From Lentzea sp. (GTDB taxonomy: Bacteria; Actinomycetota; Actinomycetes; Mycobacteriales; Pseudonocardiaceae): a DNA stretch of 64,000 nt. The position numbers and the translations under genes are program-made. Positions 1-64,000 of the stretch are shown here, in pieces (position 1 is the first letter of the stretch; every line of letters begins with the position of its first letter). The notes beneath the pieces are model-generated. The model did no database searches. It was given only the letters and a program-made list of their open reading frames with translations, and was not told the DNA's origin. The stretch is from NCBI RefSeq assembly GCF_036380075.1, contig NZ_DASVFL010000067.1, forward strand, positions 27,676 to 91,675, given 5' to 3'.

Positions 1-365
1 ACCGGGCGGCCCTGGAAGTCGCCGATCTCGTTGTAGGGCGTGCTGATCACGACCGCCTCCGCGGCCGCGTCGAACTCGCCCAGGATCGCCTTGACCTCGG
101 CGCTCGGCTTGGTCAGCAGCTTGCCCAGGCGGCGCTGCTCGACGGCGACGAGGCTGCCCTTGATGCCCAGCGAGACCCAACGGGCGATCTGGGAATCATG
201 GAGCGGGGCATGATCATCGGTATCGAGCACGAGCGTATGGCGGGCGCCGAGCGCATGGAGCTCCTGCGCGCGCTTTGCCAGACGCGTCCCACCGGCCAGA
301 ACGACCAGCCGGTCACCGAACAACCTGCCGAGGCGCTCGTTGAGCGCTGCGAGAACATGATTCAT
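1..365 (-). CDS. Hypothetical protein, N-terminal part (runs off the left window edge); possibly ATP-grasp-like
   Basis: My translation of the minus strand from ATG at 365: MNHVLAALNERLGRLFGDRLVVLAGG...ARWVSLGIKGSLVAVEQRRLGKLL...VVISTPYNEIGDFQGRP. No stop before base 1 and GC-rich third positions. Absent from the ORF track because it is open-ended. Family guess is weak. Confidence 0.65.
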   Translation of the reverse strand, partial: MNHVLAALNERLGRLFGDRLVVLAGGTRLAKRAQELHALGARHTLVLDTDDHAPLHDSQIARWVSLGIKGSLVAVEQRRLGKLLTKPSAEVKAILGEFDAAAEAVVISTPYNEIGDFQGRP

Positions 366-535
366 CGCCGAGAACCCGCTTTGAGAAGAAGCAGAAGATG
401 AACCGGCGATCGCCGGGTGACGCGTAGCGTAGAGCCACCCGGTATGCGTGTCGAAGCACGGTCCGGCAACGGCCGGATGAATCTTGCGACGGGCCTGTCG
501 GCACAGGCTCCGGGGCAAGCGCGTGAGACGGCTTC

Positions 536-769
536 CTAGAAGCGGGCCGCGTCCCGAAGGACCTGGTCAACGCGGTTGAGGAAGCTCCGCCTGGGGTTGA
601 TCGACGGCAGCGGGGCGGTCAGCTCCGCGGGGGCGGGCTCCGGCGTGGGAGCGGCGCCCACGATCTCGGCCACGTTGCGCAGGAACTCCTGCCGCTTGAA
701 CTCGTGCACGGCGTGGTCGTGCAGGAGTCCGGCGATGCTCGTGTGCACAGCGCGATGGGGATAACTCAC
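536..769 (-). CDS. Small hypothetical protein (77 aa)
   Basis: Protein-like composition (HEFKRQEFLRNVAEIVG...RRSFLNRVDQVLRDAARF), GC3-biased codons, fills a gap divergent from the epimerase gene. Confidence 0.6.
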   Translation of the reverse strand: MSYPHRAVHTSIAGLLHDHAVHEFKRQEFLRNVAEIVGAAPTPEPAPAELTAPLPSINPRRSFLNRVDQVLRDAARF

Positions 770-795
770 TCGGGTGTTATCGGCTCACCCGGCGG

Positions 796-810
796 TGACC
801 TTTAGGGTCA
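796..810. promoter_or_regulatory. Inverted repeat TGACC-N5-GGTCA overlapping a TAGGGT -10-like hexamer; candidate operator in a divergent promoter region
   Basis: Sequence TGACCTTTAGGGTCA lies 4 nt before the GTG at 815; TAGGGT at 803-808 is 6 nt from the start codon. Confidence 0.4.
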
Positions 811-814
811 ACTC

Positions 815-1672
815 GTGCGAGTTCTGGTGACCGGCGCCACTGGGTACGTCGGCAGGGCCGTGGTGCGTGAGCTGCGGGTTCATGGTCATGAACCGGTTGC
901 GTCCCGGCAGCGCCTCTCCGAGCCGTTCGAGCTGACCGATGTGGACGCCGTGATCCACCTGGCGGCCGCGGCCCGTGTGCGGGAGTCATTTCTTGATCCG
1001 CTCCCGTACTGGGAGACGAACGTGGGCGGGACGCTCAACCTGCTCAAAGCCCTGAAGGGGCAACGGTTCCTGCTCGCCTCGACCGGTGGCGTCTACCGGC
1101 CGTCGGACGCGCCGCTGACCGAGGACTCGGCCAGGGAGCCGTCCTCGCCGTACGCCGCGACCAAGGCCGCCGCGGAGGACCTCGTGGCGTGGACGGCGAG
1201 GTCGGGCCAGATCGGCGCGACCACGCTCCGTCTCTTCAACGTCGCTGGAGGAGGTGACGCGGACACCACTCGGGTGATCACGCGGGCTGTCGCGTCCGCC
1301 GCCGGGACGGTGCCCGGGATGGAGGTCTACGGCGACGGCACGGCCGTGCGCGACTTCGTCCACGTGCGCGACGTCGCTCAAGCCTTCGTCGTGGCGCTGG
1401 AGGCGTGTTCCGTGGGCACGTCGTCGGTCTACAACGTCGGAGGGACCCCTGCGTCCGTGCGGGACGTCCTGGCCGCGGTCGCGGACGTGACCGGCCACGA
1501 GGTGCCCGTCGAGTGGAAGCCGGCGCACCCCGGCGAGGTGCGGTTCCAGCGGGCCGACGTGGCGCGGCTGCGCGCGCTGGGCTGGGAGCCGCGGCACTCG
1601 TCGCTGGCGGAGATCGTCAGAGACCAGTGGCTCGCTTCGGCACCGGCACCCGGTCCAGGTCCTTCGCGATGA
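815..1672 (+). CDS. NAD-dependent epimerase/dehydratase (extended SDR, GalE-like)
   Basis: GATGYVG Rossmann motif, YAATK catalytic Yxxx[18 protein letters not shown]. Confidence 0.9.
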
Positions 1673-2528
1673 CGATCTCCCCGTCGAACTCCGCGGCCGC
1701 CTCGGCGTGGAACTCGGCGGGGTCGTCGTAGCGCTGGGAGAAGTGCGTGAGGACGAGCTTGCGGACGTTGGTCTCCTGCGCGACGCGGGCGGCCTGCTGG
1801 GCGGTGAGGTGGCCGTGGTCGCCGGCGAGCCTGGTGTCGCGGGCGAGGTAGGTCGACTCGATCACCAGCAGGTCGGCGTTGTCCGCGAGCTCGTAGACGT
1901 TGTCGCAGAGCCGGGTGTCCATGACGAACGCGAACTTCTGGCCCTTGCGGGGTTCGCTGACGTCTTCCAGCCGCACCCCGTCCAGCTCGCCCCGGGCCTG
2001 GAGCGTGCGGACCCGCGGGCCCTGGATGCCGTGCTCCCTGAGCTTCTCGGGCAGCATCCGGTGGCCGTCCGGTTCGACGAGCCGGTAGCCGAAGCTGTCG
2101 ATGCCGTGGTCGAGCCGGTAGGCCTCCAGCGTCCCGAACTTGCCGCTGGCGAACACGCCGTCGGAGTCGACCGGCTCCTCCTCCACGTCCGCGGCGTCGT
2201 AGAACGCGCTGGCGTGCCGGAGGCGTTCGAAGAAGTGGGCGCCGGAACGCGGGTAGTGCGCGTGGACGGTGTGCGGGACGCGGTCCAGGCTGAGCCGCTG
2301 GACGATGCCGGGGACGCCCAGGCAGTGGTCGCCGTGGAAGTGGGTGATGCAGATCCGGGTGATGTCGCTCGCAGCGGCGCCCGCCCGCAGCATCTGCCGC
2401 TGGGAGCCCTCGCCGGGGTCGAAGAGCAGGCCTTCGCCGTCCCACCTGAGCAGATAGCCGTTGTGGTTGCGCTGCCGCGTGGGAACCTGGCTGGCCGTTC
2501 CCAGGACGATCAGTTCCCGGACTGTCAC
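1617..2528 (-). CDS. rnz: Ribonuclease Z
   Basis: [27 protein letters not shown] (HxHxDH), [21 protein letters not shown] motifs. Confidence 0.95.
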
Positions 2529-2551
2529 ACCCTGACGTTAACGTCTGTGCC

Positions 2552-3373
2552 ATGCGGAGCGTGGAAGTGGCGGCGTCGTGGCCTGTCGGGAACGTGGCGG
2601 TGGCCGTCGTCTCGGACGGGGCCGTCGTGGGTTCTCTGGGTGATCAGCAGCGCGTGTTCCCGCTCGCGTCCGTCACGAAGCTGCTGACGTCGTACGCGGT
2701 GCTGGTGGCCGTCGAGGAGGGCGCGGTCGAGTGGGACCAGCCCGCCGGGCCTCCAGGGTCCACTGTGCGGCACCTGATCGCGCACACGGCCGGGTACGCG
2801 TTCGACAAGGCCGAGGTGCAGGCCGAGCCCGGCACGCGGCGGATCTACTCCAACGCCGGGTTCGACGTGCTGGCGTCGTTCGTGGGCGAGGCGTGCGAGA
2901 TGCCGTTCGCGACGTACCTGCATGAGGCCGTGTTCGTGCCGCTGGGGATGAAGTCGTCGGCCCTCGTCGGCTCGGCCGGCGCCGGTGCCGAGTCCTGCGC
3001 CGCCGACCTGGCGCTGTTCGCGGCCGAGCTGCTGTCGCCGACGCTCGTCTCGGCAGAGCTGGTCGGCGAGGCCACGTCCGTCGTCTTCCCCGGCCTGAAC
3101 GGCGTGCTGCCCGGCTACGGCATGCAGAAGCCGAACGACTGGGGCCTGGGCTTCGAGATCCGCGACGGCAAGTCGCCGCACTGGACCGGCACCTCGCACT
3201 CGCCGCGCACGTTCGGGCACTTCGGCCAGTCCGGCACGTTCCTGTGGGTCGACCCGGAGATCTCGTCGGCCTGCGTCGCGCTGACGGACCTGCGCTTCGG
3301 CCCGTGGGCGGTCGAGGCGTGGACGCCGTTCTCCGACGGCGTCCGCGCCGAGCTGGTCAGTCGGCGAGCCTGA
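2552..3373 (+). CDS. Serine hydrolase, beta-lactamase-related family
   Basis: LASVTK (SxxK), YSNAGF, FGHFGQSG. Confidence 0.9.
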   Translation: MRSVEVAASWPVGNVAVAVVSDGAVVGSLGDQQRVFPLASVTKLLTSYAVLVAVEEGAVEWDQPAGPPGSTVRHLIAHTAGYAFDKAEVQAEPGTRRIYSNAGFDVLASFVGEACEMPFATYLHEAVFVPLGMKSSALVGSAGAGAESCAADLALFAAELLSPTLVSAELVGEATSVVFPGLNGVLPGYGMQKPNDWGLGFEIRDGKSPHWTGTSHSPRTFGHFGQSGTFLWVDPEISSACVALTDLRFGPWAVEAWTPFSDGVRAELVSRRA

Positions 3374-3683
3374 GCGCGAGCTGCCGGAGGATCTCCTGCA
3401 CGTCGGCGTCCTCGTAGTCGTTCTCGTACGCCTGCGCGACGCCGTGGAAGGCGTAGAGCAGGCCGGCGGTGAACCAGCCGAACTGCGACAGCACCTGGTC
3501 CATCGCCTGCTTGAGGGCCTGCGCGCCGGCCTCGTTCAGCTCGCCGTCGACCTTGACCTCGTAGCTGAACACGCCCTCCTGCAACGACTTGAGGGCCATG
3601 CGCAGGTAGTCGTTCGATCCGGCGCCGTCGTAGGTGAGCGTCAGGACGCCGAGCGCCCGCTGCATGATCTCCCGCTGGTCCAC
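3357..3683 (-). CDS. Hypothetical helical protein (108 aa)
   Basis: GTG start at 3683 (VDQREIMQRALGVL...), strong GC3 bias, same strand and just downstream of the methyltransferase. Confidence 0.7.
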   Translation of the reverse strand: MDQREIMQRALGVLTLTYDGAGSNDYLRMALKSLQEGVFSYEVKVDGELNEAGAQALKQAMDQVLSQFGWFTAGLLYAFHGVAQAYENDYEDADVQEILRQLALRLAD

Positions 3684-3756
3684 AGCCGCCACTCTGCCTC
3701 GTCGCCCGCCGCGGACAAAGGGCCCGGCACGCATCGGCGCGCCGGAGCCCCCTCCG

Positions 3757-4599
3757 TCAGGCCGGCTTGCGCGCGACCCACCGCGCGACCGAGAAGACCC
3801 CGGCGGCACGGGCGGCGTCGAGCACGCGCTTGCCGTCGTGGATGACGGTGTTCTTCTCGCCCTCGTAGTCGCCCCAGCCCTGGCCGTCGTCCGGCGGCGT
3901 GCTGCCCCAGCACTCGACGCCGGCGTAGAGGTCCTCGGACACCTCGACGTCGAACCCGGCCGCCACCATCAGGTCGCGGTAGCCGTCCAGCGTGCCGAGC
4001 TCGGGGATGGAGATGACCTCCTCGACCGGGCGGATGAACTCGGCGATCTGCTCGGGCGTCCGGTGGTCGCCGAACGGCCGGGCGATCCAGTCGACGCCGA
4101 CAAGGCACGCGCCGGGCTTGAGCACCCGGAAGGCGGCCTGGAAGAAGGCGCCCTTCTCGGGCAGGTGGCAGACCGACTCGTAGAAGCTGACCATGTCGAG
4201 CGAGGAGTCCGGCCACCACACGAGCGACTTGTAGTCCTCGTCGCCGACGGTCAGGAACGCGGTCTTGTCGCCTTGTCCCCGCTGGTCGGCGTACTCGCGG
4301 GCCTGCGAGGAGAGCCACTCGTTGTTGGAGATCCCGACGACGTGCGCCTGGGCGATCTCGGCCATGTAGACCGTCGTGCCGCCGACGCCGCTGCCGAAGT
4401 CGAGCGCGGTCCCGCCGGCCCGCAGCCCGGCCGCGTCGACCTGCTTGCGCGCCAACGCCTTCGCCGCGTCCTCCGGCGACAGCCCCGCCTGCTCGGCCGC
4501 CAGGTCGCCGTGGTGCCAGAACTGCCCCATGAGCGCGTGGTACGCGGGCCCGGCGTGGTCGTAGTACTCGCGAACCTGCTGCTCGACAGTGGTGTTCAC
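3757..4599 (-). CDS. Class I SAM-dependent methyltransferase (sterol/tocopherol/RebM-like)
   Basis: VREYYD...FWHHG N-terminus, LDFGSGVGG motif I, ESVCHLPEK, FRVLKPGA. Confidence 0.88.
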   Translation of the reverse strand: MNTTVEQQVREYYDHAGPAYHALMGQFWHHGDLAAEQAGLSPEDAAKALARKQVDAAGLRAGGTALDFGSGVGGTTVYMAEIAQAHVVGISNNEWLSSQAREYADQRGQGDKTAFLTVGDEDYKSLVWWPDSSLDMVSFYESVCHLPEKGAFFQAAFRVLKPGACLVGVDWIARPFGDHRTPEQIAEFIRPVEEVISIPELGTLDGYRDLMVAAGFDVEVSEDLYAGVECWGSTPPDDGQGWGDYEGEKNTVIHDGKRVLDAARAAGVFSVARWVARKPA

Positions 4600-4738
4600 C
4601 AGTTCCGGCCTTTCAGGATCTCTGCTCCAGCAACGGCGAGGGGCAACGTAGTTCCCGATTCAACGACTTGTCCACGACCGGTGCGCGGCAACGACGACCT
4701 GCGATTTTCGGTGCTGTGATCACCGGCACGTCCTCGGC

Positions 4739-5590
4739 TCAGCAGTGGTCGAACGCGTAGTCCCTACCGCCCGCCGCCACGAGCAGCCGGTCGCGCAACG
4801 TCGTCGTCGCGGGCGTCTCCGGATCAGCGCACACGTCGCGGAAGGTGCCGCGCAGGTCGTCGGTGTACTCGATGTCGAGCACGTGCGTCCCGTACACGCC
4901 GGTGTAGGACGAGCACTCGCTCCAGCGGTGGCACTCCTCGGTCACCGCGAAGTCGAAGCCCACCTCGGACCGCCCGCGGGCCGCCTGCTCCGCGGAGTTC
5001 TTCTGCCCGATCGCGAGGCCCTTGCCGTGCGCCCGGTCCGCCAGCGCCTTCGCGTACGCGAGGTTGTCATCGGCCGTCAGCCGGCCGTCCGACCGCAGGA
5101 ACGAGTCGAGGTTGTCGATCTCCACGGCCTGGAACCCCTTGGCGGCGCACCGGTCGACGGTCGCCCCGAAGATCGCCGCCAGCTCACCCCTTGCGGCGGG
5201 CGTCGAGGTGTCGAGCAGGAACTCGTCCGGCCACTTCGGATCGTTGACGGGCTTGCCCGACGAGTCCTTCAGCACCAGGTGCGCGCGCTCGGTCAGCCAC
5301 ACGTCCCGTTCGCCGGGCTGCGACTGGAACCCGTTGACGTAGCAGACGGAGTAGAGGCCGGGCGCGGGTTCGGCGGTGCTGTCCCGCACCACGAGCGTGA
5401 CGCCGCCGGGCGGCGGGTAGGCGGCGCCGAGCTGGTAGTCGAGGACCGCCTTCTCCGGTGGGAGCCGGACGCCCTGTGCGGTCGGCGGCGCCGAGGGCTT
5501 CGGTCCCGGGGATTCGGACTCGGGTTCGTCGGCGCAGCCGGAGAGGACGAGTGCGGCGAGTGCGATGCCGAGGAGAGAACGGAGACGCAC
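4739..5590 (-). CDS. Endo-alpha-1,4-polygalactosaminidase-like lipoprotein (GH114)
   Basis: Lipobox LSGC; DYQLGAAY, CYVNGFQSQPGE, KGFQAVEIDNLDS, QKNSAE, DFAVTEEC. Confidence 0.88.
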   Translation of the reverse strand: MRLRSLLGIALAALVLSGCADEPESESPGPKPSAPPTAQGVRLPPEKAVLDYQLGAAYPPPGGVTLVVRDSTAEPAPGLYSVCYVNGFQSQPGERDVWLTERAHLVLKDSSGKPVNDPKWPDEFLLDTSTPAARGELAAIFGATVDRCAAKGFQAVEIDNLDSFLRSDGRLTADDNLAYAKALADRAHGKGLAIGQKNSAEQAARGRSEVGFDFAVTEECHRWSECSSYTGVYGTHVLDIEYTDDLRGTFRDVCADPETPATTTLRDRLLVAAGGRDYAFDHC

Positions 5591-5626
5591 GGAGAACTCC
5601 TCGGTGGAAATAGTCGGCTCACGACG

Positions 5627-5660
5627 AAGCCCCGGCCAGACCGAAGTCTGACCGGGGCTT
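5627..5660 (-). terminator. Intrinsic terminator downstream of the tRNA pair
   Basis: AAGCCCCGG-CCAGAC-CGAA-GTCTGA-CCGGGGCTT hairpin just past the tRNA-Arg 3' end. Confidence 0.75.
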
Positions 5661-5666
5661 GTCCAG

Positions 5667-5739
5667 TGCGCTCGGCAGGATTCGAACCTGCAACCTTCTG
5701 ATCCGTAGTCAGATGCTCTATCCGTTGAGCTACGAGCGC
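5667..5739 (-). tRNA. tRNA-Arg(ACG), CCA not encoded
   Basis: Reverse complement GCGCTCGTAGCTCAACGGATAGAGCATCTGACTACGGATCAGAAGGTTGCAGGTTCGAATCCTGCCGAGCGCA; anticodon loop CTACGGA. Confidence 0.97.
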
Positions 5740-5781
5740 GTGCTATTCAATTATAACCGAACCCCTGGAGGCTCGGCCTTG

Positions 5782-5871
5782 CGGAGGCTCCGGGATTTGA
5801 ACCCGGGATGGGGGGTTACCCCAAACCGCATTAGCAGTGCGGCGCCATAGACCAGACTAGGCGAAGCCTCC
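5782..5871 (-). tRNA. tRNA-Ser(GCT), long variable arm, CCA not encoded
   Basis: GGAGGCT/AGCCTCC acceptor stem, anticodon loop CTGCTAA, GGTTCAAATCC T-loop. Confidence 0.97.
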
Positions 5872-5897
5872 CGGGACCATCCTCGGCCACGACGCAT

Positions 5898-5927
5898 AGG
5901 TTACACAGGTCTTCAACGGAGTTGCAA
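5898..5927 (-). promoter_or_regulatory. Housekeeping-sigma promoter of the tRNA-Ser/Arg operon
   Basis: Minus strand TTGCAA (5927-5922), 18 nt spacer, TAACCT (5903-5898). Confidence 0.75.
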
Positions 5928-6026
5928 AACACCCCCCTCCCAACCCCGTACGCGCTGGTCAGAGCACGTGCGGAGGGCGGGAGAAGGGCGTTAAATGCCT
6001 GGTCGGCGCGTGCGAAGTGACCTAGA

Positions 6027-7970
6027 TCATTCTGAAGCGAGTTCCAGGAAGGGCCGCAGCGACTCTGGATTGCGCAGCGCTCCCCTGCTCACGGCCTTCT
6101 CCGGGTCGGCGCCTGCCAGGATCTTCTTGACCGGGACCTCGCACTTCTTGCCGTTGAGGGTCCGCGGAATCTCGGCGACGGCGACGAACCGGTTCGGGAC
6201 GTGGCGCGGGGAGAGCGCCGAACGCAATTCCCGGCGCAGCACCGGTTCCACGTCGGCGAGCGGGACGCCGTCCAGGACGACGAAGCAGAGCAGTTCGCCC
6301 TCGGTGACGCCGGACGTGTCGATCACCAGCGAGTCGGCGACGCCGTCGACGGACTCGACGACGCGGTAGAACTCCGAGGTGCCCATGCGGACGCCGCCGC
6401 GGTTGAGGGTCGAGTCGGAGCGGCCGTAGATCACCGCCGAGCCGCGCGGGGTGATGCGGATCCAGTCGCCGTGGCGCCAGATCCCGGGGTAGGTGTCGAA
6501 GTACGCGTCGCGCAGCCGCTCGCCCGTGTCGTCGCCCCAGAAGAACACCGGCATCGACGGCATGGGCTTGGTGATCACGAGCTCGCCGACCTCGTCGTCC
6601 AGCGCCGCGCCCGCCTCGTCGAAGGCGAAGACGGAGGCGCCGAGGGCGCGGCAGGACAGCTCGCCCAGCCACACCGGGCGGTCCGGCGAGGCGGCCACGA
6701 AGGCCGTGCACAGGTCGGTGCCGCCGGAGACCGAGGCGATCTGGACGTCCTTGCCGACGGCGGAGGCGATCCAGCGGAAGCCCTCCGGCGTCAGGGGCGC
6801 GCCGGTCGAGCCGACCACGCGCAGGCCCGTCAGGTCGTAGCTCTCCGACGGGTTGAGGCCGTCCTTGAGGCACGACTGGACGTACGGCGCGGACGTGCCG
6901 AAGTAGTTCACGCGGTGCTGTTCGGCCAGGTGCCACAACGTGTTCAGCGACGGGTAGGCCGGGCTGCCGTCGAACAGGACGATCGTGGTCCCGACGAGCA
7001 GGCCGCCCACCAGGTAGTTCCACATCATCCAGCCGGTGGTGGTGAACCAGAAGAAGCGGTCGCCGGGGCCGAGGTCGCTGTGCAGCGCGAGCATCTTCAG
7101 GTGCTCCACCACGATGCCGCCGTGGCCCTGGACGATGCCCTTGGGCAGGCCCGTGGTGCCGGACGAGTAGAGCACCCACAGCGGGTGGTCGAACGGCACC
7201 GGCGTGAACTCCAGAGCCGCGCCCTCGTTGTCCGCCAGCAGCTCCGCGAACGACAGGGTGTCCGGCAGCGTCGCGCCGTTGTCCAGGTAGTCGACCAGGA
7301 CGGTGGCGCGCAGGCCGGGCAGCTGGGCGCGGATCTCCTCGACGACCGGGCGGCAGTCGAACGACCGTCCGTTGTAGACGTAGCCGGAGACGGCGACGAA
7401 CACCGCGGGCTCGATCTGGGTGAACCGGTCGGCGACGGCGCGGGCGCCGAAGTCCGGCGAGCACGACGACCAGGTGGCGCCCAGCGACGCGGCCGCCAGG
7501 AAGGCGATCAAGGCCTCGGGGGCGTTCGGCACGAGTGCCACCACCCGGTCGCCCTGCGAGACGCCGAGAGAGGCCAATGCGGCCCGGAAAGCGGCCACGC
7601 GCGAACGCAGCGCACCGAAGGTCAGCGAGGAAGCGACGCCGTCCTCGCGGTGGAAGATCACGGCCAGGTCGTCGTCGCCACCGCGGCGCAGCGCGTGCTC
7701 GGCGTAGTTCAGCGTCGCGCCGGGGAACCACCGGGCGCCCGGCATCTCCGCGGAGCCCAGCACGCGTTCGGGGGCGGAGTGGAACCGGACGTCGAAGTAC
7801 TCGGCTATGGCGCCCCAGAACCCCTCGAGGTCGGAGACGGACCACTCCCACAGCGACTCGTAGTCGGGGAAGTCGTGGCCCCGCCCGGCGAGCCAGGAGC
7901 GGAACTCGGTCATCCCGTTGTCCCTCGTGGGGTCCGGGCGCCACAGCAGTTCGACGTCGGTGTCGGTCAT
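6027..7970 (-). CDS. Acetoacetate--CoA ligase
   Basis: YSSGTTGLPKGIVQGHGG AMP-binding motif, WFTTTGWMMWN, SVSGGTDLC, GRSDSTLNRGGVRMGT, NGKKCEVPVK. Confidence 0.95.
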   Translation of the reverse strand: MTDTDVELLWRPDPTRDNGMTEFRSWLAGRGHDFPDYESLWEWSVSDLEGFWGAIAEYFDVRFHSAPERVLGSAEMPGARWFPGATLNYAEHALRRGGDDDLAVIFHREDGVASSLTFGALRSRVAAFRAALASLGVSQGDRVVALVPNAPEALIAFLAAASLGATWSSCSPDFGARAVADRFTQIEPAVFVAVSGYVYNGRSFDCRPVVEEIRAQLPGLRATVLVDYLDNGATLPDTLSFAELLADNEGAALEFTPVPFDHPLWVLYSSGTTGLPKGIVQGHGGIVVEHLKMLALHSDLGPGDRFFWFTTTGWMMWNYLVGGLLVGTTIVLFDGSPAYPSLNTLWHLAEQHRVNYFGTSAPYVQSCLKDGLNPSESYDLTGLRVVGSTGAPLTPEGFRWIASAVGKDVQIASVSGGTDLCTAFVAASPDRPVWLGELSCRALGASVFAFDEAGAALDDEVGELVITKPMPSMPVFFWGDDTGERLRDAYFDTYPGIWRHGDWIRITPRGSAVIYGRSDSTLNRGGVRMGTSEFYRVVESVDGVADSLVIDTSGVTEGELLCFVVLDGVPLADVEPVLRRELRSALSPRHVPNRFVAVAEIPRTLNGKKCEVPVKKILAGADPEKAVSRGALRNPESLRPFLELASE

Positions 7971-8061
7971 GCCCCATGTCTAATCGAGGCACCACCGCAC
8001 GTCCATGTGTGATTGGCGGACTTGCGGTAGCCCACCTGTGTGGAACGACCTGGGGGTGGAC

Positions 8062-8817
8062 CTAGCCCGCGGCCAGCAGCTCGTCGACCGCGCTCGTCAG
8101 CCGGCCGGCGTCCGCCGGGGCCAGCACGAGCCAGCCGTCCTGCTTGCGGAGCAGGTAGCGGCCCTCGCGGGTGTCGAGCCACGACACCGAACGGCCCGTG
8201 GGGCGCGGCACGCCGTCGCGGTTGCGGGCGGTCAGGCCCAGCTCACCGCCGCCGATGCGGGACGTGACGAGGCGCAGCAGCGTGTGCGCCTCCGGCTCGC
8301 GGACGCCGACGCCGCGCAGGACGTCGAGGAACGCCTGCTTGCCCTCCTGCTCGCCCGCCTTGCCCGCGCGCACGTAGTCGTCCCAGCGCACGTTGACGGC
8401 GCGGCCGGTGCCGGGCGCGAGGCCTGGCAACGATGACACCGTGGCCGAGGCCAGCGAGGTCGGGCGGAACGGGTAGAGGTGCACCTCGCCGTTGACGCGC
8501 GCGGCGAACGCGCCGCCCCAGCCCGCGCAGGCGATGCCGCGGGCCAGTTCGGCGCCCTTGAAGTACGCGATCTCCAGCGCCCGGTCGAACTCGCCGAGCC
8601 CGGCGACGAGCGCGCGGAGGTCGGGGTCGGGGCGCTGGATCGTGCCGAGACGGCGGGCCAGCAGCGTCTGCGAGCTCGCTTCGACGAGGCGCTGCCGTGC
8701 CGCCCTGGTCGCCCCGACGTGGGGCGTGCCGAGCGGCACGGTGCGGTCCTCGCCGTGCACGGCTTGCCACAGCAGGAAGAACTCCTGCGAGCTCACCGTG
8801 AACTGGCGTTCGTTCAC
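8062..8817 (-). CDS. espG: ESX secretion-associated protein EspG family
   Basis: FTVSSQEFFLLW..., SWLDTREGRYL, LVLAPAD C-terminus; translationally coupled (GTGA overlap) downstream of a PPE-like gene. Confidence 0.85.
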   Translation of the reverse strand: MNERQFTVSSQEFFLLWQAVHGEDRTVPLGTPHVGATRAARQRLVEASSQTLLARRLGTIQRPDPDLRALVAGLGEFDRALEIAYFKGAELARGIACAGWGGAFAARVNGEVHLYPFRPTSLASATVSSLPGLAPGTGRAVNVRWDDYVRAGKAGEQEGKQAFLDVLRGVGVREPEAHTLLRLVTSRIGGGELGLTARNRDGVPRPTGRSVSWLDTREGRYLLRKQDGWLVLAPADAGRLTSAVDELLAAG

Positions 8818-10103
8818 TGACCGATCACCGGCGGGGCCGCCTTGCGGTCCACTCCGAAGACGTTGTCGTCCTCTTCGAGGTAGCTCGCGCTCTTGTGCTC
8901 GCGTGCGTCGTCACGGCCACCGGCACCGCCGGCCGCGGCCATCGGCGCGCCACCCATCGCGAGCGGGTTCTGGAACGCCTTGGTCTGGTTGCCGACCGCC
9001 TGCGACGAGGCGGCCGCCGCGGCACCGGCGCCACCACGTGTGGTCTCGTTGACGCCCGCGACGCCACCGCCGACACCGGGACCGCTGGGGCCGCTCGCGC
9101 CACCGCCGCCCTGGTTGCCGGCGCCGGAGTTGAACGGACGGGCCATGCCCATGCCGCCGCCGAAGCCGCCACCACCGCGACCGCCGCCGAACCCGCCGCC
9201 GCCACCGCCGCGCGACGAGGTGCTCGTGGTGCCGCGGTTCTGGTTGTTCGCCGTGCCGGCCGCCACGGGCGCGGTGCCGCCACCGGCACCCGCGCCGGCG
9301 CCGGTCGTGTCGGGGGTGCCCGGCGTGCGGGTGCCGCCGAGGTCACCGCCGGTCGGCGTCGGGTTGATCGGGTTGACCGGCGGCGTGAACTGCTGCGGAA
9401 CGGTCTGGTCGACGGCCGCCGAGTTGCGCTGGAACGCCGCCATGACGTCCGCGGCACGGCGGTGCGACGCGTCGTTGGCCGCGAGGGTGTCGACGGGGCT
9501 GGTGCCGATGGCGTCGAAGTTCGCGAACTCGCCGGTCGGCTGGGCCACGCGGGCGATCTGCGGGTTCGCCACCGAGCTGAACCCGTCGACCTGGTCGACC
9601 GTCAGCAGCCTGTCGCGCAGGGCGGGGTTGACCGGGGTGACCGGGCTGATCGCCGCGTCCGTCGGCACGGGTGCCGCGGGGGCCTGGGGAGGCGGCGGCA
9701 TCGCGGCGCGGGCGGCCTCGACGTTGGTCGTCTCGGTCGTGATCGCCGCGGAGACCTTGGTGGCGTAGTTGGCCGTGTCGTCGACCCAGTTGGTGACCTC
9801 GGTGAGGCCGTCGCGGGCCAGGCGCGCCGAGTCGCTGTCCCAGCCGACGCTCGAGTCCTCGACGGCCTTGAGCAGGTTCGCGCGCACGCCGGCGATGTCC
9901 TCGCCGATCTTCGCCCAGTTCGTGGCGGCGGCCTGGGCACCGGCGAGGTTCACGCCCGTGTGCACCATGTTGTAGAGCTGCTCGTGCGTGTACGTCATCC
10001 AGTCGACCGGCTCGTGCAGGTCGTTGCGGTCGTACTTGCGGTCGTCGCCGTGGTGCGACCCGTTGCCGTTGCCGCCCTTGTTGTTGTTCGATCCGTAGCT
10101 CAC
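8814..10103 (-). CDS. PPE-domain protein with Pro/Gly-rich tail (429 aa)
   Basis: YTHEQLYNMV...AAATNWAKIG...SSVGWDSDSA N-terminal PPE-like helical region; RRAADVMAAFQ; C-terminal REHKSASYLEEDDNVFG..APPVIG. GTG start at 10103 overlaps the upstream stop. Confidence 0.85.
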   Translation of the reverse strand: MSYGSNNNKGGNGNGSHHGDDRKYDRNDLHEPVDWMTYTHEQLYNMVHTGVNLAGAQAAATNWAKIGEDIAGVRANLLKAVEDSSVGWDSDSARLARDGLTEVTNWVDDTANYATKVSAAITTETTNVEAARAAMPPPPQAPAAPVPTDAAISPVTPVNPALRDRLLTVDQVDGFSSVANPQIARVAQPTGEFANFDAIGTSPVDTLAANDASHRRAADVMAAFQRNSAAVDQTVPQQFTPPVNPINPTPTGGDLGGTRTPGTPDTTGAGAGAGGGTAPVAAGTANNQNRGTTSTSSRGGGGGGFGGGRGGGGFGGGMGMARPFNSGAGNQGGGGASGPSGPGVGGGVAGVNETTRGGAGAAAAASSQAVGNQTKAFQNPLAMGGAPMAAAGGAGGRDDAREHKSASYLEEDDNVFGVDRKAAPPVIGQ

Positions 10104-10642
10104 CAGGACCCCCCGGCGTTCTTCATCGACTTCTCTGCTTCTTCCTCGACGTCGCGCATGGTGTCCCTGTTGCGGCTCAAGGCGTTGCTGATGTCGTCGA
10201 GGACCTTGAAGAGGTCGAGCAGCGCCTTGGCGGCTCCGGAGTCCTCTCCGACGGCGAGGTCGGCGAACCGCGCGCTGATCGCCTTGGCGACCGGGTTCTC
10301 CCCGAGCTGCAGCGGCGTGGCCAGCTGGTCGGTCGCGCGCTTCCACAGGTCCATGACCTGGTCGCGGGCGGCGTCGACGGCCTTGATCAGGGCGTCGGCC
10401 GCCTCGAAGTCGAGCGTCAGCTTGCCGCTGTCCGCCGCTTGGTCGAGCTTGGCCGCGGCGTGGCTCGCGTCCGCCTTGTCCGCCAGCATCTGCTGCTGGA
10501 GGGCCGGCTTGGCCGCCGCCAGCTGCTCAGCCGTGATCGGCACGGTGGCCGACGTGGTCGTCGTCGTAGTCGGATCGGGCGTCACCACCGGCGCCGCCCC
10601 CGTGCCTGTCGTCGTCCCACTCGTCCCAGTGCCTTCAGCCAT
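10100..10642 (-). CDS. PE-like protein with Thr-rich N-terminal extension
   Basis: LTLDFEAADALIKAV...PLQLGENPVAKAISARF pattern; position directly upstream of PPE-like and espG genes. Confidence 0.7.
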   Translation of the reverse strand: MAEGTGTSGTTTGTGAAPVVTPDPTTTTTTSATVPITAEQLAAAKPALQQQMLADKADASHAAAKLDQAADSGKLTLDFEAADALIKAVDAARDQVMDLWKRATDQLATPLQLGENPVAKAISARFADLAVGEDSGAAKALLDLFKVLDDISNALSRNRDTMRDVEEEAEKSMKNAGGSW

Positions 10643-10781
10643 CCCTCACAACCCCCTGCACTGCATTAACTCGTCACCGCAGCACTGGGCGTTACCGATC
10701 ACCACACCCAGTTCAGCCCGTCCGGAGCACTCCTTAGATGTACCCGGACACCTGTTCGGTTCCAATCCGCCGGAAAGATGC

Positions 10782-11423
10782 TTACCTCATGTGAGCGTCG
10801 AACCAGTTCAACGCACGAGCCCACGCTTCGTCACTCGAAACGTCGAAACGGACCACATCTGACGCGGTTTCCGAACTGATCACAGCATCACGAAGCTTGC
10901 TCACTTCTTCCGAGTCGTCGTCGCGGTAGATGCCGAGCCACGGGCAGGACAGGTCGGAGGCGACGTCGACCAGCGCCGGCAGCCCGTCCGAGAGCGGCTC
11001 GAGGATGCCGGGCCCCTGCACGGTGACGGCCGCGCCGATCGTGCGGCTCGCGGCGACCACCATCGCGACGGTGCCGCCGATGTCGAACCCGACGACGCCC
11101 ATCCGGTCCGCGCTCACGCCCTGCTGCCCGAGCCACACGAACGCGACGTCGGTGTCGGCGAGCAGGCGGTCGCCGGAGAGCTTGCTGACCCGGTCCCTGA
11201 TGTCGTCGCCGTGCACGCGGTCCTCGTCGTAGAGGTGCGGCGCGATGGCGAGGAACCCCTCTCCCGCCAGGCTGCTGACCAGCGTCCGGACCCCCGCGGT
11301 GATCCCGCGGGCCTCGTGCAGCACCACGAGACCACCCCGTACGGCGGAGTCGGGTTCGGCGATCGTCACCCGCAGCTCACGGCCGTCGGTGAGGGAAAGC
11401 GTCTCGATGCGGGTAGTGGTCAT
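10782..11423 (-). CDS. Dienelactone hydrolase family protein
   Basis: VVLHEARG, GFLAIAPHLY, GVVGFDIGG (usual nucleophile Cys of GFCxGG is Asp here). Confidence 0.85.
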   Translation of the reverse strand: MTTTRIETLSLTDGRELRVTIAEPDSAVRGGLVVLHEARGITAGVRTLVSSLAGEGFLAIAPHLYDEDRVHGDDIRDRVSKLSGDRLLADTDVAFVWLGQQGVSADRMGVVGFDIGGTVAMVVAASRTIGAAVTVQGPGILEPLSDGLPALVDVASDLSCPWLGIYRDDDSEEVSKLRDAVISSETASDVVRFDVSSDEAWARALNWFDAHMR

Positions 11424-11497
11424 GGTTCACCCTCGCACGCCAGGGTGAACTCCAGTCAACGTGACCAATCGGACGGAGCAATGCGAGGATCGGGAGC

Positions 11498-12565
11498 ATG
11501 ACCGTGCGAACCCGTGCTGACCTGGCGTCCCTGCCTTCCTACGTGCCCGGCAGGACCATCCCCGGCGCCATCAAGCTCGCGAGCAACGAGGTGTCGGCGG
11601 GCCCGCTGCCGAGCGTCGTCGAGGCGATCGCCGCCGCGGCCACCGCCGTGAACCGGTATCCCGACTCGGGGAGCGCGGAGCTGACCGCCCGCCTCTCCGA
11701 CAAGCTCGGCGTTCCCGCCGACCACATCGCCATCGGCTGCGGCTCGGTGACCCTGTGCCAGCAGCTCGTCCAGGCCACCTGCACCGAGAACGACGAGGTG
11801 CTGTTCGCCTGGCGGTCGTTCGAGGCGTACCCGATCGTCACGCACGTGGCCGGCGCGCGGCAGGTCCGCGTCCCGCTGAACTCGGAGCACACCCACGACC
11901 TGGACGCGATGCTCGCGGCGATCACGCCGAACACGCGGATGGTGTTCGTCTGCAACCCGAACAACCCGACCGGCACCGCGCTGCGCACCGAGGAGATCGA
12001 GGCGTTCATCGCCCGCGTGCCGCGCGACGTGCTCGTGGTCCTCGACGAGGCCTACAAGGAGTTCGTCGACGACGCGCACGTCCCGGACGGCGTCGAGCTC
12101 GCGAAGCAGCAGTGGGCGACGGGCCACGACAACGTGGCGGTGCTGCGGACGTTCTCCAAGGCCTACGGCCTCGCGGGCCTGCGCGTGGGCTACGCGGTGG
12201 CCCCGCCCGTGGTCGCCGACGTGCTGCGCAAGGTCTACGTGCCGTTCTCGGTGAACGCCCTGGCCCAGGCGGCCGCGATCGCGTCGCTGGACGCCGAGGA
12301 CGAGCTGATGGTCCGCTGCCGCGCGATCGTCGCCGAACGCGTCCGCGTCCGCGGCGAGCTGCTGGCGATGGGCTACGACGTGCCCGAGACGCAGGCGAAC
12401 TTCGTGTGGCTGCCGCTGGGCGAGCGCACCGCGGAGTTCAACGAGCACTGCCTGGAGCACAAGGTCGTGGTGCGCGCGTTCGCGGGCGAGGGCACCCGCG
12501 TGACGATCGGCGAGCCGGACGAGAACGACGCGTTCCTGGCCGCCGCCCGCGCGTTCTCGCTGTAG
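11498..12565 (+). CDS. pat: Histidinol-phosphate/aromatic amino acid aminotransferase (Pat/HisC2 type)
   Basis: [50 protein letters not shown]. Confidence 0.92.
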
Positions 12566-13315
12566 CTACTTGGTGAGCAGCTGAACGATCGCCGCGACTC
12601 CCACCACCACGATGACGCCGCGCAACACGGCGGGTGGGAGTTTGCGGCCGATCTTCGCCCCGATCTGCCCACCGACCACCGACCCGACGGCCAGCAGCAG
12701 CACGACCAGCCACGCCACGTCGGCGATGAAGATGAACATGACGCCGGCGACGAGGTTCACGAACGCCGTCAGCACGTTCTTCAGCGCGTTGAGCCGCTGC
12801 AGGTGCTCGCTGACCAGCACCCCCATGAGCCCCATGACCAGCACGCCCTGCGCGGCGCCGAAGTAACCGCCGTAGATCCCGGCCGCGAACACGCCGAACC
12901 ACAACAGCAGACCGCCGTCGTTGTCCGTGCGCCGGTCCGCGAGCCTGCGGTTGAGCCAGGGCTGGATGACCACCAGCACCAGCGCGATGACGATCAGCAC
13001 CGGCACGATCGCGGTGAAGGCCTTGTCCGGCAGCGTCACCAGCAGGATCGCCCCGACGACACCGCCGAGGATCGAAGCGGGCAGCAGCTTCTTGATCCGG
13101 GGCGCCTGCCCCTTGAGCTCCTCGCGGTAGCCCCACGCCCCCGACAGCGACCCGGGCACGAGCCCGAGGCTGTTGGACACGTTCGCGACCACGGGCGGGT
13201 AGCCGACGGCGAGCAACACCGGGAAGGTCACGAGCGTGCCGCTGCCGACGACGGTGTTGATGCCGCCTGCGAACACACCCGCGATGACCACCACGATTGC
13301 TTCCCAGACCGTCAT
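12566..13315 (-). CDS. Sulfite exporter TauE/SafE family membrane protein
   Basis: AGGINTVVGSGTLVTFP, GIYGGYFGAAQG, LNALKN; about 8 hydrophobic segments. Confidence 0.92.
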   Translation of the reverse strand: MTVWEAIVVVIAGVFAGGINTVVGSGTLVTFPVLLAVGYPPVVANVSNSLGLVPGSLSGAWGYREELKGQAPRIKKLLPASILGGVVGAILLVTLPDKAFTAIVPVLIVIALVLVVIQPWLNRRLADRRTDNDGGLLLWFGVFAAGIYGGYFGAAQGVLVMGLMGVLVSEHLQRLNALKNVLTAFVNLVAGVMFIFIADVAWLVVLLLAVGSVVGGQIGAKIGRKLPPAVLRGVIVVVGVAAIVQLLTK

Positions 13316-13389
13316 GCCACCCCCAGTCACCCGATGGTTAGCGACGCTAACACTCCGCCCCGACCAGGGAACTGTGGCGCTGATGACAA

Positions 13390-13420
13390 CGGGCCGCCAC
13401 TCAACGTGAGTGGCGGCCCG
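13390..13420. terminator. Intrinsic terminator hairpin after the surface protein gene
   Basis: CGGGCCGCCACTCA-ACG-TGAGTGGCGGCCCG, perfect 14-bp stem. Confidence 0.75.
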
Positions 13421-13436
13421 GTCCGTTCGCAGGTGG

Positions 13437-15527
13437 TCAGGCGACCAGGCGCCGCCTGCCGATCACGCTGGCCCCGACGCCGAAGGCGACGAGCAGTGCG
13501 CCGACCAGGCCGAGCCCCAGCACGCTGGCACCGGTCTTGGCCAGCGCGTCGACGCTGCCGCCACCACCGGCACCGGCGGGAGCGGCCGGGGCGTGGTCGC
13601 CGCCGGGCACAGCGGCGGGGCTGGGAACGACGGGGAAGCCGTACCTCCACTCGCTGCCGGCGTAGACGGCGACGTGACCGCCCCACTCGCCCTCGAACTG
13701 CCACGGCCCGTCCACCCTGGCGAAGTACGTCCCCGCGGGAACGCGGTCGAAGCGCACGTGGCCCTGGTCGTCGGAGACCGTCTCGGCGACGTCCACGCCG
13801 AGCTCCCGGTCGTGCAGCAGGATCCGGGTGCCGCCGATGGTCTCGCCCGCGTCGGCCGTCCCGTTGCCGTTGCGGTCGTGGTAGAGCTCGCCGGTGACGG
13901 AACCGAACCCACCGGGAACCCGCGCCGAGTCGAACGCCTCGGCGGCGTCGGTGTTCCACCCGGCGTGCGGCGCGAACCCGCAGGACGCGATGACCTTGCC
14001 CCAGGTGATGCCGGCCGGCGGTACCTTCTCGACCACGACGATCGTCCTGGTCTCGCCCGCCCCGACCGTCACGCCCGCGCCGCGCAGCTCGCCCCAGCCC
14101 GGCGGGTTCGGCTCGCTGATCCGGCCGCCGAACTGGTTCTCGTCACCGATCCGGTTGCACCAGGCCTGGATGCCGGTCATCGCCCGGTCGCCGGAGTTGG
14201 TCAGCGTGATCGTGATCCGGGCGTCCTCGTCGGCCTGGTAGACGTCCTTGTCGAGCGTGAGGGTCGCGCTGAGCGACTCGGTGTACGGGCGCTCCGCGCG
14301 GGCCACCAGCTCCAGCGGTGCGCCGGGCTGGACGCGAGTCTTCGACTCCGTGCCGTCCGAGTGCACGATCCAGCCGCCGGCTATGGAGTAACCGACGTAG
14401 TAGTCGCCCGACGGGATGTCGGTGAAGGTGTAGCGGCCGTTGGCGTCAGTCGTCGTCTTGAAGTAGCCGTAGGGCACACCGCCGTTGATCTCGACAATCG
14501 CGTCCGGCGCGGCCTCGCCGGCGTCCTGCTGTCCGTTGCGGTTCTTGTCGTTGTAGACGAGACCGTTGATGCTGCCCTTGCTCTGCACGACGACGACCTC
14601 GCCGTGGTACCCGCTCTGGTGCGGGTTCGGGCGGCCGTCGTAGTTGATGCCGCCCCAGATGACCAGCTTGCCGTTCTGGAGCTGCTCGATCATGCCGGTG
14701 GCCTCGAACGTGCGGGACGCGCCGGGGGCGAGCGAGATGCCGGGACCGCGGTAGCCGAAGTCGCCCCACTGCGACTCGGGGGTGCTCACGGCGAGGATCG
14801 GGAAGTCCAGCTTGACGTGCTCGGCGGTCTGGCCGCCGACGTTGGTGACGGTCAGCCAGAAGCGCACGGTCTCGTGCGACTGGTAGCTCGACTTCTCGAA
14901 CCACAGGGTGCCGCGCGGGCTCGGCGCGGCCGCACCGGGCGTGAGCCCGAGCGTCGTCTCCCCGCCGGCTTCGGTGACTTGGACCTCCAAGCCGGCGTTG
15001 CCGTTGGTGAACTTCCACGCGGGGTCGATCGTGAGCCAGTACGGCCCGACGGGAAGACCGGTGAACTCGGACCAGCCGTCGGCACCGCTGGCGCGCTCCG
15101 CGACGGCGGCGCCGGTCTGCTTGTCCGTCAAGGAGACCTCGAGTCCGACGATCTGCTCGCCCGGCTCGAAGTACCCGTTGCCGTTCCGGTCCTGGAAGGT
15201 CCTGACCTTGAAGTTGCCCACCGCCGCGGCCTTGCCGGGCTCCTCGCTCTTCGGCGGCTCGGGCGGCGCGTTCTCCGACGTCGGGACGGGTGCGGACCCG
15301 GTGCTGCTCGGCGGCGCCGACTCGGACGTCGACGGCGGCGCGGAGTCCGAAGTGGACGGCGGCGCGGTCTCCGTGCTCGCCGGCGCCTGCTCGACGCTCG
15401 TGGACGCCGGCGTCTCCGGCTCGTCCTGCGCGAGCGCACCGGCGGTGGCACCGCCGAACGCGAGGACGACAGCGGTGGTCAAGGCCCCGAATCTGAGCAG
15501 GGCACGGCTGACCGATCTCTCGGACAA
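13437..15527 (-). CDS. Sortase-anchored surface protein with SdrD B-like and Ig-like repeats
   Basis: TTG start after GGGGGA RBS; signal peptide ending ALA; S/T/P linker; three DxNxNG motifs (QDRNGNG, NDKNRNG, HDRNGNG); LAKTG + TM helix + RRR tail. Confidence 0.85.
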   Translation of the reverse strand: MSERSVSRALLRFGALTTAVVLAFGGATAGALAQDEPETPASTSVEQAPASTETAPPSTSDSAPPSTSESAPPSSTGSAPVPTSENAPPEPPKSEEPGKAAAVGNFKVRTFQDRNGNGYFEPGEQIVGLEVSLTDKQTGAAVAERASGADGWSEFTGLPVGPYWLTIDPAWKFTNGNAGLEVQVTEAGGETTLGLTPGAAAPSPRGTLWFEKSSYQSHETVRFWLTVTNVGGQTAEHVKLDFPILAVSTPESQWGDFGYRGPGISLAPGASRTFEATGMIEQLQNGKLVIWGGINYDGRPNPHQSGYHGEVVVVQSKGSINGLVYNDKNRNGQQDAGEAAPDAIVEINGGVPYGYFKTTTDANGRYTFTDIPSGDYYVGYSIAGGWIVHSDGTESKTRVQPGAPLELVARAERPYTESLSATLTLDKDVYQADEDARITITLTNSGDRAMTGIQAWCNRIGDENQFGGRISEPNPPGWGELRGAGVTVGAGETRTIVVVEKVPPAGITWGKVIASCGFAPHAGWNTDAAEAFDSARVPGGFGSVTGELYHDRNGNGTADAGETIGGTRILLHDRELGVDVAETVSDDQGHVRFDRVPAGTYFARVDGPWQFEGEWGGHVAVYAGSEWRYGFPVVPSPAAVPGGDHAPAAPAGAGGGGSVDALAKTGASVLGLGLVGALLVAFGVGASVIGRRRLVA

Positions 15528-15705
15528 GATGAATCCCCCATGAGAACGTTGGTAGTCGTTCGCCGACGTCAAGCCCCCGCACGCGTCCGCAGAACCGCCG
15601 CCAAGCTACCCGAGTGGTTGCGTCCCCGGAAGCCCGTTTCTTCCACTTCGGATGCATCTGTGAAGTTCGGCCCGAGGTGTCGCGCACCGGTGGCATGCTG
15701 GCGGC

Positions 15706-16116
15706 GTGACACCGGAGGACCTGGCGCACCTGCGCCGGGCGCGCGACCTGATGGACCGCGAGTACGCCAGTCCGCTGGACGTGCCCGCGATGGCCAGAGT
15801 CGCCCTGATGTCGCCGTCGCACTTCTCCCGCAGCTTCCGCGCGGCCTACGGCGAAACCCCGTACGGCTACCTGATGACCCGGCGCATCGAGCGCGCCAAA
15901 GCGTTGCTGCGCCGGGGAACGCTGTCGGTGACCGAGGTGTGCGTCGAGGTCGGCTGCACCTCGCTGGGCTCGTTCTCCGCCCGCTTCACCGAACTGGTCG
16001 GCGAGACGCCGTCGGCCTACCGCGCCCGCTCGCACTCGGCGCTGACCGCGGTGCCGGGCTGTCAGCTGAAGGGCCTGACAAGACCGAGCAGGTTTCGAGA
16101 AGCGTCGAATCCCTGA
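15706..16116 (+). CDS. AraC family transcriptional regulator (HTH only)
   Basis: LRRARDLMDREYA, MSPSHFSRSF..AYGETP, VGCTSLGSFSARF. Confidence 0.93.
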   Translation: MTPEDLAHLRRARDLMDREYASPLDVPAMARVALMSPSHFSRSFRAAYGETPYGYLMTRRIERAKALLRRGTLSVTEVCVEVGCTSLGSFSARFTELVGETPSAYRARSHSALTAVPGCQLKGLTRPSRFREASNP

Positions 16117-16136
16117 GCTGCCTAGGGTTTCGGCCC

Positions 16137-16538
16137 ATGAAGCTCTCGCACACGTTCCTCTTCGTCCGCGACCAGGACGAAGCCCTGAAGTTCTACCGCG
16201 ACGTCCTGGGCCTGGAGGTCCGCACCGACGCGCCGATCGAGGACCACCGCTGGCTCACCGTGGGACCGCCAGAGCAGCCGGACGTCGAGATCGGCCTGTC
16301 CCACATCGGCCCGCCGGTGCCGCCGACCGACCACGAGGCGCTGCACGCGTTGCTGGCCAAGGGATCGCTGCACGGCATCATCTTCGTGACCCCGGACGTG
16401 GACGCGAAGTTCGAGCAGGTCCGCGCGGCCGGCGCCGAGGTCCTCCAGGAGCCCGTCGACCAGCCCTACGGCGTCCGCGACTGCGCCTTCCGCGACCCGT
16501 CCGGCAACATGGTCCGCTTCTCCTCGCCGCGGTTCTGA
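16137..16538 (+). CDS. VOC/glyoxalase family protein
   Basis: MKLSHTFLFVRDQDEALKFYRDVLGLE...QEPVDQPYGVRDCAFRDPSGN. Confidence 0.93.
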   Translation: MKLSHTFLFVRDQDEALKFYRDVLGLEVRTDAPIEDHRWLTVGPPEQPDVEIGLSHIGPPVPPTDHEALHALLAKGSLHGIIFVTPDVDAKFEQVRAAGAEVLQEPVDQPYGVRDCAFRDPSGNMVRFSSPRF

Positions 16539-16696
16539 AAAGCAGTTCTGCTTCTTCCGGCCGTGTGCTTTCCTGATGTCCTCTGGCGCACACACAGATG
16601 AGGTCGATGCCATGGCAGCCCCGGACACACCGGGTGCCTTCGCCGTGCCCGGTGACAACCACGTACTTCTTCGTGCGATCACCAGGAGCATCGATC

Positions 16697-17404
16697 TTGA
16701 CTTGGTACACCACCTTCTTCACCGATCTCGCCAACGGTTTCTGGCGCGGCGCGGTACAGCCCTCGCAGACCACCGCTGAGATCGACTTCGTGGCCGGCTT
16801 CGCACCCGGCCTCCGCGTGCTGGACGCGCCGTGCGGCAGCGGCAGGCACAGCATCGAACTGGCCCGCCGCGGCTACACGGTCACCGGCCTGGACATCTCG
16901 GCCGAGGCCATCGGCTTCGCCCGCTCGTCAGCTCCCTCACTGGACTGGCGGCTGGGCGACGTGGCTTCGCTGGGCTCGATGGGCTTGGCCGCCGACCTGG
17001 CGTTGTGCATGGGCAACAGCTTCGGCTACCTGTCACACGCCGGCTCGGTGCGCTTCCTCGCCGACATGGCGGCCATCGCCCCGGTGCTGGTACTCGACTA
17101 CGGCTGCGCGGCCGAGTCGTTGTTGCCTTCGCTGCCAGGCGAGATCCGGATGTCGGCGGGCGGCGTCGACATGGTGGCCGTGAACTCCTACGACGTGGCG
17201 TCGGGGCGGCTGCTGATCGACTTCACCTTCACCGACGGGTCGCGGGTGCAGCGGTCGCGTTGTGAGCAGCACGTCTACACGGCCGGTGAGCTGACGCGGA
17301 TGCTTCATGGCGCCGGGTTCGGGGCCGTTGAGCTGTACGGCGACGTCGACGGGAGCGCGTTCTCGCTTGGCAGCCACCGGTTGCTGGCGGTGGCGCGGCG
17401 GTGA
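16697..17404 (+). CDS. Class I SAM-dependent methyltransferase
   Basis: TTG start 8 nt after AGGAG; VLDAPCGSGRH, TGLDIS, CMGNSFGY. Confidence 0.88.
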   Translation: MTWYTTFFTDLANGFWRGAVQPSQTTAEIDFVAGFAPGLRVLDAPCGSGRHSIELARRGYTVTGLDISAEAIGFARSSAPSLDWRLGDVASLGSMGLAADLALCMGNSFGYLSHAGSVRFLADMAAIAPVLVLDYGCAAESLLPSLPGEIRMSAGGVDMVAVNSYDVASGRLLIDFTFTDGSRVQRSRCEQHVYTAGELTRMLHGAGFGAVELYGDVDGSAFSLGSHRLLAVARR

Positions 17405-17410
17405 CGAGCG

Positions 17411-17442
17411 GGGGCGGCACGCCTGATCTGGCGTGCCGCCCC
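17411..17442. terminator. Bidirectional terminator between the methyltransferase and tRNA-Ser
   Basis: GGGGCGGCACGCC-TGATCT-GGCGTGCCGCCCC, 13-bp stem between convergent units. Confidence 0.75.
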
Positions 17443-17462
17443 TGTTCGTGCTGTTCAGACTG

Positions 17463-17547
17463 CGGAAGCGGAGGGATTTGAACCCCCGGACGGTTGCCCG
17501 TCTCCCGCTTTCAAGGCGGGTGCATTCGGCCGCTCTGCCACGCTTCC
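17463..17547 (-). tRNA. tRNA-Ser(TGA), CCA not encoded
   Basis: GGAAGCG/CGCTTCC acceptor stem, anticodon loop CTTGAAA, GGTTCAAATCC. Confidence 0.97.
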
Positions 17548-17575
17548 CCGACACCACCGGTGTCCGCCGAGGAGC

Positions 17576-18052
17576 CTAGCCGTTCGCCTCGCGCAGGTGT
17601 GTCATGACCCGGTCGAAGACCTTGGCCAGCACCTCGCCCTCCTCGGGCGTCAGCAGGTCGACGATGTGGGCGCGCACGCCTCGCAGGTGGGTGGGGGCGG
17701 CTGCCACCAGGAGGGTCATGCCCTTCGGGGTCAGCTCGGCCAGCACGCCTCGGCCGTCCTCCGTGCACTCGCGGCGCGACACCAGGCCCGCCTTCTCCAT
17801 GCGGGCCACCTGGTGGGAGACGCGAGACTTCGAGGAGGCGACGTCCTCCGCCAGCTGGGTCATGCGCATGCGGCGGTTCGGTTGTTCGGAGAGGCGGACG
17901 AGGATCTCGTAGTCCGCCAGTGACACTCCGTGGGCGTCCTGCAGCTCTCGGTGCAGGCGGTCCATGAGCATGGAGGAACCGCTCACGTAGGTGCGCCAGG
18001 CACGCATCTCCCCCGCGTCCAGCCAGCGCGGCGCTTCCTCACTTGGTGTCAC
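17576..18052 (-). CDS. MarR family transcriptional regulator
   Basis: RWLDAGEMRAWR, YEILVRLSE, SRVSHQVARMEKAGLV, DGRGVLAELT; GTG start 7 nt after TAGCCT. Confidence 0.93.
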   Translation of the reverse strand: MTPSEEAPRWLDAGEMRAWRTYVSGSSMLMDRLHRELQDAHGVSLADYEILVRLSEQPNRRMRMTQLAEDVASSKSRVSHQVARMEKAGLVSRRECTEDGRGVLAELTPKGMTLLVAAAPTHLRGVRAHIVDLLTPEEGEVLAKVFDRVMTHLREANG

Positions 18053-18171
18053 GGGAACAAGGCTAGACGGCCGGATGACGATCCAGTCATCCCTCTGGAA
18101 AACGCGGCGTCCGGGAGGCAGACTCCTCCGCCGTACACGCGCGTTAACCACGCCTTCGAAAGGCTCCACCC

Positions 18172-19887
18172 ATGAGTTCGTTCAGACGGCTTTCCGTTCT
18201 GGCGATCACCGCCGCCGCGGCCACTGTCATCAGCGCTACCGGGCCTGCCCAGGCCGATGTCCAGTCACTGCGCGGTCGGGGCACGGTTGACGTGCGCCTG
18301 ATCGGCATCAACGACCTCCACGGCAACATCGAGCCGCCGACCGGGTCTTCCGGACGCGTCATCCTGCCGGACGGCACGACCGTCGACGCCGGTGGCGCCG
18401 CCTACAACGCGACGCACATCAAGAACCTCCAGAAGGAGGTCAAGAACTCCGTCATCGTCGGGCAGGGCGACCTGATCGGCGCGAGTCCGATCGTGTCCGC
18501 GCTGTTCCACGACGAGCCGACGATCGACGTGCTCAACAAGGTCGGTCTCGACGCGACCGCGGCGGGCAACCACGAGTTCGACGAGGGCTACAAGGAGCTC
18601 CTGCGCATCCAGCGCGGCGGGTGCCACCCGGTCGACGGGTGCCAGTTCAACGACAAGTACAAGGGCGCGAACTTCCCGATCCTCGGCGCGAACGTCACGC
18701 ACGCCAAGACCGGGCTGCCCGCCCTGCCGCCGTTCTGGGTGGAGATCCGCGACGGCATCCCGATCGGCTTCATCGGCATGCCGCTCAAGGACGTGCCGAT
18801 CCTGGTCGACCCGAACGGCATCAAGGAGCTCCAGTTCGGTGACGAGGTGAAGGCGGCCAACAAGTACGCCAACCTCCTCGACGCCATCGGCGTGAAGTCG
18901 ATCGTGCTGCTCGTGCACCAGGGCGACCAGGTCACCTCCACCGGTGGCGGCCCCAACGCGTGCAACGTCGCCGCGAACAACCCCGGCAGCGTCATCGCCA
19001 CGCAGGTCAGCCCGAAGATCGACGCGGTCTTCTCCGGCCACAGCCACCAGCACTACAACTGCGTGGTCAAGGACCCGGCGGGCAACCCGCGCCCGTTCAT
19101 CGAGGGCCTCGCCTTCGGGCGTGAGCTCAGCGTCGTCGACCTGAAGATCGACCGCCGCACGCGCGACGTCATCCGCGGCGAGACCAAGGCCGACAACAAG
19201 ATCGTCACCCGCACGGTCACCCCGGACCCGGCCATCCAGGCCGTGATCGACCTGGCCAAGACGAAGTCCGCCCCGATCGCCAACAAGCAGGTCGGCACGA
19301 TCAGCGCGGACATCCTCAAGGTGCAGAACACCGCCGGCGAGTCGCAGCTCGGCAACCTGATCGCGGACTCGCAGCTCGCGGCCACCTCCGGCAACGGCGC
19401 GGTGCTCGCGCTGATGAACCCCGGTGGCGTGCGCGCCGACCTCACCTACGCCAGCTCGCCCGCGGGCGAGGGCAACGGCGTGGTCACCTACGGCGAGGCG
19501 TTCACCGTGCAGCCGTTCGGCAACATCCTGCAGACGGTCACGCTGACCGGCACGAACATCAAGGCCGTGCTGGAGCAGCAGTTCACCGCGGCGAGGCAGT
19601 TCGTCCTGCAGCCGTCGTCCGGCCTGAAGTACACCTGGTCGGCGTCCGCGCCGTTCGGGTCGAAGGTCTCGAACGTCACGCTCAACGGCGCTCCGCTCGA
19701 CCCGAACGCGAGCTACCGCGTGACGATCAACAGCTTCCTCCAGGGCGGTGGTGACGGCTTCAGCGAGTTCACCAAGGGCACCGCCATCACCGGTGGCGGC
19801 ATCGACCTGGACGCGTTCTCCGCCTACCTGACGGCGCACCCGAACCAGGCACCGCCGGCGCTCGACCGCATCACGCAGACCCCGTAA
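18172..19887 (+). CDS. Secreted bifunctional metallophosphatase/5'-nucleotidase
   Basis: Signal peptide; INDLHGN, GDLIGASP, GNHEFD, SGHSH, NPGGVRA, QPFGN. Confidence 0.95.
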   Translation: MSSFRRLSVLAITAAAATVISATGPAQADVQSLRGRGTVDVRLIGINDLHGNIEPPTGSSGRVILPDGTTVDAGGAAYNATHIKNLQKEVKNSVIVGQGDLIGASPIVSALFHDEPTIDVLNKVGLDATAAGNHEFDEGYKELLRIQRGGCHPVDGCQFNDKYKGANFPILGANVTHAKTGLPALPPFWVEIRDGIPIGFIGMPLKDVPILVDPNGIKELQFGDEVKAANKYANLLDAIGVKSIVLLVHQGDQVTSTGGGPNACNVAANNPGSVIATQVSPKIDAVFSGHSHQHYNCVVKDPAGNPRPFIEGLAFGRELSVVDLKIDRRTRDVIRGETKADNKIVTRTVTPDPAIQAVIDLAKTKSAPIANKQVGTISADILKVQNTAGESQLGNLIADSQLAATSGNGAVLALMNPGGVRADLTYASSPAGEGNGVVTYGEAFTVQPFGNILQTVTLTGTNIKAVLEQQFTAARQFVLQPSSGLKYTWSASAPFGSKVSNVTLNGAPLDPNASYRVTINSFLQGGGDGFSEFTKGTAITGGGIDLDAFSAYLTAHPNQAPPALDRITQTP

Positions 19888-19900
19888 CCACGGGCCGCGC

Positions 19901-19944
19901 GAGAAGGCCGCCCTAGCGACGAGAGTCGCCGGGGCGGCCTTCTC
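19901..19944 (+). terminator. Intrinsic terminator
   Basis: GAGAAGGCCGCCC...GGGCGGCCTTCTC outer stem with inner GCGAC-GAGA-GTCGC. Confidence 0.75.
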
Positions 19945-19983
19945 ACGTGTCCGGTTGCTCCATTTGATCTAGGGTGAGGGCCG

Positions 19984-20550
19984 ATGTCGTGGTTGCGTCG
20001 GCTCCTGCTGCTCGCCGGTCTGGTGACCGGTGCCTGGCTGCTGGGCGGCGCCGGCCAGGCGCACGCCGACGTCCGCGTCGAGATCGACCAGCTCACGATC
20101 GAGGTCGAGCTCCCGGTCGCCGACGTGGAGGTGCTGGTCGAGACCGGACTCGCCCCGCCACCACCGGAGGCGCCCGTCCCGCCGGAGCCGGACCCGCGCA
20201 CCGACGTCCCCGAACCACCTCGCGAACCACCGGCCGTCGAAGCGCCCGTGCACGTCGAAGTGCCGGCCGAACCGCTTCCCACCCCACCTCCGCCGGTCGC
20301 GAGCGACCCGATGAGTCCCGTTTCGCCGCAGCAGCCGCAGTCCCCACCGCACTCGCGGGCGGAGCAGCCGGTCACCGGCACGCTCCCACAGAGCGGCGCC
20401 GGGGCAACGGCGAGCGGCACGCAGATGCCGATGGGCACGCTGCCGCACGCCATGTGGCCGCCCACCACCACGACGTCGCTCGTCAGCACCGAACGGCACG
20501 ACGCACCGCACACCGTGCGCGCCGAGGAACCGACGTTCTCCCCCGACTGA
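19984..20550 (+). CDS. Secreted Pro-rich hypothetical protein
   Basis: Signal peptide (WLLGGAGQAHA), Pro/Glu-rich middle, ends AEEPTFSPD; ATG 8 nt after TAGGGT. Confidence 0.7.
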   Translation: MSWLRRLLLLAGLVTGAWLLGGAGQAHADVRVEIDQLTIEVELPVADVEVLVETGLAPPPPEAPVPPEPDPRTDVPEPPREPPAVEAPVHVEVPAEPLPTPPPPVASDPMSPVSPQQPQSPPHSRAEQPVTGTLPQSGAGATASGTQMPMGTLPHAMWPPTTTTSLVSTERHDAPHTVRAEEPTFSPD

Positions 20551-20601
20551 TCCCCGCACGCGCTCAGGGATCCGTCACTTCACGCGTCAGGGAGAACAGT
20601 C

Positions 20602-21396
20602 ATGCGCAAGAACCTCAACCGGACCATGTCCGCGGCCCTGCTGACCGGCGGCATCCTCGTCGCCACCGCCGGGTGGGCCCAGGCCGTCCCGGTGCCGGTG
20701 GACGTCGACGACGAGGTCCGCGTCGGCAACCTCGTGAGCGTCCCGGTCAGGATCTGCGGTAACGCGGTCAACGTCCTGGGCACCGGCGACGCCACGTGCG
20801 AGGAGCGGCCCGCCGCGCGCGTCCAGGCCGACAAGGCGCTCGTCTCCGCGCCCGTCACGGTGTGCGGCAACGCGGTCGGCGTCGCCGGCGGCGGCTCCGG
20901 CAGCTGCGGCGAGACCAGGCCCGAGCAGGCGAACGGCGCGGTCGAGGCGCCGATCACCGTCTGCGGCACCAGCGCGGCCGTGCTCGGCACCGCGAGCGGC
21001 GACTGCGGCAAGACCGGCGAGCCGGGACCGGAGCAGCCCGAGCAGCCCCAGCCCGAGCAGCCGGAGCAGCCCCAGCCCGGGCAGCCCCAGCCCGGACAGC
21101 CCCAGCCGGAGCAGCCGGGCGGCCAGAATCCCGGCGGTGGCAACGACAACGGCGGCAACGGCGGCGGGAACAACACGGGCGGCAGCGACAACGGCGGCGA
21201 CGCCGGCGACGACTCGGGCGCCGGCACCCCGCAGACCGGGGACAAGGCGTCGCAGCGGGTGGCCGAGAAGGCGGTCGCGATCCCGTCGTTGTCGAGGACC
21301 GGCGCGGATCCGCTGGAGTTCCTGCTGGCCGGTCTCGGCCTGATCACCGCGGGATTGTTGACCCGTCGCGGTGCGCGCGGCAGGACCAGCGAATAA
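20602..21396 (+). CDS. Long chaplin-like protein (three DUF320-like repeats, sortase signal)
   Basis: VPVRICGNAVNVLG, APVTVCGNAVGVAG, APITVCGTSAAVLG; PEQ/PGQ repeats; LSRTG + TM helix + basic tail. Confidence 0.8.
   Translation: MRKNLNRTMSAALLTGGILVATAGWAQAVPVPVDVDDEVRVGNLVSVPVRICGNAVNVLGTGDATCEERPAARVQADKALVSAPVTVCGNAVGVAGGGSGSCGETRPEQANGAVEAPITVCGTSAAVLGTASGDCGKTGEPGPEQPEQPQPEQPEQPQPGQPQPGQPQPEQPGGQNPGGGNDNGGNGGGNNTGGSDNGGDAGDDSGAGTPQTGDKASQRVAEKAVAIPSLSRTGADPLEFLLAGLGLITAGLLTRRGARGRTSE
21043..21120 (+). repeat. In-frame tandem PEQPQ/PGQPQ repeats
   Basis: EQPQPEQPEQPQPGQPQPGQPQPEQPG, encoded by near-repeats of CAGCCCCAGCCC/CCGGAGCAG. Confidence 0.75.
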
Positions 21397-21418
21397 TCGT
21401 TTTCTGATGATTTTTCAC

Positions 21419-21452
21419 AATCGCCCGGTGAGCACCAGCTCACCGGGCGATT
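21419..21452 (+). terminator. Intrinsic terminator after the chaplin-like gene
   Basis: AATCGCCCGGTGAGC-ACCA-GCTCACCGGGCGATT, perfect 15-bp stem. Confidence 0.8.
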
Positions 21453-21967
21453 GCTGTCCGCACAGTCGATCTCCGCAGGTCACCCGGTTGTACTTCACCA
21501 ATTCAGGTTTGGCGTGAGGTGTTGTGAAGTGCGGCGATCAAGCGCATGCTGAATGACGAGCTGGCAACCGGACGGTGAAATGAACCAGACCACCGGAGGC
21601 CACGCCCAGAAGGGGTAGGTGGTGCTGTGCAGGTATCTCCTCGCTGTGGCGAAACGCGGTTTGTCGCATCCCCGCGAGCGGACTGGACGTGACCGGTCCG
21701 GTCGCGACCGAGTAGCGGCGGACACGGGGTTTCGGGTGCCCAGGCGCCATCGGGCGTCGCTCGGCGCACTTCGACGCTGTTGAGCTCGGCATCGCTGACG
21801 TCTCATGGCGTCACCGGCCGAGCGCCACGCCAACCTCCGTGGGCCGTAGTCGTCACGACCAAATGGGAAAGCCTTGGTGCGGTGCCCCGACGTCGGGCTC
21901 CGCACCAAGGCATGTTTCGTGCTTTATCGTTTGCGGCACCCATGGGGTCCTTAACAGGAGGATTGCG

Positions 21968-22864
21968 GTGCAGTTCAACGAAGGCGCGGATCTCGATCTT
22001 TCTCAGGTTTCGGACCAGCGGGGCGTCGGCGGACGCGTCGCCGGCGTCGGCGGCGGCCTCGGCGTGGTCGGCCTGATCATCTACTTCCTGGTGCAGCAGT
22101 TCACGGGCATCCAGCTGCCCACGAGCGGGCTGGAGGGCATGGGGAACAACACCCAGGTCGAGTCGAGCCAGCTGGCCGAGAAGTGCAAGACCGGCGCCGA
22201 CGCGAACCGCGACGGCGACTGCCGGATCGTCGCCACGATCAACTCGATCCAGGCGTACTGGAAGGACCAGTTCGCCCGCTCCGGCAACACCTACCAGGTC
22301 ACCAAGACCAACTTCTTCCGCAACAGCGTCAACACCCGCTGCGGCAACGCGACCTCCGCGACCGGCCCGTTCTACTGCCCCGCGGACTCGCAGGTGTACA
22401 TCGACCTCGACTTCTTCAACGAGCTGCGCACCAAGTTCGGTGCGACCGGCGGCCCGTTCGTCGAGGCCTACGTGCTGGCGCACGAGTACGGCCACCACGT
22501 GCAGAACCAGCTCGGCACCTCGGACAGGGTCGGCAGGGAGACCGGTCCGACCTCGGGCTCGGTGCGCCTCGAACTGCAGGCCGACTGCTACGCGGGCGCG
22601 TGGGGCAAGGCCGCGACGACGACCCCCGCGGCCAACGGCCAGCCGCTGATCACGAACATCACGCAGGAGGACATCGCCGCTGCCCTGGACGCGGCGTCCC
22701 GCATCGGTGACGACTTCATCCAGAGCGAGCTCGGTGGCGGGCGCGTGGACACGACCCAGTTCAGCCACGGCAGCTCGGCGCAGCGGCAGAAGTGGTTCAA
22801 CACCGGTCTGCAGACCGGTGACCCGGCGCGCTGCAACACGTTCGACACGAACAACCTGGGCTGA
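21968..22864 (+). CDS. Neutral zinc metallopeptidase (YpfJ-like)
   Basis: GTG after AGGAGGA; GPFYCPAD, YVLAHEYGHHVQ (HExxH), ELQADCYAG, FSHGSSAQR. Confidence 0.93.
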   Translation: MQFNEGADLDLSQVSDQRGVGGRVAGVGGGLGVVGLIIYFLVQQFTGIQLPTSGLEGMGNNTQVESSQLAEKCKTGADANRDGDCRIVATINSIQAYWKDQFARSGNTYQVTKTNFFRNSVNTRCGNATSATGPFYCPADSQVYIDLDFFNELRTKFGATGGPFVEAYVLAHEYGHHVQNQLGTSDRVGRETGPTSGSVRLELQADCYAGAWGKAATTTPAANGQPLITNITQEDIAAALDAASRIGDDFIQSELGGGRVDTTQFSHGSSAQRQKWFNTGLQTGDPARCNTFDTNNLG

Positions 22865-22909
22865 CGGGTCGACCGGCCGAAATTGTCAGACCTGTCTGGA
22901 AAAATGAAA

Positions 22910-22938
22910 GCAGGGGTCCCCTTGGCGGGGGACCCCTG
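22910..22938. terminator. Bidirectional terminator between convergent peptidase genes
   Basis: GCAGGGGTCCCC-TTGGC-GGGGACCCCTGC. Confidence 0.75.
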
Positions 22939-22969
22939 CGTCAGCTAGAGCTGCTTACGAGACGGCTGC

Positions 22970-24481
22970 TTACGAGACGGCCGCGTGCGAGTGCTCGCCC
23001 ACGTGCGCGGCCTTCGACAGCGCCACCGACGAACGGGCCTCCGCGCGCTTCGAACGCGGCGGCACGCCGTTGACGTCCTCGGTCGAGACGCCGTAGGCGG
23101 CGGTCACGAACGCGATGGCGCCCGCGTTGCGGCCCAGGGCAGTGCGGTCGATGTTGCCGAGGTTGTCGCACTTCGAGTGGTAGCACGGGTCGTAGGCGAC
23201 ACCGGCCGTGCCGCCCCACTTCGCCGCCTGCGCCGCGGTCTTCACGCCCTCGGCGCCGGTGAACAGGCCACCGGCCGGGATGCCCTGCGCGATGAACTCG
23301 CCGTAGTCCGAACGACCCGAGAAGTCGGTGCCCTCGGTCGGGACGCCCTTGGCGGCGAAGTAGTCGGCGAAGGCCTTCTCGATCTGGGCCGAGCCGTACG
23401 GGCCCGCGCCCGCGCCGACCTTGTCCGAGTCGTCGCCGTCGTAGATGAAGTACGCGGCGTTCGGGGAGCCGACCATGTCGAAGTTCAGGTACAGCGCGAT
23501 GTCCAGCTGCTGTTCGAACGTCAGCGACCGGACGTACTCCGTCGAGCCGATCAGGCCGCGCTCCTCCGCGCCCCACCAGGCGAACCGGATCGCGTTGTCG
23601 ACCTTCGGGCTGGAACCGAGCTGCAGCGCGGTCTCCAGCAGGCTGGCCGAGCCGGAGCCGTTGTCGTTGATGCCGGGGCCGACCTCGACGCTGTCGAGGT
23701 GCGAGCCCGCCATCACGACGTTGTTCGTACGGCCCGTGCGGGTCTGCGCGACGACGTTGCGCTGGGTGCGGGTCTCGGTGTGGAAGCGGACGTCCACGGT
23801 GATCGCGGAACCCGCCTTGCCGGCGAGCGCGGTGCCGTCGGCCTGGGAGACGCCGGCGACCGGGATCTTGCCGGGGTTGGTCAGCGTCACGTTGGACAGC
23901 GGGCCGGCGGTGTTGTTCGAGACCAGCACGGCGATGGCACCCGCGGCGAACGCGTTGAGGTGCTTCTGCTCGAACGTGCAGCCGCCGCGGCGGATCATGG
24001 CGACGGTGCCGGTGAAGTCCTGGCCGGCGAAGTCGGTGGCCTCGCAGCCCGTGGTGGCGTCCTCGGGGACGACGCGCAACGGGCCCGTCACGCCGCCGGC
24101 CGGGGTCTGCGGCGACTCGTTGAGGATCAACGCCTGGTAGGTCGTGCCGTCGACGCGGGCGATCTCGGCGTCGGTCACCGCGACGTCGAAGTCGAACGTC
24201 GGCGTGGACACGATGAAGCCCTCGTCGCGGAGCTTGCCCGCCACGTAGTCGACGCTCGCGTCGTAGCCGGGGGTCAGGGCGGCGCGGTTGCCGCCGTTGC
24301 GGTCGGCGAGGCGCTGGAACGCGATCAGGTGCCGGTTGACGCCCTCGACGGTGACCTTCTTGGCGAGCTTCTTGGCGAGGGCGGGGCCGGCTGGTTCAGC
24401 CGCGGCGGACGCGGTGGCGGTAGGGGCGGCGACTAGTGCCGAGATGGCAAGCACAGCCGCCAGCTTGGTTCTGCCGGACAT
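22970..24481 (-). CDS. Secreted M28 aminopeptidase with PA domain
   Basis: Signal peptide; GSHLDSV..GPGINDNGSG, WWGAEERGLIGS, LNFDM, RSDY, DPCYH; PA insert IRRGGCTF. Confidence 0.93.
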   Translation of the reverse strand: MSGRTKLAAVLAISALVAAPTATASAAAEPAGPALAKKLAKKVTVEGVNRHLIAFQRLADRNGGNRAALTPGYDASVDYVAGKLRDEGFIVSTPTFDFDVAVTDAEIARVDGTTYQALILNESPQTPAGGVTGPLRVVPEDATTGCEATDFAGQDFTGTVAMIRRGGCTFEQKHLNAFAAGAIAVLVSNNTAGPLSNVTLTNPGKIPVAGVSQADGTALAGKAGSAITVDVRFHTETRTQRNVVAQTRTGRTNNVVMAGSHLDSVEVGPGINDNGSGSASLLETALQLGSSPKVDNAIRFAWWGAEERGLIGSTEYVRSLTFEQQLDIALYLNFDMVGSPNAAYFIYDGDDSDKVGAGAGPYGSAQIEKAFADYFAAKGVPTEGTDFSGRSDYGEFIAQGIPAGGLFTGAEGVKTAAQAAKWGGTAGVAYDPCYHSKCDNLGNIDRTALGRNAGAIAFVTAAYGVSTEDVNGVPPRSKRAEARSSVALSKAAHVGEHSHAAVS

Positions 24482-24561
24482 GTGAACGGTCCCCTTCGTT
24501 CGGAGTCGCTGAACCCTCACAAACAGGAGACCCAGGACACAATCCTTCGGTCGGCGGGATC

Positions 24562-25194
24562 TCACCTGGTGAGCAGGTCGACACTCTCCGCGAGCCCCTC
24601 GACGGCCACCTCCCAGTCCGGGCGCACGAAGTCGGCGGCGTCCAGGCGGAGTCGCACGTGCTCAAGGCGCTCGCCGCGGGGTGCGGCGGCCATCGTGCCG
24701 TCGTGGCGGTAGCCGAGCTTCTCGCTCACGCGGCTGGAGGACCGGTTGCCGAGCCAAGCCGCCGAACGGGCGATGGTCGCACCCAGGTGGTCGAACGCGA
24801 ACTGGAGGACGGCGACCCTCATCTCGGTGCCGATGCCGTCGCCCTGGAACCGCTGCCCGATCCACGAGCCGGTGCTCACCTCGCGCAGCGCGCCGAAGCT
24901 CTGCGCGGCGACCTCCTGCGTGCCGACGACCCTGCCGTCGCGCCGCGCCAGGAAGTTGATCTTCCAGTTGCCGGGTTCCACCTCGGAGCGCGCCCGCCAG
25001 AAGTGCTTGATCATGCCGAACCCGCCGTCGCCCGCGACCCAGTCCGTCCACGGCACCAGGAACGGCATCTCCGCCGGGTCGTGCACGCCGTCCTTCGCCA
25101 CGTCGACGAGCTCGAGCAGACCCTCGTCGTCGTCCGGGCGCAGCTCCAGGCGCGGGGTGCGGAGAACCAGGTGTCGCAGAGGCCAGGCGTCCAT
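24562..25194 (-). CDS. GNAT family acyltransferase (RimJ/RimL-like, Rv0802c type)
   Basis: LVLRTPRLELR, GVHDPAEMPF, TGSWIGQRFQGDGIGTEMR, SSRVSEKLGY. Confidence 0.9.
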   Translation of the reverse strand: MDAWPLRHLVLRTPRLELRPDDDEGLLELVDVAKDGVHDPAEMPFLVPWTDWVAGDGGFGMIKHFWRARSEVEPGNWKINFLARRDGRVVGTQEVAAQSFGALREVSTGSWIGQRFQGDGIGTEMRVAVLQFAFDHLGATIARSAAWLGNRSSSRVSEKLGYRHDGTMAAAPRGERLEHVRLRLDAADFVRPDWEVAVEGLAESVDLLTR

Positions 25195-25239
25195 GATCCG
25201 ATGGTGCCGGACGTGTCGAACGGTATTACGGTCGAACGC

Positions 25240-26205
25240 ATGCGTGCCATCACCGTTCGCGATCCCGGCGGCCCAGAGGTGCTCGAGTGGACGGAGGTCC
25301 CCGACCCCGTTCCCGGTCCCGGCGAGGTGCTGATCGACGTCGCCGCGTCCGCCGTCAACCGCGCGGACCTGTTGCAGCGCCAGGGTTTCTACCCGCCGCC
25401 GAAGGGCGCGTCGGACATCATCGGACTGGAGTGCTCCGGCACGATCGCCGAGCTCGGCGAGGGCGTCACGGGCTGGAACGTCGGCGACGAGGTGTGCGCC
25501 CTGCTCGCCGGCGGCGGTTACGCGGAGAAGGTCGTCGTGCCGGCGCCGCAGGTCCTCCCGCTGCCGCAGGGCGTCGACGTCGTCACGGCGGCCGCGCTGC
25601 CCGAGGTCGCCTGCACGGTGTGGTCGAACGTCGTGATGGACGGCCGGCTCAAGCTCGGTGAGACGTTCCTCGTGCACGGCGGCGCCGGCGGCATCGGCAC
25701 GCACGCCATCCAGGTCGCCAAGGCGCTCGGCGCGACGGTCGCGGCCACCGCGGGCTCCGACGAACGCCTCGCGAAGTGCGCGGAGCTCGGCGCGGACATC
25801 ACGGTCAACTACAAGACGCAGGACTTCGTGGCCGAGGTGAAGAGCGCCGACGTCGTGCTCGACAACATGGGCGCCGCCTACCTGCCCCGCAACATCGACG
25901 TGCTCGCCACCGACGGCCGGTTGATGATCATCGGCATGCAGGGCGGGGTGAACGGCGAGTTGCCGATCGGCAAGCTGCTCGCCAAGCGCGCCTCGGTGAT
26001 GGCGACCGGGCTGCGCGGCCGGTCGGTGGAGAACAAGGGCGCGATCGTCGCGCAGGTCCGCGAGCACCTGTGGCCGCTCGTCGAGAGCGGTGCCGTCAAG
26101 CCGATCGTCGGCGAGGTCGTGCCGATGTCCGACGCCGCTGCGGCCCATCGGTTGCTGGAGGCCAGCGACGTCTTCGGCAAGGTCCTGCTCAGGCGGGAAC
26201 GGTAG
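25240..26205 (+). CDS. NAD(P)H-quinone oxidoreductase (PIG3 family MDR)
   Basis: MRAITVRDPGGPEVL, VNRADLLQRQGFYPPP, VHGGAGGIG. Confidence 0.95.
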   Translation: MRAITVRDPGGPEVLEWTEVPDPVPGPGEVLIDVAASAVNRADLLQRQGFYPPPKGASDIIGLECSGTIAELGEGVTGWNVGDEVCALLAGGGYAEKVVVPAPQVLPLPQGVDVVTAAALPEVACTVWSNVVMDGRLKLGETFLVHGGAGGIGTHAIQVAKALGATVAATAGSDERLAKCAELGADITVNYKTQDFVAEVKSADVVLDNMGAAYLPRNIDVLATDGRLMIIGMQGGVNGELPIGKLLAKRASVMATGLRGRSVENKGAIVAQVREHLWPLVESGAVKPIVGEVVPMSDAAAAHRLLEASDVFGKVLLRRER

Positions 26206-26833
26206 AGGTGCCCAGCGCGGTCCGGGGAGCGGTGCGGAACTCCAGCCCGAACTCCTCGGACCAGCGCGCCAGCACGGCCTGCTCGTCGGGACGGTCGACG
26301 TCGTCGGCCAGCACGGTCGCGCCCGGCGCCAGCACGGCCCGCAGCACCGGCAGCGCGGGATAGCGCGAGTCGCCGAACCCCGGCCCGTCCACCAGCAGCA
26401 GGTCCACCAGCCCGAACCGGTCGACGTAGGCGAGCACCTCGTCGTGCACCTGCTGCGGCGCGTACCACTGGCCGTGCCGCGACAACGCCGCCGGATGCCG
26501 CGACAACGGCGCGTGCACCACGCGGGCGGTCGACCCGAGGCCCTCCCGGCGCAGCTGCGAGGCGACGAACGCGGCCATCCGCTCGTCGTGCTCGATCGAC
26601 AGCAGGTGCCCGAACCCGCGCTGCCGCAATAACCTCGCCAGCAGGACGGACGTGGAACCGCAGCCCAGCTCCACCAGGACCGTCCGCGCGCCGAGCACCA
26701 CCTCGTCCATCACGGCGACGAGGGCGGACGGGCGCAGGTCGCCGGAGAGCTGGGGCAGGTACTCGGTGTCGAGCGATCCGAGGCGCCGCAGGGCCGAGAG
26801 GTCAGCCAGCTCGCGGGCCAGCGAGTCGTCCAA
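26189..26833 (-). CDS. Class I SAM-dependent methyltransferase (Methyltransf_24-like)
   Basis: LVELGCGSTS, SIEHD, DLLLVDGP, RYPALP, LADDVDR; TTG start after GGGAG. Confidence 0.8.
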   Translation of the reverse strand: MDDSLARELADLSALRRLGSLDTEYLPQLSGDLRPSALVAVMDEVVLGARTVLVELGCGSTSVLLARLLRQRGFGHLLSIEHDERMAAFVASQLRREGLGSTARVVHAPLSRHPAALSRHGQWYAPQQVHDEVLAYVDRFGLVDLLLVDGPGFGDSRYPALPVLRAVLAPGATVLADDVDRPDEQAVLARWSEEFGLEFRTAPRTALGTSTVPA

Positions 26834-26852
26834 GCAAGAACTCCCAAGTCCC

Positions 26853-28052
26853 TCATGCCAGTTCGGCCACCGCCCTGACCAGGTCGTCCATCTCGACGGC
26901 GTTCGTGTAGTGCGCGAGCCCGATCCGGATGGCGCCGCCGATCTCGCCGACGCCCAGCACCGAGAACACGCCGTGCTGGCCGGGGTCGGCGAACGCGCAG
27001 ACGCCCCGGGACGCGAGGTGCTCGACGCCGTCCTCCGCCTTGACCCCGGCGACCGAGAACGCCAGCGCCGGAACCCGTCGCATGGCGTCGCCGATCACCA
27101 TCACGTGCCGCAGCGAACGCAGCTCGTTGATGAGGTTGGCGAGCAGTCCCGCCTGGTAGGCCTTCACGGAGCCGAGCGACGTGAGCAGCCGCTCGCGCCG
27201 CGTGCCGGACGCCGCGTCGTCCAGGTCCGCCAGGTACTCCACTGACGCAACGAGCCCGGCGAGCATCGGGTACGCGTGCGGGCCGAGCTCCAGGCGTTCC
27301 GGGCCGCGGGCGGCCGGGTCGACCGAGACCGACGGCAGCCGCTCCAGCATCGACGGGTCGCGGAACACCAGCGCGCCGACCGGCGGGCCGCCCCACTGAC
27401 CGGCGGACAGCGCCACCACGTCGGCGCCCATGCCAACGATGTCGAGCGGCACGAACGGCGCGGCCGAGGACGCGTCGACGACCACCAGCGACCCGTGCGC
27501 GCGGGCCACCGCGGAGATCTTGCCGAGGTCCGGCCGCGTGCCGACGACACCGGACGCGGCGGTGATGGCGATGAGCTTGGTGCGGTCCGTGACGAGCTCG
27601 TCGTACTGCCAGCTCGGCAGCTCGCACGTCTCGATGTCGATCTCCGCCCACTTCACCGCGCTGCCGGTGCGCTGGGTGGCGCGCAGCCACGGCGCGATGT
27701 TCGCCGCGTGGTCCAGCCGCGACACGAGCACCTCGTCGCCCATGAACCAGTCGTCCGTCATGGCGTCGGCGAGGCGTTGCAGCAGCACGGCGGACGACGG
27801 GCCGAGCACGACGCCCGCGGGATCGGCGCCGACGAGGTCCGCCACGGCTCTGCGGGCGGCGTCGACGATGCCCTGCGCGCGCTGGGAGGCGGGGAAGATG
27901 CCACCGGGGCCGGAGACGGGGGCGCGCAGCGCGGTGGAGACGGCGGTGGCGACCTGTTCGGGCACCTGCATGCCGGCGGGCGCGTCGAGGTGGACCCAGC
28001 CGTCGCCGAGCGCGGGGAAGAGCCCTCGTACCCGTGCGACGTCGAACGCCAT
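26853..28052 (-). CDS. Cysteine desulfurase-like protein (Rv3778c type, class V aminotransferase fold)
   Basis: FDVARVRGLFP, DAPAGMQVP, SRLDHAANIAPW, RIGLAHY; the usual PLP-binding Lys position reads LSAGQWGGP. Confidence 0.92.
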   Translation of the reverse strand: MAFDVARVRGLFPALGDGWVHLDAPAGMQVPEQVATAVSTALRAPVSGPGGIFPASQRAQGIVDAARRAVADLVGADPAGVVLGPSSAVLLQRLADAMTDDWFMGDEVLVSRLDHAANIAPWLRATQRTGSAVKWAEIDIETCELPSWQYDELVTDRTKLIAITAASGVVGTRPDLGKISAVARAHGSLVVVDASSAAPFVPLDIVGMGADVVALSAGQWGGPPVGALVFRDPSMLERLPSVSVDPAARGPERLELGPHAYPMLAGLVASVEYLADLDDAASGTRRERLLTSLGSVKAYQAGLLANLINELRSLRHVMVIGDAMRRVPALAFSVAGVKAEDGVEHLASRGVCAFADPGQHGVFSVLGVGEIGGAIRIGLAHYTNAVEMDDLVRAVAELA

Positions 28053-28106
28053 GACTCACACCGTACGTAACTAGGCAAACACGGTGTCGAGCAGCCCCAC
28101 CCGGCG

Positions 28107-28269
28107 ACCGGGTGCCGGGCAGGTCCGTTCGATGAGAGCCACGGGCGAGAGGTTCGGAGGGGGTGCCGCCGGAGCAGCCTCATACCGGGCGTATTCGGCT
28201 GCTCCGGCGGTACCCCCTCCGGGCCCCTCGGCCGCGGCTGTCGCGGACGAGGCCTGCCCGGCACCCGGT
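28107..28269. repeat. Nested inverted-repeat element (17-bp perfect terminal IR plus internal 25-bp stem)
   Basis: ACCGGGTGCCGGGCAGG (28107-28123) pairs with CCTGCCCGGCACCCGGT (28253-28269); 28155-28179 pairs with 28197-28221 with one G-T position. Confidence 0.8.
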
Positions 28270-28306
28270 TAACCGTGAAGTGACCCAGGACGCGAGGATG
28301 GAGACC

Positions 28307-28780
28307 ATGACAAAGGAGCAGCCCGTCGTAATCGTCGGCGGCCAGGACGGCGACATCACCGACATGGTCGAGCAGCCGGCGAAGGTCATGCGGATCGGCA
28401 CGATGATCAAGCAGCTGCTGGAGGAGGTGCGGACGGCGCCGCTGGACGAGGCGAGCCGCAACCGCCTCAAGGAGATCCACAAGCGGTCGATCGAGGAGCT
28501 CGAGGACGGTCTCGCGCCGGAGCTGCGCGACGAGCTGGAGCGCCTCTCGCTGCCGTTCACCGACGACTCCACCCCGTCCGACGCCGAGCTGCGGATCGCC
28601 CAGGCCCAGCTCGTCGGCTGGCTGGAGGGCCTCTTCCACGGCATCCAGACCGCCCTGTTCGCCCAGCAGATGGCCGCGCGGTCGCAGCTGGAGCACATGC
28701 GCGGGCGGGCCCTCCCGGCCGGCAGCGGCGACGGATCGGAGCTCGGTCCCACCGGCAAGGGAACTGGGCAGTACCTCTAG
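28307..28780 (+). CDS. bpa: Bacterial proteasome activator Bpa/PafE
   Basis: QPAKVMRIGTMIKQLLEEVR..LDEASR, ELRIAQAQLVGWLEGLFHGIQ, C-terminal GQYL (HbYX); alternative start at 28298. Confidence 0.96.
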   Translation: MTKEQPVVIVGGQDGDITDMVEQPAKVMRIGTMIKQLLEEVRTAPLDEASRNRLKEIHKRSIEELEDGLAPELRDELERLSLPFTDDSTPSDAELRIAQAQLVGWLEGLFHGIQTALFAQQMAARSQLEHMRGRALPAGSGDGSELGPTGKGTGQYL

Positions 28781-28846
28781 TACCTCTAACCCGTTCGTGG
28801 GCCCTAGCATGCGGCCCACTACCCGGTGTGGTGTGAGGAGTCGAAC

Positions 28847-29698
28847 GTGCTCGACAAGGTTCGCCGGAGCCTGCAACCCGGCTATTTCCGCAAGGCCCTC
28901 CGCGAGAAGCTGATGCGGGCGATCGACGAGGTCGTCCAGCCCTACCACGAGGTCCAGCAGGGGCGCATCGACGATCTCCAGCACCAGCTCAACGAGGCGA
29001 TCCGCTACCAGGGCGACCGGCTGGCGGAGCTGACCGCGAACTACGAGCACCGCGAGCGCAGGGACCTGCTGTTCGCCGCCGAGCGCGACGCCGCGGCGGA
29101 CAGCGCGAGGTTCGCGCTGGAGAACATGCGGACCGCGCCGAACTTCCCCGACCCGCACGCCACGCTGCACCACGCGCTGAGCCTGCTCGAGACCGACGGC
29201 ATGGTGCTCGAGTTCGGCGTCTACACCGGCACGACGTTGAAGATCATCGCCAACGCCGCCGACGGGCGCGAGGTCTACGGCTTCGACTCGTTCACCGGCC
29301 TGCCGGAGGACTGGCGCACCGGCTTCGAGGCCGGCGCGTTCGGCCTGGAGCAGCTGCCCGACGTGCCGGGCGCCGAGCTGATCGCCGGCTGGTTCGACGA
29401 CACGCTGCCGGGCTTCGCGGCCGAGCACCCGGGGCCCGTCGCGTTCCTGCACGTCGACTGCGACCTGTACTCCTCCACCAAGACGGTGCTGGAGCACGTG
29501 GGCTCGCGGCTGCGGACCGGGTCGGTCGTGCTGTTCGACGAGTACTTCAACTACCAGGGCTGGCGCGACCACGAGCACAAGGCCTGGACGGAGTTCGTGG
29601 ACGCGACCGGGATCGAGTTCGACTACGTCGGGTATTCGTCCGACCACGAGCAGGTGATCGCGAAAATCACACGGGTACCGGGCGAATCCGGACGTTGA
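28847..29698 (+). CDS. SAM-dependent O-methyltransferase (TylF/MycF/Methyltransf_24-like) with N-terminal coiled-coil-like segment
   Basis: GTG after GAGGAG; LEFGVYTG, GFDSFTGLPEDW, GWFDDTLP, LHVDCDLYSST, FDEY. Confidence 0.88.
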   Translation: MLDKVRRSLQPGYFRKALREKLMRAIDEVVQPYHEVQQGRIDDLQHQLNEAIRYQGDRLAELTANYEHRERRDLLFAAERDAAADSARFALENMRTAPNFPDPHATLHHALSLLETDGMVLEFGVYTGTTLKIIANAADGREVYGFDSFTGLPEDWRTGFEAGAFGLEQLPDVPGAELIAGWFDDTLPGFAAEHPGPVAFLHVDCDLYSSTKTVLEHVGSRLRTGSVVLFDEYFNYQGWRDHEHKAWTEFVDATGIEFDYVGYSSDHEQVIAKITRVPGESGR

Positions 29699-29757
29699 CC
29701 TCCCCGTGACCGACCGGGGGCGAGGCCTCCGTTAACTCGCCGGTACGCTCAGTCCTC

Positions 29758-30669
29758 GTGCAAGCCACCAGTACGCTCGACCATCCCGAGGCACCCCCTG
29801 CCGCGAACTCCAGGACGTTCGCCCGCGCCTTCGAGGACATCAAGACGGCCTGGCAGCACCGGGAGCTGTGGGGCCATCTGGGCTGGCAGGACATCAAGCA
29901 GCGCTACCGCCGGTCGGTCATCGGGCCGCTGTGGATCACCATCTCGATGGGTACCACAGCGCTCGCTCTCGGCCTGCTGTACTCGCAGCTGTTCAACGAG
30001 GACATCGCGACGTTCCTGCCCTACGTCACCGTCGGCTTCGTCATCTGGGGTTTCATCCTCGGCTGCGTGAACGAGGGCACCGAGGTCTTCATCGCCAACG
30101 AGGGGCTGATCAAGCACCTACCGGCGCCGATCACGGTCCACGTGCTGCGGCTGGTGTGGCGGCAGACGCTGTTCTTCCTGCACAACCTCGTCGTCTACGT
30201 CGCGGTGCTGGCGATCTTCTTCACGACGCTCAGCCACCCGTACGTGATGGGCAACGACCCCGAGCTGAAGCCGGGCGTCAGCTGGGAGATCCTGCTCGCG
30301 ATCCCCGGTTTCGCCCTGCTGGCGATCAACGGCGTGTGGATCTCGCTGCTCTTCGGCATCATCAGCACCAGGTTCCGCGACATCCCGCCGGTCGTGCACA
30401 GCTTCATCAACCTGGTGTTCTTCATGACGCCGATCGTGTGGCACGCCGGTGTCCTCAACAAGGTCAGCGGCGGCAACGGCGGCTGGCGCGTGCTGATCGC
30501 CGAGCTGAACCCGGTGTACCACTACCTCGAGGTGGTCAGGGCGCCGTTGCTCGGCCACGTCATCGACTGGCACCACTGGGCGATCGTCGGCGGTCTCACG
30601 GTCGTCGGCTGGGCGCTCGCGCTCGTCGCGTTGCGCAACTGGCGCGCCCGCGTCTCGTACTGGGTCTAG
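29758..30669 (+). CDS. wzm: Polysaccharide ABC exporter permease (Wzm/RfbD)
   Basis: LGWQDIKQRYRRSVIGPLW, RFRDIPP, FFMTPIVW, NPVYHYLEVVRAPLLG. Confidence 0.93.
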   Translation: MQATSTLDHPEAPPAANSRTFARAFEDIKTAWQHRELWGHLGWQDIKQRYRRSVIGPLWITISMGTTALALGLLYSQLFNEDIATFLPYVTVGFVIWGFILGCVNEGTEVFIANEGLIKHLPAPITVHVLRLVWRQTLFFLHNLVVYVAVLAIFFTTLSHPYVMGNDPELKPGVSWEILLAIPGFALLAINGVWISLLFGIISTRFRDIPPVVHSFINLVFFMTPIVWHAGVLNKVSGGNGGWRVLIAELNPVYHYLEVVRAPLLGHVIDWHHWAIVGGLTVVGWALALVALRNWRARVSYWV

Positions 30670-30685
30670 AGGAGGTCGGCACACC

Positions 30686-31504
30686 ATGGTCAGCATCAAC
30701 GTCTGGAACGCGTCCGTCGACTTCCCGATCTTCGACGCGAAGTCGAGGTCGCTGAAGAAGCTCGCGCTCGGCAAGGTCGGCGGCAAGATCGGCTCCGAGG
30801 GCCGCGTCCCGATCATCGAGGCGCTGCACGACATCACGCTGTCGCTCAAGCACGGCGACCGCGTCGGTCTGGTCGGCCACAACGGCGCCGGCAAGTCGAC
30901 GCTGCTGCGCCTGCTCGCGGGCATCTACGAGCCGACCCGCGGCAGCCAGCGGATCGTCGGCAAGGTCGCGCCGGTCTTCGACCTCGGCGTCGGCATGGAC
31001 CCGGAGATCTCCGGGTACGAGAACATCATGATCCGCGGCCTCTTCCTCGGGATGACCCGCAAGGAGATGGAGAAGCGAGTCGACGACATCGCGGAGTTCA
31101 CCGAGCTCGGCGACTACCTCTCGATGCCGCTGCGCACGTACTCCACCGGTATGCGCGTGCGGCTCGCGCTCGGCGTGGTCACCTCCATCGACCCGGAGAT
31201 CCTGCTGCTCGACGAGGGCATCGGCGCGGTCGACGCGGCGTTCATGGCGAAGGCCCGCGACCGCCTCAAGGACCTCGTCAAGCGGTCCGGCCTGCTCGTG
31301 TTCGCGAACCACTCCGACGAGACGCTGCTGGACTTCTGCGACAGCGCGATCTGGATGGACGAGGGCCGCGTGAAGATGCACGGCGGGCTGCGCGAGGTGC
31401 TCACCGGGTACAAGGGCCACGACCCGTTCGAGCGCATGAGTCCCGAGGAGATCGCGAGGCTCGGCTACTCCTCTCCCGTCCTCAGCGGAAATGGCGGCGA
31501 ATAG
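30686..31504 (+). CDS. wzt: Polysaccharide ABC exporter ATPase (Wzt/RfbE), no C-terminal CBM
   Basis: GHNGAGKST, YSTGMRVRL, LLDEGIGAVD; 272 aa. Confidence 0.95.
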   Translation: MVSINVWNASVDFPIFDAKSRSLKKLALGKVGGKIGSEGRVPIIEALHDITLSLKHGDRVGLVGHNGAGKSTLLRLLAGIYEPTRGSQRIVGKVAPVFDLGVGMDPEISGYENIMIRGLFLGMTRKEMEKRVDDIAEFTELGDYLSMPLRTYSTGMRVRLALGVVTSIDPEILLLDEGIGAVDAAFMAKARDRLKDLVKRSGLLVFANHSDETLLDFCDSAIWMDEGRVKMHGGLREVLTGYKGHDPFERMSPEEIARLGYSSPVLSGNGGE

Positions 31505-31507
31505 ACC

Positions 31508-32410
31508 GTGAACCTCCAGGCACTGCCCAAGGGCTCCGTCGTCGCGGTGGTGGTGACCCGCCACCGCAGGGAGCTGCTCGCCGAGTCGCTCAAGGCGCTG
31601 GCCACCCAGACACGGGTCCCCGACCACCTGGTCGTCGTCGACAACGGTCCCGACCAGCCGGTCGACGACCTCGTGGAGCAGTGCCCGCTTCCCACGACCT
31701 ACCTGCCGTCGCACCGCAACCTCGGTGGCGCCGGCGGCTTCGCGCTCGGCATCCTGCACGCGCTCTCGCTGGGCGCGGACTGGGTGTGGCTCGCGGACGA
31801 CGACGGCCGCCCGGCCGACGAGAACGTGCTGTCGGTGCTGATGGAGGAGGCCGAGCGGCGCAAGCTGGCCGAGATCTCCCCTGTCGTCACGAACATCGAC
31901 TCCCCCGACAAGCTCGCGTTCCCGTTGCGCCGCGGCCTCACGTGGAAGCGTTCCGCGGCGGACCTCGGCACGGACTTCCTGCCGGGGATCGCCTCGCTGT
32001 TCAACGGCGCGCTGTTCCGCGCCTCGACGCTCGACGTGGTGGGCGTGCCGGACTACCGGCTGTTCTTCCGCGGCGACGAGGTGGAGATCCACCGCAGGAT
32101 GGTCCGCTCCGGCCTGCCGTTCGGCACGTCGCTGCGGGTCGCCTACGTGCACCCGGACGGCTCGGACGAGTTCAAGCCGATGCTGGGCGGCAGGTTCCAC
32201 GCGCAGGACCCGGAGAACCAGGTCAAGCGGTACTACACCTACCGCAACCGCGGCTACCTGCTGTCGCAGCCGGGCATGCGCAAGCTGGGCGCCCTCGAGG
32301 TGTTCCGGTTCGGCCTGTACTTCCTCGGCGTCAAGCGGGACCCGAAGGCGTTCCTCGAGTGGATCAAGCTCGTGCGCCAGGGTCAGCGGGAGCGCTTCTT
32401 CCGCAAGTGA
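31508..32410 (+). CDS. glfT1: Galactofuranosyltransferase GlfT1 (GT2)
   Basis: NLGGAGGFALG, WLADDDGRP, LFFRGDEVE, KRYYTYRNRGYL; position after wzm/wzt. Confidence 0.92.
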   Translation: MNLQALPKGSVVAVVVTRHRRELLAESLKALATQTRVPDHLVVVDNGPDQPVDDLVEQCPLPTTYLPSHRNLGGAGGFALGILHALSLGADWVWLADDDGRPADENVLSVLMEEAERRKLAEISPVVTNIDSPDKLAFPLRRGLTWKRSAADLGTDFLPGIASLFNGALFRASTLDVVGVPDYRLFFRGDEVEIHRRMVRSGLPFGTSLRVAYVHPDGSDEFKPMLGGRFHAQDPENQVKRYYTYRNRGYLLSQPGMRKLGALEVFRFGLYFLGVKRDPKAFLEWIKLVRQGQRERFFRK

Positions 32411-32503
32411 GCCGGGTCAAGGGGGCGGGGTCGTCGATCCCGCCCTGTGGCGACTTCGGGTAACCGCTCGCGCACCCGAGGTGATCGGAGTAAGACGGGA
32501 CGC

Positions 32504-33733
32504 GTGATCTCCCGACGCAGACTCCTGTCCCTGGCCGGTGCGAGCGCGCTGCTGGCGGCCTGCGGTTCCAACACCGGCCGAGGTGGCGACGGCCAGGCCC
32601 TCAAGCAGTGGTACCACGCGTACGGCGAGCCGGGCGTGCAGGAAGCCGTGCAGCGCTACGCCGAGTCCTACGCGAAGACGCCGGTCACCGTGCAGTGGAA
32701 CCCCGGCGACTACGACTCGAAGCTCGCGACGAGCCTGCTGTCCGACGGCGGGCCGGACGTCTTCGAGTCCACCCCGCAGATCAGCTCGGTCCGCGCGGGT
32801 CAGTACGTGCCGCTCGACGACGTCCTCGGCGACGCGAAGAGCGACTTCACCGAGTCCATCCTCGCCACGCACACCGTGGACGGCAAGGTCTACGGCATCC
32901 CGCAGGCCGTGGACATGCAGATGTTGTTCTACCGCAAGAGCTTCTTCGTCCAGGCCGGCGTGCAGCCCCCGACCACCGTGGACGAGCTGATCGACGCGTC
33001 CAGGCGGCTCACCAGGGACGGCGTCAAGGGACTCTTCGCCGGCAACGACGGTGGCGGCGGGGTGCTGGGCGGGCCCGCGCTGTGGTCGGCCGGTCTCGAC
33101 TACGTGCGCGACCACCAGGTCGGGTTCGACGACCCCGGTGCGGCGCAGGCGATCGGCAAGCTGCGCGAGCTCTACGCGAGCGGCAGCCTGCTGCTGGGGG
33201 CGGTGAAGGACTGGGCGGAGCCGGACGCGTTCACGCAGGGGCTCGTCGCCATGCAGTGGACCGGGTTGTGGACGGTGCCGGCCGTGCAGAAGGCGCTCGG
33301 CGACGACTTCGGCGTGCTGCCGTTCCCGAAGCTCACCGGCAGCGGCGCGCCCAGCGTGCCGGTCGGCGCGTTCGGCGCGATGGTCAACGCCAGGTCGAAG
33401 CGGGTCGACGAGGCCAAGGAGTTCGTGCGCTGGCTGTGGGTCGAGAAGACCGACTACCAGGAGGACTTCAACCTGGGCTACGGCTTCCACATCCCGCCGC
33501 GCAGGAGCATCTCGGAGAAGGCCTCGAAGCTCACGACGGGTGCCGCCGCGGACGCGGTGAAGTTCGTGCGGGACAACGCGAAGGCGTCCAACCCGCCGGA
33601 CTGGACCTCGGTGATGCGGACCGCGTTCAACGACGCCGTGTCGCGGGTGGTGCGCGACGGCGCGTCCGCCGACACCGAGCTCAAGGGCGCGGCCGCGAAG
33701 GTGCGGGACGAGCTGAAGCGCCTGTACGGATGA
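32504..33733 (+). CDS. Carbohydrate ABC importer substrate-binding lipoprotein (Tat signal)
   Basis: SRRRLL..LLAAC twin-Arg lipoprotein signal; DGKVYGIPQAVD; MQWTGLW. Confidence 0.9.
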   Translation: MISRRRLLSLAGASALLAACGSNTGRGGDGQALKQWYHAYGEPGVQEAVQRYAESYAKTPVTVQWNPGDYDSKLATSLLSDGGPDVFESTPQISSVRAGQYVPLDDVLGDAKSDFTESILATHTVDGKVYGIPQAVDMQMLFYRKSFFVQAGVQPPTTVDELIDASRRLTRDGVKGLFAGNDGGGGVLGGPALWSAGLDYVRDHQVGFDDPGAAQAIGKLRELYASGSLLLGAVKDWAEPDAFTQGLVAMQWTGLWTVPAVQKALGDDFGVLPFPKLTGSGAPSVPVGAFGAMVNARSKRVDEAKEFVRWLWVEKTDYQEDFNLGYGFHIPPRRSISEKASKLTTGAAADAVKFVRDNAKASNPPDWTSVMRTAFNDAVSRVVRDGASADTELKGAAAKVRDELKRLYG

Positions 33734-34608
33734 GACACACTCGGGCGTTCTGGCTGTTCGTCGGCCCGTTCGCGGTGGGGCTGCTCGTGTTCGTGTACGT
33801 GCCCATCGGGTGGAGCCTGCTGCTGTCGTTCTTCGAGGCGCGCAACACGGTGACGCCCAGCGAGTTCGTCGGTCTGCGCAACTACGCGGACATGCTGACG
33901 GACCGGCCGTTCCTCGCGAGCCTGGGCACGTTCAGCGTGTTCGCGGCGTTCATCGTGCCGCTGACGTTCGTGCTGGCGCTCGCGCTGGCGTTGCTGGTGA
34001 ACCAGATCAGCTTCATGCAGTCGTTCTTCCGGTCGGTGTTCTTCCTGCCGACGGCGTGCTCGTACGTCGTGGCGTCGCTGGTCTGGAAGCTCTCGATCTT
34101 CAACGGCGTGCGCTTCGGCCTGGCGAACACGGTCCTGGGGTGGTTCGGCGCCGAGCCGGTGGCGTGGACGGTGTCGACGTCGCCGCCCTGGTACTGGCTG
34201 GTGCTCGTGACGCTGCGGCTGTGGTTGCAGCTGGGGTTCTACATGATCCTGTTCATCGCGGGGCTGCAACGGATCCCGCGGCACCTCTACGAAGCCGCGT
34301 GGATCGACGGTGCCGGGCGCGGCTGGCAGACGTTGCGGTACATCACGATGCCGCAGCTGCGCACGACGTCGGTGGCCGTGCTGCTGTTGCTGCTCATCGC
34401 GGCGTACCAGGCGTTCGACGAGTTCTACAACGTGCTGGGCACCGACCGCGGCTACCCGCCGTTCGCGCGGCCGCCGTTGATCTACCTCTACTACACCGCA
34501 CTGGGTTCGGGCGGCCAGGACTTCGGGCACGGCAGCGCGGGCGCGGTGGTCCTGACGCTGCTGATCGCCGGTGTCACGTTGCTCCAGGGGCGGGTGATCA
34601 CGCGATGA
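33730..34608 (+). CDS. Carbohydrate ABC importer permease
   Basis: FVGLRNY, LYEAAWIDGAGRGWQTLRYITMPQL (EAA loop). Confidence 0.93.
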   Translation: MRHTRAFWLFVGPFAVGLLVFVYVPIGWSLLLSFFEARNTVTPSEFVGLRNYADMLTDRPFLASLGTFSVFAAFIVPLTFVLALALALLVNQISFMQSFFRSVFFLPTACSYVVASLVWKLSIFNGVRFGLANTVLGWFGAEPVAWTVSTSPPWYWLVLVTLRLWLQLGFYMILFIAGLQRIPRHLYEAAWIDGAGRGWQTLRYITMPQLRTTSVAVLLLLLIAAYQAFDEFYNVLGTDRGYPPFARPPLIYLYYTALGSGGQDFGHGSAGAVVLTLLIAGVTLLQGRVITR

Positions 34609-35417
34609 GGGCCCTCCGGTACCTGGCGCTGTCGATCGCGGCGGTGCTGTTCCTCGTGCCGTTCTACCTGGTGCTGCGCAACGGTCTGTCGACCGAGCAG
34701 GAGATCACGTCACCGACGTGGACGTTCTGGCCGAGCGAGATCCGCTGGGAGAACTTCGCGGAGCTCTTCGGCAACCCGGCCGTGCCGCTGGTGCGCAGCA
34801 TGCTCAACTCGCTGGTCGTCGCGGTGCTGCAGACCTCCGGGCAGCTGCTGCTGTGCGGACTGGCGGGGTACGGGCTCGCGCGGATCCCCTACCGGTACGC
34901 GAACATCGTGCTGTACCTCGTGGTCGCGACGCTGATGATCCCGGCGGCCGTGACGTTCGTGCCGACGTTCGTGGTCGTGTCGACGCTGGGCTGGGTGTCG
35001 GACCTGCGCGGGCTGGTGATCCCCGGGCTCTTCAGCGGGTTCACGACCTTCCTGTTCCGCCAGTACTTCCTGACCTTCCCGCGGGAGCTGGAGGAGGCGG
35101 CGCGGATCGACGGGCTCGGGCACTGGGGCACGTACTGGCGGATCGTGGTGCCGAACTCGAAGGGGTTCTTCGCCGCGCTGGGCGTCATCGCGTTCGTGAC
35201 GAGCTGGAACCAGTTCCTGTGGCCGTTGGTGATCGCGCAGGACCAGGACTCGTGGACCGTGCAGGTGGCGCTGTCGACGTTCCTGACCTCGCAGTCGATC
35301 GACGTGGTGCAGCTGTTCCTGGCAGCGGCGGTGTCGATCCTGCCGCTCGTCGTGGTCTTCCTGGCCTTGCAGCGGTTGCTGGTGCGCGGGGTGACCGAGA
35401 CGGGGATCAAGGGCTGA
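34605..35417 (+). CDS. Carbohydrate ABC importer permease
   Basis: FPRELEEAARIDG, SWNQFLWPL. Confidence 0.93.
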   Translation: MRALRYLALSIAAVLFLVPFYLVLRNGLSTEQEITSPTWTFWPSEIRWENFAELFGNPAVPLVRSMLNSLVVAVLQTSGQLLLCGLAGYGLARIPYRYANIVLYLVVATLMIPAAVTFVPTFVVVSTLGWVSDLRGLVIPGLFSGFTTFLFRQYFLTFPRELEEAARIDGLGHWGTYWRIVVPNSKGFFAALGVIAFVTSWNQFLWPLVIAQDQDSWTVQVALSTFLTSQSIDVVQLFLAAAVSILPLVVVFLALQRLLVRGVTETGIKG

Positions 35418-35424
35418 GAGAAAC

Positions 35425-35462
35425 GGGAAAGGCCCGGCCGGGAAACCGGCCGGGCCTTTCCC
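35425..35462. terminator. Bidirectional terminator between the ABC importer and glf
   Basis: GGGAAAGGCCCGGCCGG-GAAA-CCGGCCGGGCCTTTCCC, 17-bp stem. Confidence 0.85.
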
Positions 35463-35475
35463 GCGCGAAATGCGA

Positions 35476-36672
<1,197 letters not shown>

Positions 36673-36675
36673 TTA

Positions 36676-36713
36676 CAAGGGCCCCCCGGCGCGAATCCGC
36701 CGAGGGGCCCTTG
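36676..36713 (-). terminator. Hairpin between the GT2 gene and glf
   Basis: CAAGGGCCCC..CGGCG-CGAATC-CGCCG..GGGGCCCTTG; overlaps the glf promoter region (TAATCT 6 nt before GTG). Confidence 0.55.
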
Positions 36714-36731
36714 CGAGCAAACGATCTCAGG

Positions 36732-37640
36732 TCAGAGAACGGAGCGCGGCATCTTCGGCTTCGGGTTGAAGGCGATGCCCTCGACGACCTTGCGGAAGAG
36801 CTTGGTGCGGATGGACCACGGCACGTTGCCGTGGCGCAGGCCCTGCACCAGGCGGGCGAGGAACTTCAGCCAGGACACCGGGTTCTCGTGGTGCAGGCGG
36901 AAGGACGACTCGTTGCGGGCGCCGTACTCGAACTTCCACAGGTTCGACGCGTTGACGTCGCCGAAGTTCACGCCGCGGTTCACACCGAGGTCGTGGACCA
37001 CGACGCTGCGCAGGACCTGCACGCCGGGGCCGGCCTTGGTGATGCGCAGGGTGTACTCCTGGTCGTCGAACCAGATGAAGTACTCCGTGAGCGGCAGGCC
37101 GAACTTGGTGAGCGCCCAGCGCGGGAACAGCACCGAGACGAACGAGCAGTGCGTGACCAGGACGTTCTCCTGGCCCTTCGCGATCAGCTTGCCCCAGTCC
37201 CAGGTGGTGCCGGGGTTGTTCATCTCGCAGATGTTGCCGTCGACCCACTTGACCAGCGAGCACGCGTAGGGCAGCTGCATGCCCATGGCCTCCTCGGCCT
37301 TCGCGTGCCCGTTGATGAGCTCCTCGAGGGCGTCCGAGTTGGCGTAGCAGTCGTCATCCATGATCCAGATGAAGTCCGCGCCGAGCTCGTAGCTCTTGTT
37401 CATGCCGGTCGCGAAACCGCCCGCGCCACCGGTGTTCTCCTTGAGCCGCACGACGACGACGCCGTCGATCTGCTCGTACTCCTTGAGCACCTCGTCGGTG
37501 CCGTCGGTGGAGGCGTTGTCGACGACGACGACCCACTCGGGCCGGCGGGTCTGCGCGAGGACGTGGTCGAGGACCGTTGTGAGCTTGTCCTTGCGGTTGT
37601 AGGTGACGACAACGGCGGCGACAGTGCTCACTTGAGCCAT
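36732..37640 (-). CDS. GT2 glycosyltransferase (GlfT1/Galf-transferase-like)
   Basis: VVTYNRKD, VDNASTDGT, ENTGGAGGF, WIMDDD, YFIWFDDQEY, YGARN. Confidence 0.9.
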   Translation of the reverse strand: MAQVSTVAAVVVTYNRKDKLTTVLDHVLAQTRRPEWVVVVDNASTDGTDEVLKEYEQIDGVVVVRLKENTGGAGGFATGMNKSYELGADFIWIMDDDCYANSDALEELINGHAKAEEAMGMQLPYACSLVKWVDGNICEMNNPGTTWDWGKLIAKGQENVLVTHCSFVSVLFPRWALTKFGLPLTEYFIWFDDQEYTLRITKAGPGVQVLRSVVVHDLGVNRGVNFGDVNASNLWKFEYGARNESSFRLHHENPVSWLKFLARLVQGLRHGNVPWSIRTKLFRKVVEGIAFNPKPKMPRSVL

Positions 37641-39268
37641 CCTTGGTAGAGGTCGCGCGTCCAGTCCTCGGCACGCGGCAGCTTCGCGAAGGCCTCGGCC
37701 TTGGCGGCCTGCTCGTCGAGCCAGGTCTTGCGCTGGTCGGGAGAGGTCATCATGGTGCGGATCCGGGCCGCTGCGGCCTGGACGAAGGCGTAGGGGTGAC
37801 GCGGGCACAGCAGGTCGTCGGCGATCAGCGACGACTGCGAGCCGACGTCCGCCGACACGACGGGCACACCCGCGGCCGTCGCTTCGAAGGACGTGAGAGT
37901 CAGGCCCTCGTTGTCCGATGAGACGACGAGCACGTCGGAGTCGCGGAAGGTGTCGCTCACCGGGCGGTCGGGACCGCGCAGCTCGACGGAGCCGCCCAGG
38001 CGGGCGACCAGGCTGTTCACCTCGGCGGCCAGCTCTCCGTGGCCGTGGACGATGAACCGCACCTCGCGCGGCGAGTTCTTCTTCAGCTCGGCGGCCAGCT
38101 GCAGGAACAGGTACGGGCGCTTCTGCTGCGTGAACCGGCCGACGAACGCCACCGTGAACGGGTTGCTCTCGACGGCTTCCTCGGCACCGACCGCGATACC
38201 GCCGGTGGTGAGGCCCGCGAGCGTCGCGAACACGACCTTCTCCTGGTCGAGCCCGTGCTTGCCGACCAGGTGGTCGCGCAGCTGGGGCGAGATCACGTGG
38301 TGCTGGTCGATCATGTTCGACAGCCGCACGGAGATGTCGACGAACCCGCCGGTGCGCCACTCGAGGACGTGCAGCGAGTCGACGACCGGGATGTCCGGGC
38401 GGACCGACTTGATCCACGGCAGCAGGTTGTAGAGCCACGTGCAGTGGTGCAGGTGGATGCCGCGCACGTCGAACGCCGAGAGCACGCCGTTGAGGAAGGC
38501 GGACTCCTGCTTCGGGTCCAGCGGCAGGTTCAACGGCACGACCAGCGCGCCCTCGAGCTCCGGCCGCGTGATCCACTCGTGCGGGGAGGGGCGGTCGGTG
38601 ACCACGATCGGCGTGAAGCCGGCCTCCTTGGCGAGGCGGATCGTGTCGATCGCCCAGCGCTCGGCGCCGCCCAGCTCCAGCCAGTGCAGGCCGAACAGGA
38701 TCGCCGGCGTGTCGCCGTGGGGCCTCGCCGCGGTGCCGCGGCTGAGCCGGACCGGGGCCTTGCGCGGCACGTCACGGCCCTTGCGCTCGACCATGTCCGT
38801 GCGGAACTGCCGCAGCGCGTCGAACTGGACGGGTGCGAGGAACCGGACGGCCTTGCGGGCCTTGCCCAGCACACCGGTCAGCTGGTGGTAGGCGGTGAGC
38901 GCGGCGGGCTGGCCGCCGATGTCGAGCGCCACGTCGACCAGGCCCTCGGTCGCGGCCGAGTGCTGGTCGGTGACAGTGGGGGCCGTGCTGCGCACGACCA
39001 GTGAACCGACGACCTCGCGGTCGTCCTCCCACGCGATGGTGGTGCGTTCCTCGTCTGTCAGCGCGGGCAGCGTGCCGGAAGGGCCGCGCACCACCGTGAA
39101 GCGGAAGGTCTGACCTGGTCCAGCGAGGGAGTGGAAGTTCGCAGCTCCCACGACCAGGCGCCGCTCGCGCTCGTCGAGGAAGGCGTTTCCACCGGTCAGG
39201 CCTACACCGCTGTCGTCGAGCACCTCGAAAACAGGGGAAGGCTGGGAATACACAGGCGTGTCCGTCAC
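37628..39268 (-). CDS. GT4 glycosyltransferase with an unassigned N-terminal region
   Basis: HWLELGGAERW, FVGRFTQQKRP, SDNEGLTLTSFEA, SADVG; about 190 aa N-terminal extension. Confidence 0.88.
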   Translation of the reverse strand: MTDTPVYSQPSPVFEVLDDSGVGLTGGNAFLDERERRLVVGAANFHSLAGPGQTFRFTVVRGPSGTLPALTDEERTTIAWEDDREVVGSLVVRSTAPTVTDQHSAATEGLVDVALDIGGQPAALTAYHQLTGVLGKARKAVRFLAPVQFDALRQFRTDMVERKGRDVPRKAPVRLSRGTAARPHGDTPAILFGLHWLELGGAERWAIDTIRLAKEAGFTPIVVTDRPSPHEWITRPELEGALVVPLNLPLDPKQESAFLNGVLSAFDVRGIHLHHCTWLYNLLPWIKSVRPDIPVVDSLHVLEWRTGGFVDISVRLSNMIDQHHVISPQLRDHLVGKHGLDQEKVVFATLAGLTTGGIAVGAEEAVESNPFTVAFVGRFTQQKRPYLFLQLAAELKKNSPREVRFIVHGHGELAAEVNSLVARLGGSVELRGPDRPVSDTFRDSDVLVVSSDNEGLTLTSFEATAAGVPVVSADVGSQSSLIADDLLCPRHPYAFVQAAAARIRTMMTSPDQRKTWLDEQAAKAEAFAKLPRAEDWTRDLYQGWLK

Positions 39269-39567
39269 GTCTCTCGGAGTGGTTGGTCGGCGCTCACCGC
39301 GGACGGGGAGCCGAGCGAGGCCGATGGTACCGGCCCGGCGGACAGGACCGTGCATCACTGTCCTGTCCTAGCGTCGCTCACCCTTCCGGGGATGTGATGT
39401 TGCTCTGCGTGGACGAGGATGTGGACTCGTTCCTTCCAGTCACCCCATCGGGTGTGGCATCGTGCTCGGGCGCACTCCGCAGCGCGCCTGTCTTGCCCCT
39501 CCGTCGGCCGGCCCTCACGCGGCGGTATCGGGGAGCGGCAGCTCCGGTCACCCGCTCAAGGACGTCG

Positions 39568-40707
39568 ATGTCGCAGTTAACGCATGCCCAGTTCCTGGCC
39601 CTGCGCCGCTTCCCCGCCCTCGACGGACTGCGCGCGATCGCGGCCGTGATGGTCGTGTTCAGCCACTACGGCGGGCACCGGTGGGCGCCGTACGCCGGCT
39701 GGCTGGGTGTGCACCTGTTCTTCGTCATCTCCGGGTTCCTCATCACGACGCTCGCGCTGCGCGAGGAGGACCGCAACGGCCGCGTGTCGGTGCGGAACTT
39801 CTGGATCCGCCGGATCTTCCGCCTGATGCCCGTCTACTACGTCGTGCTCGGCGCGACCGTCCTGCTGTACTTCCTGCGCGGCGAGTTCTTCAGCGCGCGT
39901 GTGGACGAGGTGCTGCCGTACTACCTGACGTTCAACAACGAGTACATCGCCGCCGGGCACATCTTCGGCCACTCGTGGACGCTCGCGATCGAGCAGAAGT
40001 TCTACATCGTCTGGCCGGTGATCGCGTTCGCGCTGGGCGCGATGCCGTTCGGCCGCCGGCTCTCCGTCGCGTTCGGCGCGATCGGCCTGCTCGTCGCCGC
40101 GATGGTCGTGCCGTTCTACTCCTGGGGCACCCCGTCCTACATCGTCATCCTGATGGGCTGCGTGCTCGCGATCGCGATGCACTACCGGCAGGGGTTCGCG
40201 GTCGTGCGGCACCTGACCCACCCGGTCGCCGGGTTCGTGTTCGCGATCGGCCTGGTCGCCCTGCACCTGACCGCCATGTCGTGGCTGTCGGCGTTCGGCG
40301 GCGACACCGTCCTCATCCTGGTCTACGGCGCGTGCGTGTTCCTGCTGCTGCCCGGCCTCTTCGCCGGCGGTCCGCTGGTGTCGTTCCTGTCCCTCAAGCC
40401 CATGAGGTTCGTCGGCGAGCGTTCCTACTCGCTCTACCTGATCCAGCAGTTCGCGGCCATCGTCCTGATGGCGGCGATGCCGGTGTTCAAGGTCGAGCGG
40501 ACCATCAGCGCCGTCGCGGTCACCCTCGTCGGCCTGATGATCGCGGACCTGCTGTACCGGTGGGTGGAGCAGCCGATGATCGAGGTCGGCCGCAGGCTCA
40601 TCGCCAGGATCGGCAGGCCCGGCGGGCCCCGGCGCGACGAGCCGGCGCCCGCTGCGCCCGAAGCCGCCCGCGGTGAAGCTCCGCAGCTCGTCCCGAATAC
40701 AGTGTGA
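39568..40707 (+). CDS. Acyltransferase family 3 (OafA-like membrane O-acyltransferase)
   Basis: PALDGLRAIAA, GVHLFFVISGFLIT, RRIFRLMP, HSWTLAIEQKFY, GERSYSLYL, YRWVEQP. Confidence 0.95.
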   Translation: MSQLTHAQFLALRRFPALDGLRAIAAVMVVFSHYGGHRWAPYAGWLGVHLFFVISGFLITTLALREEDRNGRVSVRNFWIRRIFRLMPVYYVVLGATVLLYFLRGEFFSARVDEVLPYYLTFNNEYIAAGHIFGHSWTLAIEQKFYIVWPVIAFALGAMPFGRRLSVAFGAIGLLVAAMVVPFYSWGTPSYIVILMGCVLAIAMHYRQGFAVVRHLTHPVAGFVFAIGLVALHLTAMSWLSAFGGDTVLILVYGACVFLLLPGLFAGGPLVSFLSLKPMRFVGERSYSLYLIQQFAAIVLMAAMPVFKVERTISAVAVTLVGLMIADLLYRWVEQPMIEVGRRLIARIGRPGGPRRDEPAPAAPEAARGEAPQLVPNTV

Positions 40708-40748
40708 GCAAGCCCGGCTCAGCGGGTGACACCTGAGAGGCGAACCCG

Positions 40749-42689
40749 ATGAGTGCCCAGCTCGGCGTATTCAGTGTGCTGGTCGTGCTGCTGATGGCCC
40801 CTGGTCTCGCCGTCGGACTCGCGTCCGGCCTGCGGGGCTGGACGGCGGCCGCGGCGGCTCCCCTGCTGACCTTCGGCGTCATCGCGGTCTCCGCCTCGGT
40901 GGTGCCCGCCGTGCTCGGCCGCTGGTCGATCTGGGGCCTGCTGATCGCCACCGCCGTCGCCGCGCTCGCCGGTCTGGGCGTCCGCCTGGCCACCCGCCGC
41001 TGGACCGGCAGGACGCCGGCGGCCGGCCCGCTCGTGCCGTGGACCCGGTGGCAGCACGCGGGCGTCGCGGCCGCGGTGCTCGCGACCACCGCGCTCGGCC
41101 TGGTCGTGACCGCGCGGGCGACGCACATGCTGACCGACGTCCACCAGTTCTGGGACGCGAGCTTCCACGCCAACTCCGTCCGCTTCATCGAGGAGACCGG
41201 CCAGTCGCAGCCGTCGGCGCTGCGCGCGATCAACGACCAGGCGAACGCCGGGTTCACCTACCCGAACGGCTTCCACGTCCTCGGCGCGACGGTGCTCGGC
41301 CTGACCGGCGCCGCGATCACGATCGTGCTGAACACCCAGGCCGCGCTGCTGGCCGGCCTGCTCGCGCTCGGCGTCGCGGGCCTGGTCAGGGCCGCCGGTG
41401 GCCGTCCGCTGCTCGCCGGCGGCAGCGCCCTCGCGGCGGGCATGTTCTCCGCGTTCCCGTACGACCTCGAGTTCTTCGGCCCGATCTGGCCGTTCGCGAC
41501 CGGCCTCGCGCTGATGCCGGCGCTGCTCGCGCTGCTGATCCACAGCCTCGACCACGTGCGGCCCGCGCTGGTGGTGACCGCCGCGCTGGGCATCTGCGGG
41601 CTCGTCACGCTGCACCCCAGCGTCACGCTCGCCGCTGTCATCTTCGGCGTCTGCTACCTCGTGCAGCGCTGGGTGACCGCGCGCCGGGTGCCGCTGGTGG
41701 AGGCGGGGCTGCTGATCGCCGCCGGCGTCGTGTCGTCCGTCTACGCCGTCCCGCAGCTGCTCGGCATGGCGAGCACCGCGCAGAGCGGCACGTTCGAATG
41801 GCCGCTGCACGACAACGCCGCCGACTCGCTGGGCCAGCTCTTCTTCCTCGGCCACGAGGCCGCCCGGCCGCAGTGGTGGCTGGTGGCGGCGATGGTCCTC
41901 GGCCTGGTGGGCGTCCGGCGCCTGAAGCCCATGTACTGGTGGCTCGCGGGCGGTCTGGTCTTCTCCGGCCTGTTCGTGATGACGACGTCCTACAAGGGCC
42001 CGCTCGTCGCGGCGCTGACCGGCTTCTGGTGGAACGACCGCTGGCGGTTCGCCGCGCTCGTCGTCCCGGCCATGGTCGTGCTCGCCGGCCACGGGCTCGT
42101 CGTCGCGCGCGACGGTCTCGCGACCCTGCTGCGCCGCCGTCCCGAACAGCTGGCGGTCTGGCAGCGGCTGGTCGCCACCGGCCTCGTGGTCGGCCTGTTC
42201 TTCGTCCTCAGCAACGCCTTCTACCAGGGCCGCAACGTGCAGCGGATCATCGGCGCGTACAACGGCGGCTACCCCACGGTGACGAAGGCCGAGCAGGAGG
42301 GCATCGACAAGCTCGCGACGATCGTGGGCGAGAACGACCTCGTCATGAACGACCCGCGCGACGGTTCGGCGTGGATGTGGGCGTTGGACGACGTCCACCC
42401 CGTGTTCGGCCACGTGCTCGGCGAGACGCCGCCCGCGAAGTCGGTCGGCGAGGACAGGGTCGCGCTCTTCACGCGGTTCAACAAGATCGACACCGACCCG
42501 CAGATCCGGTCGATCGTCGAGAAGATGCGCATCACGTACGTCTACGAGGGCTGGGGTTTCGCCGCCCCGTTCCTGACCCGCGCCCCCGGCATGACCGACC
42601 TGGACCAGGTCAAGGCGCTGGAGCCGGTGTTCAGCAACGAGCACGTGAAGATCTACCGCGTCGACGTGGGCGCGAGTCAGGGGCGTTGA
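40749..42689 (+). CDS. Multi-pass membrane protein, DUF6541 / Rv3779-like (GT-C-type transferase)
   Basis: WDASFHANSVRFI, YPNGFH, FPY....GPIWPFA, TGFWWNDRWR, VMNDPRDGSAWMWA, YVY. Confidence 0.75.
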   Translation: MSAQLGVFSVLVVLLMAPGLAVGLASGLRGWTAAAAAPLLTFGVIAVSASVVPAVLGRWSIWGLLIATAVAALAGLGVRLATRRWTGRTPAAGPLVPWTRWQHAGVAAAVLATTALGLVVTARATHMLTDVHQFWDASFHANSVRFIEETGQSQPSALRAINDQANAGFTYPNGFHVLGATVLGLTGAAITIVLNTQAALLAGLLALGVAGLVRAAGGRPLLAGGSALAAGMFSAFPYDLEFFGPIWPFATGLALMPALLALLIHSLDHVRPALVVTAALGICGLVTLHPSVTLAAVIFGVCYLVQRWVTARRVPLVEAGLLIAAGVVSSVYAVPQLLGMASTAQSGTFEWPLHDNAADSLGQLFFLGHEAARPQWWLVAAMVLGLVGVRRLKPMYWWLAGGLVFSGLFVMTTSYKGPLVAALTGFWWNDRWRFAALVVPAMVVLAGHGLVVARDGLATLLRRRPEQLAVWQRLVATGLVVGLFFVLSNAFYQGRNVQRIIGAYNGGYPTVTKAEQEGIDKLATIVGENDLVMNDPRDGSAWMWALDDVHPVFGHVLGETPPAKSVGEDRVALFTRFNKIDTDPQIRSIVEKMRITYVYEGWGFAAPFLTRAPGMTDLDQVKALEPVFSNEHVKIYRVDVGASQGR

Positions 42690-42692
42690 TCA

Positions 42693-43922
42693 GTGGTGGC
42701 GGCCGACACTCCGAAGCGGACCGGCAGGGTCGGCGCGCTGCTCGCCCAAGCCGGGGTCGCGATCGACCAGCTGGTGTTCAGCGGGATCACGTTCGTGCTG
42801 CAGATCGTCGCGGCGCGGGCGTCGAACCTGGCGGACTTCGGCGTCTTCTCGCTGGTCGCGATCGTGCAGATCGGCCAGTGGTACCTCGGGCGGGCGCTGA
42901 CGGCGGAGCCGTTGCTCGTCTCGCGGTCCGCCGGTGACGACCGCAAGCTGCGGGGCGCGGGGGCGACGTCGCTGTCGTTCGGCCTGCTGGTGGGCGCGGC
43001 GTGCGCGATCGCGGCGATCCCGTTCACCGGGCTCGCGCGGGAGCTGCTGCTGATCCAGGCGGTCGTCGCGCCGTTCACGTCCGTGCTCGACCACAGCCGG
43101 TACGTCCTGTACGCGAAGAAGCGCGCCGGTGTCGCCATCGCCCTCGACGCGGCGTGGCTGGTGCTGTTCGGCGCCGTGGCGGCGGTGTGGGCGGTCGTCG
43201 GCGAGCTGACCGCGACCACGACGTACCTGGTGTGGGCGCTGGCCGCGGTGCCGGTCGCGATCGCCGCGGTCGCGGTGACGGTGACCCCGCTCGCGCTGGG
43301 CCACGTGCGGGAGTGGGTGCGGGACCAGCGCAAGCTCATCCCCGGCTTCCTGATCGACGCGGCGTACCTGACGCTCAGCACCTGGGCCACGTTCGGCGTC
43401 GCGCTGGTCGTGGTCGGGTCGGACGGGCTCGGGCTGCTGCGCAAGGCGCTGATCCCGGTCACCGCGCTGATCGTGCTCTTCATCGGCATCAGCAACGCGC
43501 TGCTCGCGCACCTGGCGGGGCGGTCGGCGCGCGAGGTCGTCCGGCCGCCGGTGATGATCGCCGGACTGGCCGCCGTCGTGTGCGGCGTGACGGCTGTGCT
43601 GCTGCTCCTGCTGCCGGCTGACCTGCTCACGGCGGCGCTGGGCACGCCGTGGGAGCTGCTCCAGCCGGTCGTGATGGCCCTGCTCGCCTACGCGTTCCTG
43701 CTGACCAGCGCCCAGGCGGCGATGATGGCGGCCAAGGCCACCGGACGGGCGTGGCTCGGGCCGCGGGTGCGGACCGTCGAGTTCTGCCTGGAGGTGGGTC
43801 TCGGTGCCGCGCTCGGCGTGGCGTTCGGGGTCGTCGGCATCGCGGTCGGCATGGCGACGGCCTGGCTGGTCGCGAACGCGTTCGCGTGGCTGGGGCTGTT
43901 GAGGGGTCGCTCGAACGACTGA
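42693..43922 (+). CDS. Putative polysaccharide flippase (Wzx/MOP-like membrane protein)
   Basis: About 12 hydrophobic segments; DQLVFSGITFVLQIVAAR..DFGVFS; glycan-locus context. Confidence 0.65.
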   Translation: MVAADTPKRTGRVGALLAQAGVAIDQLVFSGITFVLQIVAARASNLADFGVFSLVAIVQIGQWYLGRALTAEPLLVSRSAGDDRKLRGAGATSLSFGLLVGAACAIAAIPFTGLARELLLIQAVVAPFTSVLDHSRYVLYAKKRAGVAIALDAAWLVLFGAVAAVWAVVGELTATTTYLVWALAAVPVAIAAVAVTVTPLALGHVREWVRDQRKLIPGFLIDAAYLTLSTWATFGVALVVVGSDGLGLLRKALIPVTALIVLFIGISNALLAHLAGRSAREVVRPPVMIAGLAAVVCGVTAVLLLLLPADLLTAALGTPWELLQPVVMALLAYAFLLTSAQAAMMAAKATGRAWLGPRVRTVEFCLEVGLGAALGVAFGVVGIAVGMATAWLVANAFAWLGLLRGRSND

Positions 43923-43928
43923 ACGCGC

Positions 43929-45071
43929 GTGTGGCAAGTTCTGCGCGTGCACCTGGTCGACATGCCCGCCTACTACCCCCCGCACAAGGGCGGCGTGGAG
44001 GCGTACACACATGAACTGCACCGCCGGATGCTCGAGGCGGACCCCGAGCTGCGCATCACCGTGTTCACCTCCGCGGTCGGCGCGCCGGCCGGGGTGGAGG
44101 AGCTGAGCGACCGCTGGAAGGTCGTGCGGTGGCCCGGTGGCGACATCATCGACCACTACCCGGTGCCGAAGCCCGGCTTCACGAAGCTGCTGCGCAGCCT
44201 GTGCGGACCGGACACGGTGCTGATGACGCACACCCGGTTCTACTGGCCGCACGCGTGGGCGGCGCTGTTCGCCAAGCGGAACAAGATCCGCCGCGTGCAC
44301 GTCGAGCACGGCTCCAGCCCGGTGCAGAGCGGCAACGCGGCCGTCCGCTTCGTGGCGTTCCTGGTCGACGCGCTGACCAGCCAGCCGGTGCTGCGCTGGG
44401 CGGACGAGGTCGTGGCCGTGTCCGGCTCCGCCGGCGAGTTCGTACGGAAGCTGGCCGGCCGCGAGGCGAAGGTGCTGCACCGCGGCATCGAGCTGGAGGA
44501 CGGCCTGGGCCCGCGGCCGCGCAGCGGTCCCCCGACCGCCTGCTTCGTCGGCCGGCTGATCAACGGCAAGGGTGTCGCCGACCTGCTCGACGCCACCGCC
44601 GCGGTGCACCGCGAGGGCGTCGACCTGAAGCTGCGGCTGTGCGGCGACGGCCCCGCTGCCGCCGAGCTGCGCGCCAAGGTGGCGTCGCTGGGCCTCACCG
44701 AGCACGTCGAGTTCCTCGGCGCGGTCGACCACGACACCGCGCTGAGCGAGATGGCCGCCGCGACGGTGTTCGTGAACCCGAGCTGGACCGAGGGCCTGCC
44801 GACGACGGTGCTCGAAGCGGCCGCGATCGGTGTCACCGTGGTGGCGACCGACGTCGGTGGCACGGCGGAGATCGTCGAGGACGGCGTGACCGGCTGGCTC
44901 GTGCCCCCGCGCGATCCCGCCGCGCTGGCGGCCGCTCTCGTGAAGGCGGTCACCGACCCCGAACGCGAGACGCGGGCCGCCAAGCTGCGCGCGAACACCC
45001 GTGCCCACTTCTCGTGGGACCGGGCCGTCGCGGAGTTCTTCGCACTGCTGGCTGCCCGGAAGTCCGCATAA
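43929..45071 (+). CDS. GT4 glycosyltransferase
   Basis: YPPHKGGVEAY, FVGRLINGKGV, PSWTEGLPTTVLEAAA, ATDVGGT. Confidence 0.93.
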   Translation: MWQVLRVHLVDMPAYYPPHKGGVEAYTHELHRRMLEADPELRITVFTSAVGAPAGVEELSDRWKVVRWPGGDIIDHYPVPKPGFTKLLRSLCGPDTVLMTHTRFYWPHAWAALFAKRNKIRRVHVEHGSSPVQSGNAAVRFVAFLVDALTSQPVLRWADEVVAVSGSAGEFVRKLAGREAKVLHRGIELEDGLGPRPRSGPPTACFVGRLINGKGVADLLDATAAVHREGVDLKLRLCGDGPAAAELRAKVASLGLTEHVEFLGAVDHDTALSEMAAATVFVNPSWTEGLPTTVLEAAAIGVTVVATDVGGTAEIVEDGVTGWLVPPRDPAALAAALVKAVTDPERETRAAKLRANTRAHFSWDRAVAEFFALLAARKSA

Positions 45072-45129
45072 CCGGCGCGCTAGCCTGTGCCAGTCCCTCA
45101 ACACCCCCACACTTCGCCAGGAGGTCCCA

Positions 45130-48058
<2,929 letters not shown>

Positions 48059-48108
48059 TTACGCGAGCCAAGTTCGTCGGACGCTGAACAGCTGGTTACC
48101 GTACGTCC

Positions 48109-48990
48109 GTGCGCGCTGGAATCGTGATTCTCCCGGAACACCGATGGTGGATCGCCGAACCCAAGTGGCGCGCGGCCGAGGAGTACGGGTTCCACCACGC
48201 GTGGACCTACGACCACCTCGGCTGGCGCACGCTGGTGGACGGCCCCTGGTTCGGCGCGGTCCCGACCCTGACAGCGGCCGCGCTGGTCACCTCGCGCATC
48301 AGGCTCGGGACGTTCGTCGCGAGCCCGAACTTCCGCCACCCGGTGCCGTTCGCCCGCGAGCTGCTGACGATCGACGACGTCTCCGACGGCCGGTTCACGC
48401 TCGGCGTCGGCGCAGGTGGGGCCGGGTACGACACGACCGTCACCGGCGCGAAGCCGTTGCTGCCGGGCGACCGGACGGCCCGGTTCGGCGAGTTCGTCGA
48501 GCTGCTCGACCAGCTGCTGTTCCAGGACCGCACGACGTGGAACGGCCGGTTCTACTCGGCGGAGGAGGCCCGCAGCGCGCCCGGTTGCGTGCAGCGGCCG
48601 CGGCTGCCGTTCGTGGTCGCCGCCAACGGCCCGAAGGCGATGGCGATCGCGGCCAGGTACGGCCAGGGCTGGGTCACGACCGGTCCGGAGACCGAGGACC
48701 ACGAGACGTGGTGGCGCGGGGTGGCGGAGATGTCCGAGCGCTTCACTGAGACGTTGGCCACGCAGGGCCGCACGTCGCGGGTGAACCGCTACCTCAACCT
48801 CGACTCGGCGCCGGTGTACTCGCTGTCGAGCGTCGAGTGCTTCGTCGACGCCGTCGGCAGGGCCGCTGAGCTGGGCTTCACCGACGTGGTGGCGCACTGG
48901 CCGCGGCACGACGGCGTCTACGCGGGCAGCGAGCAGGTCGTGGAGAACGTCGCGGCGGACGTGCTGCCGACGCTGGACCGGCACCTGTAA
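48109..48990 (+). CDS. LLM class flavin-dependent oxidoreductase
   Basis: WTYDHL, RIRLGTFVASPNFRHP, GRFTLGVGAG. Confidence 0.92.
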   Translation: MRAGIVILPEHRWWIAEPKWRAAEEYGFHHAWTYDHLGWRTLVDGPWFGAVPTLTAAALVTSRIRLGTFVASPNFRHPVPFARELLTIDDVSDGRFTLGVGAGGAGYDTTVTGAKPLLPGDRTARFGEFVELLDQLLFQDRTTWNGRFYSAEEARSAPGCVQRPRLPFVVAANGPKAMAIAARYGQGWVTTGPETEDHETWWRGVAEMSERFTETLATQGRTSRVNRYLNLDSAPVYSLSSVECFVDAVGRAAELGFTDVVAHWPRHDGVYAGSEQVVENVAADVLPTLDRHL

Positions 48991-49020
48991 CGGCACGTCG
49001 CTGTTTTAGATTCCGTCATC

Positions 49021-50190
49021 GTGCGCTCTGTTGTGGTGGTCGGTGGCGGAATCGTGGGGCTGGCGGTGGCCGCCGAGCTGGCCGCGCGCGGTGACCGCGT
49101 GACGGTGCTGGAGAAGGAGGGGCGCTGGGGCGCCCACCAGACCGGGCACAACTCGAACGTCGTGCACGCCGGCCTCTACTACAAGCCGGGTTCCTTGAAG
49201 GCGCGGATGTCGGTGGCCGGCAACGCGTCGATGATCGCCTTCGCCCGTGAGCACGGCGTGCCGGTCGAGGTGTGCGGGAAGCTCGTCGTGGCGACCTCCG
49301 AGGAGGAGCTGCCGCGGCTGCACGACCTGGCCGCCCGTGCGGAGGCGAACGGCGTGCCGGCGAAGCTGATCTCCGCTGCCGAGGCGCTCGAGTACGAGCC
49401 CGAGGTCGCCTGCGTGGCCGCGTTGCGCGTCGAGAGCACCGGGATCATCGACTACCCGGCCGTCTGCGCCGCCCTGGTGCGCTCGCTCGACGGCCACGAC
49501 CTGCGGTTGCGCTCACCCGCGCTGGCGATCAGGACGAACGGCGCCAAGGTGGAGGTGGCGACGCCGCAGGGGGTCGTCCGGGCCGACGTGCTGGTGAACT
49601 GCGCGGGCCTGCAGAGCGACCGGATCGCGCGGCTCGCGGGGCTCTCCCCCGCGGCGAGGATCGTCCCGTTCCGCGGGGAGTACTACGAGCTCAAGCGCAC
49701 GTCGCTGGTGCGCGGGCTGATCTACCCGGTGCCGGACCCGACGCTGCCGTTCCTCGGCGTGCACCTCACGCGGATGCTCGACGGCTCGGTGCACTGCGGC
49801 CCGAACGCGGTGCTCGCGTTGCGGCGCGAGGGCTACCGGTGGAGCGACGTGTCGCTGGGCGACATCGCCGACGTGGCGCGGTTCCCCGGCACGTGGCGGC
49901 TCGCCCGCAAGTACGCCCGGACCGGGGTCGAGGAGGTGCTGAGGTCGCTGTCGCGCAAGCGCTTCGCCGCCTCGCTCGCCCGGCTCGTGCCCGCGGTGCG
50001 CGAGGACGACCTGGTGCGCGCCGAGAGCGGTGTGCGGGCGCAGGCGATGCTGCCGGACGGGTCGCTCGTCGACGACTTCCTGATCCAGACCGCGGACCGC
50101 CAGGTGCACGTGCTGAACGCGCCCTCACCGGCGGCGACGGGCTCGCTGGAGATCGCGAAGCACGTCGCCGACCGGCTGGGGACGGACTAG
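49021..50190 (+). CDS. lhgO: L-2-hydroxyglutarate oxidase
   Basis: [58 protein letters not shown]. Confidence 0.93.
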
Positions 50191-51437
50191 CGGGGCTTGA
50201 GCACGTCCAGACCGAGGAACGGCCGCAGCGCCTCGGGCACGGTGACCGAGCCGTCGGCGTTCTGGTGGTTCTCCAGGATCGAGACGATCCACCGCGTGGT
50301 GGCCAGCGTGCCGTTGAGCGTGGCCGCGATCTGCGTCTTGCCGTTGTCGTCGCGGTAGCGCACGTTCAGGCGGCGGGCCTGGAACGTGGTGCAGTTCGAC
50401 GTCGAGGTCAGCTCGAGGAACCGCTGCTGCGACGGCACCCACGCCTCGCAGTCGAACTTGCGGTACGCCGACATGCCGAGGTCGCCCGTGGCCGTGTCGA
50501 TGACCCGGTAGGGCACCTCGATCTTGGCGAGCATCTCCTCTTCCCAGCCGAGCAGCTTGGCGTGCTCCGCCTCGGCGTCCTCCGGCTTGACGTAGCAGAA
50601 CATCTCGACCTTGTTGAACTGGTGCACGCGGATGATGCCGCGGGTGTCCTTGCCGTACGACCCGGCCTCGCGGCGGTAGCACGACGACCAGCCCGCGTAC
50701 CGCTTCTCGCCGTCGAGGATCTCGTCGGCGTGGTAGCCGGCGAGCGGCACCTCCGACGTGCCGACGAGGTACAGGTCGTCGGCGGGCAGGTGGTAGATCT
50801 CGCTCGAGTGCGCGCCGAGGAACCCGGTGCCCGCCATGATCTCCGGCCGCACCAGCGTGGGCGTGATCATGAGCTCGAAGCCGTTGGCCGTGGCCTGCGC
50901 CGCCGCCATGTTGAGCAGCGCCAGCTCGAGCTGCGCGCCGACGCCCTTGAGGAAGTAGAACCGGGAGCCGCCGACCTTGGCGCCGCGCTCCATGTCGATC
51001 GCGCCGAGCCGGGTGCCCAGGTCGAGGTGGTCGAGCGGCTCGAAGTCGAACTCGCGCGGCTCGCCGACGTGCTTGACGACGCGGAAGTCGTCCTCGCCGC
51101 CGACGGGCGCGTCCGGGTGCACCAGGTTCGGGATCTTCCCCAGCAGCCCGTCGACCTCGGCCGCGGTGGCGTTCTGCTCGGCCTCGGCGGCCTTGACCTC
51201 GGCGGCCAGCTCCTTCGCCTTGACGAGCAGGGCGGTCTTCTCGTCGCCCTTGGCCTTGCCGACCTCCTTGCCGAGCACCTTCTGCTCGGCGCGCAGGGTG
51301 TCCGCGCGGGAGATGGCGCTGCGCCTGCGCTCGTCAGCGGACAGCAGGGAGTCGACGACGCCCTCGTCCTCGCCACGGGCACGCTGCGAAGCGCGCACGA
51401 TCTCCGGGTTCTCGCGCAACACCTTGAGGTCGATCAC
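50187..51437 (-). CDS. serS: Serine--tRNA ligase
   Basis: [65 protein letters not shown]. Confidence 0.98.
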
Positions 51438-51531
51438 CCTGAAAAGGGTAGTCCCCGCCCGTTCCACGTCTCATCCGGATGTCCGGAACGCGGTACGGGC
51501 GGGGACCGGGGCTCCCACGCGGGAGCTGCGA

Positions 51532-51981
51532 CTAGTAGATCGCGAACGCGACCACGAGACCGAGGGCGACGTGCGCCGCGGCGACGACGACGGACGCCGG
51601 CGCGAACCGGTCGGACTCGATGATCGAGCCGATGTCCAGCCTGGTCACCCACTCCAGCAGCCGCACGGCCGCGACCTGCACGATGATGCCGACGATGCCG
51701 TAGATCAGCGACGTGAGCAGGCCCTCGTCGAGCTTGCCGACCGCGCTGAGGATGGCCACGACCACGATGAACGCCATCGAGACGAGGCCGGAGGACGTCA
51801 CGATCACGGCGTTCGGGGCGCCGTTGCGGACGAGGATCGACAGCTTGCCCGGCGTCGTCCAGTCGATCGCGTAGAAGCCGAACACCATCAGGACCAGACC
51901 GACGACGGCGTACAGCGCGATGGCGCCGATGCCCCGGCCGATCGCCGAGCCGAAGCCGGGGTCCAACGCGAGCTCGTACAT
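51532..51981 (-). CDS. DUF350 membrane protein (YjfL-like)
   Basis: Four hydrophobic helices; DWTTPGKL; last gene of the gspS-like operon. Confidence 0.85.
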   Translation of the reverse strand: MYELALDPGFGSAIGRGIGAIALYAVVGLVLMVFGFYAIDWTTPGKLSILVRNGAPNAVIVTSSGLVSMAFIVVVAILSAVGKLDEGLLTSLIYGIVGIIVQVAAVRLLEWVTRLDIGSIIESDRFAPASVVVAAAHVALGLVVAFAIY

Positions 51982-52002
51982 GTGCTGTTCCCTTTCGGAG
52001 TC

Positions 52003-53166
52003 TTACTCAACAATTCGATGCGGCACGAACGCCGCGCCATCGTCGGTCACGAGACCGACCGTTTCCCGGATGCCGAGGCCCGCCGACGTGTCGCCGACGA
52101 CCCAGGCACCCAACGCGGGGCGGTAGCCGTCGAAGTCCGGAAGCGGATCGAACAGCTGGTAGACGAAACCCTCTTTGCCGTAGACGCCGCCGGTCTGCGT
52201 TTCGTAGCCGGGGGCGACGATCTGGATGTTCGACCCCTCACGGCCGAGCAGCGGCTTGCGCACGTACTCGGTGAGCATGCCGGGGTCGTTGAGGTAGGCC
52301 GGGAGCAGGTTGGGGTGGCCCGGGTACATCTCCCACAGGACCGCGAGCAGCGCCTTGTTGGAGAGCAGCATCTTCCACAGCGGCTCGAGCCACAGGGTGC
52401 CGGGCAGCGACTCGACGGCGTGGCGGCCGAACTGCTCCTCCACCACCCACTCCCACGGGTAGAGCTTGAAGACCGTGCCCATCGGGGCCTCTTCGAGGTC
52501 GACGAACCGGTTGAGCAGCGTGTCCCAGCCGATGTCCTCCATCGCGATGCCCACGGTGTTCAGCCCGGCCTCGGCGGCCGTCTCCTGCAGGCAGGCGGTG
52601 GTGAGGTGGTCCTCGCCGGACGGGTCGGCGCTCGACCAGCTGAAGTGCAGCTCACCGGACGGGAGCTTGGCGCCGAGCTCGGTCCAGCGCTCGACCAGGC
52701 GCTCGTGCAGCGAGTTCCACTGGTCGTCGTCCGGGAAGACCTCGGTCTTCCAGTACCACTGGATGTAGGCGGCCTCCAGCAGCGACGTGGGGGTGTCCGC
52801 GTTGTACTCGAGCAGCTTCGCCGGGCCGGAGCCGTCGTAGCGCAGGTCGAAGCGGCCGTAGACGTGCGGGTCGCGGCGCCGCCACGACTCGGCGATGTGC
52901 GGCCAGACCCACTCGGGGATGCCGAAGTCCCGGTAGCGCTCCGTGAGGACCACGTTGTCCACCGCGTCGAGGCACATGGAGTGGAGCAGCTCGACGTCGG
53001 CTTCGAGCGACAGGATCTCGCTCATCTCGAACACGTAGTGCACCGACTCGTCCCAGTAGGGGCGGTCGGTGCCGTTGGAGTACTTCGCGGGCAGGCCGAA
53101 CACCAGGCCCTGGTCGGAGACCGTCCGCTGCCAGTTCGGCCGCGGGTGTGAGCTTTCACGACGCAA
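52003..53166 (-). CDS. Glutathionylspermidine synthase-like ATP-grasp protein (YgiC/YjfC type)
   Basis: YWDESVHY, YGRFDL, KLLEYNADTPTSL, FKLYPWEW, EPLWKMLLSNK, KPLLGREGSN. Confidence 0.93.
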   Translation of the reverse strand: MRRESSHPRPNWQRTVSDQGLVFGLPAKYSNGTDRPYWDESVHYVFEMSEILSLEADVELLHSMCLDAVDNVVLTERYRDFGIPEWVWPHIAESWRRRDPHVYGRFDLRYDGSGPAKLLEYNADTPTSLLEAAYIQWYWKTEVFPDDDQWNSLHERLVERWTELGAKLPSGELHFSWSSADPSGEDHLTTACLQETAAEAGLNTVGIAMEDIGWDTLLNRFVDLEEAPMGTVFKLYPWEWVVEEQFGRHAVESLPGTLWLEPLWKMLLSNKALLAVLWEMYPGHPNLLPAYLNDPGMLTEYVRKPLLGREGSNIQIVAPGYETQTGGVYGKEGFVYQLFDPLPDFDGYRPALGAWVVGDTSAGLGIRETVGLVTDDGAAFVPHRIVE

Positions 53167-53172
53167 CTGCGC

Positions 53173-53826
53173 TCAGCCTCCGCTGCTCTTCGAGCCGCTG
53201 CTGACGCCGAAGCCGCCGCGCTGCACCGTCGTGCCCGACTTCGTGCTGACGTTCGCACCCTTGGGGATCGTGTAACTGCCGCCGACGGCCTTCTGACCGA
53301 CCGAGCCGGACCCTCCGTAGTTGTAGCGGTACGAAGAGCCACCGATGTAGATGAAGCCACCGCTCGAGTACCCGCCGTGACTGCGGTAGTAGCTGTCGGA
53401 GCAGTAGTCGTCGTCGACGATGACGTTGTTCTGGTCCGTGCACTGCGCGGTGACGTTCTTCGGGCTCGCCGCCGCGTACCAGATCGCGACCAGCGCGATC
53501 ACGCCCACGGTGACACCACCACCGATGAGCAGGCGCTTTCGCGTCTTGCGCTTCTTCTCGAACGCGGCGGACTCCGCGGCGAACCGCTCCTGCTGCGCCT
53601 TCTGCGCGGCGGCACGCGCCCGCTGCTCGGCGACGCTCGGCTGACGAGGCTGGGTCACCCCGGCCTGCTGCTGCCGAATCTTGCCCTTGGTGGGCTTCTG
53701 CGGCACCGGCTGGTTCGATCCTGCCTGGTCAGGCGCAGGCTGGTACGGCGGAGGTTGCTGCGGTTGTCCGGGCGGTCCCGACTGCGGCGTCGGCTGGCCA
53801 GGCTCTGGCAAGTTGTTGTCAGTCAT
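53173..53826 (-). CDS. Membrane protein with YgiB/YjfM(DUF1190)-like Gly/Ser-rich C-terminus
   Basis: Pro/Gln-rich N-terminus, one TM helix, C..(x10)..C, ends VQRGGFGVSSGSKSSGG. Confidence 0.75.
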   Translation of the reverse strand: MTDNNLPEPGQPTPQSGPPGQPQQPPPYQPAPDQAGSNQPVPQKPTKGKIRQQQAGVTQPRQPSVAEQRARAAAQKAQQERFAAESAAFEKKRKTRKRLLIGGGVTVGVIALVAIWYAAASPKNVTAQCTDQNNVIVDDDYCSDSYYRSHGGYSSGGFIYIGGSSYRYNYGGSGSVGQKAVGGSYTIPKGANVSTKSGTTVQRGGFGVSSGSKSSGG

Positions 53827-53949
53827 CACCACTCCCGCGGGCAAGGTACCTAGCGAGACGGCGAAAACACGGCCGATTCAGTGACGAGTGTCCTAAAAGC
53901 AACACTCGACCCAACCCGGCGCACAGCCGCCTCACACGGCACGGGCATC

Positions 53950-55041
53950 ATGGATGAGATGTCTCCGAGCGCCGGTTGGTTGAGTCGATCGCGTCACACC
54001 CGTGACACACGGGTCGTGATGATCGGTGCTTTCGTGGGCGCGTTCGGCCTGTTGATGTTGTCCGCGTTCACCACCGTGCTGTCCGCCGGACCGATCGGGA
54101 CGAAGCGCGAACTGGTCAACGCCGCGTACCAGGCAGCCGTCGGCGAGTGCCTGAACTGGGAGAAGACCGATCTGTCGGACGCGCAGAAGGTCGACTGCGC
54201 CGCCGCGCACAAGTTCGAGGTGACCGGTACGGCGGACATCACGGCCGCCTACCCGAAGGAAGCGCCGTTCCCGAACGCCGAGGCGTGGGAGAAGATCGCG
54301 CAGGAGAACTGCTCCCAGGCCGCGACCACGTACCTGGCCGGCAAGCTCGACCCGAAGGGCAAGTACGGGATCAGCACGCTGAACCCGGACGAGCGCCGGT
54401 GGTCGGACGGTTACCGCCAGTTGCGGTGCGGCCTCCAGGTCGCCGCGCCGTCCGGCGCCGCCCTGCCGTCGTTCGGCAGCGCGAAGACGCAGGACCAGTC
54501 GAACGTGTACGACCCCGGCGTGTGCCTCGCGCTCGGCGAGAACAACACGGTCGGCGACCCGATCGAGTGCGCGAAGCCGCACACGTTCGAGATCGTCGGC
54601 GTCGTGCAGCACCCCGAGGGCCCGTTCCTGCCGGTCGAGCAGCAGGAGAGTGTGATGTCGGAGAAGTGCGCGGCCATCGCCACCGAGTACACCGGCGGCG
54701 CCGACCTCAAGGGCAGGGGCCTGCTGGTCACGTTCGACACGCGGGCCGAGGAGAGCTGGGCCGTCGGCTCCCGCAAGGCCAACTGCAAGGTGGGCGCCGT
54801 CCCCCAGGGCAACAACCTGGTGGCGTGGGAGGGCAGTGTCCGCAACCCCAACGGCGCCCCGCTGACCACGTCGAACCCGCCGCAGACCACCTCGGTCAGG
54901 CCGCAGGACGAGCCGACCGGCGCCCCGCTGCACTCCGAGTCGGGCAAGCCGCCGTCCTCGGAGTCCGGCAAGCCCTCCGACTCGAACAAGCCCGACAAGC
55001 CGTCCTCCAGCGCCCCCACGACGACCACCGAGAACCGATGA
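53950..55041 (+). CDS. Septum formation family protein (Rv3835-like)
   Basis: TM helix then two Cys-containing repeats (GECL..VDCAAAHKFEV; GVCL..IECAKPHTFEI); start codon uncertain. Confidence 0.85.
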   Translation: MDEMSPSAGWLSRSRHTRDTRVVMIGAFVGAFGLLMLSAFTTVLSAGPIGTKRELVNAAYQAAVGECLNWEKTDLSDAQKVDCAAAHKFEVTGTADITAAYPKEAPFPNAEAWEKIAQENCSQAATTYLAGKLDPKGKYGISTLNPDERRWSDGYRQLRCGLQVAAPSGAALPSFGSAKTQDQSNVYDPGVCLALGENNTVGDPIECAKPHTFEIVGVVQHPEGPFLPVEQQESVMSEKCAAIATEYTGGADLKGRGLLVTFDTRAEESWAVGSRKANCKVGAVPQGNNLVAWEGSVRNPNGAPLTTSNPPQTTSVRPQDEPTGAPLHSESGKPPSSESGKPSDSNKPDKPSSSAPTTTTENR

Positions 55042-55388
55042 CCGTCGAGATGACCAGGGCCCGCTTCGAGGAGCTGGTCGAGGAGGCGCTCGACCTGGTC
55101 CCGCCGGAGTTCACGCACGCGATGAACAACGTCGTGGTGCTGGTCGAGGACCGCAACCCGGACGAGCCGTCCCTGCTGGGCCTCTACCAGGGCATCGCGC
55201 TGACCGAGCGCTCCACGGACTACGGCGGCGCGCTGCCGGACCACATCTTCATCTACCGCGAGGCGATCCTCGACGTCTGCGACACCGAGGACGACGTCGT
55301 GGAGGAGGTCACCATCACCGTGGTGCACGAGATCGCGCACCACTTCGGGGTGGACGACGCGCGGCTGCACGAGCTGGGCTGGGGCTAG
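55038..55388 (+). CDS. Zincin-like metallopeptidase (Rv3836 type)
   Basis: FEELVEEALD, LLGLYQG, LPDHIFIYR, VVHEIAHHFG. Confidence 0.93.
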   Translation: MTVEMTRARFEELVEEALDLVPPEFTHAMNNVVVLVEDRNPDEPSLLGLYQGIALTERSTDYGGALPDHIFIYREAILDVCDTEDDVVEEVTITVVHEIAHHFGVDDARLHELGWG

Positions 55389-55398
55389 CGGGGCCGGG

Positions 55399-55995
55399 TC
55401 AGATCTCCACGCCCGCCCACGACCGGCACACCCAGCCGTCGCCGTCGGAGTCCAGGACCACGACGCCGGTGTTCGGCAGCAGGTTCTCCGCCAGCTCGAC
55501 CGGGATGTTGGAGGCCAGGGCCAGCGCGCCCATCCGTCCGGCGCCGCCGTGGGTCACGACCACGACCGTGCCCTCGTCCCGGCGGATCGACCCGATGGCG
55601 CCGAGGAACCGGTCCAGGACCTGCTGCCCGGTCTCGCCGTCGCCGGGGAACGCCACGTCGAGCGCGCCCTCCGCCCACTTGATCACGGTCTCGAGGTAGG
55701 TCCGGTACGCCTCGGTGTCGTTGCGGCCCTCCAGCGAGCCGACCTGGATCTCGTGGACGCCCTCCAGGATCTGGACGGGCAGGCCGAAGCGCTCGGCGGT
55801 CGGGGCCGCGGTCTGCTGGGCGCGCAGGCCGGTGCTCGCGTAGACGGCGGTGACCTCCTCGGACGCGAGGAGGTCGGCCAGCTCACGTGCCTGCTTGCGC
55901 CCCAGCTCCGTCAGCGGGGGCCCCGGCATCAGCGTGTCCAGCTTGCGTTCGATGTTCGACGCCGTCTCACCGTGCCTGACCAGCAGCAACCTCAC
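55399..55995 (-). CDS. Histidine phosphatase (phosphoglycerate mutase family)
   Basis: LVRHGET, LTELGRKQA, VTHGG. Confidence 0.93.
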   Translation of the reverse strand: MRLLLVRHGETASNIERKLDTLMPGPPLTELGRKQARELADLLASEEVTAVYASTGLRAQQTAAPTAERFGLPVQILEGVHEIQVGSLEGRNDTEAYRTYLETVIKWAEGALDVAFPGDGETGQQVLDRFLGAIGSIRRDEGTVVVVTHGGAGRMGALALASNIPVELAENLLPNTGVVVLDSDGDGWVCRSWAGVEI

Positions 55996-56882
55996 CCGCG
56001 CTCGCCCTTTCTGACAGCATCGACCCAGGAGGCGGCTGCGGCGAACTCGTCGTTGCGAGCCTCGGAGGGCTCGTGGTCGGCCTTCGGGAAGGACCCGAGG
56101 AACCGGATCTCGTGCGAGTGTCGGTGCAGCGCGGCCAGCGCGTCACCGATCCTCGGCTCTGCGATGTGCCCCTCGACGTCGATGTAGAAGCGGTACGTGC
56201 CCAGTTTGCCCTTCGTGGGACGCGATTCGAGGCCGGTGAGATTGATGCCACGCAGCGCGAGCTCCGTGAGCAGCTCGGACAGCACGCCCACCCGGTCCGG
56301 CGTGGTCACGACGACGCTCGTGCGGTCGGCGCCGGTCGGCTCCGGCAGCGTCCCCGGCCGGCGCAGCAGCAGGAACCGGGTCCGCGCGTCCGGCACGTCG
56401 AGGACGTCGGTGGCGTACTCGTCCAGCTCGTAGTGCTGCACGGCGACGGGCGCGGTCACGGCGGCGTCGAACTCGCCCCGCTCCACGGCGGCGGCGGCCG
56501 CGGCGGTCGACGACGTGGCGATCGAGGTGACCCCCGGCAGCGAGGCGGCGATCCACTCGCGGACCTGCGCCAACGCGTGCGGGTGCGAGGCGATGGTCCT
56601 GATCTCCGCCGTGCCGGGGCGGACCAGGACGCTGAACCGCACGTCCAGCACGGTCTCGGCCACCGCGACGACCGGCTCGTCGCGCACCAGGGCGTCGAGC
56701 GTGGCCGGCACGGCCCCCTCGACGGAGTTCTCGATGGGCACGCACGCGAACTCGGTGTCACCGGCGCGCAGCGCGGCGATGGCGAGCGGGATGGTCTCGA
56801 CGGGCACGAGCTCACCGTCGAACCGCATCGCGGCCTGCTCGGTGAAGGTCCCCTGTGGTCCGAAGTACGCAATGCGAGGCAC
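55992..56882 (-). CDS. pheA: Prephenate dehydratase
   Basis: IAYFGPQGTFTEQA, VPIENSVEG, SHPHALAQ, ARTRF, INLTGLESRP, LGSFP. Confidence 0.97.
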   Translation of the reverse strand: MPRIAYFGPQGTFTEQAAMRFDGELVPVETIPLAIAALRAGDTEFACVPIENSVEGAVPATLDALVRDEPVVAVAETVLDVRFSVLVRPGTAEIRTIASHPHALAQVREWIAASLPGVTSIATSSTAAAAAAVERGEFDAAVTAPVAVQHYELDEYATDVLDVPDARTRFLLLRRPGTLPEPTGADRTSVVVTTPDRVGVLSELLTELALRGINLTGLESRPTKGKLGTYRFYIDVEGHIAEPRIGDALAALHRHSHEIRFLGSFPKADHEPSEARNDEFAAAASWVDAVRKGERG

Positions 56883-56970
56883 GCCGTGAAGAGTAGAGGC
56901 GCGAATCACGCCTGTGTCAGGGGCCGAACCTGGGTTCCGCCGGGACCGTTCGAACTGGAATGCTTGGGGC

Positions 56971-57537
56971 GTGCCCGCTCTAGCGCCTGAACTCGTGTTG
57001 TGCGCGGTCGACGAACCGATGGCGAACGCCTGGCTCGCCGTCGCTGACGGACGCACAGGGGTGCGGGTGCACCGCGGGTCGGTGCTGGACATCCCCGCGC
57101 AGGCGATAGTCAGCCCCGCGAACTCGCAGGGCTGGATGCGCGGCGGCATCGACGCCGTCTACGCCACGGCGTTCCCCGAGGTCGAGAACAACGTCCGCAG
57201 CGCGGTCCTCACGCTGCACGGCGGTGAGCTCCCCGTCGGCGAGGCGCAGATCGTGGCGACGGGCGAGACCGAGCCCGCGTGGCTGATCAGCGCGCCGACC
57301 ATGCGCCTGCCGGGCGAACGGCTGCCGGTAGACACCGTCCACCCCTACCTGGCCGCCCGTGCCGTCCTGCGGCTGTGGCTCGACGGACGTCTGGAGGACG
57401 GCACGCCGGTGCGCGACGCCGTCCGCACCATCGCGATGCCGGGGCTCGGCACCGGGGTGGGAGGCGTCGCGCCGTCCACGTGCGCCCACCAGGTCGCCGC
57501 CGCGTGGGACGAGTCGTTCAACCCGCTCCACGTGTAG
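56971..57537 (+). CDS. Macro domain protein (ADP-ribose binding/hydrolase)
   Basis: AIVSPANSQGWMRGGID, SAPTM, IAMPGLGTGVG. Confidence 0.92.
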   Translation: MPALAPELVLCAVDEPMANAWLAVADGRTGVRVHRGSVLDIPAQAIVSPANSQGWMRGGIDAVYATAFPEVENNVRSAVLTLHGGELPVGEAQIVATGETEPAWLISAPTMRLPGERLPVDTVHPYLAARAVLRLWLDGRLEDGTPVRDAVRTIAMPGLGTGVGGVAPSTCAHQVAAAWDESFNPLHV

Positions 57538-57585
57538 TCCACATGTGCACAACCCTGTGGACAACGTGTGGACAGCTGTGGACTA
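57535..57585. promoter_or_regulatory. Cluster of five DnaA-box-like 9-mers
   Basis: TAGTCCACA 57535-43, TGTGCACAA 57544-52, TGTGGACAA 57556-64 (perfect TTGTCCACA on minus strand), TGTGGACAG 57567-75, TGTGGACTA 57577-85. Confidence 0.75.
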
Positions 57586-58077
57586 CTGCCGTGGCGCGAC
57601 CCATCGTTCGAGGTCCAGCTCGTCCGTGATGGGGATGCCGAAGTCCCCCACCGCCGGTATCTCCGGCTTGAGCTTGCGCGCCTCGCGCACGGCGTCGGGT
57701 CTGAGCACGGCCAGCTTGAACCCGCGGCGCTGGAAGAAGCGGACGGCGTCCAGGTTGTCGTTCGTGGTCGTCAGGCGCACTCGGGAGCAGCCGAGTGCGC
57801 GTGCCTGCCGAACCGCGGCGTCGACCAGCGCGGTGCCGACGCCGCGGCCCCGACGCAACGCGTCGATCGTGACGATTTCCAGTTGGTGGTTGGCCACCGC
57901 GTGGGTCAGCAGACCCAGCACGTGACCCTGCTTTTCCACGAGGAAGCCGGGCAGACTCGCGGGGAAGAACACCTCGCCGTGCGCGACGGCTGTGTGTGCG
58001 CCCCATAGCTCGAGGACCAAACGAGCGACGACTATGCGATCTGCTTCCTCGATCGGCCTTACCGAGCCTTCTGCCAT
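57583..58077 (-). CDS. GNAT family N-acetyltransferase
   Basis: LEIVTIDA, RGRGVGTALV, LTTTNDNLDAVRFFQRRGF. Confidence 0.93.
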   Translation of the reverse strand: MAEGSVRPIEEADRIVVARLVLELWGAHTAVAHGEVFFPASLPGFLVEKQGHVLGLLTHAVANHQLEIVTIDALRRGRGVGTALVDAAVRQARALGCSRVRLTTTNDNLDAVRFFQRRGFKLAVLRPDAVREARKLKPEIPAVGDFGIPITDELDLERWVAPRQ

Positions 58078-58138
58078 GACAAGAACTGTCTCAATCCGAG
58101 TCTCACTCAGGAACAGCCATTCGACGTACGGTGGATTC

Positions 58139-58756
58139 GTGCCAGTGCGCGTTTTGTTGGTTGACGATCACGAAGTGGTGCGCAGAGGACTGCGCGAGAT
58201 GCTCGACGACGAGGAGGACATCTCGGTCATCGCCGAAGCCGGTTCCGTGGACGAGGCGGTTGCTCGGGCCCAAAAGATTACGCCCGATGTGGCGGTTGTG
58301 GACGTTCAGCTGCCCGACGGCAGTGGTGTGGACCTGTGCAGGACCCTGCGCGACCTGGGCATCCGCTGCCTGGTGCTGACCGCCTTCGACGACGAGGAGG
58401 CGCTGGTCGGGGCCATCATGGCCGGTGCGTCGGGCTATCTGCTCAAGCAGGTCCGCGGCCAGGACGTCGTCACGGCGGTGCGCGAAGTCGCGGCTGGACG
58501 GTCCCTTCTGGACCCCGCCACCACAAGCCGGGTACTCGAACGGATGCGCAATCCAGCCCCGGTTGGCCTCACCGACCAGGAACAGCGCGTGTTGGAACTC
58601 ATCGGTGAGGGCCTGACGAACCGCCAAATCGGTGAACGCTTGTTCCTCGCGGAGAAGACCGTGAAGAACTACGTGACGTCCGTGCTCTCCAAACTCGGCA
58701 TGGAACGGCGAACGCAAGCCGCCGCATGGGTGGCTAAACGGGGACGGACCAGGTGA
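58139..58756 (+). CDS. NarL/DevR-type response regulator
   Basis: LLVDDHEVVRRGL, VVDVQLPDG, LTAFDD, GYLLK, LTNRQIGERLFLAEKTVKNYV. Confidence 0.95.
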   Translation: MPVRVLLVDDHEVVRRGLREMLDDEEDISVIAEAGSVDEAVARAQKITPDVAVVDVQLPDGSGVDLCRTLRDLGIRCLVLTAFDDEEALVGAIMAGASGYLLKQVRGQDVVTAVREVAAGRSLLDPATTSRVLERMRNPAPVGLTDQEQRVLELIGEGLTNRQIGERLFLAEKTVKNYVTSVLSKLGMERRTQAAAWVAKRGRTR

Positions 58757-59849
58757 GCGTCGTCCCGTTCGGTGAACTCACGACGCGGAAATCGCCACTC
58801 GCCGCCTTCGCCCGTTCCGCGAGGTGCCGCAATCCGCGTTGAGTGACGCCGGACGGGATGCCGCACCCGTTGTCGGCGACTCGCAGCAGCAGGTGCTTCT
58901 CGTCGCGCCGCACGTCGATCTGGACGTTCGTGGCCCCCGAGTGCCGCACGACGTTCGACAACGCCTCGCGCAACGCCGCCCGCGCGTCGTCGGCGTGCTT
59001 GCGCGGCACGTTCGCCAGGTCGCCGGACACGTGCAGGCGCGGCGGGAACCCGAGCAGCTCGCCGGCCGTGCGGACCTCGGCCTTGATCGAGTCGTGCAGG
59101 TCGGCCGAGTCGGCGGGGTCGGTGTTGCGCAGCTCGCGGACGGTCGCGCGGACCTCGGCGATCGTCTCGTCGACCAGGTCGACCGCCTCGTTGATGCGGG
59201 TCCGGTCGGTGTTGTCGAGCTTCTTGCCCAGCCGGCGTTCCAGCAGGCTAAGCTGCACGCCCGCGCCGTAGAGGCGCTGGATGATCACGTCGTGCAGGTC
59301 GCGGGCGATGCGTTCGCGCTCCTCGTAGACCGCGACGCGCTGCCGTGCCGTGAAGCCCTCCGACAGCACCACGGCGAGCCCTGCCTGCGCCGCGAACGCC
59401 GACAGCACGTCCACGGTCTCCTGCGTGAACGGCGGCTTGTCCCGGCGCCGGTAGACCGCCAGCGCACCGATCTTGCGGTCGGAGGTGCCGAACGGCGCCA
59501 CGGCGAACGGCCCGTAGCTCCGCAGCGCCTGCGGCACGTACGGGGCGGTGCGCGGGTCGTTCGTCACGTCGTCGGCCATCACCGGCACGCCGGTCCGCGC
59601 GGCCTTGGCGGCGGCGCTGCGGGAGCTCAGCGTGGCGACGACCGGCTCGCCGCTGGACGCCTCGACGGTCAGCGTGCCGTCGTCCTCGGCCGTCGCGAGC
59701 ATGGCCAGGCCGAGGTCGGCGTCCGCGATCTCCGCGGCCGCCTCCACGACGAGCCGCAGCACGTTCTCCGGGTCTTCCAGCGCCGCCGACGTGATCTCGG
59801 TCGACGCGACGAGCACGCGCCGCGCCAGGGAGGGGTCCATGGTCCTCAA
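58734..59849 (-). CDS. GAF + HisKA_3 sensor histidine kinase (DevS-like architecture)
   Basis: ERERIARDLHDVIIQRL, REALSNVVRHS, VADNGCG, GLRHLAERA; start TTG 59849 or ATG 59840. Confidence 0.92.
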   Translation of the reverse strand: MRTMDPSLARRVLVASTEITSAALEDPENVLRLVVEAAAEIADADLGLAMLATAEDDGTLTVEASSGEPVVATLSSRSAAAKAARTGVPVMADDVTNDPRTAPYVPQALRSYGPFAVAPFGTSDRKIGALAVYRRRDKPPFTQETVDVLSAFAAQAGLAVVLSEGFTARQRVAVYEERERIARDLHDVIIQRLYGAGVQLSLLERRLGKKLDNTDRTRINEAVDLVDETIAEVRATVRELRNTDPADSADLHDSIKAEVRTAGELLGFPPRLHVSGDLANVPRKHADDARAALREALSNVVRHSGATNVQIDVRRDEKHLLLRVADNGCGIPSGVTQRGLRHLAERAKAASGDFRVVSSPNGTTLTWSVPV

Positions 59850-62839
59850 CGGTAGGCGGGCGTGCCGAGGTCCAGCACGAGGTCTGCCCGTGCCGCCTCA
59901 TCGGGGCGGTGGGTGATGTGCAAGATCGTCCTGCGGTCGCGCCGGAGCTCGTCGAGGAGCTTGCGCGCGGTCGGTTCGTCGAGGTGGGCGGTGGGCTCGT
60001 CGAGCAGCACCACGTCGGCGTCGTGCAGCAACGCCCGTGCGAGCGCGAGCCGTTGCGCCTCACCGCCCGACACCTGGTCGGGACGGATCACCGTGTCGAG
60101 CCGGTCGGCCCACTCGGGCAGGCAGGCCCTGCGCAACGCCTCCCGCAGCTGCTCGTCGTCGTGCTGCCCCGACATCCGCAGGTTCTCCCGCACGGTCGTG
60201 CTGACCAGCATCGGCTCCTGCGGGCACCAGGTGGCGCGCGGCAGCTCGACGATCCCCCGCTCCGGCTCCAGGAAGCCAAGGAGCAGCGCGAACAGCGTCG
60301 ACTTGCCGCTGCCCGAGGGGCCGACGATCGCGACGTGCGTGCCGGGTTCGACGTCGAGGTGCAGGTCGCGCAACGTCGGCTCGGTCGCGCCCGGCCAGCG
60401 GACGTCGACGTTCTCCAGCCGGATCCGCCTGCCCCGCGCCGGCTCCGGACGCTCCGGGGCGTCGAACTGGAGCCGGGCGCTCGCCTCGCGCAACGCCCGG
60501 CGCTGCTGGGCGGCCGGCGGCAGCGCGGCCAGCGGTTCGGCGAGGGCGAGCGGGACCAGGCCGAGCACCGGGTTGCCGGTCGTGGCGCAGACCAGGGCGG
60601 CCGCACCGGTCGCGAGCAGCACGATCGCCGTGGCGGCACCCGTGCCAAACGCTTGCCTGCGGGTCTGACCGGCGAGCTCGACGTCCTCGGCGTGCAGCCG
60701 GGCCAGCAGGCGGTGGTGGGCGTCGTGGGCGATGAGGTCGGGCGCGGCGGTGAGCGCGTTGATCGTGTCCCGGGCGACCTTGCGGCGGCCCCTGGCGAGC
60801 TTCGTGCTGGCCCGGCGCTCGGTCCAGACGGCGACGGCCGGGGCGCCGAGGCCCGCCGCGAGCAGCAGACCTCCCAGCGTCAGCGCGGCCGCCGAGTCGA
60901 TGAACGCGAACAGGACCGTGGTCGCGATGCCCGCACCGATGGCCACGACCGGCGGAACGAGCACCCGCGGCACGAGGTCGCGAACGGTGTCGGTGTCCTC
61001 GACGAGCCGTTGGAGGCCATCGCGCCGTTGGGTCCGCACGAGTCGCAACCACAGTTCGGCTCGCAGGTTCGTCGCGAGCTTGAACGCCTCGTGGTGCGTG
61101 ACGAGCCGCTCGACGTACCGGAGCACGCCCTTGCTCAGCGCGAACGTCCGCACGCCCACGACCAGCACCGACAGCGTCAGGATCGGTGGCATCTCGGCGG
61201 CGCGGGCGATCAGGTGGGCGGCGAGCGCGGTCAGCGCGATGCCGGCGACCGTCGCCAGCACGCCCAGCCCTGCGCCCTTCCACGGCACCGGCAGGCGCTT
61301 CGGCCGTTCGTGCTGCGTCTCCTCGGTGACGACCCTGGCGAACGTCTCGTCCTCGGTCGCCTCCTTCTCGCGGTGCGAGGCGAGGACGACGGCCGCCGTG
61401 GCGCTGGCCCGCTTGATCGCTTTGTCGACTTTGCGACTTGTCACCGGGTCGAGGTGCGCGGTCGGTTCGTCCAGCAGCAACACCGTCGCGCCGTGGCGCA
61501 CCCTCAGCAGAGCGCGCGCGACTGCGACGCGTTGGCGTTCACCGGTCGACAGGTCCGTGATGCGGCGGTCGAGCAGGTGCTGGGCCGCGACCTCGCGTGC
61601 GACCTGCTCGATGTCGTCGGCGTCCGGGACCGTCAGTTCCAGCTCGGCCCGCGGCGTCACCGCGGCGAACGCCGGCTTCTGCGGCACGTACGCGATGTCG
61701 CCGGCGACGAACGCCGTGCCGTCGGTCGGCTCCAGGAAGCCGAGCAGCACCTGGAACGTCGTCGACTTCCCCGCGCCGCTCGCGCCTTCAAGTCGATAAA
61801 TCTCCCCCGGTCGCACGTCGAAGCTGACTCCGTCGGGTGCGAACCCGCCTCGGCGCAGCACGCGGAGGTTGTCGACGTGGACCGAGCCGCCGGGCAGCCG
61901 GGGCCGGTGCGAGCCCTCGTGCTCGACGACGTCGGCGACCCGCCGGACCGCCTCCAGCCCGTCCTCGCTGGCGTGGTGGGCGGCACCGGCCGCGCGCAGC
62001 GGCAGGTAGCACTCGGGCGCCAGGATCAGCACGACCAGCGCGGTCATCAGGGTCATGTCGCCGTGCACGAGCCGGATGCCGATGCCGACCGCGATCAGCG
62101 CGACCGACAGCGACGCCGCGATCTCCAGCACCAGCGCGCTCAGGAACGCGATCTTGAGCGTGCCCATCGTGGCCTTGCGGTGCTGCTCGCCGATCCGGCG
62201 GACGGCAGAGGCCTGCTGCTTGGCGCGACCGAACACCGTGAGCACGGGAAGCGCCCGCACCAGCTCCAGCAGCTGTGCCGACAGCAGCTCGGTGACGTCG
62301 GCGGCCTTCTGCACGCGCTTCTCGGTGTACCAGCCGATCAACGCGGCGAACACCGGGATCAACGGCACGGTCACCGCGATCAGCACCGCCGACGGCCAGT
62401 CTGTGACCAGGATCCACGCGCCGACCAGCGGTGGCACCACCACGGCCGTGACCAGCGCGGGCAGGTAGCGGGTGAAGTACGCGTCGAGCGCGTCGAGGCC
62501 CTTGGTCGCGAGCACCGACAGCTCGGCCGTGCCGCGGTCGGCGATCCAGCCGGGACCGCGTTCGAACGACTTGGCGAGCAGCTGGGTCCGCAGCTCCTCC
62601 TTCGCACCGGCAGCGGCACGAGCGGCAGCGCTTTCCGTCGCCCACGACAGCCCAGCGCGCGCGAGGATCGCCACGGCGAGCAGCGGAAGTCCTTCGCGGG
62701 TGGTGATCACCGACGCCAGCGCGACGGCCTGGGCGACGAGCGCCAGTGAGTTGAGAAACGCCAGCACGCCCACCCCGGCGAGCGCGCGCCTGGCGTTCCT
62801 CGAGAGCTGGGGCAGCGCTCCCAGCGGGCCGCGCTTCAT
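59846..62839 (-). CDS. cydDC: Fused CydD-CydC thiol-reductant ABC exporter (997 aa)
   Basis: YFTRYLPA, PECYLPLR, two NBDs (GASGAGKST/LSTGERQR/LDEPTAHLD and GPSGSGKST/VSGGEAQR/LDEPTAHLD); ATG overlaps the cydB stop. Confidence 0.92.
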   Translation of the reverse strand: MKRGPLGALPQLSRNARRALAGVGVLAFLNSLALVAQAVALASVITTREGLPLLAVAILARAGLSWATESAAARAAAGAKEELRTQLLAKSFERGPGWIADRGTAELSVLATKGLDALDAYFTRYLPALVTAVVVPPLVGAWILVTDWPSAVLIAVTVPLIPVFAALIGWYTEKRVQKAADVTELLSAQLLELVRALPVLTVFGRAKQQASAVRRIGEQHRKATMGTLKIAFLSALVLEIAASLSVALIAVGIGIRLVHGDMTLMTALVVLILAPECYLPLRAAGAAHHASEDGLEAVRRVADVVEHEGSHRPRLPGGSVHVDNLRVLRRGGFAPDGVSFDVRPGEIYRLEGASGAGKSTTFQVLLGFLEPTDGTAFVAGDIAYVPQKPAFAAVTPRAELELTVPDADDIEQVAREVAAQHLLDRRITDLSTGERQRVAVARALLRVRHGATVLLLDEPTAHLDPVTSRKVDKAIKRASATAAVVLASHREKEATEDETFARVVTEETQHERPKRLPVPWKGAGLGVLATVAGIALTALAAHLIARAAEMPPILTLSVLVVGVRTFALSKGVLRYVERLVTHHEAFKLATNLRAELWLRLVRTQRRDGLQRLVEDTDTVRDLVPRVLVPPVVAIGAGIATTVLFAFIDSAAALTLGGLLLAAGLGAPAVAVWTERRASTKLARGRRKVARDTINALTAAPDLIAHDAHHRLLARLHAEDVELAGQTRRQAFGTGAATAIVLLATGAAALVCATTGNPVLGLVPLALAEPLAALPPAAQQRRALREASARLQFDAPERPEPARGRRIRLENVDVRWPGATEPTLRDLHLDVEPGTHVAIVGPSGSGKSTLFALLLGFLEPERGIVELPRATWCPQEPMLVSTTVRENLRMSGQHDDEQLREALRRACLPEWADRLDTVIRPDQVSGGEAQRLALARALLHDADVVLLDEPTAHLDEPTARKLLDELRRDRRTILHITHRPDEAARADLVLDLGTPAYR

Positions 62840-63810
62840 CAGTGGCCCGCCGGGATGTGCTGAACGCCGATGCGCTTGCGGAACACCCAGTAGGTCCAGG
62901 CCTGGTAGACGAGCACCGCGGGCGTGCCGAAGCCGGCGACCCAGGTCATGACCTTCAGCGTGTACGGGCTCGACGCCGTGTTGGCGACCGTGAGCGACCA
63001 CGCGTCGTTGAGCGTCGACGGCAGGACGTTCGGGTAGAGCGAGCCGAACAGGATCACGACGGTCGCCGCGATCGCGAGCCCCATCAGCGCGAACGACTGG
63101 CCGTCGCGGTTCGCGAGCAGCCGCCACATCGCGGCGCCGAGCACCAGCACGACCACACCGGCCCAGAGCCCGGCGACGATCGCGAGCAGCGCGACGAGCG
63201 GCAGCAACGCCACCGGCGCCAGCACCAGCGCGACCCGGCGGGCCCGCTCGCGGATCTCGCCCTCGGTCTTCAGGGCGGTGAACACCGCGCCGTGCACGAG
63301 CGCGTACCCGGCGAACGCCAGCGCGCCGACGACCGTGTCGAACCGGATCGCCGCGAAGGCCGAGCCCACGCGGTCGCCGTCGGCGTCGATCGGCAGGCCC
63401 AGCACCGTCGTCGAGATCAGCAGGCCGACGCAGAGCGTGGCGACCCACGAGCCGGCGACGATCGTGACGTCCCACGCCTTGCGCCAGCGCGGGTTGTCGA
63501 CCTTGCCGCGGTAGTCGAACGCGACGCCGCGGCCGATCAACGCGATGAGGAACAACGTTAGTGGCAGGTACGCGGCGCTCAGCAGCGCCGCATACCAGCC
63601 GGGGAACGCCGCGAACGTGGCACCGATCGCGACGATGAGCCACACCTCGTTGCCGTCCCAGACCGGCCCGATGGTGTTGATCATGACTCGGCGTTCTTCG
63701 TTGCTGCGCCCGAGAACCGGCAGCAGCATGCCGACGCCGAAGTCGAACCCTTCGAGGAACAGGTAGCCGAGCCACAGCACGGCGATGAGCACGAACCAGA
63801 GCGTTTCCAC
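62839..63810 (-). CDS. cydB: Cytochrome bd oxidase subunit II
   Basis: LEGFDFGVG, IGPVWDGNEVWL, AFPGWYA, YQAWTYWVFRKRI. Confidence 0.97.
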   Translation of the reverse strand: METLWFVLIAVLWLGYLFLEGFDFGVGMLLPVLGRSNEERRVMINTIGPVWDGNEVWLIVAIGATFAAFPGWYAALLSAAYLPLTLFLIALIGRGVAFDYRGKVDNPRWRKAWDVTIVAGSWVATLCVGLLISTTVLGLPIDADGDRVGSAFAAIRFDTVVGALAFAGYALVHGAVFTALKTEGEIRERARRVALVLAPVALLPLVALLAIVAGLWAGVVVLVLGAAMWRLLANRDGQSFALMGLAIAATVVILFGSLYPNVLPSTLNDAWSLTVANTASSPYTLKVMTWVAGFGTPAVLVYQAWTYWVFRKRIGVQHIPAGH

Positions 63811-63822
63811 GTCGTCTCTCCC

Positions 63823-64000
63823 CTAGTACGCGAACGCCAGGGCGCCGTCGTCGGACTTCTGGGGCAGTACGCCGGGAATCCCGCCTCTGACGTACTTGCG
63901 GATCAGGTAGAACTCCACGACCGCCAGCACGCTGTAGACCGCGGTGAGCAGGATCAGCGAGGTCAGGATCTCGCCGACGGTGCTGTTCGAGACCGCCTGC
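63823..64000 (-). CDS. cydA: Cytochrome bd oxidase subunit I, C-terminal fragment (continues beyond the window)
   Basis: Minus-strand frame ...VSNSTVGEILTSLILLTAVYSVLAVVEFYLIRKYVRGG...GALAFAY*, immediately upstream of cydB. Confidence 0.9.
   Translation of the reverse strand, partial: QAVSNSTVGEILTSLILLTAVYSVLAVVEFYLIRKYVRGGIPGVLPQKSDDGALAFAY

Follow-up and report, generated by a model that had tools for sequence, protein, structure and literature searches.

The locus examined here lies in a window of 64 kb of genomic DNA from a Lentzea species (the window being the whole stretch analysed, 64,000 nucleotides in length) and consists of two convergent genes with a short gap between their 3' ends. 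The left flank, on the + strand (56914..57537), encodes a Macro-domain protein of the ADP-ribose-binding type (PF01661, E = 1.6e-9), and the right flank, on the - strand (57583..58077), encodes a GNAT N-acetyltransferase (PF00583, E = 5e-15). The stop codons of both are TAG, at 57535-57537 for the Macro gene and at 57583-57585 for the GNAT gene. A prephenate dehydratase gene, pheA (55992..57149, - strand; NF008865, 287 bits, above the cut-off), is divergent from the Macro gene and serves as the synteny anchor to other Mycobacteriales. Since the open reading frame beginning at 56914 overlaps pheA, the start of the Macro gene is probably located downstream of that position. A NarL-type two-component system is also encoded close by.

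The 45-bp gap between the two genes is occupied by five 9-mers that differ by at most one mismatch from TTGTCCACA and together span positions 57535-57585. Box 1 (TAGTCCACA, 57535-57543) is read on the + strand, inverted with respect to the other four, and includes the TAG stop of the Macro-domain gene. Box 2 (TTGTGCACA, 57544-57552), box 3 (TTGTCCACA, 57556-57564, the perfect consensus), box 4 (CTGTCCACA, 57567-57575) and box 5 (TAGTCCACA, 57577-57585, including the TAG stop of the GNAT gene) are all read on the - strand, with start-to-start distances of 12, 11 and 10 bp, and were also reported as four direct copies by the repeat finder. The same program returned the outer boxes 1 and 5 as inverted arms of 10 nt with 100% complementarity. 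Box 2 lies within a palindrome-like 10-bp core (57543-57552), where boxes can be read on both strands. Only 6 of the 51 bp of the array fall outside the boxes, and the sequence on either side is coding. The initial annotation had described five boxes at these coordinates, with the same spacing and with inverted outer boxes that contain the stop codons, and all of these features were re-found in the sequence.

The clustering of the motif was assessed in the window and in the draft genome to which it belongs (8.49 Mb, 70.7% GC, 407 contigs). Nine matches were found in the window against 6.3 expected, five of the nine lying inside the 51 bp. The genome as a whole carries 895 sites with at most one mismatch (63 perfect and 832 with one mismatch). 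At least three boxes per 100 bp are encountered in nine places genome-wide, and five boxes in 51 bp at this array only. For comparison, the reversed control motif has 883 sites genome-wide with at most two per 51 bp, and none of ten permuted motifs exceeds three in the same length. The genome-wide density scan proposed in the initial annotation therefore identifies the array as the densest cluster in 8.5 Mb, and its density is far above chance.

The quality of the individual boxes was evaluated with a position weight matrix for Mycobacterium tuberculosis DnaA, derived from biochemically defined boxes (PMC7738170, Table S10), with which the 17 million 9-mers of the genome were scored. All five boxes score between 14.2 and 14.8 (14.5 for box 2 and 14.8 for box 3) out of a maximum of 15.2, so that each belongs to the top 4e-6 to 3e-5 of the genomic 9-mers, and the array region shares the first place genome-wide in the density of matrix-based sites. 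The C-terminal DNA-binding domain (domain IV) of the host DnaA aligns with the M. tuberculosis domain (PDB 3PVP/3PVV) with E = 8e-41 over 97 residues, most of them identical, and the same box specificity is therefore expected. The original assignment of the boxes to the DnaA type is borne out by the matrix as well as by this alignment, and occupancy of the array by DnaA is predicted on the strength of these sequence matches.

Other clusters of the same motif were found at several places in the genome. Seven boxes separate rplI from dnaB, further groups precede gyrB and mark the 5' end of dnaX, and others lie in the gap that divides an Rv0010c-like PH-domain gene from crgA and in that dividing a DUF5926/GDPD pair from a DUF952 gene, the latter 32 kb away from the Macro/GNAT array. 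Clusters also occur between the convergent PEPCK and septum-formation genes and in two further gaps, and the dnaA-dnaN spacer has a box array as well. Head-to-head box pairs recur in these other clusters. The rplI-dnaB and Rv0010c-crgA regions, together with oriC, represent three of the five regions bound by DnaA in M. tuberculosis IDAP-seq and M. smegmatis ChIP-seq (PMC7738170). The coincidence of two of the present clusters with these proven mycobacterial sites shows that sites can be predicted from boxes in this lineage, and the shared placement makes it unlikely that another regulator reads the motif.

The array is not the replication origin itself. The dnaA and dnaN genes are located on a different contig (C32) from the array (C67), and their spacer has its own array of degenerate boxes, none of them perfect, along with AT-richer stretches. 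Near the array no AT-rich unwinding element was found, the lowest GC content in 50-bp windows being 0.56, and the flanks are coding. A second origin was thus rejected for want of an AT-rich element and of dnaA or dnaN nearby, in agreement with the initial annotation, which had set the site apart from oriC and had pointed to an origin-proximal region. The latter suggestion also holds: dnaA and the locus are 120-140 kb apart, or about 1.3-1.5% of the chromosome, in seven clade members with complete genomes (four of Lentzea, three of Actinosynnema), and the distance in the window's own draft genome was inferred by synteny. In one complete Lentzea genome 84 perfect boxes were counted, compared with 25 for the reversed control motif, and 21 of the 84 fall within the 500 kb around dnaA.

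Conservation of the array was examined in two partly overlapping sets of loci, 30 from Lentzea and 80 from a wider range (110 fetches). The locus is present in 30 Lentzea genomes at 80-94% DNA identity. In their alignment, 31 of the 36 columns of boxes 2-5 are invariant while the bases between the boxes vary, as compared with 28 of 90 invariant third-codon positions in the flanking genes of the same 30 genomes. The five variable box columns all fall in box positions 1-3 (C(12,5)/C(36,5) = 0.002), which are the least discriminating positions in the M. tuberculosis DnaA matrix, the G/A alternative at position 3 included. The boxes differ in how strictly they are kept. Boxes 2 and 5 are invariant in 9 of 9 columns each in the 30 genomes, and the core of box 2 at 57543-57552 is a perfect palindrome in 18 of them. 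Box 3 is invariant in 8 of 9 columns, with T or C at box position 1. Box 4, the least conserved among the co-oriented boxes, retains 5 of 9 invariant columns; its positions 1-3 vary freely and position 4 differs in one of the 30 genomes. The columns of box 1 have a mean pairwise identity of 0.43 among the 30 orthologues, and this box is restricted to the source genome and one relative or close variants; about 12 other Lentzea genomes possess, on that side, an additional inverted box that differs from it.

A search with the GNAT protein yielded the wider set of 80 loci from Lentzea, Saccharothrix, Actinosynnema and Umezawaea. The convergent Macro gene was found in 80 of 80, with protein identity down to 74%, and all 80 gaps contain boxes, two to seven in each. 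The Lentzea layout has four co-oriented cores with spacings of 10, 12 and 12 bp, and the layout of Saccharothrix and Actinosynnema has three cores with spacings of 21-22 and 11-12 bp, box 4 being absent and a two-turn spacing of 21-22 bp standing in its place. The core-to-core distances across the 80 loci are all 10-13, 21-22 or 33 bp, that is, approximately whole helical turns. Three additional GTDB genera whose GNAT orthologues are close likewise carry gap boxes. In a few Saccharothrix-type genomes the place of box 2 is taken by TTGTCCACA; this variant likewise occurs in the dnaA-dnaN spacer. Judged from these alignments, the array is under strong constraint inside its clade, and what is conserved is a set of co-oriented boxes, four in Lentzea and three in the Saccharothrix type. 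The five-box architecture put forward originally is not retained as such, box 1 being lineage-specific.

In five genomes from three genera of more distant Pseudonocardiaceae that keep the GNAT-Macro-pheA synteny, the gap has zero boxes and the genes abut or overlap. The array is thus a clade-specific gain and is dispensable for the basic replication control of the family. The check on conservation in Pseudonocardiaceae suggested in the initial annotation consequently has a divided outcome: within the clade the refuting condition named there did not arise, the boxes being kept as spacers and synonymous sites drift, but the distant genera possess the flanking genes without the boxes.

The regular spacing invites the question whether the repeats are read by another protein, for instance a response regulator that recognises direct repeats with an 11-bp period, or a dimer bound to the TTGTGCACAA palindrome; the resemblance to DnaA boxes would then be a coincidence. 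Regulators of the OmpR/PhoB type typically have direct repeats with a period of about 11 bp, which would fit the array, the palindromic box 2 is its most rigidly conserved element, and a two-component system of the NarL type is found in the neighbourhood. However, the motif is the established DnaA box and is near-maximal on an experimentally derived DnaA matrix, and the same motif clusters at oriC, dnaB, dnaX, gyrB and crgA. The palindrome, moreover, is swapped for plain TTGTCCACA in some genomes, and the variable columns coincide with the low-information positions of DnaA. Recognition by a protein other than DnaA is accordingly considered very unlikely.

The inverted outer boxes raise a different question, namely whether the gap acts at the RNA level as a bidirectional hairpin terminator or is simply a neutral tandem repeat of 10-11 bp that binds no protein. 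On the + strand the inverted outer boxes, with neighbouring bases, form a hairpin of -38 kcal/mol (z = -3.2), and the - strand fold of the array reaches -40 kcal/mol (z = -2.6); Tandem Repeats Finder, in addition, calls a period-10 array of 3.3-3.6 copies. The hairpin, however, needs box 1, which is missing from most relatives, and is confined to the source genome and one relative. Among the 30 orthologues the median z-scores are -1.2 (+ strand) and -0.55 (- strand), centring near -1, and the predicted structures differ. No canonical U-tract terminator was found in the gap. A search of Rfam returned no match at the array, the only matches in the window being three tRNAs elsewhere. On these grounds a conserved RNA hairpin or bidirectional terminator was rejected, as was a known RNA family. 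A neutral tandem repeat was likewise set aside, for the conservation pattern rules out drift: such a repeat would not hold 31 of 36 columns across 30 species while its spacers change. Both forms of this explanation are highly improbable, and the feature conserved across the aligned orthologues is the sequence of the boxes, not an RNA fold. The earlier statement that the gap has no terminator hairpin is correct as regards a U-tract terminator but needs amendment, as a hairpin of -38 kcal/mol does form in the source genome, without being conserved.

Termination might alternatively be brought about by protein, with the DnaA array acting as a roadblock that stops RNA polymerase arriving from both convergent genes and any effect on replication being incidental. 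The boxes occupy the entire gap and overlap both stops, the gap is too short for two intrinsic terminators, no U-tract terminator was found in it and no hairpin is conserved in the 30 orthologues, all of which would suit such a function. A precedent may exist in Escherichia coli, where Schaefer and Messer reportedly observed in 1988 that a complex of DnaA with its box blocks RNA polymerase at the asnC terminator. Nevertheless, related genera with the same convergent pair do without the boxes, their genes abutting or overlapping, and a roadblock would not require helical phasing or a constant distance from the origin. The other clusters of the genome cited in this comparison, furthermore, do not lie between convergent genes. 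As the selected function of the array, a roadblock is regarded as rather unlikely.

Clusters of DnaA boxes outside the origin are already established in E. coli, B. subtilis, Streptomyces and mycobacteria, and provide the closest systems for comparison with the Lentzea array. In B. subtilis, DBC[gcp-ydiF] lies between convergent 3' ends, is conserved among Bacillus and has no evident transcriptional role (Ishikawa 2007, PMC2533591). The B. subtilis DBCs are mostly origin-proximal, and stable binding to them depends on the local density and the affinity of the boxes (PMC2533591, PMC3245932). When the six DBCs are deleted, initiation occurs early, and a reinserted DBC shows a dosage effect that varies with its distance from the origin (Okumura 2012, PMC3245932). 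Several of the features by which such clusters are recognised, namely density and predicted affinity of boxes, location outside oriC, proximity to the origin and conservation beyond neutral drift, were found at the Lentzea array. It resembles the DBCs in its dense consensus boxes outside oriC and its origin-proximal position, and the gcp-ydiF cluster also in its convergent setting, but belongs to another phylum, has unrelated flanks and is far more compact, with 51 bp in all and boxes 1-3 bp apart. Among actinobacteria, an origin-proximal DnaA-box cluster in Streptomyces coelicolor is described as regulating replication (Smulczyk-Krawczyszyn et al. 2006, J Bacteriol 188:6184, as cited in PMC3245932 and PMC4210621). 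According to those citing accounts, it shares the TTGTCCACA consensus and the location near oriC with the present array, but differs in genomic location and neighbours.

The mycobacterial non-origin DnaA sites, situated at rplI-dnaB, Rv0010c-Rv0011c (crgA) and Rv3843c-sodA (Hicks et al. 2020, PMC7738170), are of special relevance, as they occur in the same order (Mycobacteriales, GTDB) and involve the same type of DnaA DNA-binding domain. The array flanked by the Macro and GNAT genes, however, is orthologous to none of them. In three genomes from a sister family, a trio of TTATCCACA-type boxes lies between sodA and the DUF4328/GDPD pair, some 6 kb away from pheA; these boxes are looser and the trio corresponds to the published Rv3843c-sodA site. 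The Lentzea orthologue of the GDPD gene (glpQ-type) lies 32 kb from the array, beside the second cluster, which indicates the same origin-proximal neighbourhood as Rv3843c-sodA and not the same site. Orthology with Rv3843c-sodA, whose flanks are sodA, a DUF4328 membrane protein and GDPD, was rejected, the flanks here being Macro and GNAT. A pheA-linked cluster throughout the order was also rejected: 17 genomes belonging to other genera and families, scanned at the same stringency, showed no cluster of at least three boxes in the 10 kb around pheA on either side.

Considered together, the array is best interpreted as a non-origin, high-affinity, origin-proximal cluster of DnaA boxes that sequesters or modulates DnaA, a reading to which somewhat better than even chances are assigned. 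Since successive boxes follow one another at roughly one helical turn, DnaA protomers that bind by domain IV would share one face of the DNA, and could contact each other via their AAA+ domains to form a short cooperative array. Because of its location about 130 kb from oriC, the array would be duplicated soon after initiation; by virtue of this early duplication, and of boxes nearer to the consensus than those of the dnaA-dnaN spacer, it should be occupied earlier than oriC and preferentially. The array might in this way hold back or modulate free DnaA and exert a negative control on the timing of initiation. Such an effect on initiation is proposed by analogy with the clusters described above, and titration, replication timing and a roadblock alike remain putative functions. 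With four to five boxes in the array against about 900 near-consensus boxes genome-wide, stoichiometric titration by this site is expected to be weak, and a catalytic or structural role may therefore matter more.

A catalytic role would make the array a switch of the DnaA state, either datA-like, with hydrolysis of ATP, or DARS-like, with release of ADP. In E. coli, datA and DARS2 act catalytically on the nucleotide state of DnaA and need sites for IHF (and Fis). The low number of boxes, which speaks against stoichiometric titration, would favour a switch of this kind, and so would the head-to-head arrangement of boxes 1 and 2, the inverted extra box in many Lentzea and the similar pairs in the other clusters. 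Actinobacteria are generally described as having neither the SeqA nor the Hda system of E. coli (PMC3245932), and if so, some other means of DnaA inactivation is needed. However, the head-to-head element is unconserved, the Saccharothrix-type arrays having mostly three co-oriented boxes only, and with 6 of 51 bp outside the boxes and coding sequence on both flanks the space available leaves no room for an accessory site of a bending protein, such as the IHF or Fis site of the datA/DARS type. The array is thus comparable with datA and DARS1/2 as a non-origin cluster that would control the availability of the initiator, and with datA in its early duplication, but is unrelated to them in sequence and context besides having no space for accessory sites. 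A catalytic switch is for these reasons judged unlikely.

A broader interpretation, more speculative than sequestration or modulation of DnaA and rather improbable, is that of a clade-specific, purpose-built DnaA-control element with two jobs, in which a short DnaA filament would set the threshold of initiation and at the same time provide a bidirectional transcription stop, linking the level of the initiator to read-through. This reading starts from a picture of the Lentzea/Saccharothrix/Actinosynnema clade in which the origin has degenerate boxes only and the best boxes of the genome are placed in a few compact, helically phased arrays about 100-130 kb from oriC.

Little is understood of how actinobacteria control the initiation of replication, and mycobacterial non-origin DnaA sites have been linked to changes in the cell cycle and to isoniazid tolerance (PMC7738170). 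No published description of the Lentzea/Saccharothrix cluster was found in the literature searched. The array belongs to a type of DnaA control site that is already familiar, stands out by its unusual compactness and clean phasing, and introduces no new principle. It does offer a clean natural substrate, with three to five near-consensus boxes in a rigid helical register and no promoter nearby to confound the analysis, and could be used to find out if box arrays near the origin adjust initiation in actinomycetes that grow as mycelium, and if transcription can be halted by a DnaA array. The clade in which it occurs comprises antibiotic-producing Pseudonocardiaceae, of which Actinosynnema and Saccharothrix are genetically tractable.

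A further observation concerns the stop codons at the two ends of the gap. The stop of the GNAT gene is TAG in all 80 loci, and remains so even in Saccharothrix, in which the box no longer overlaps it, so that the conservation may in part be due to something else. The stop of the Macro gene is TGA in 50 loci, TAG in 27 and TAA in 3.

A second conserved DnaA-box cluster, with three perfect boxes, was identified on contig C67, which also carries the window, of the Lentzea sp. draft genome (G000). It lies outside the window, 32 kb past the compact five-box cluster (window 57535-57585) between the convergent Macro-domain and GNAT genes, at C67:116988-117023 (L051:2489-2524), with a DUF952 gene on one side and a DUF5926/GDPD gene pair on the other, and is much like the five-box cluster in layout. 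The same cluster is present in two other Lentzea genomes (loci L039 and L042), where its first box, read as TAGTCCACA, overlaps the TAG stop of DUF5926 and a TTGTGCACA box is found among its boxes. Another cluster occurs at C116:35368-35439 (L053:2369-2440), where convergent genes for PEPCK and a septum-formation-domain protein face each other with their 3' ends, and comprises three boxes at <=1 mismatch and six sites above the 99.9th percentile of a position-weight matrix from M. tuberculosis DnaA boxes (PMC7738170, Table S10). It is a second convergent-gap cluster of this genome, besides the Macro/GNAT one.

Clusters were also observed elsewhere in G000, namely upstream of dnaB in the rplI-dnaB gap (seven boxes; C105:3243-3455, L052), upstream of gyrB (C32:9128-9185, L047), upstream of dnaX (C67:2409-2440, L050) and in the gap that separates crgA from an Rv0010c-like PH-domain gene (C32:19897-19979, L048). 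The dnaB and crgA clusters correspond to mycobacterial DnaA sites proven by experiment (Hicks et al. 2020, PMC7738170). The presumed oriC, the dnaA-dnaN spacer at C32:~5350-5700 (loci L001 and L002), contains only degenerate boxes (three at <=1 mismatch, none perfect), whereas the best boxes of the genome are found in non-origin clusters. Classic boxes are similarly wanting in the Kutzneria oriC, according to its genome paper (PMC4210621).

Three genomes from a sister family carry three TTATCCACA-type boxes together (L144:3182-3279, L145:15778-15877 and L146:3933-4030); the trio is flanked by sodA on one side and a DUF4328/GDPD gene pair on the other, with pheA ~6 kb off. This arrangement fits the published mycobacterial Rv3843c-sodA DnaA site, for which the authors describe other species as having no counterpart (PMC7738170).

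Around the five-box cluster itself, L078 and L030 (Lentzea sp. CA-135723), as well as L086 and L026, show short tandem duplications of ~19 bp and ~14 bp in the part of the gap nearest the Macro gene; in L078 the sequence around that gene's stop codon is what is duplicated, and the box array is unaffected. The only Rfam matches over the window are three minus-strand tRNA genes (5667-5739, 5782-5871 and 17463-17547). Just past the GNAT gene lie genes for a NarL/MadR-type response regulator (57992-58756, plus strand) and a GAF-domain histidine kinase (58734-59849, minus strand), and position is the only link seen between them and the boxes.
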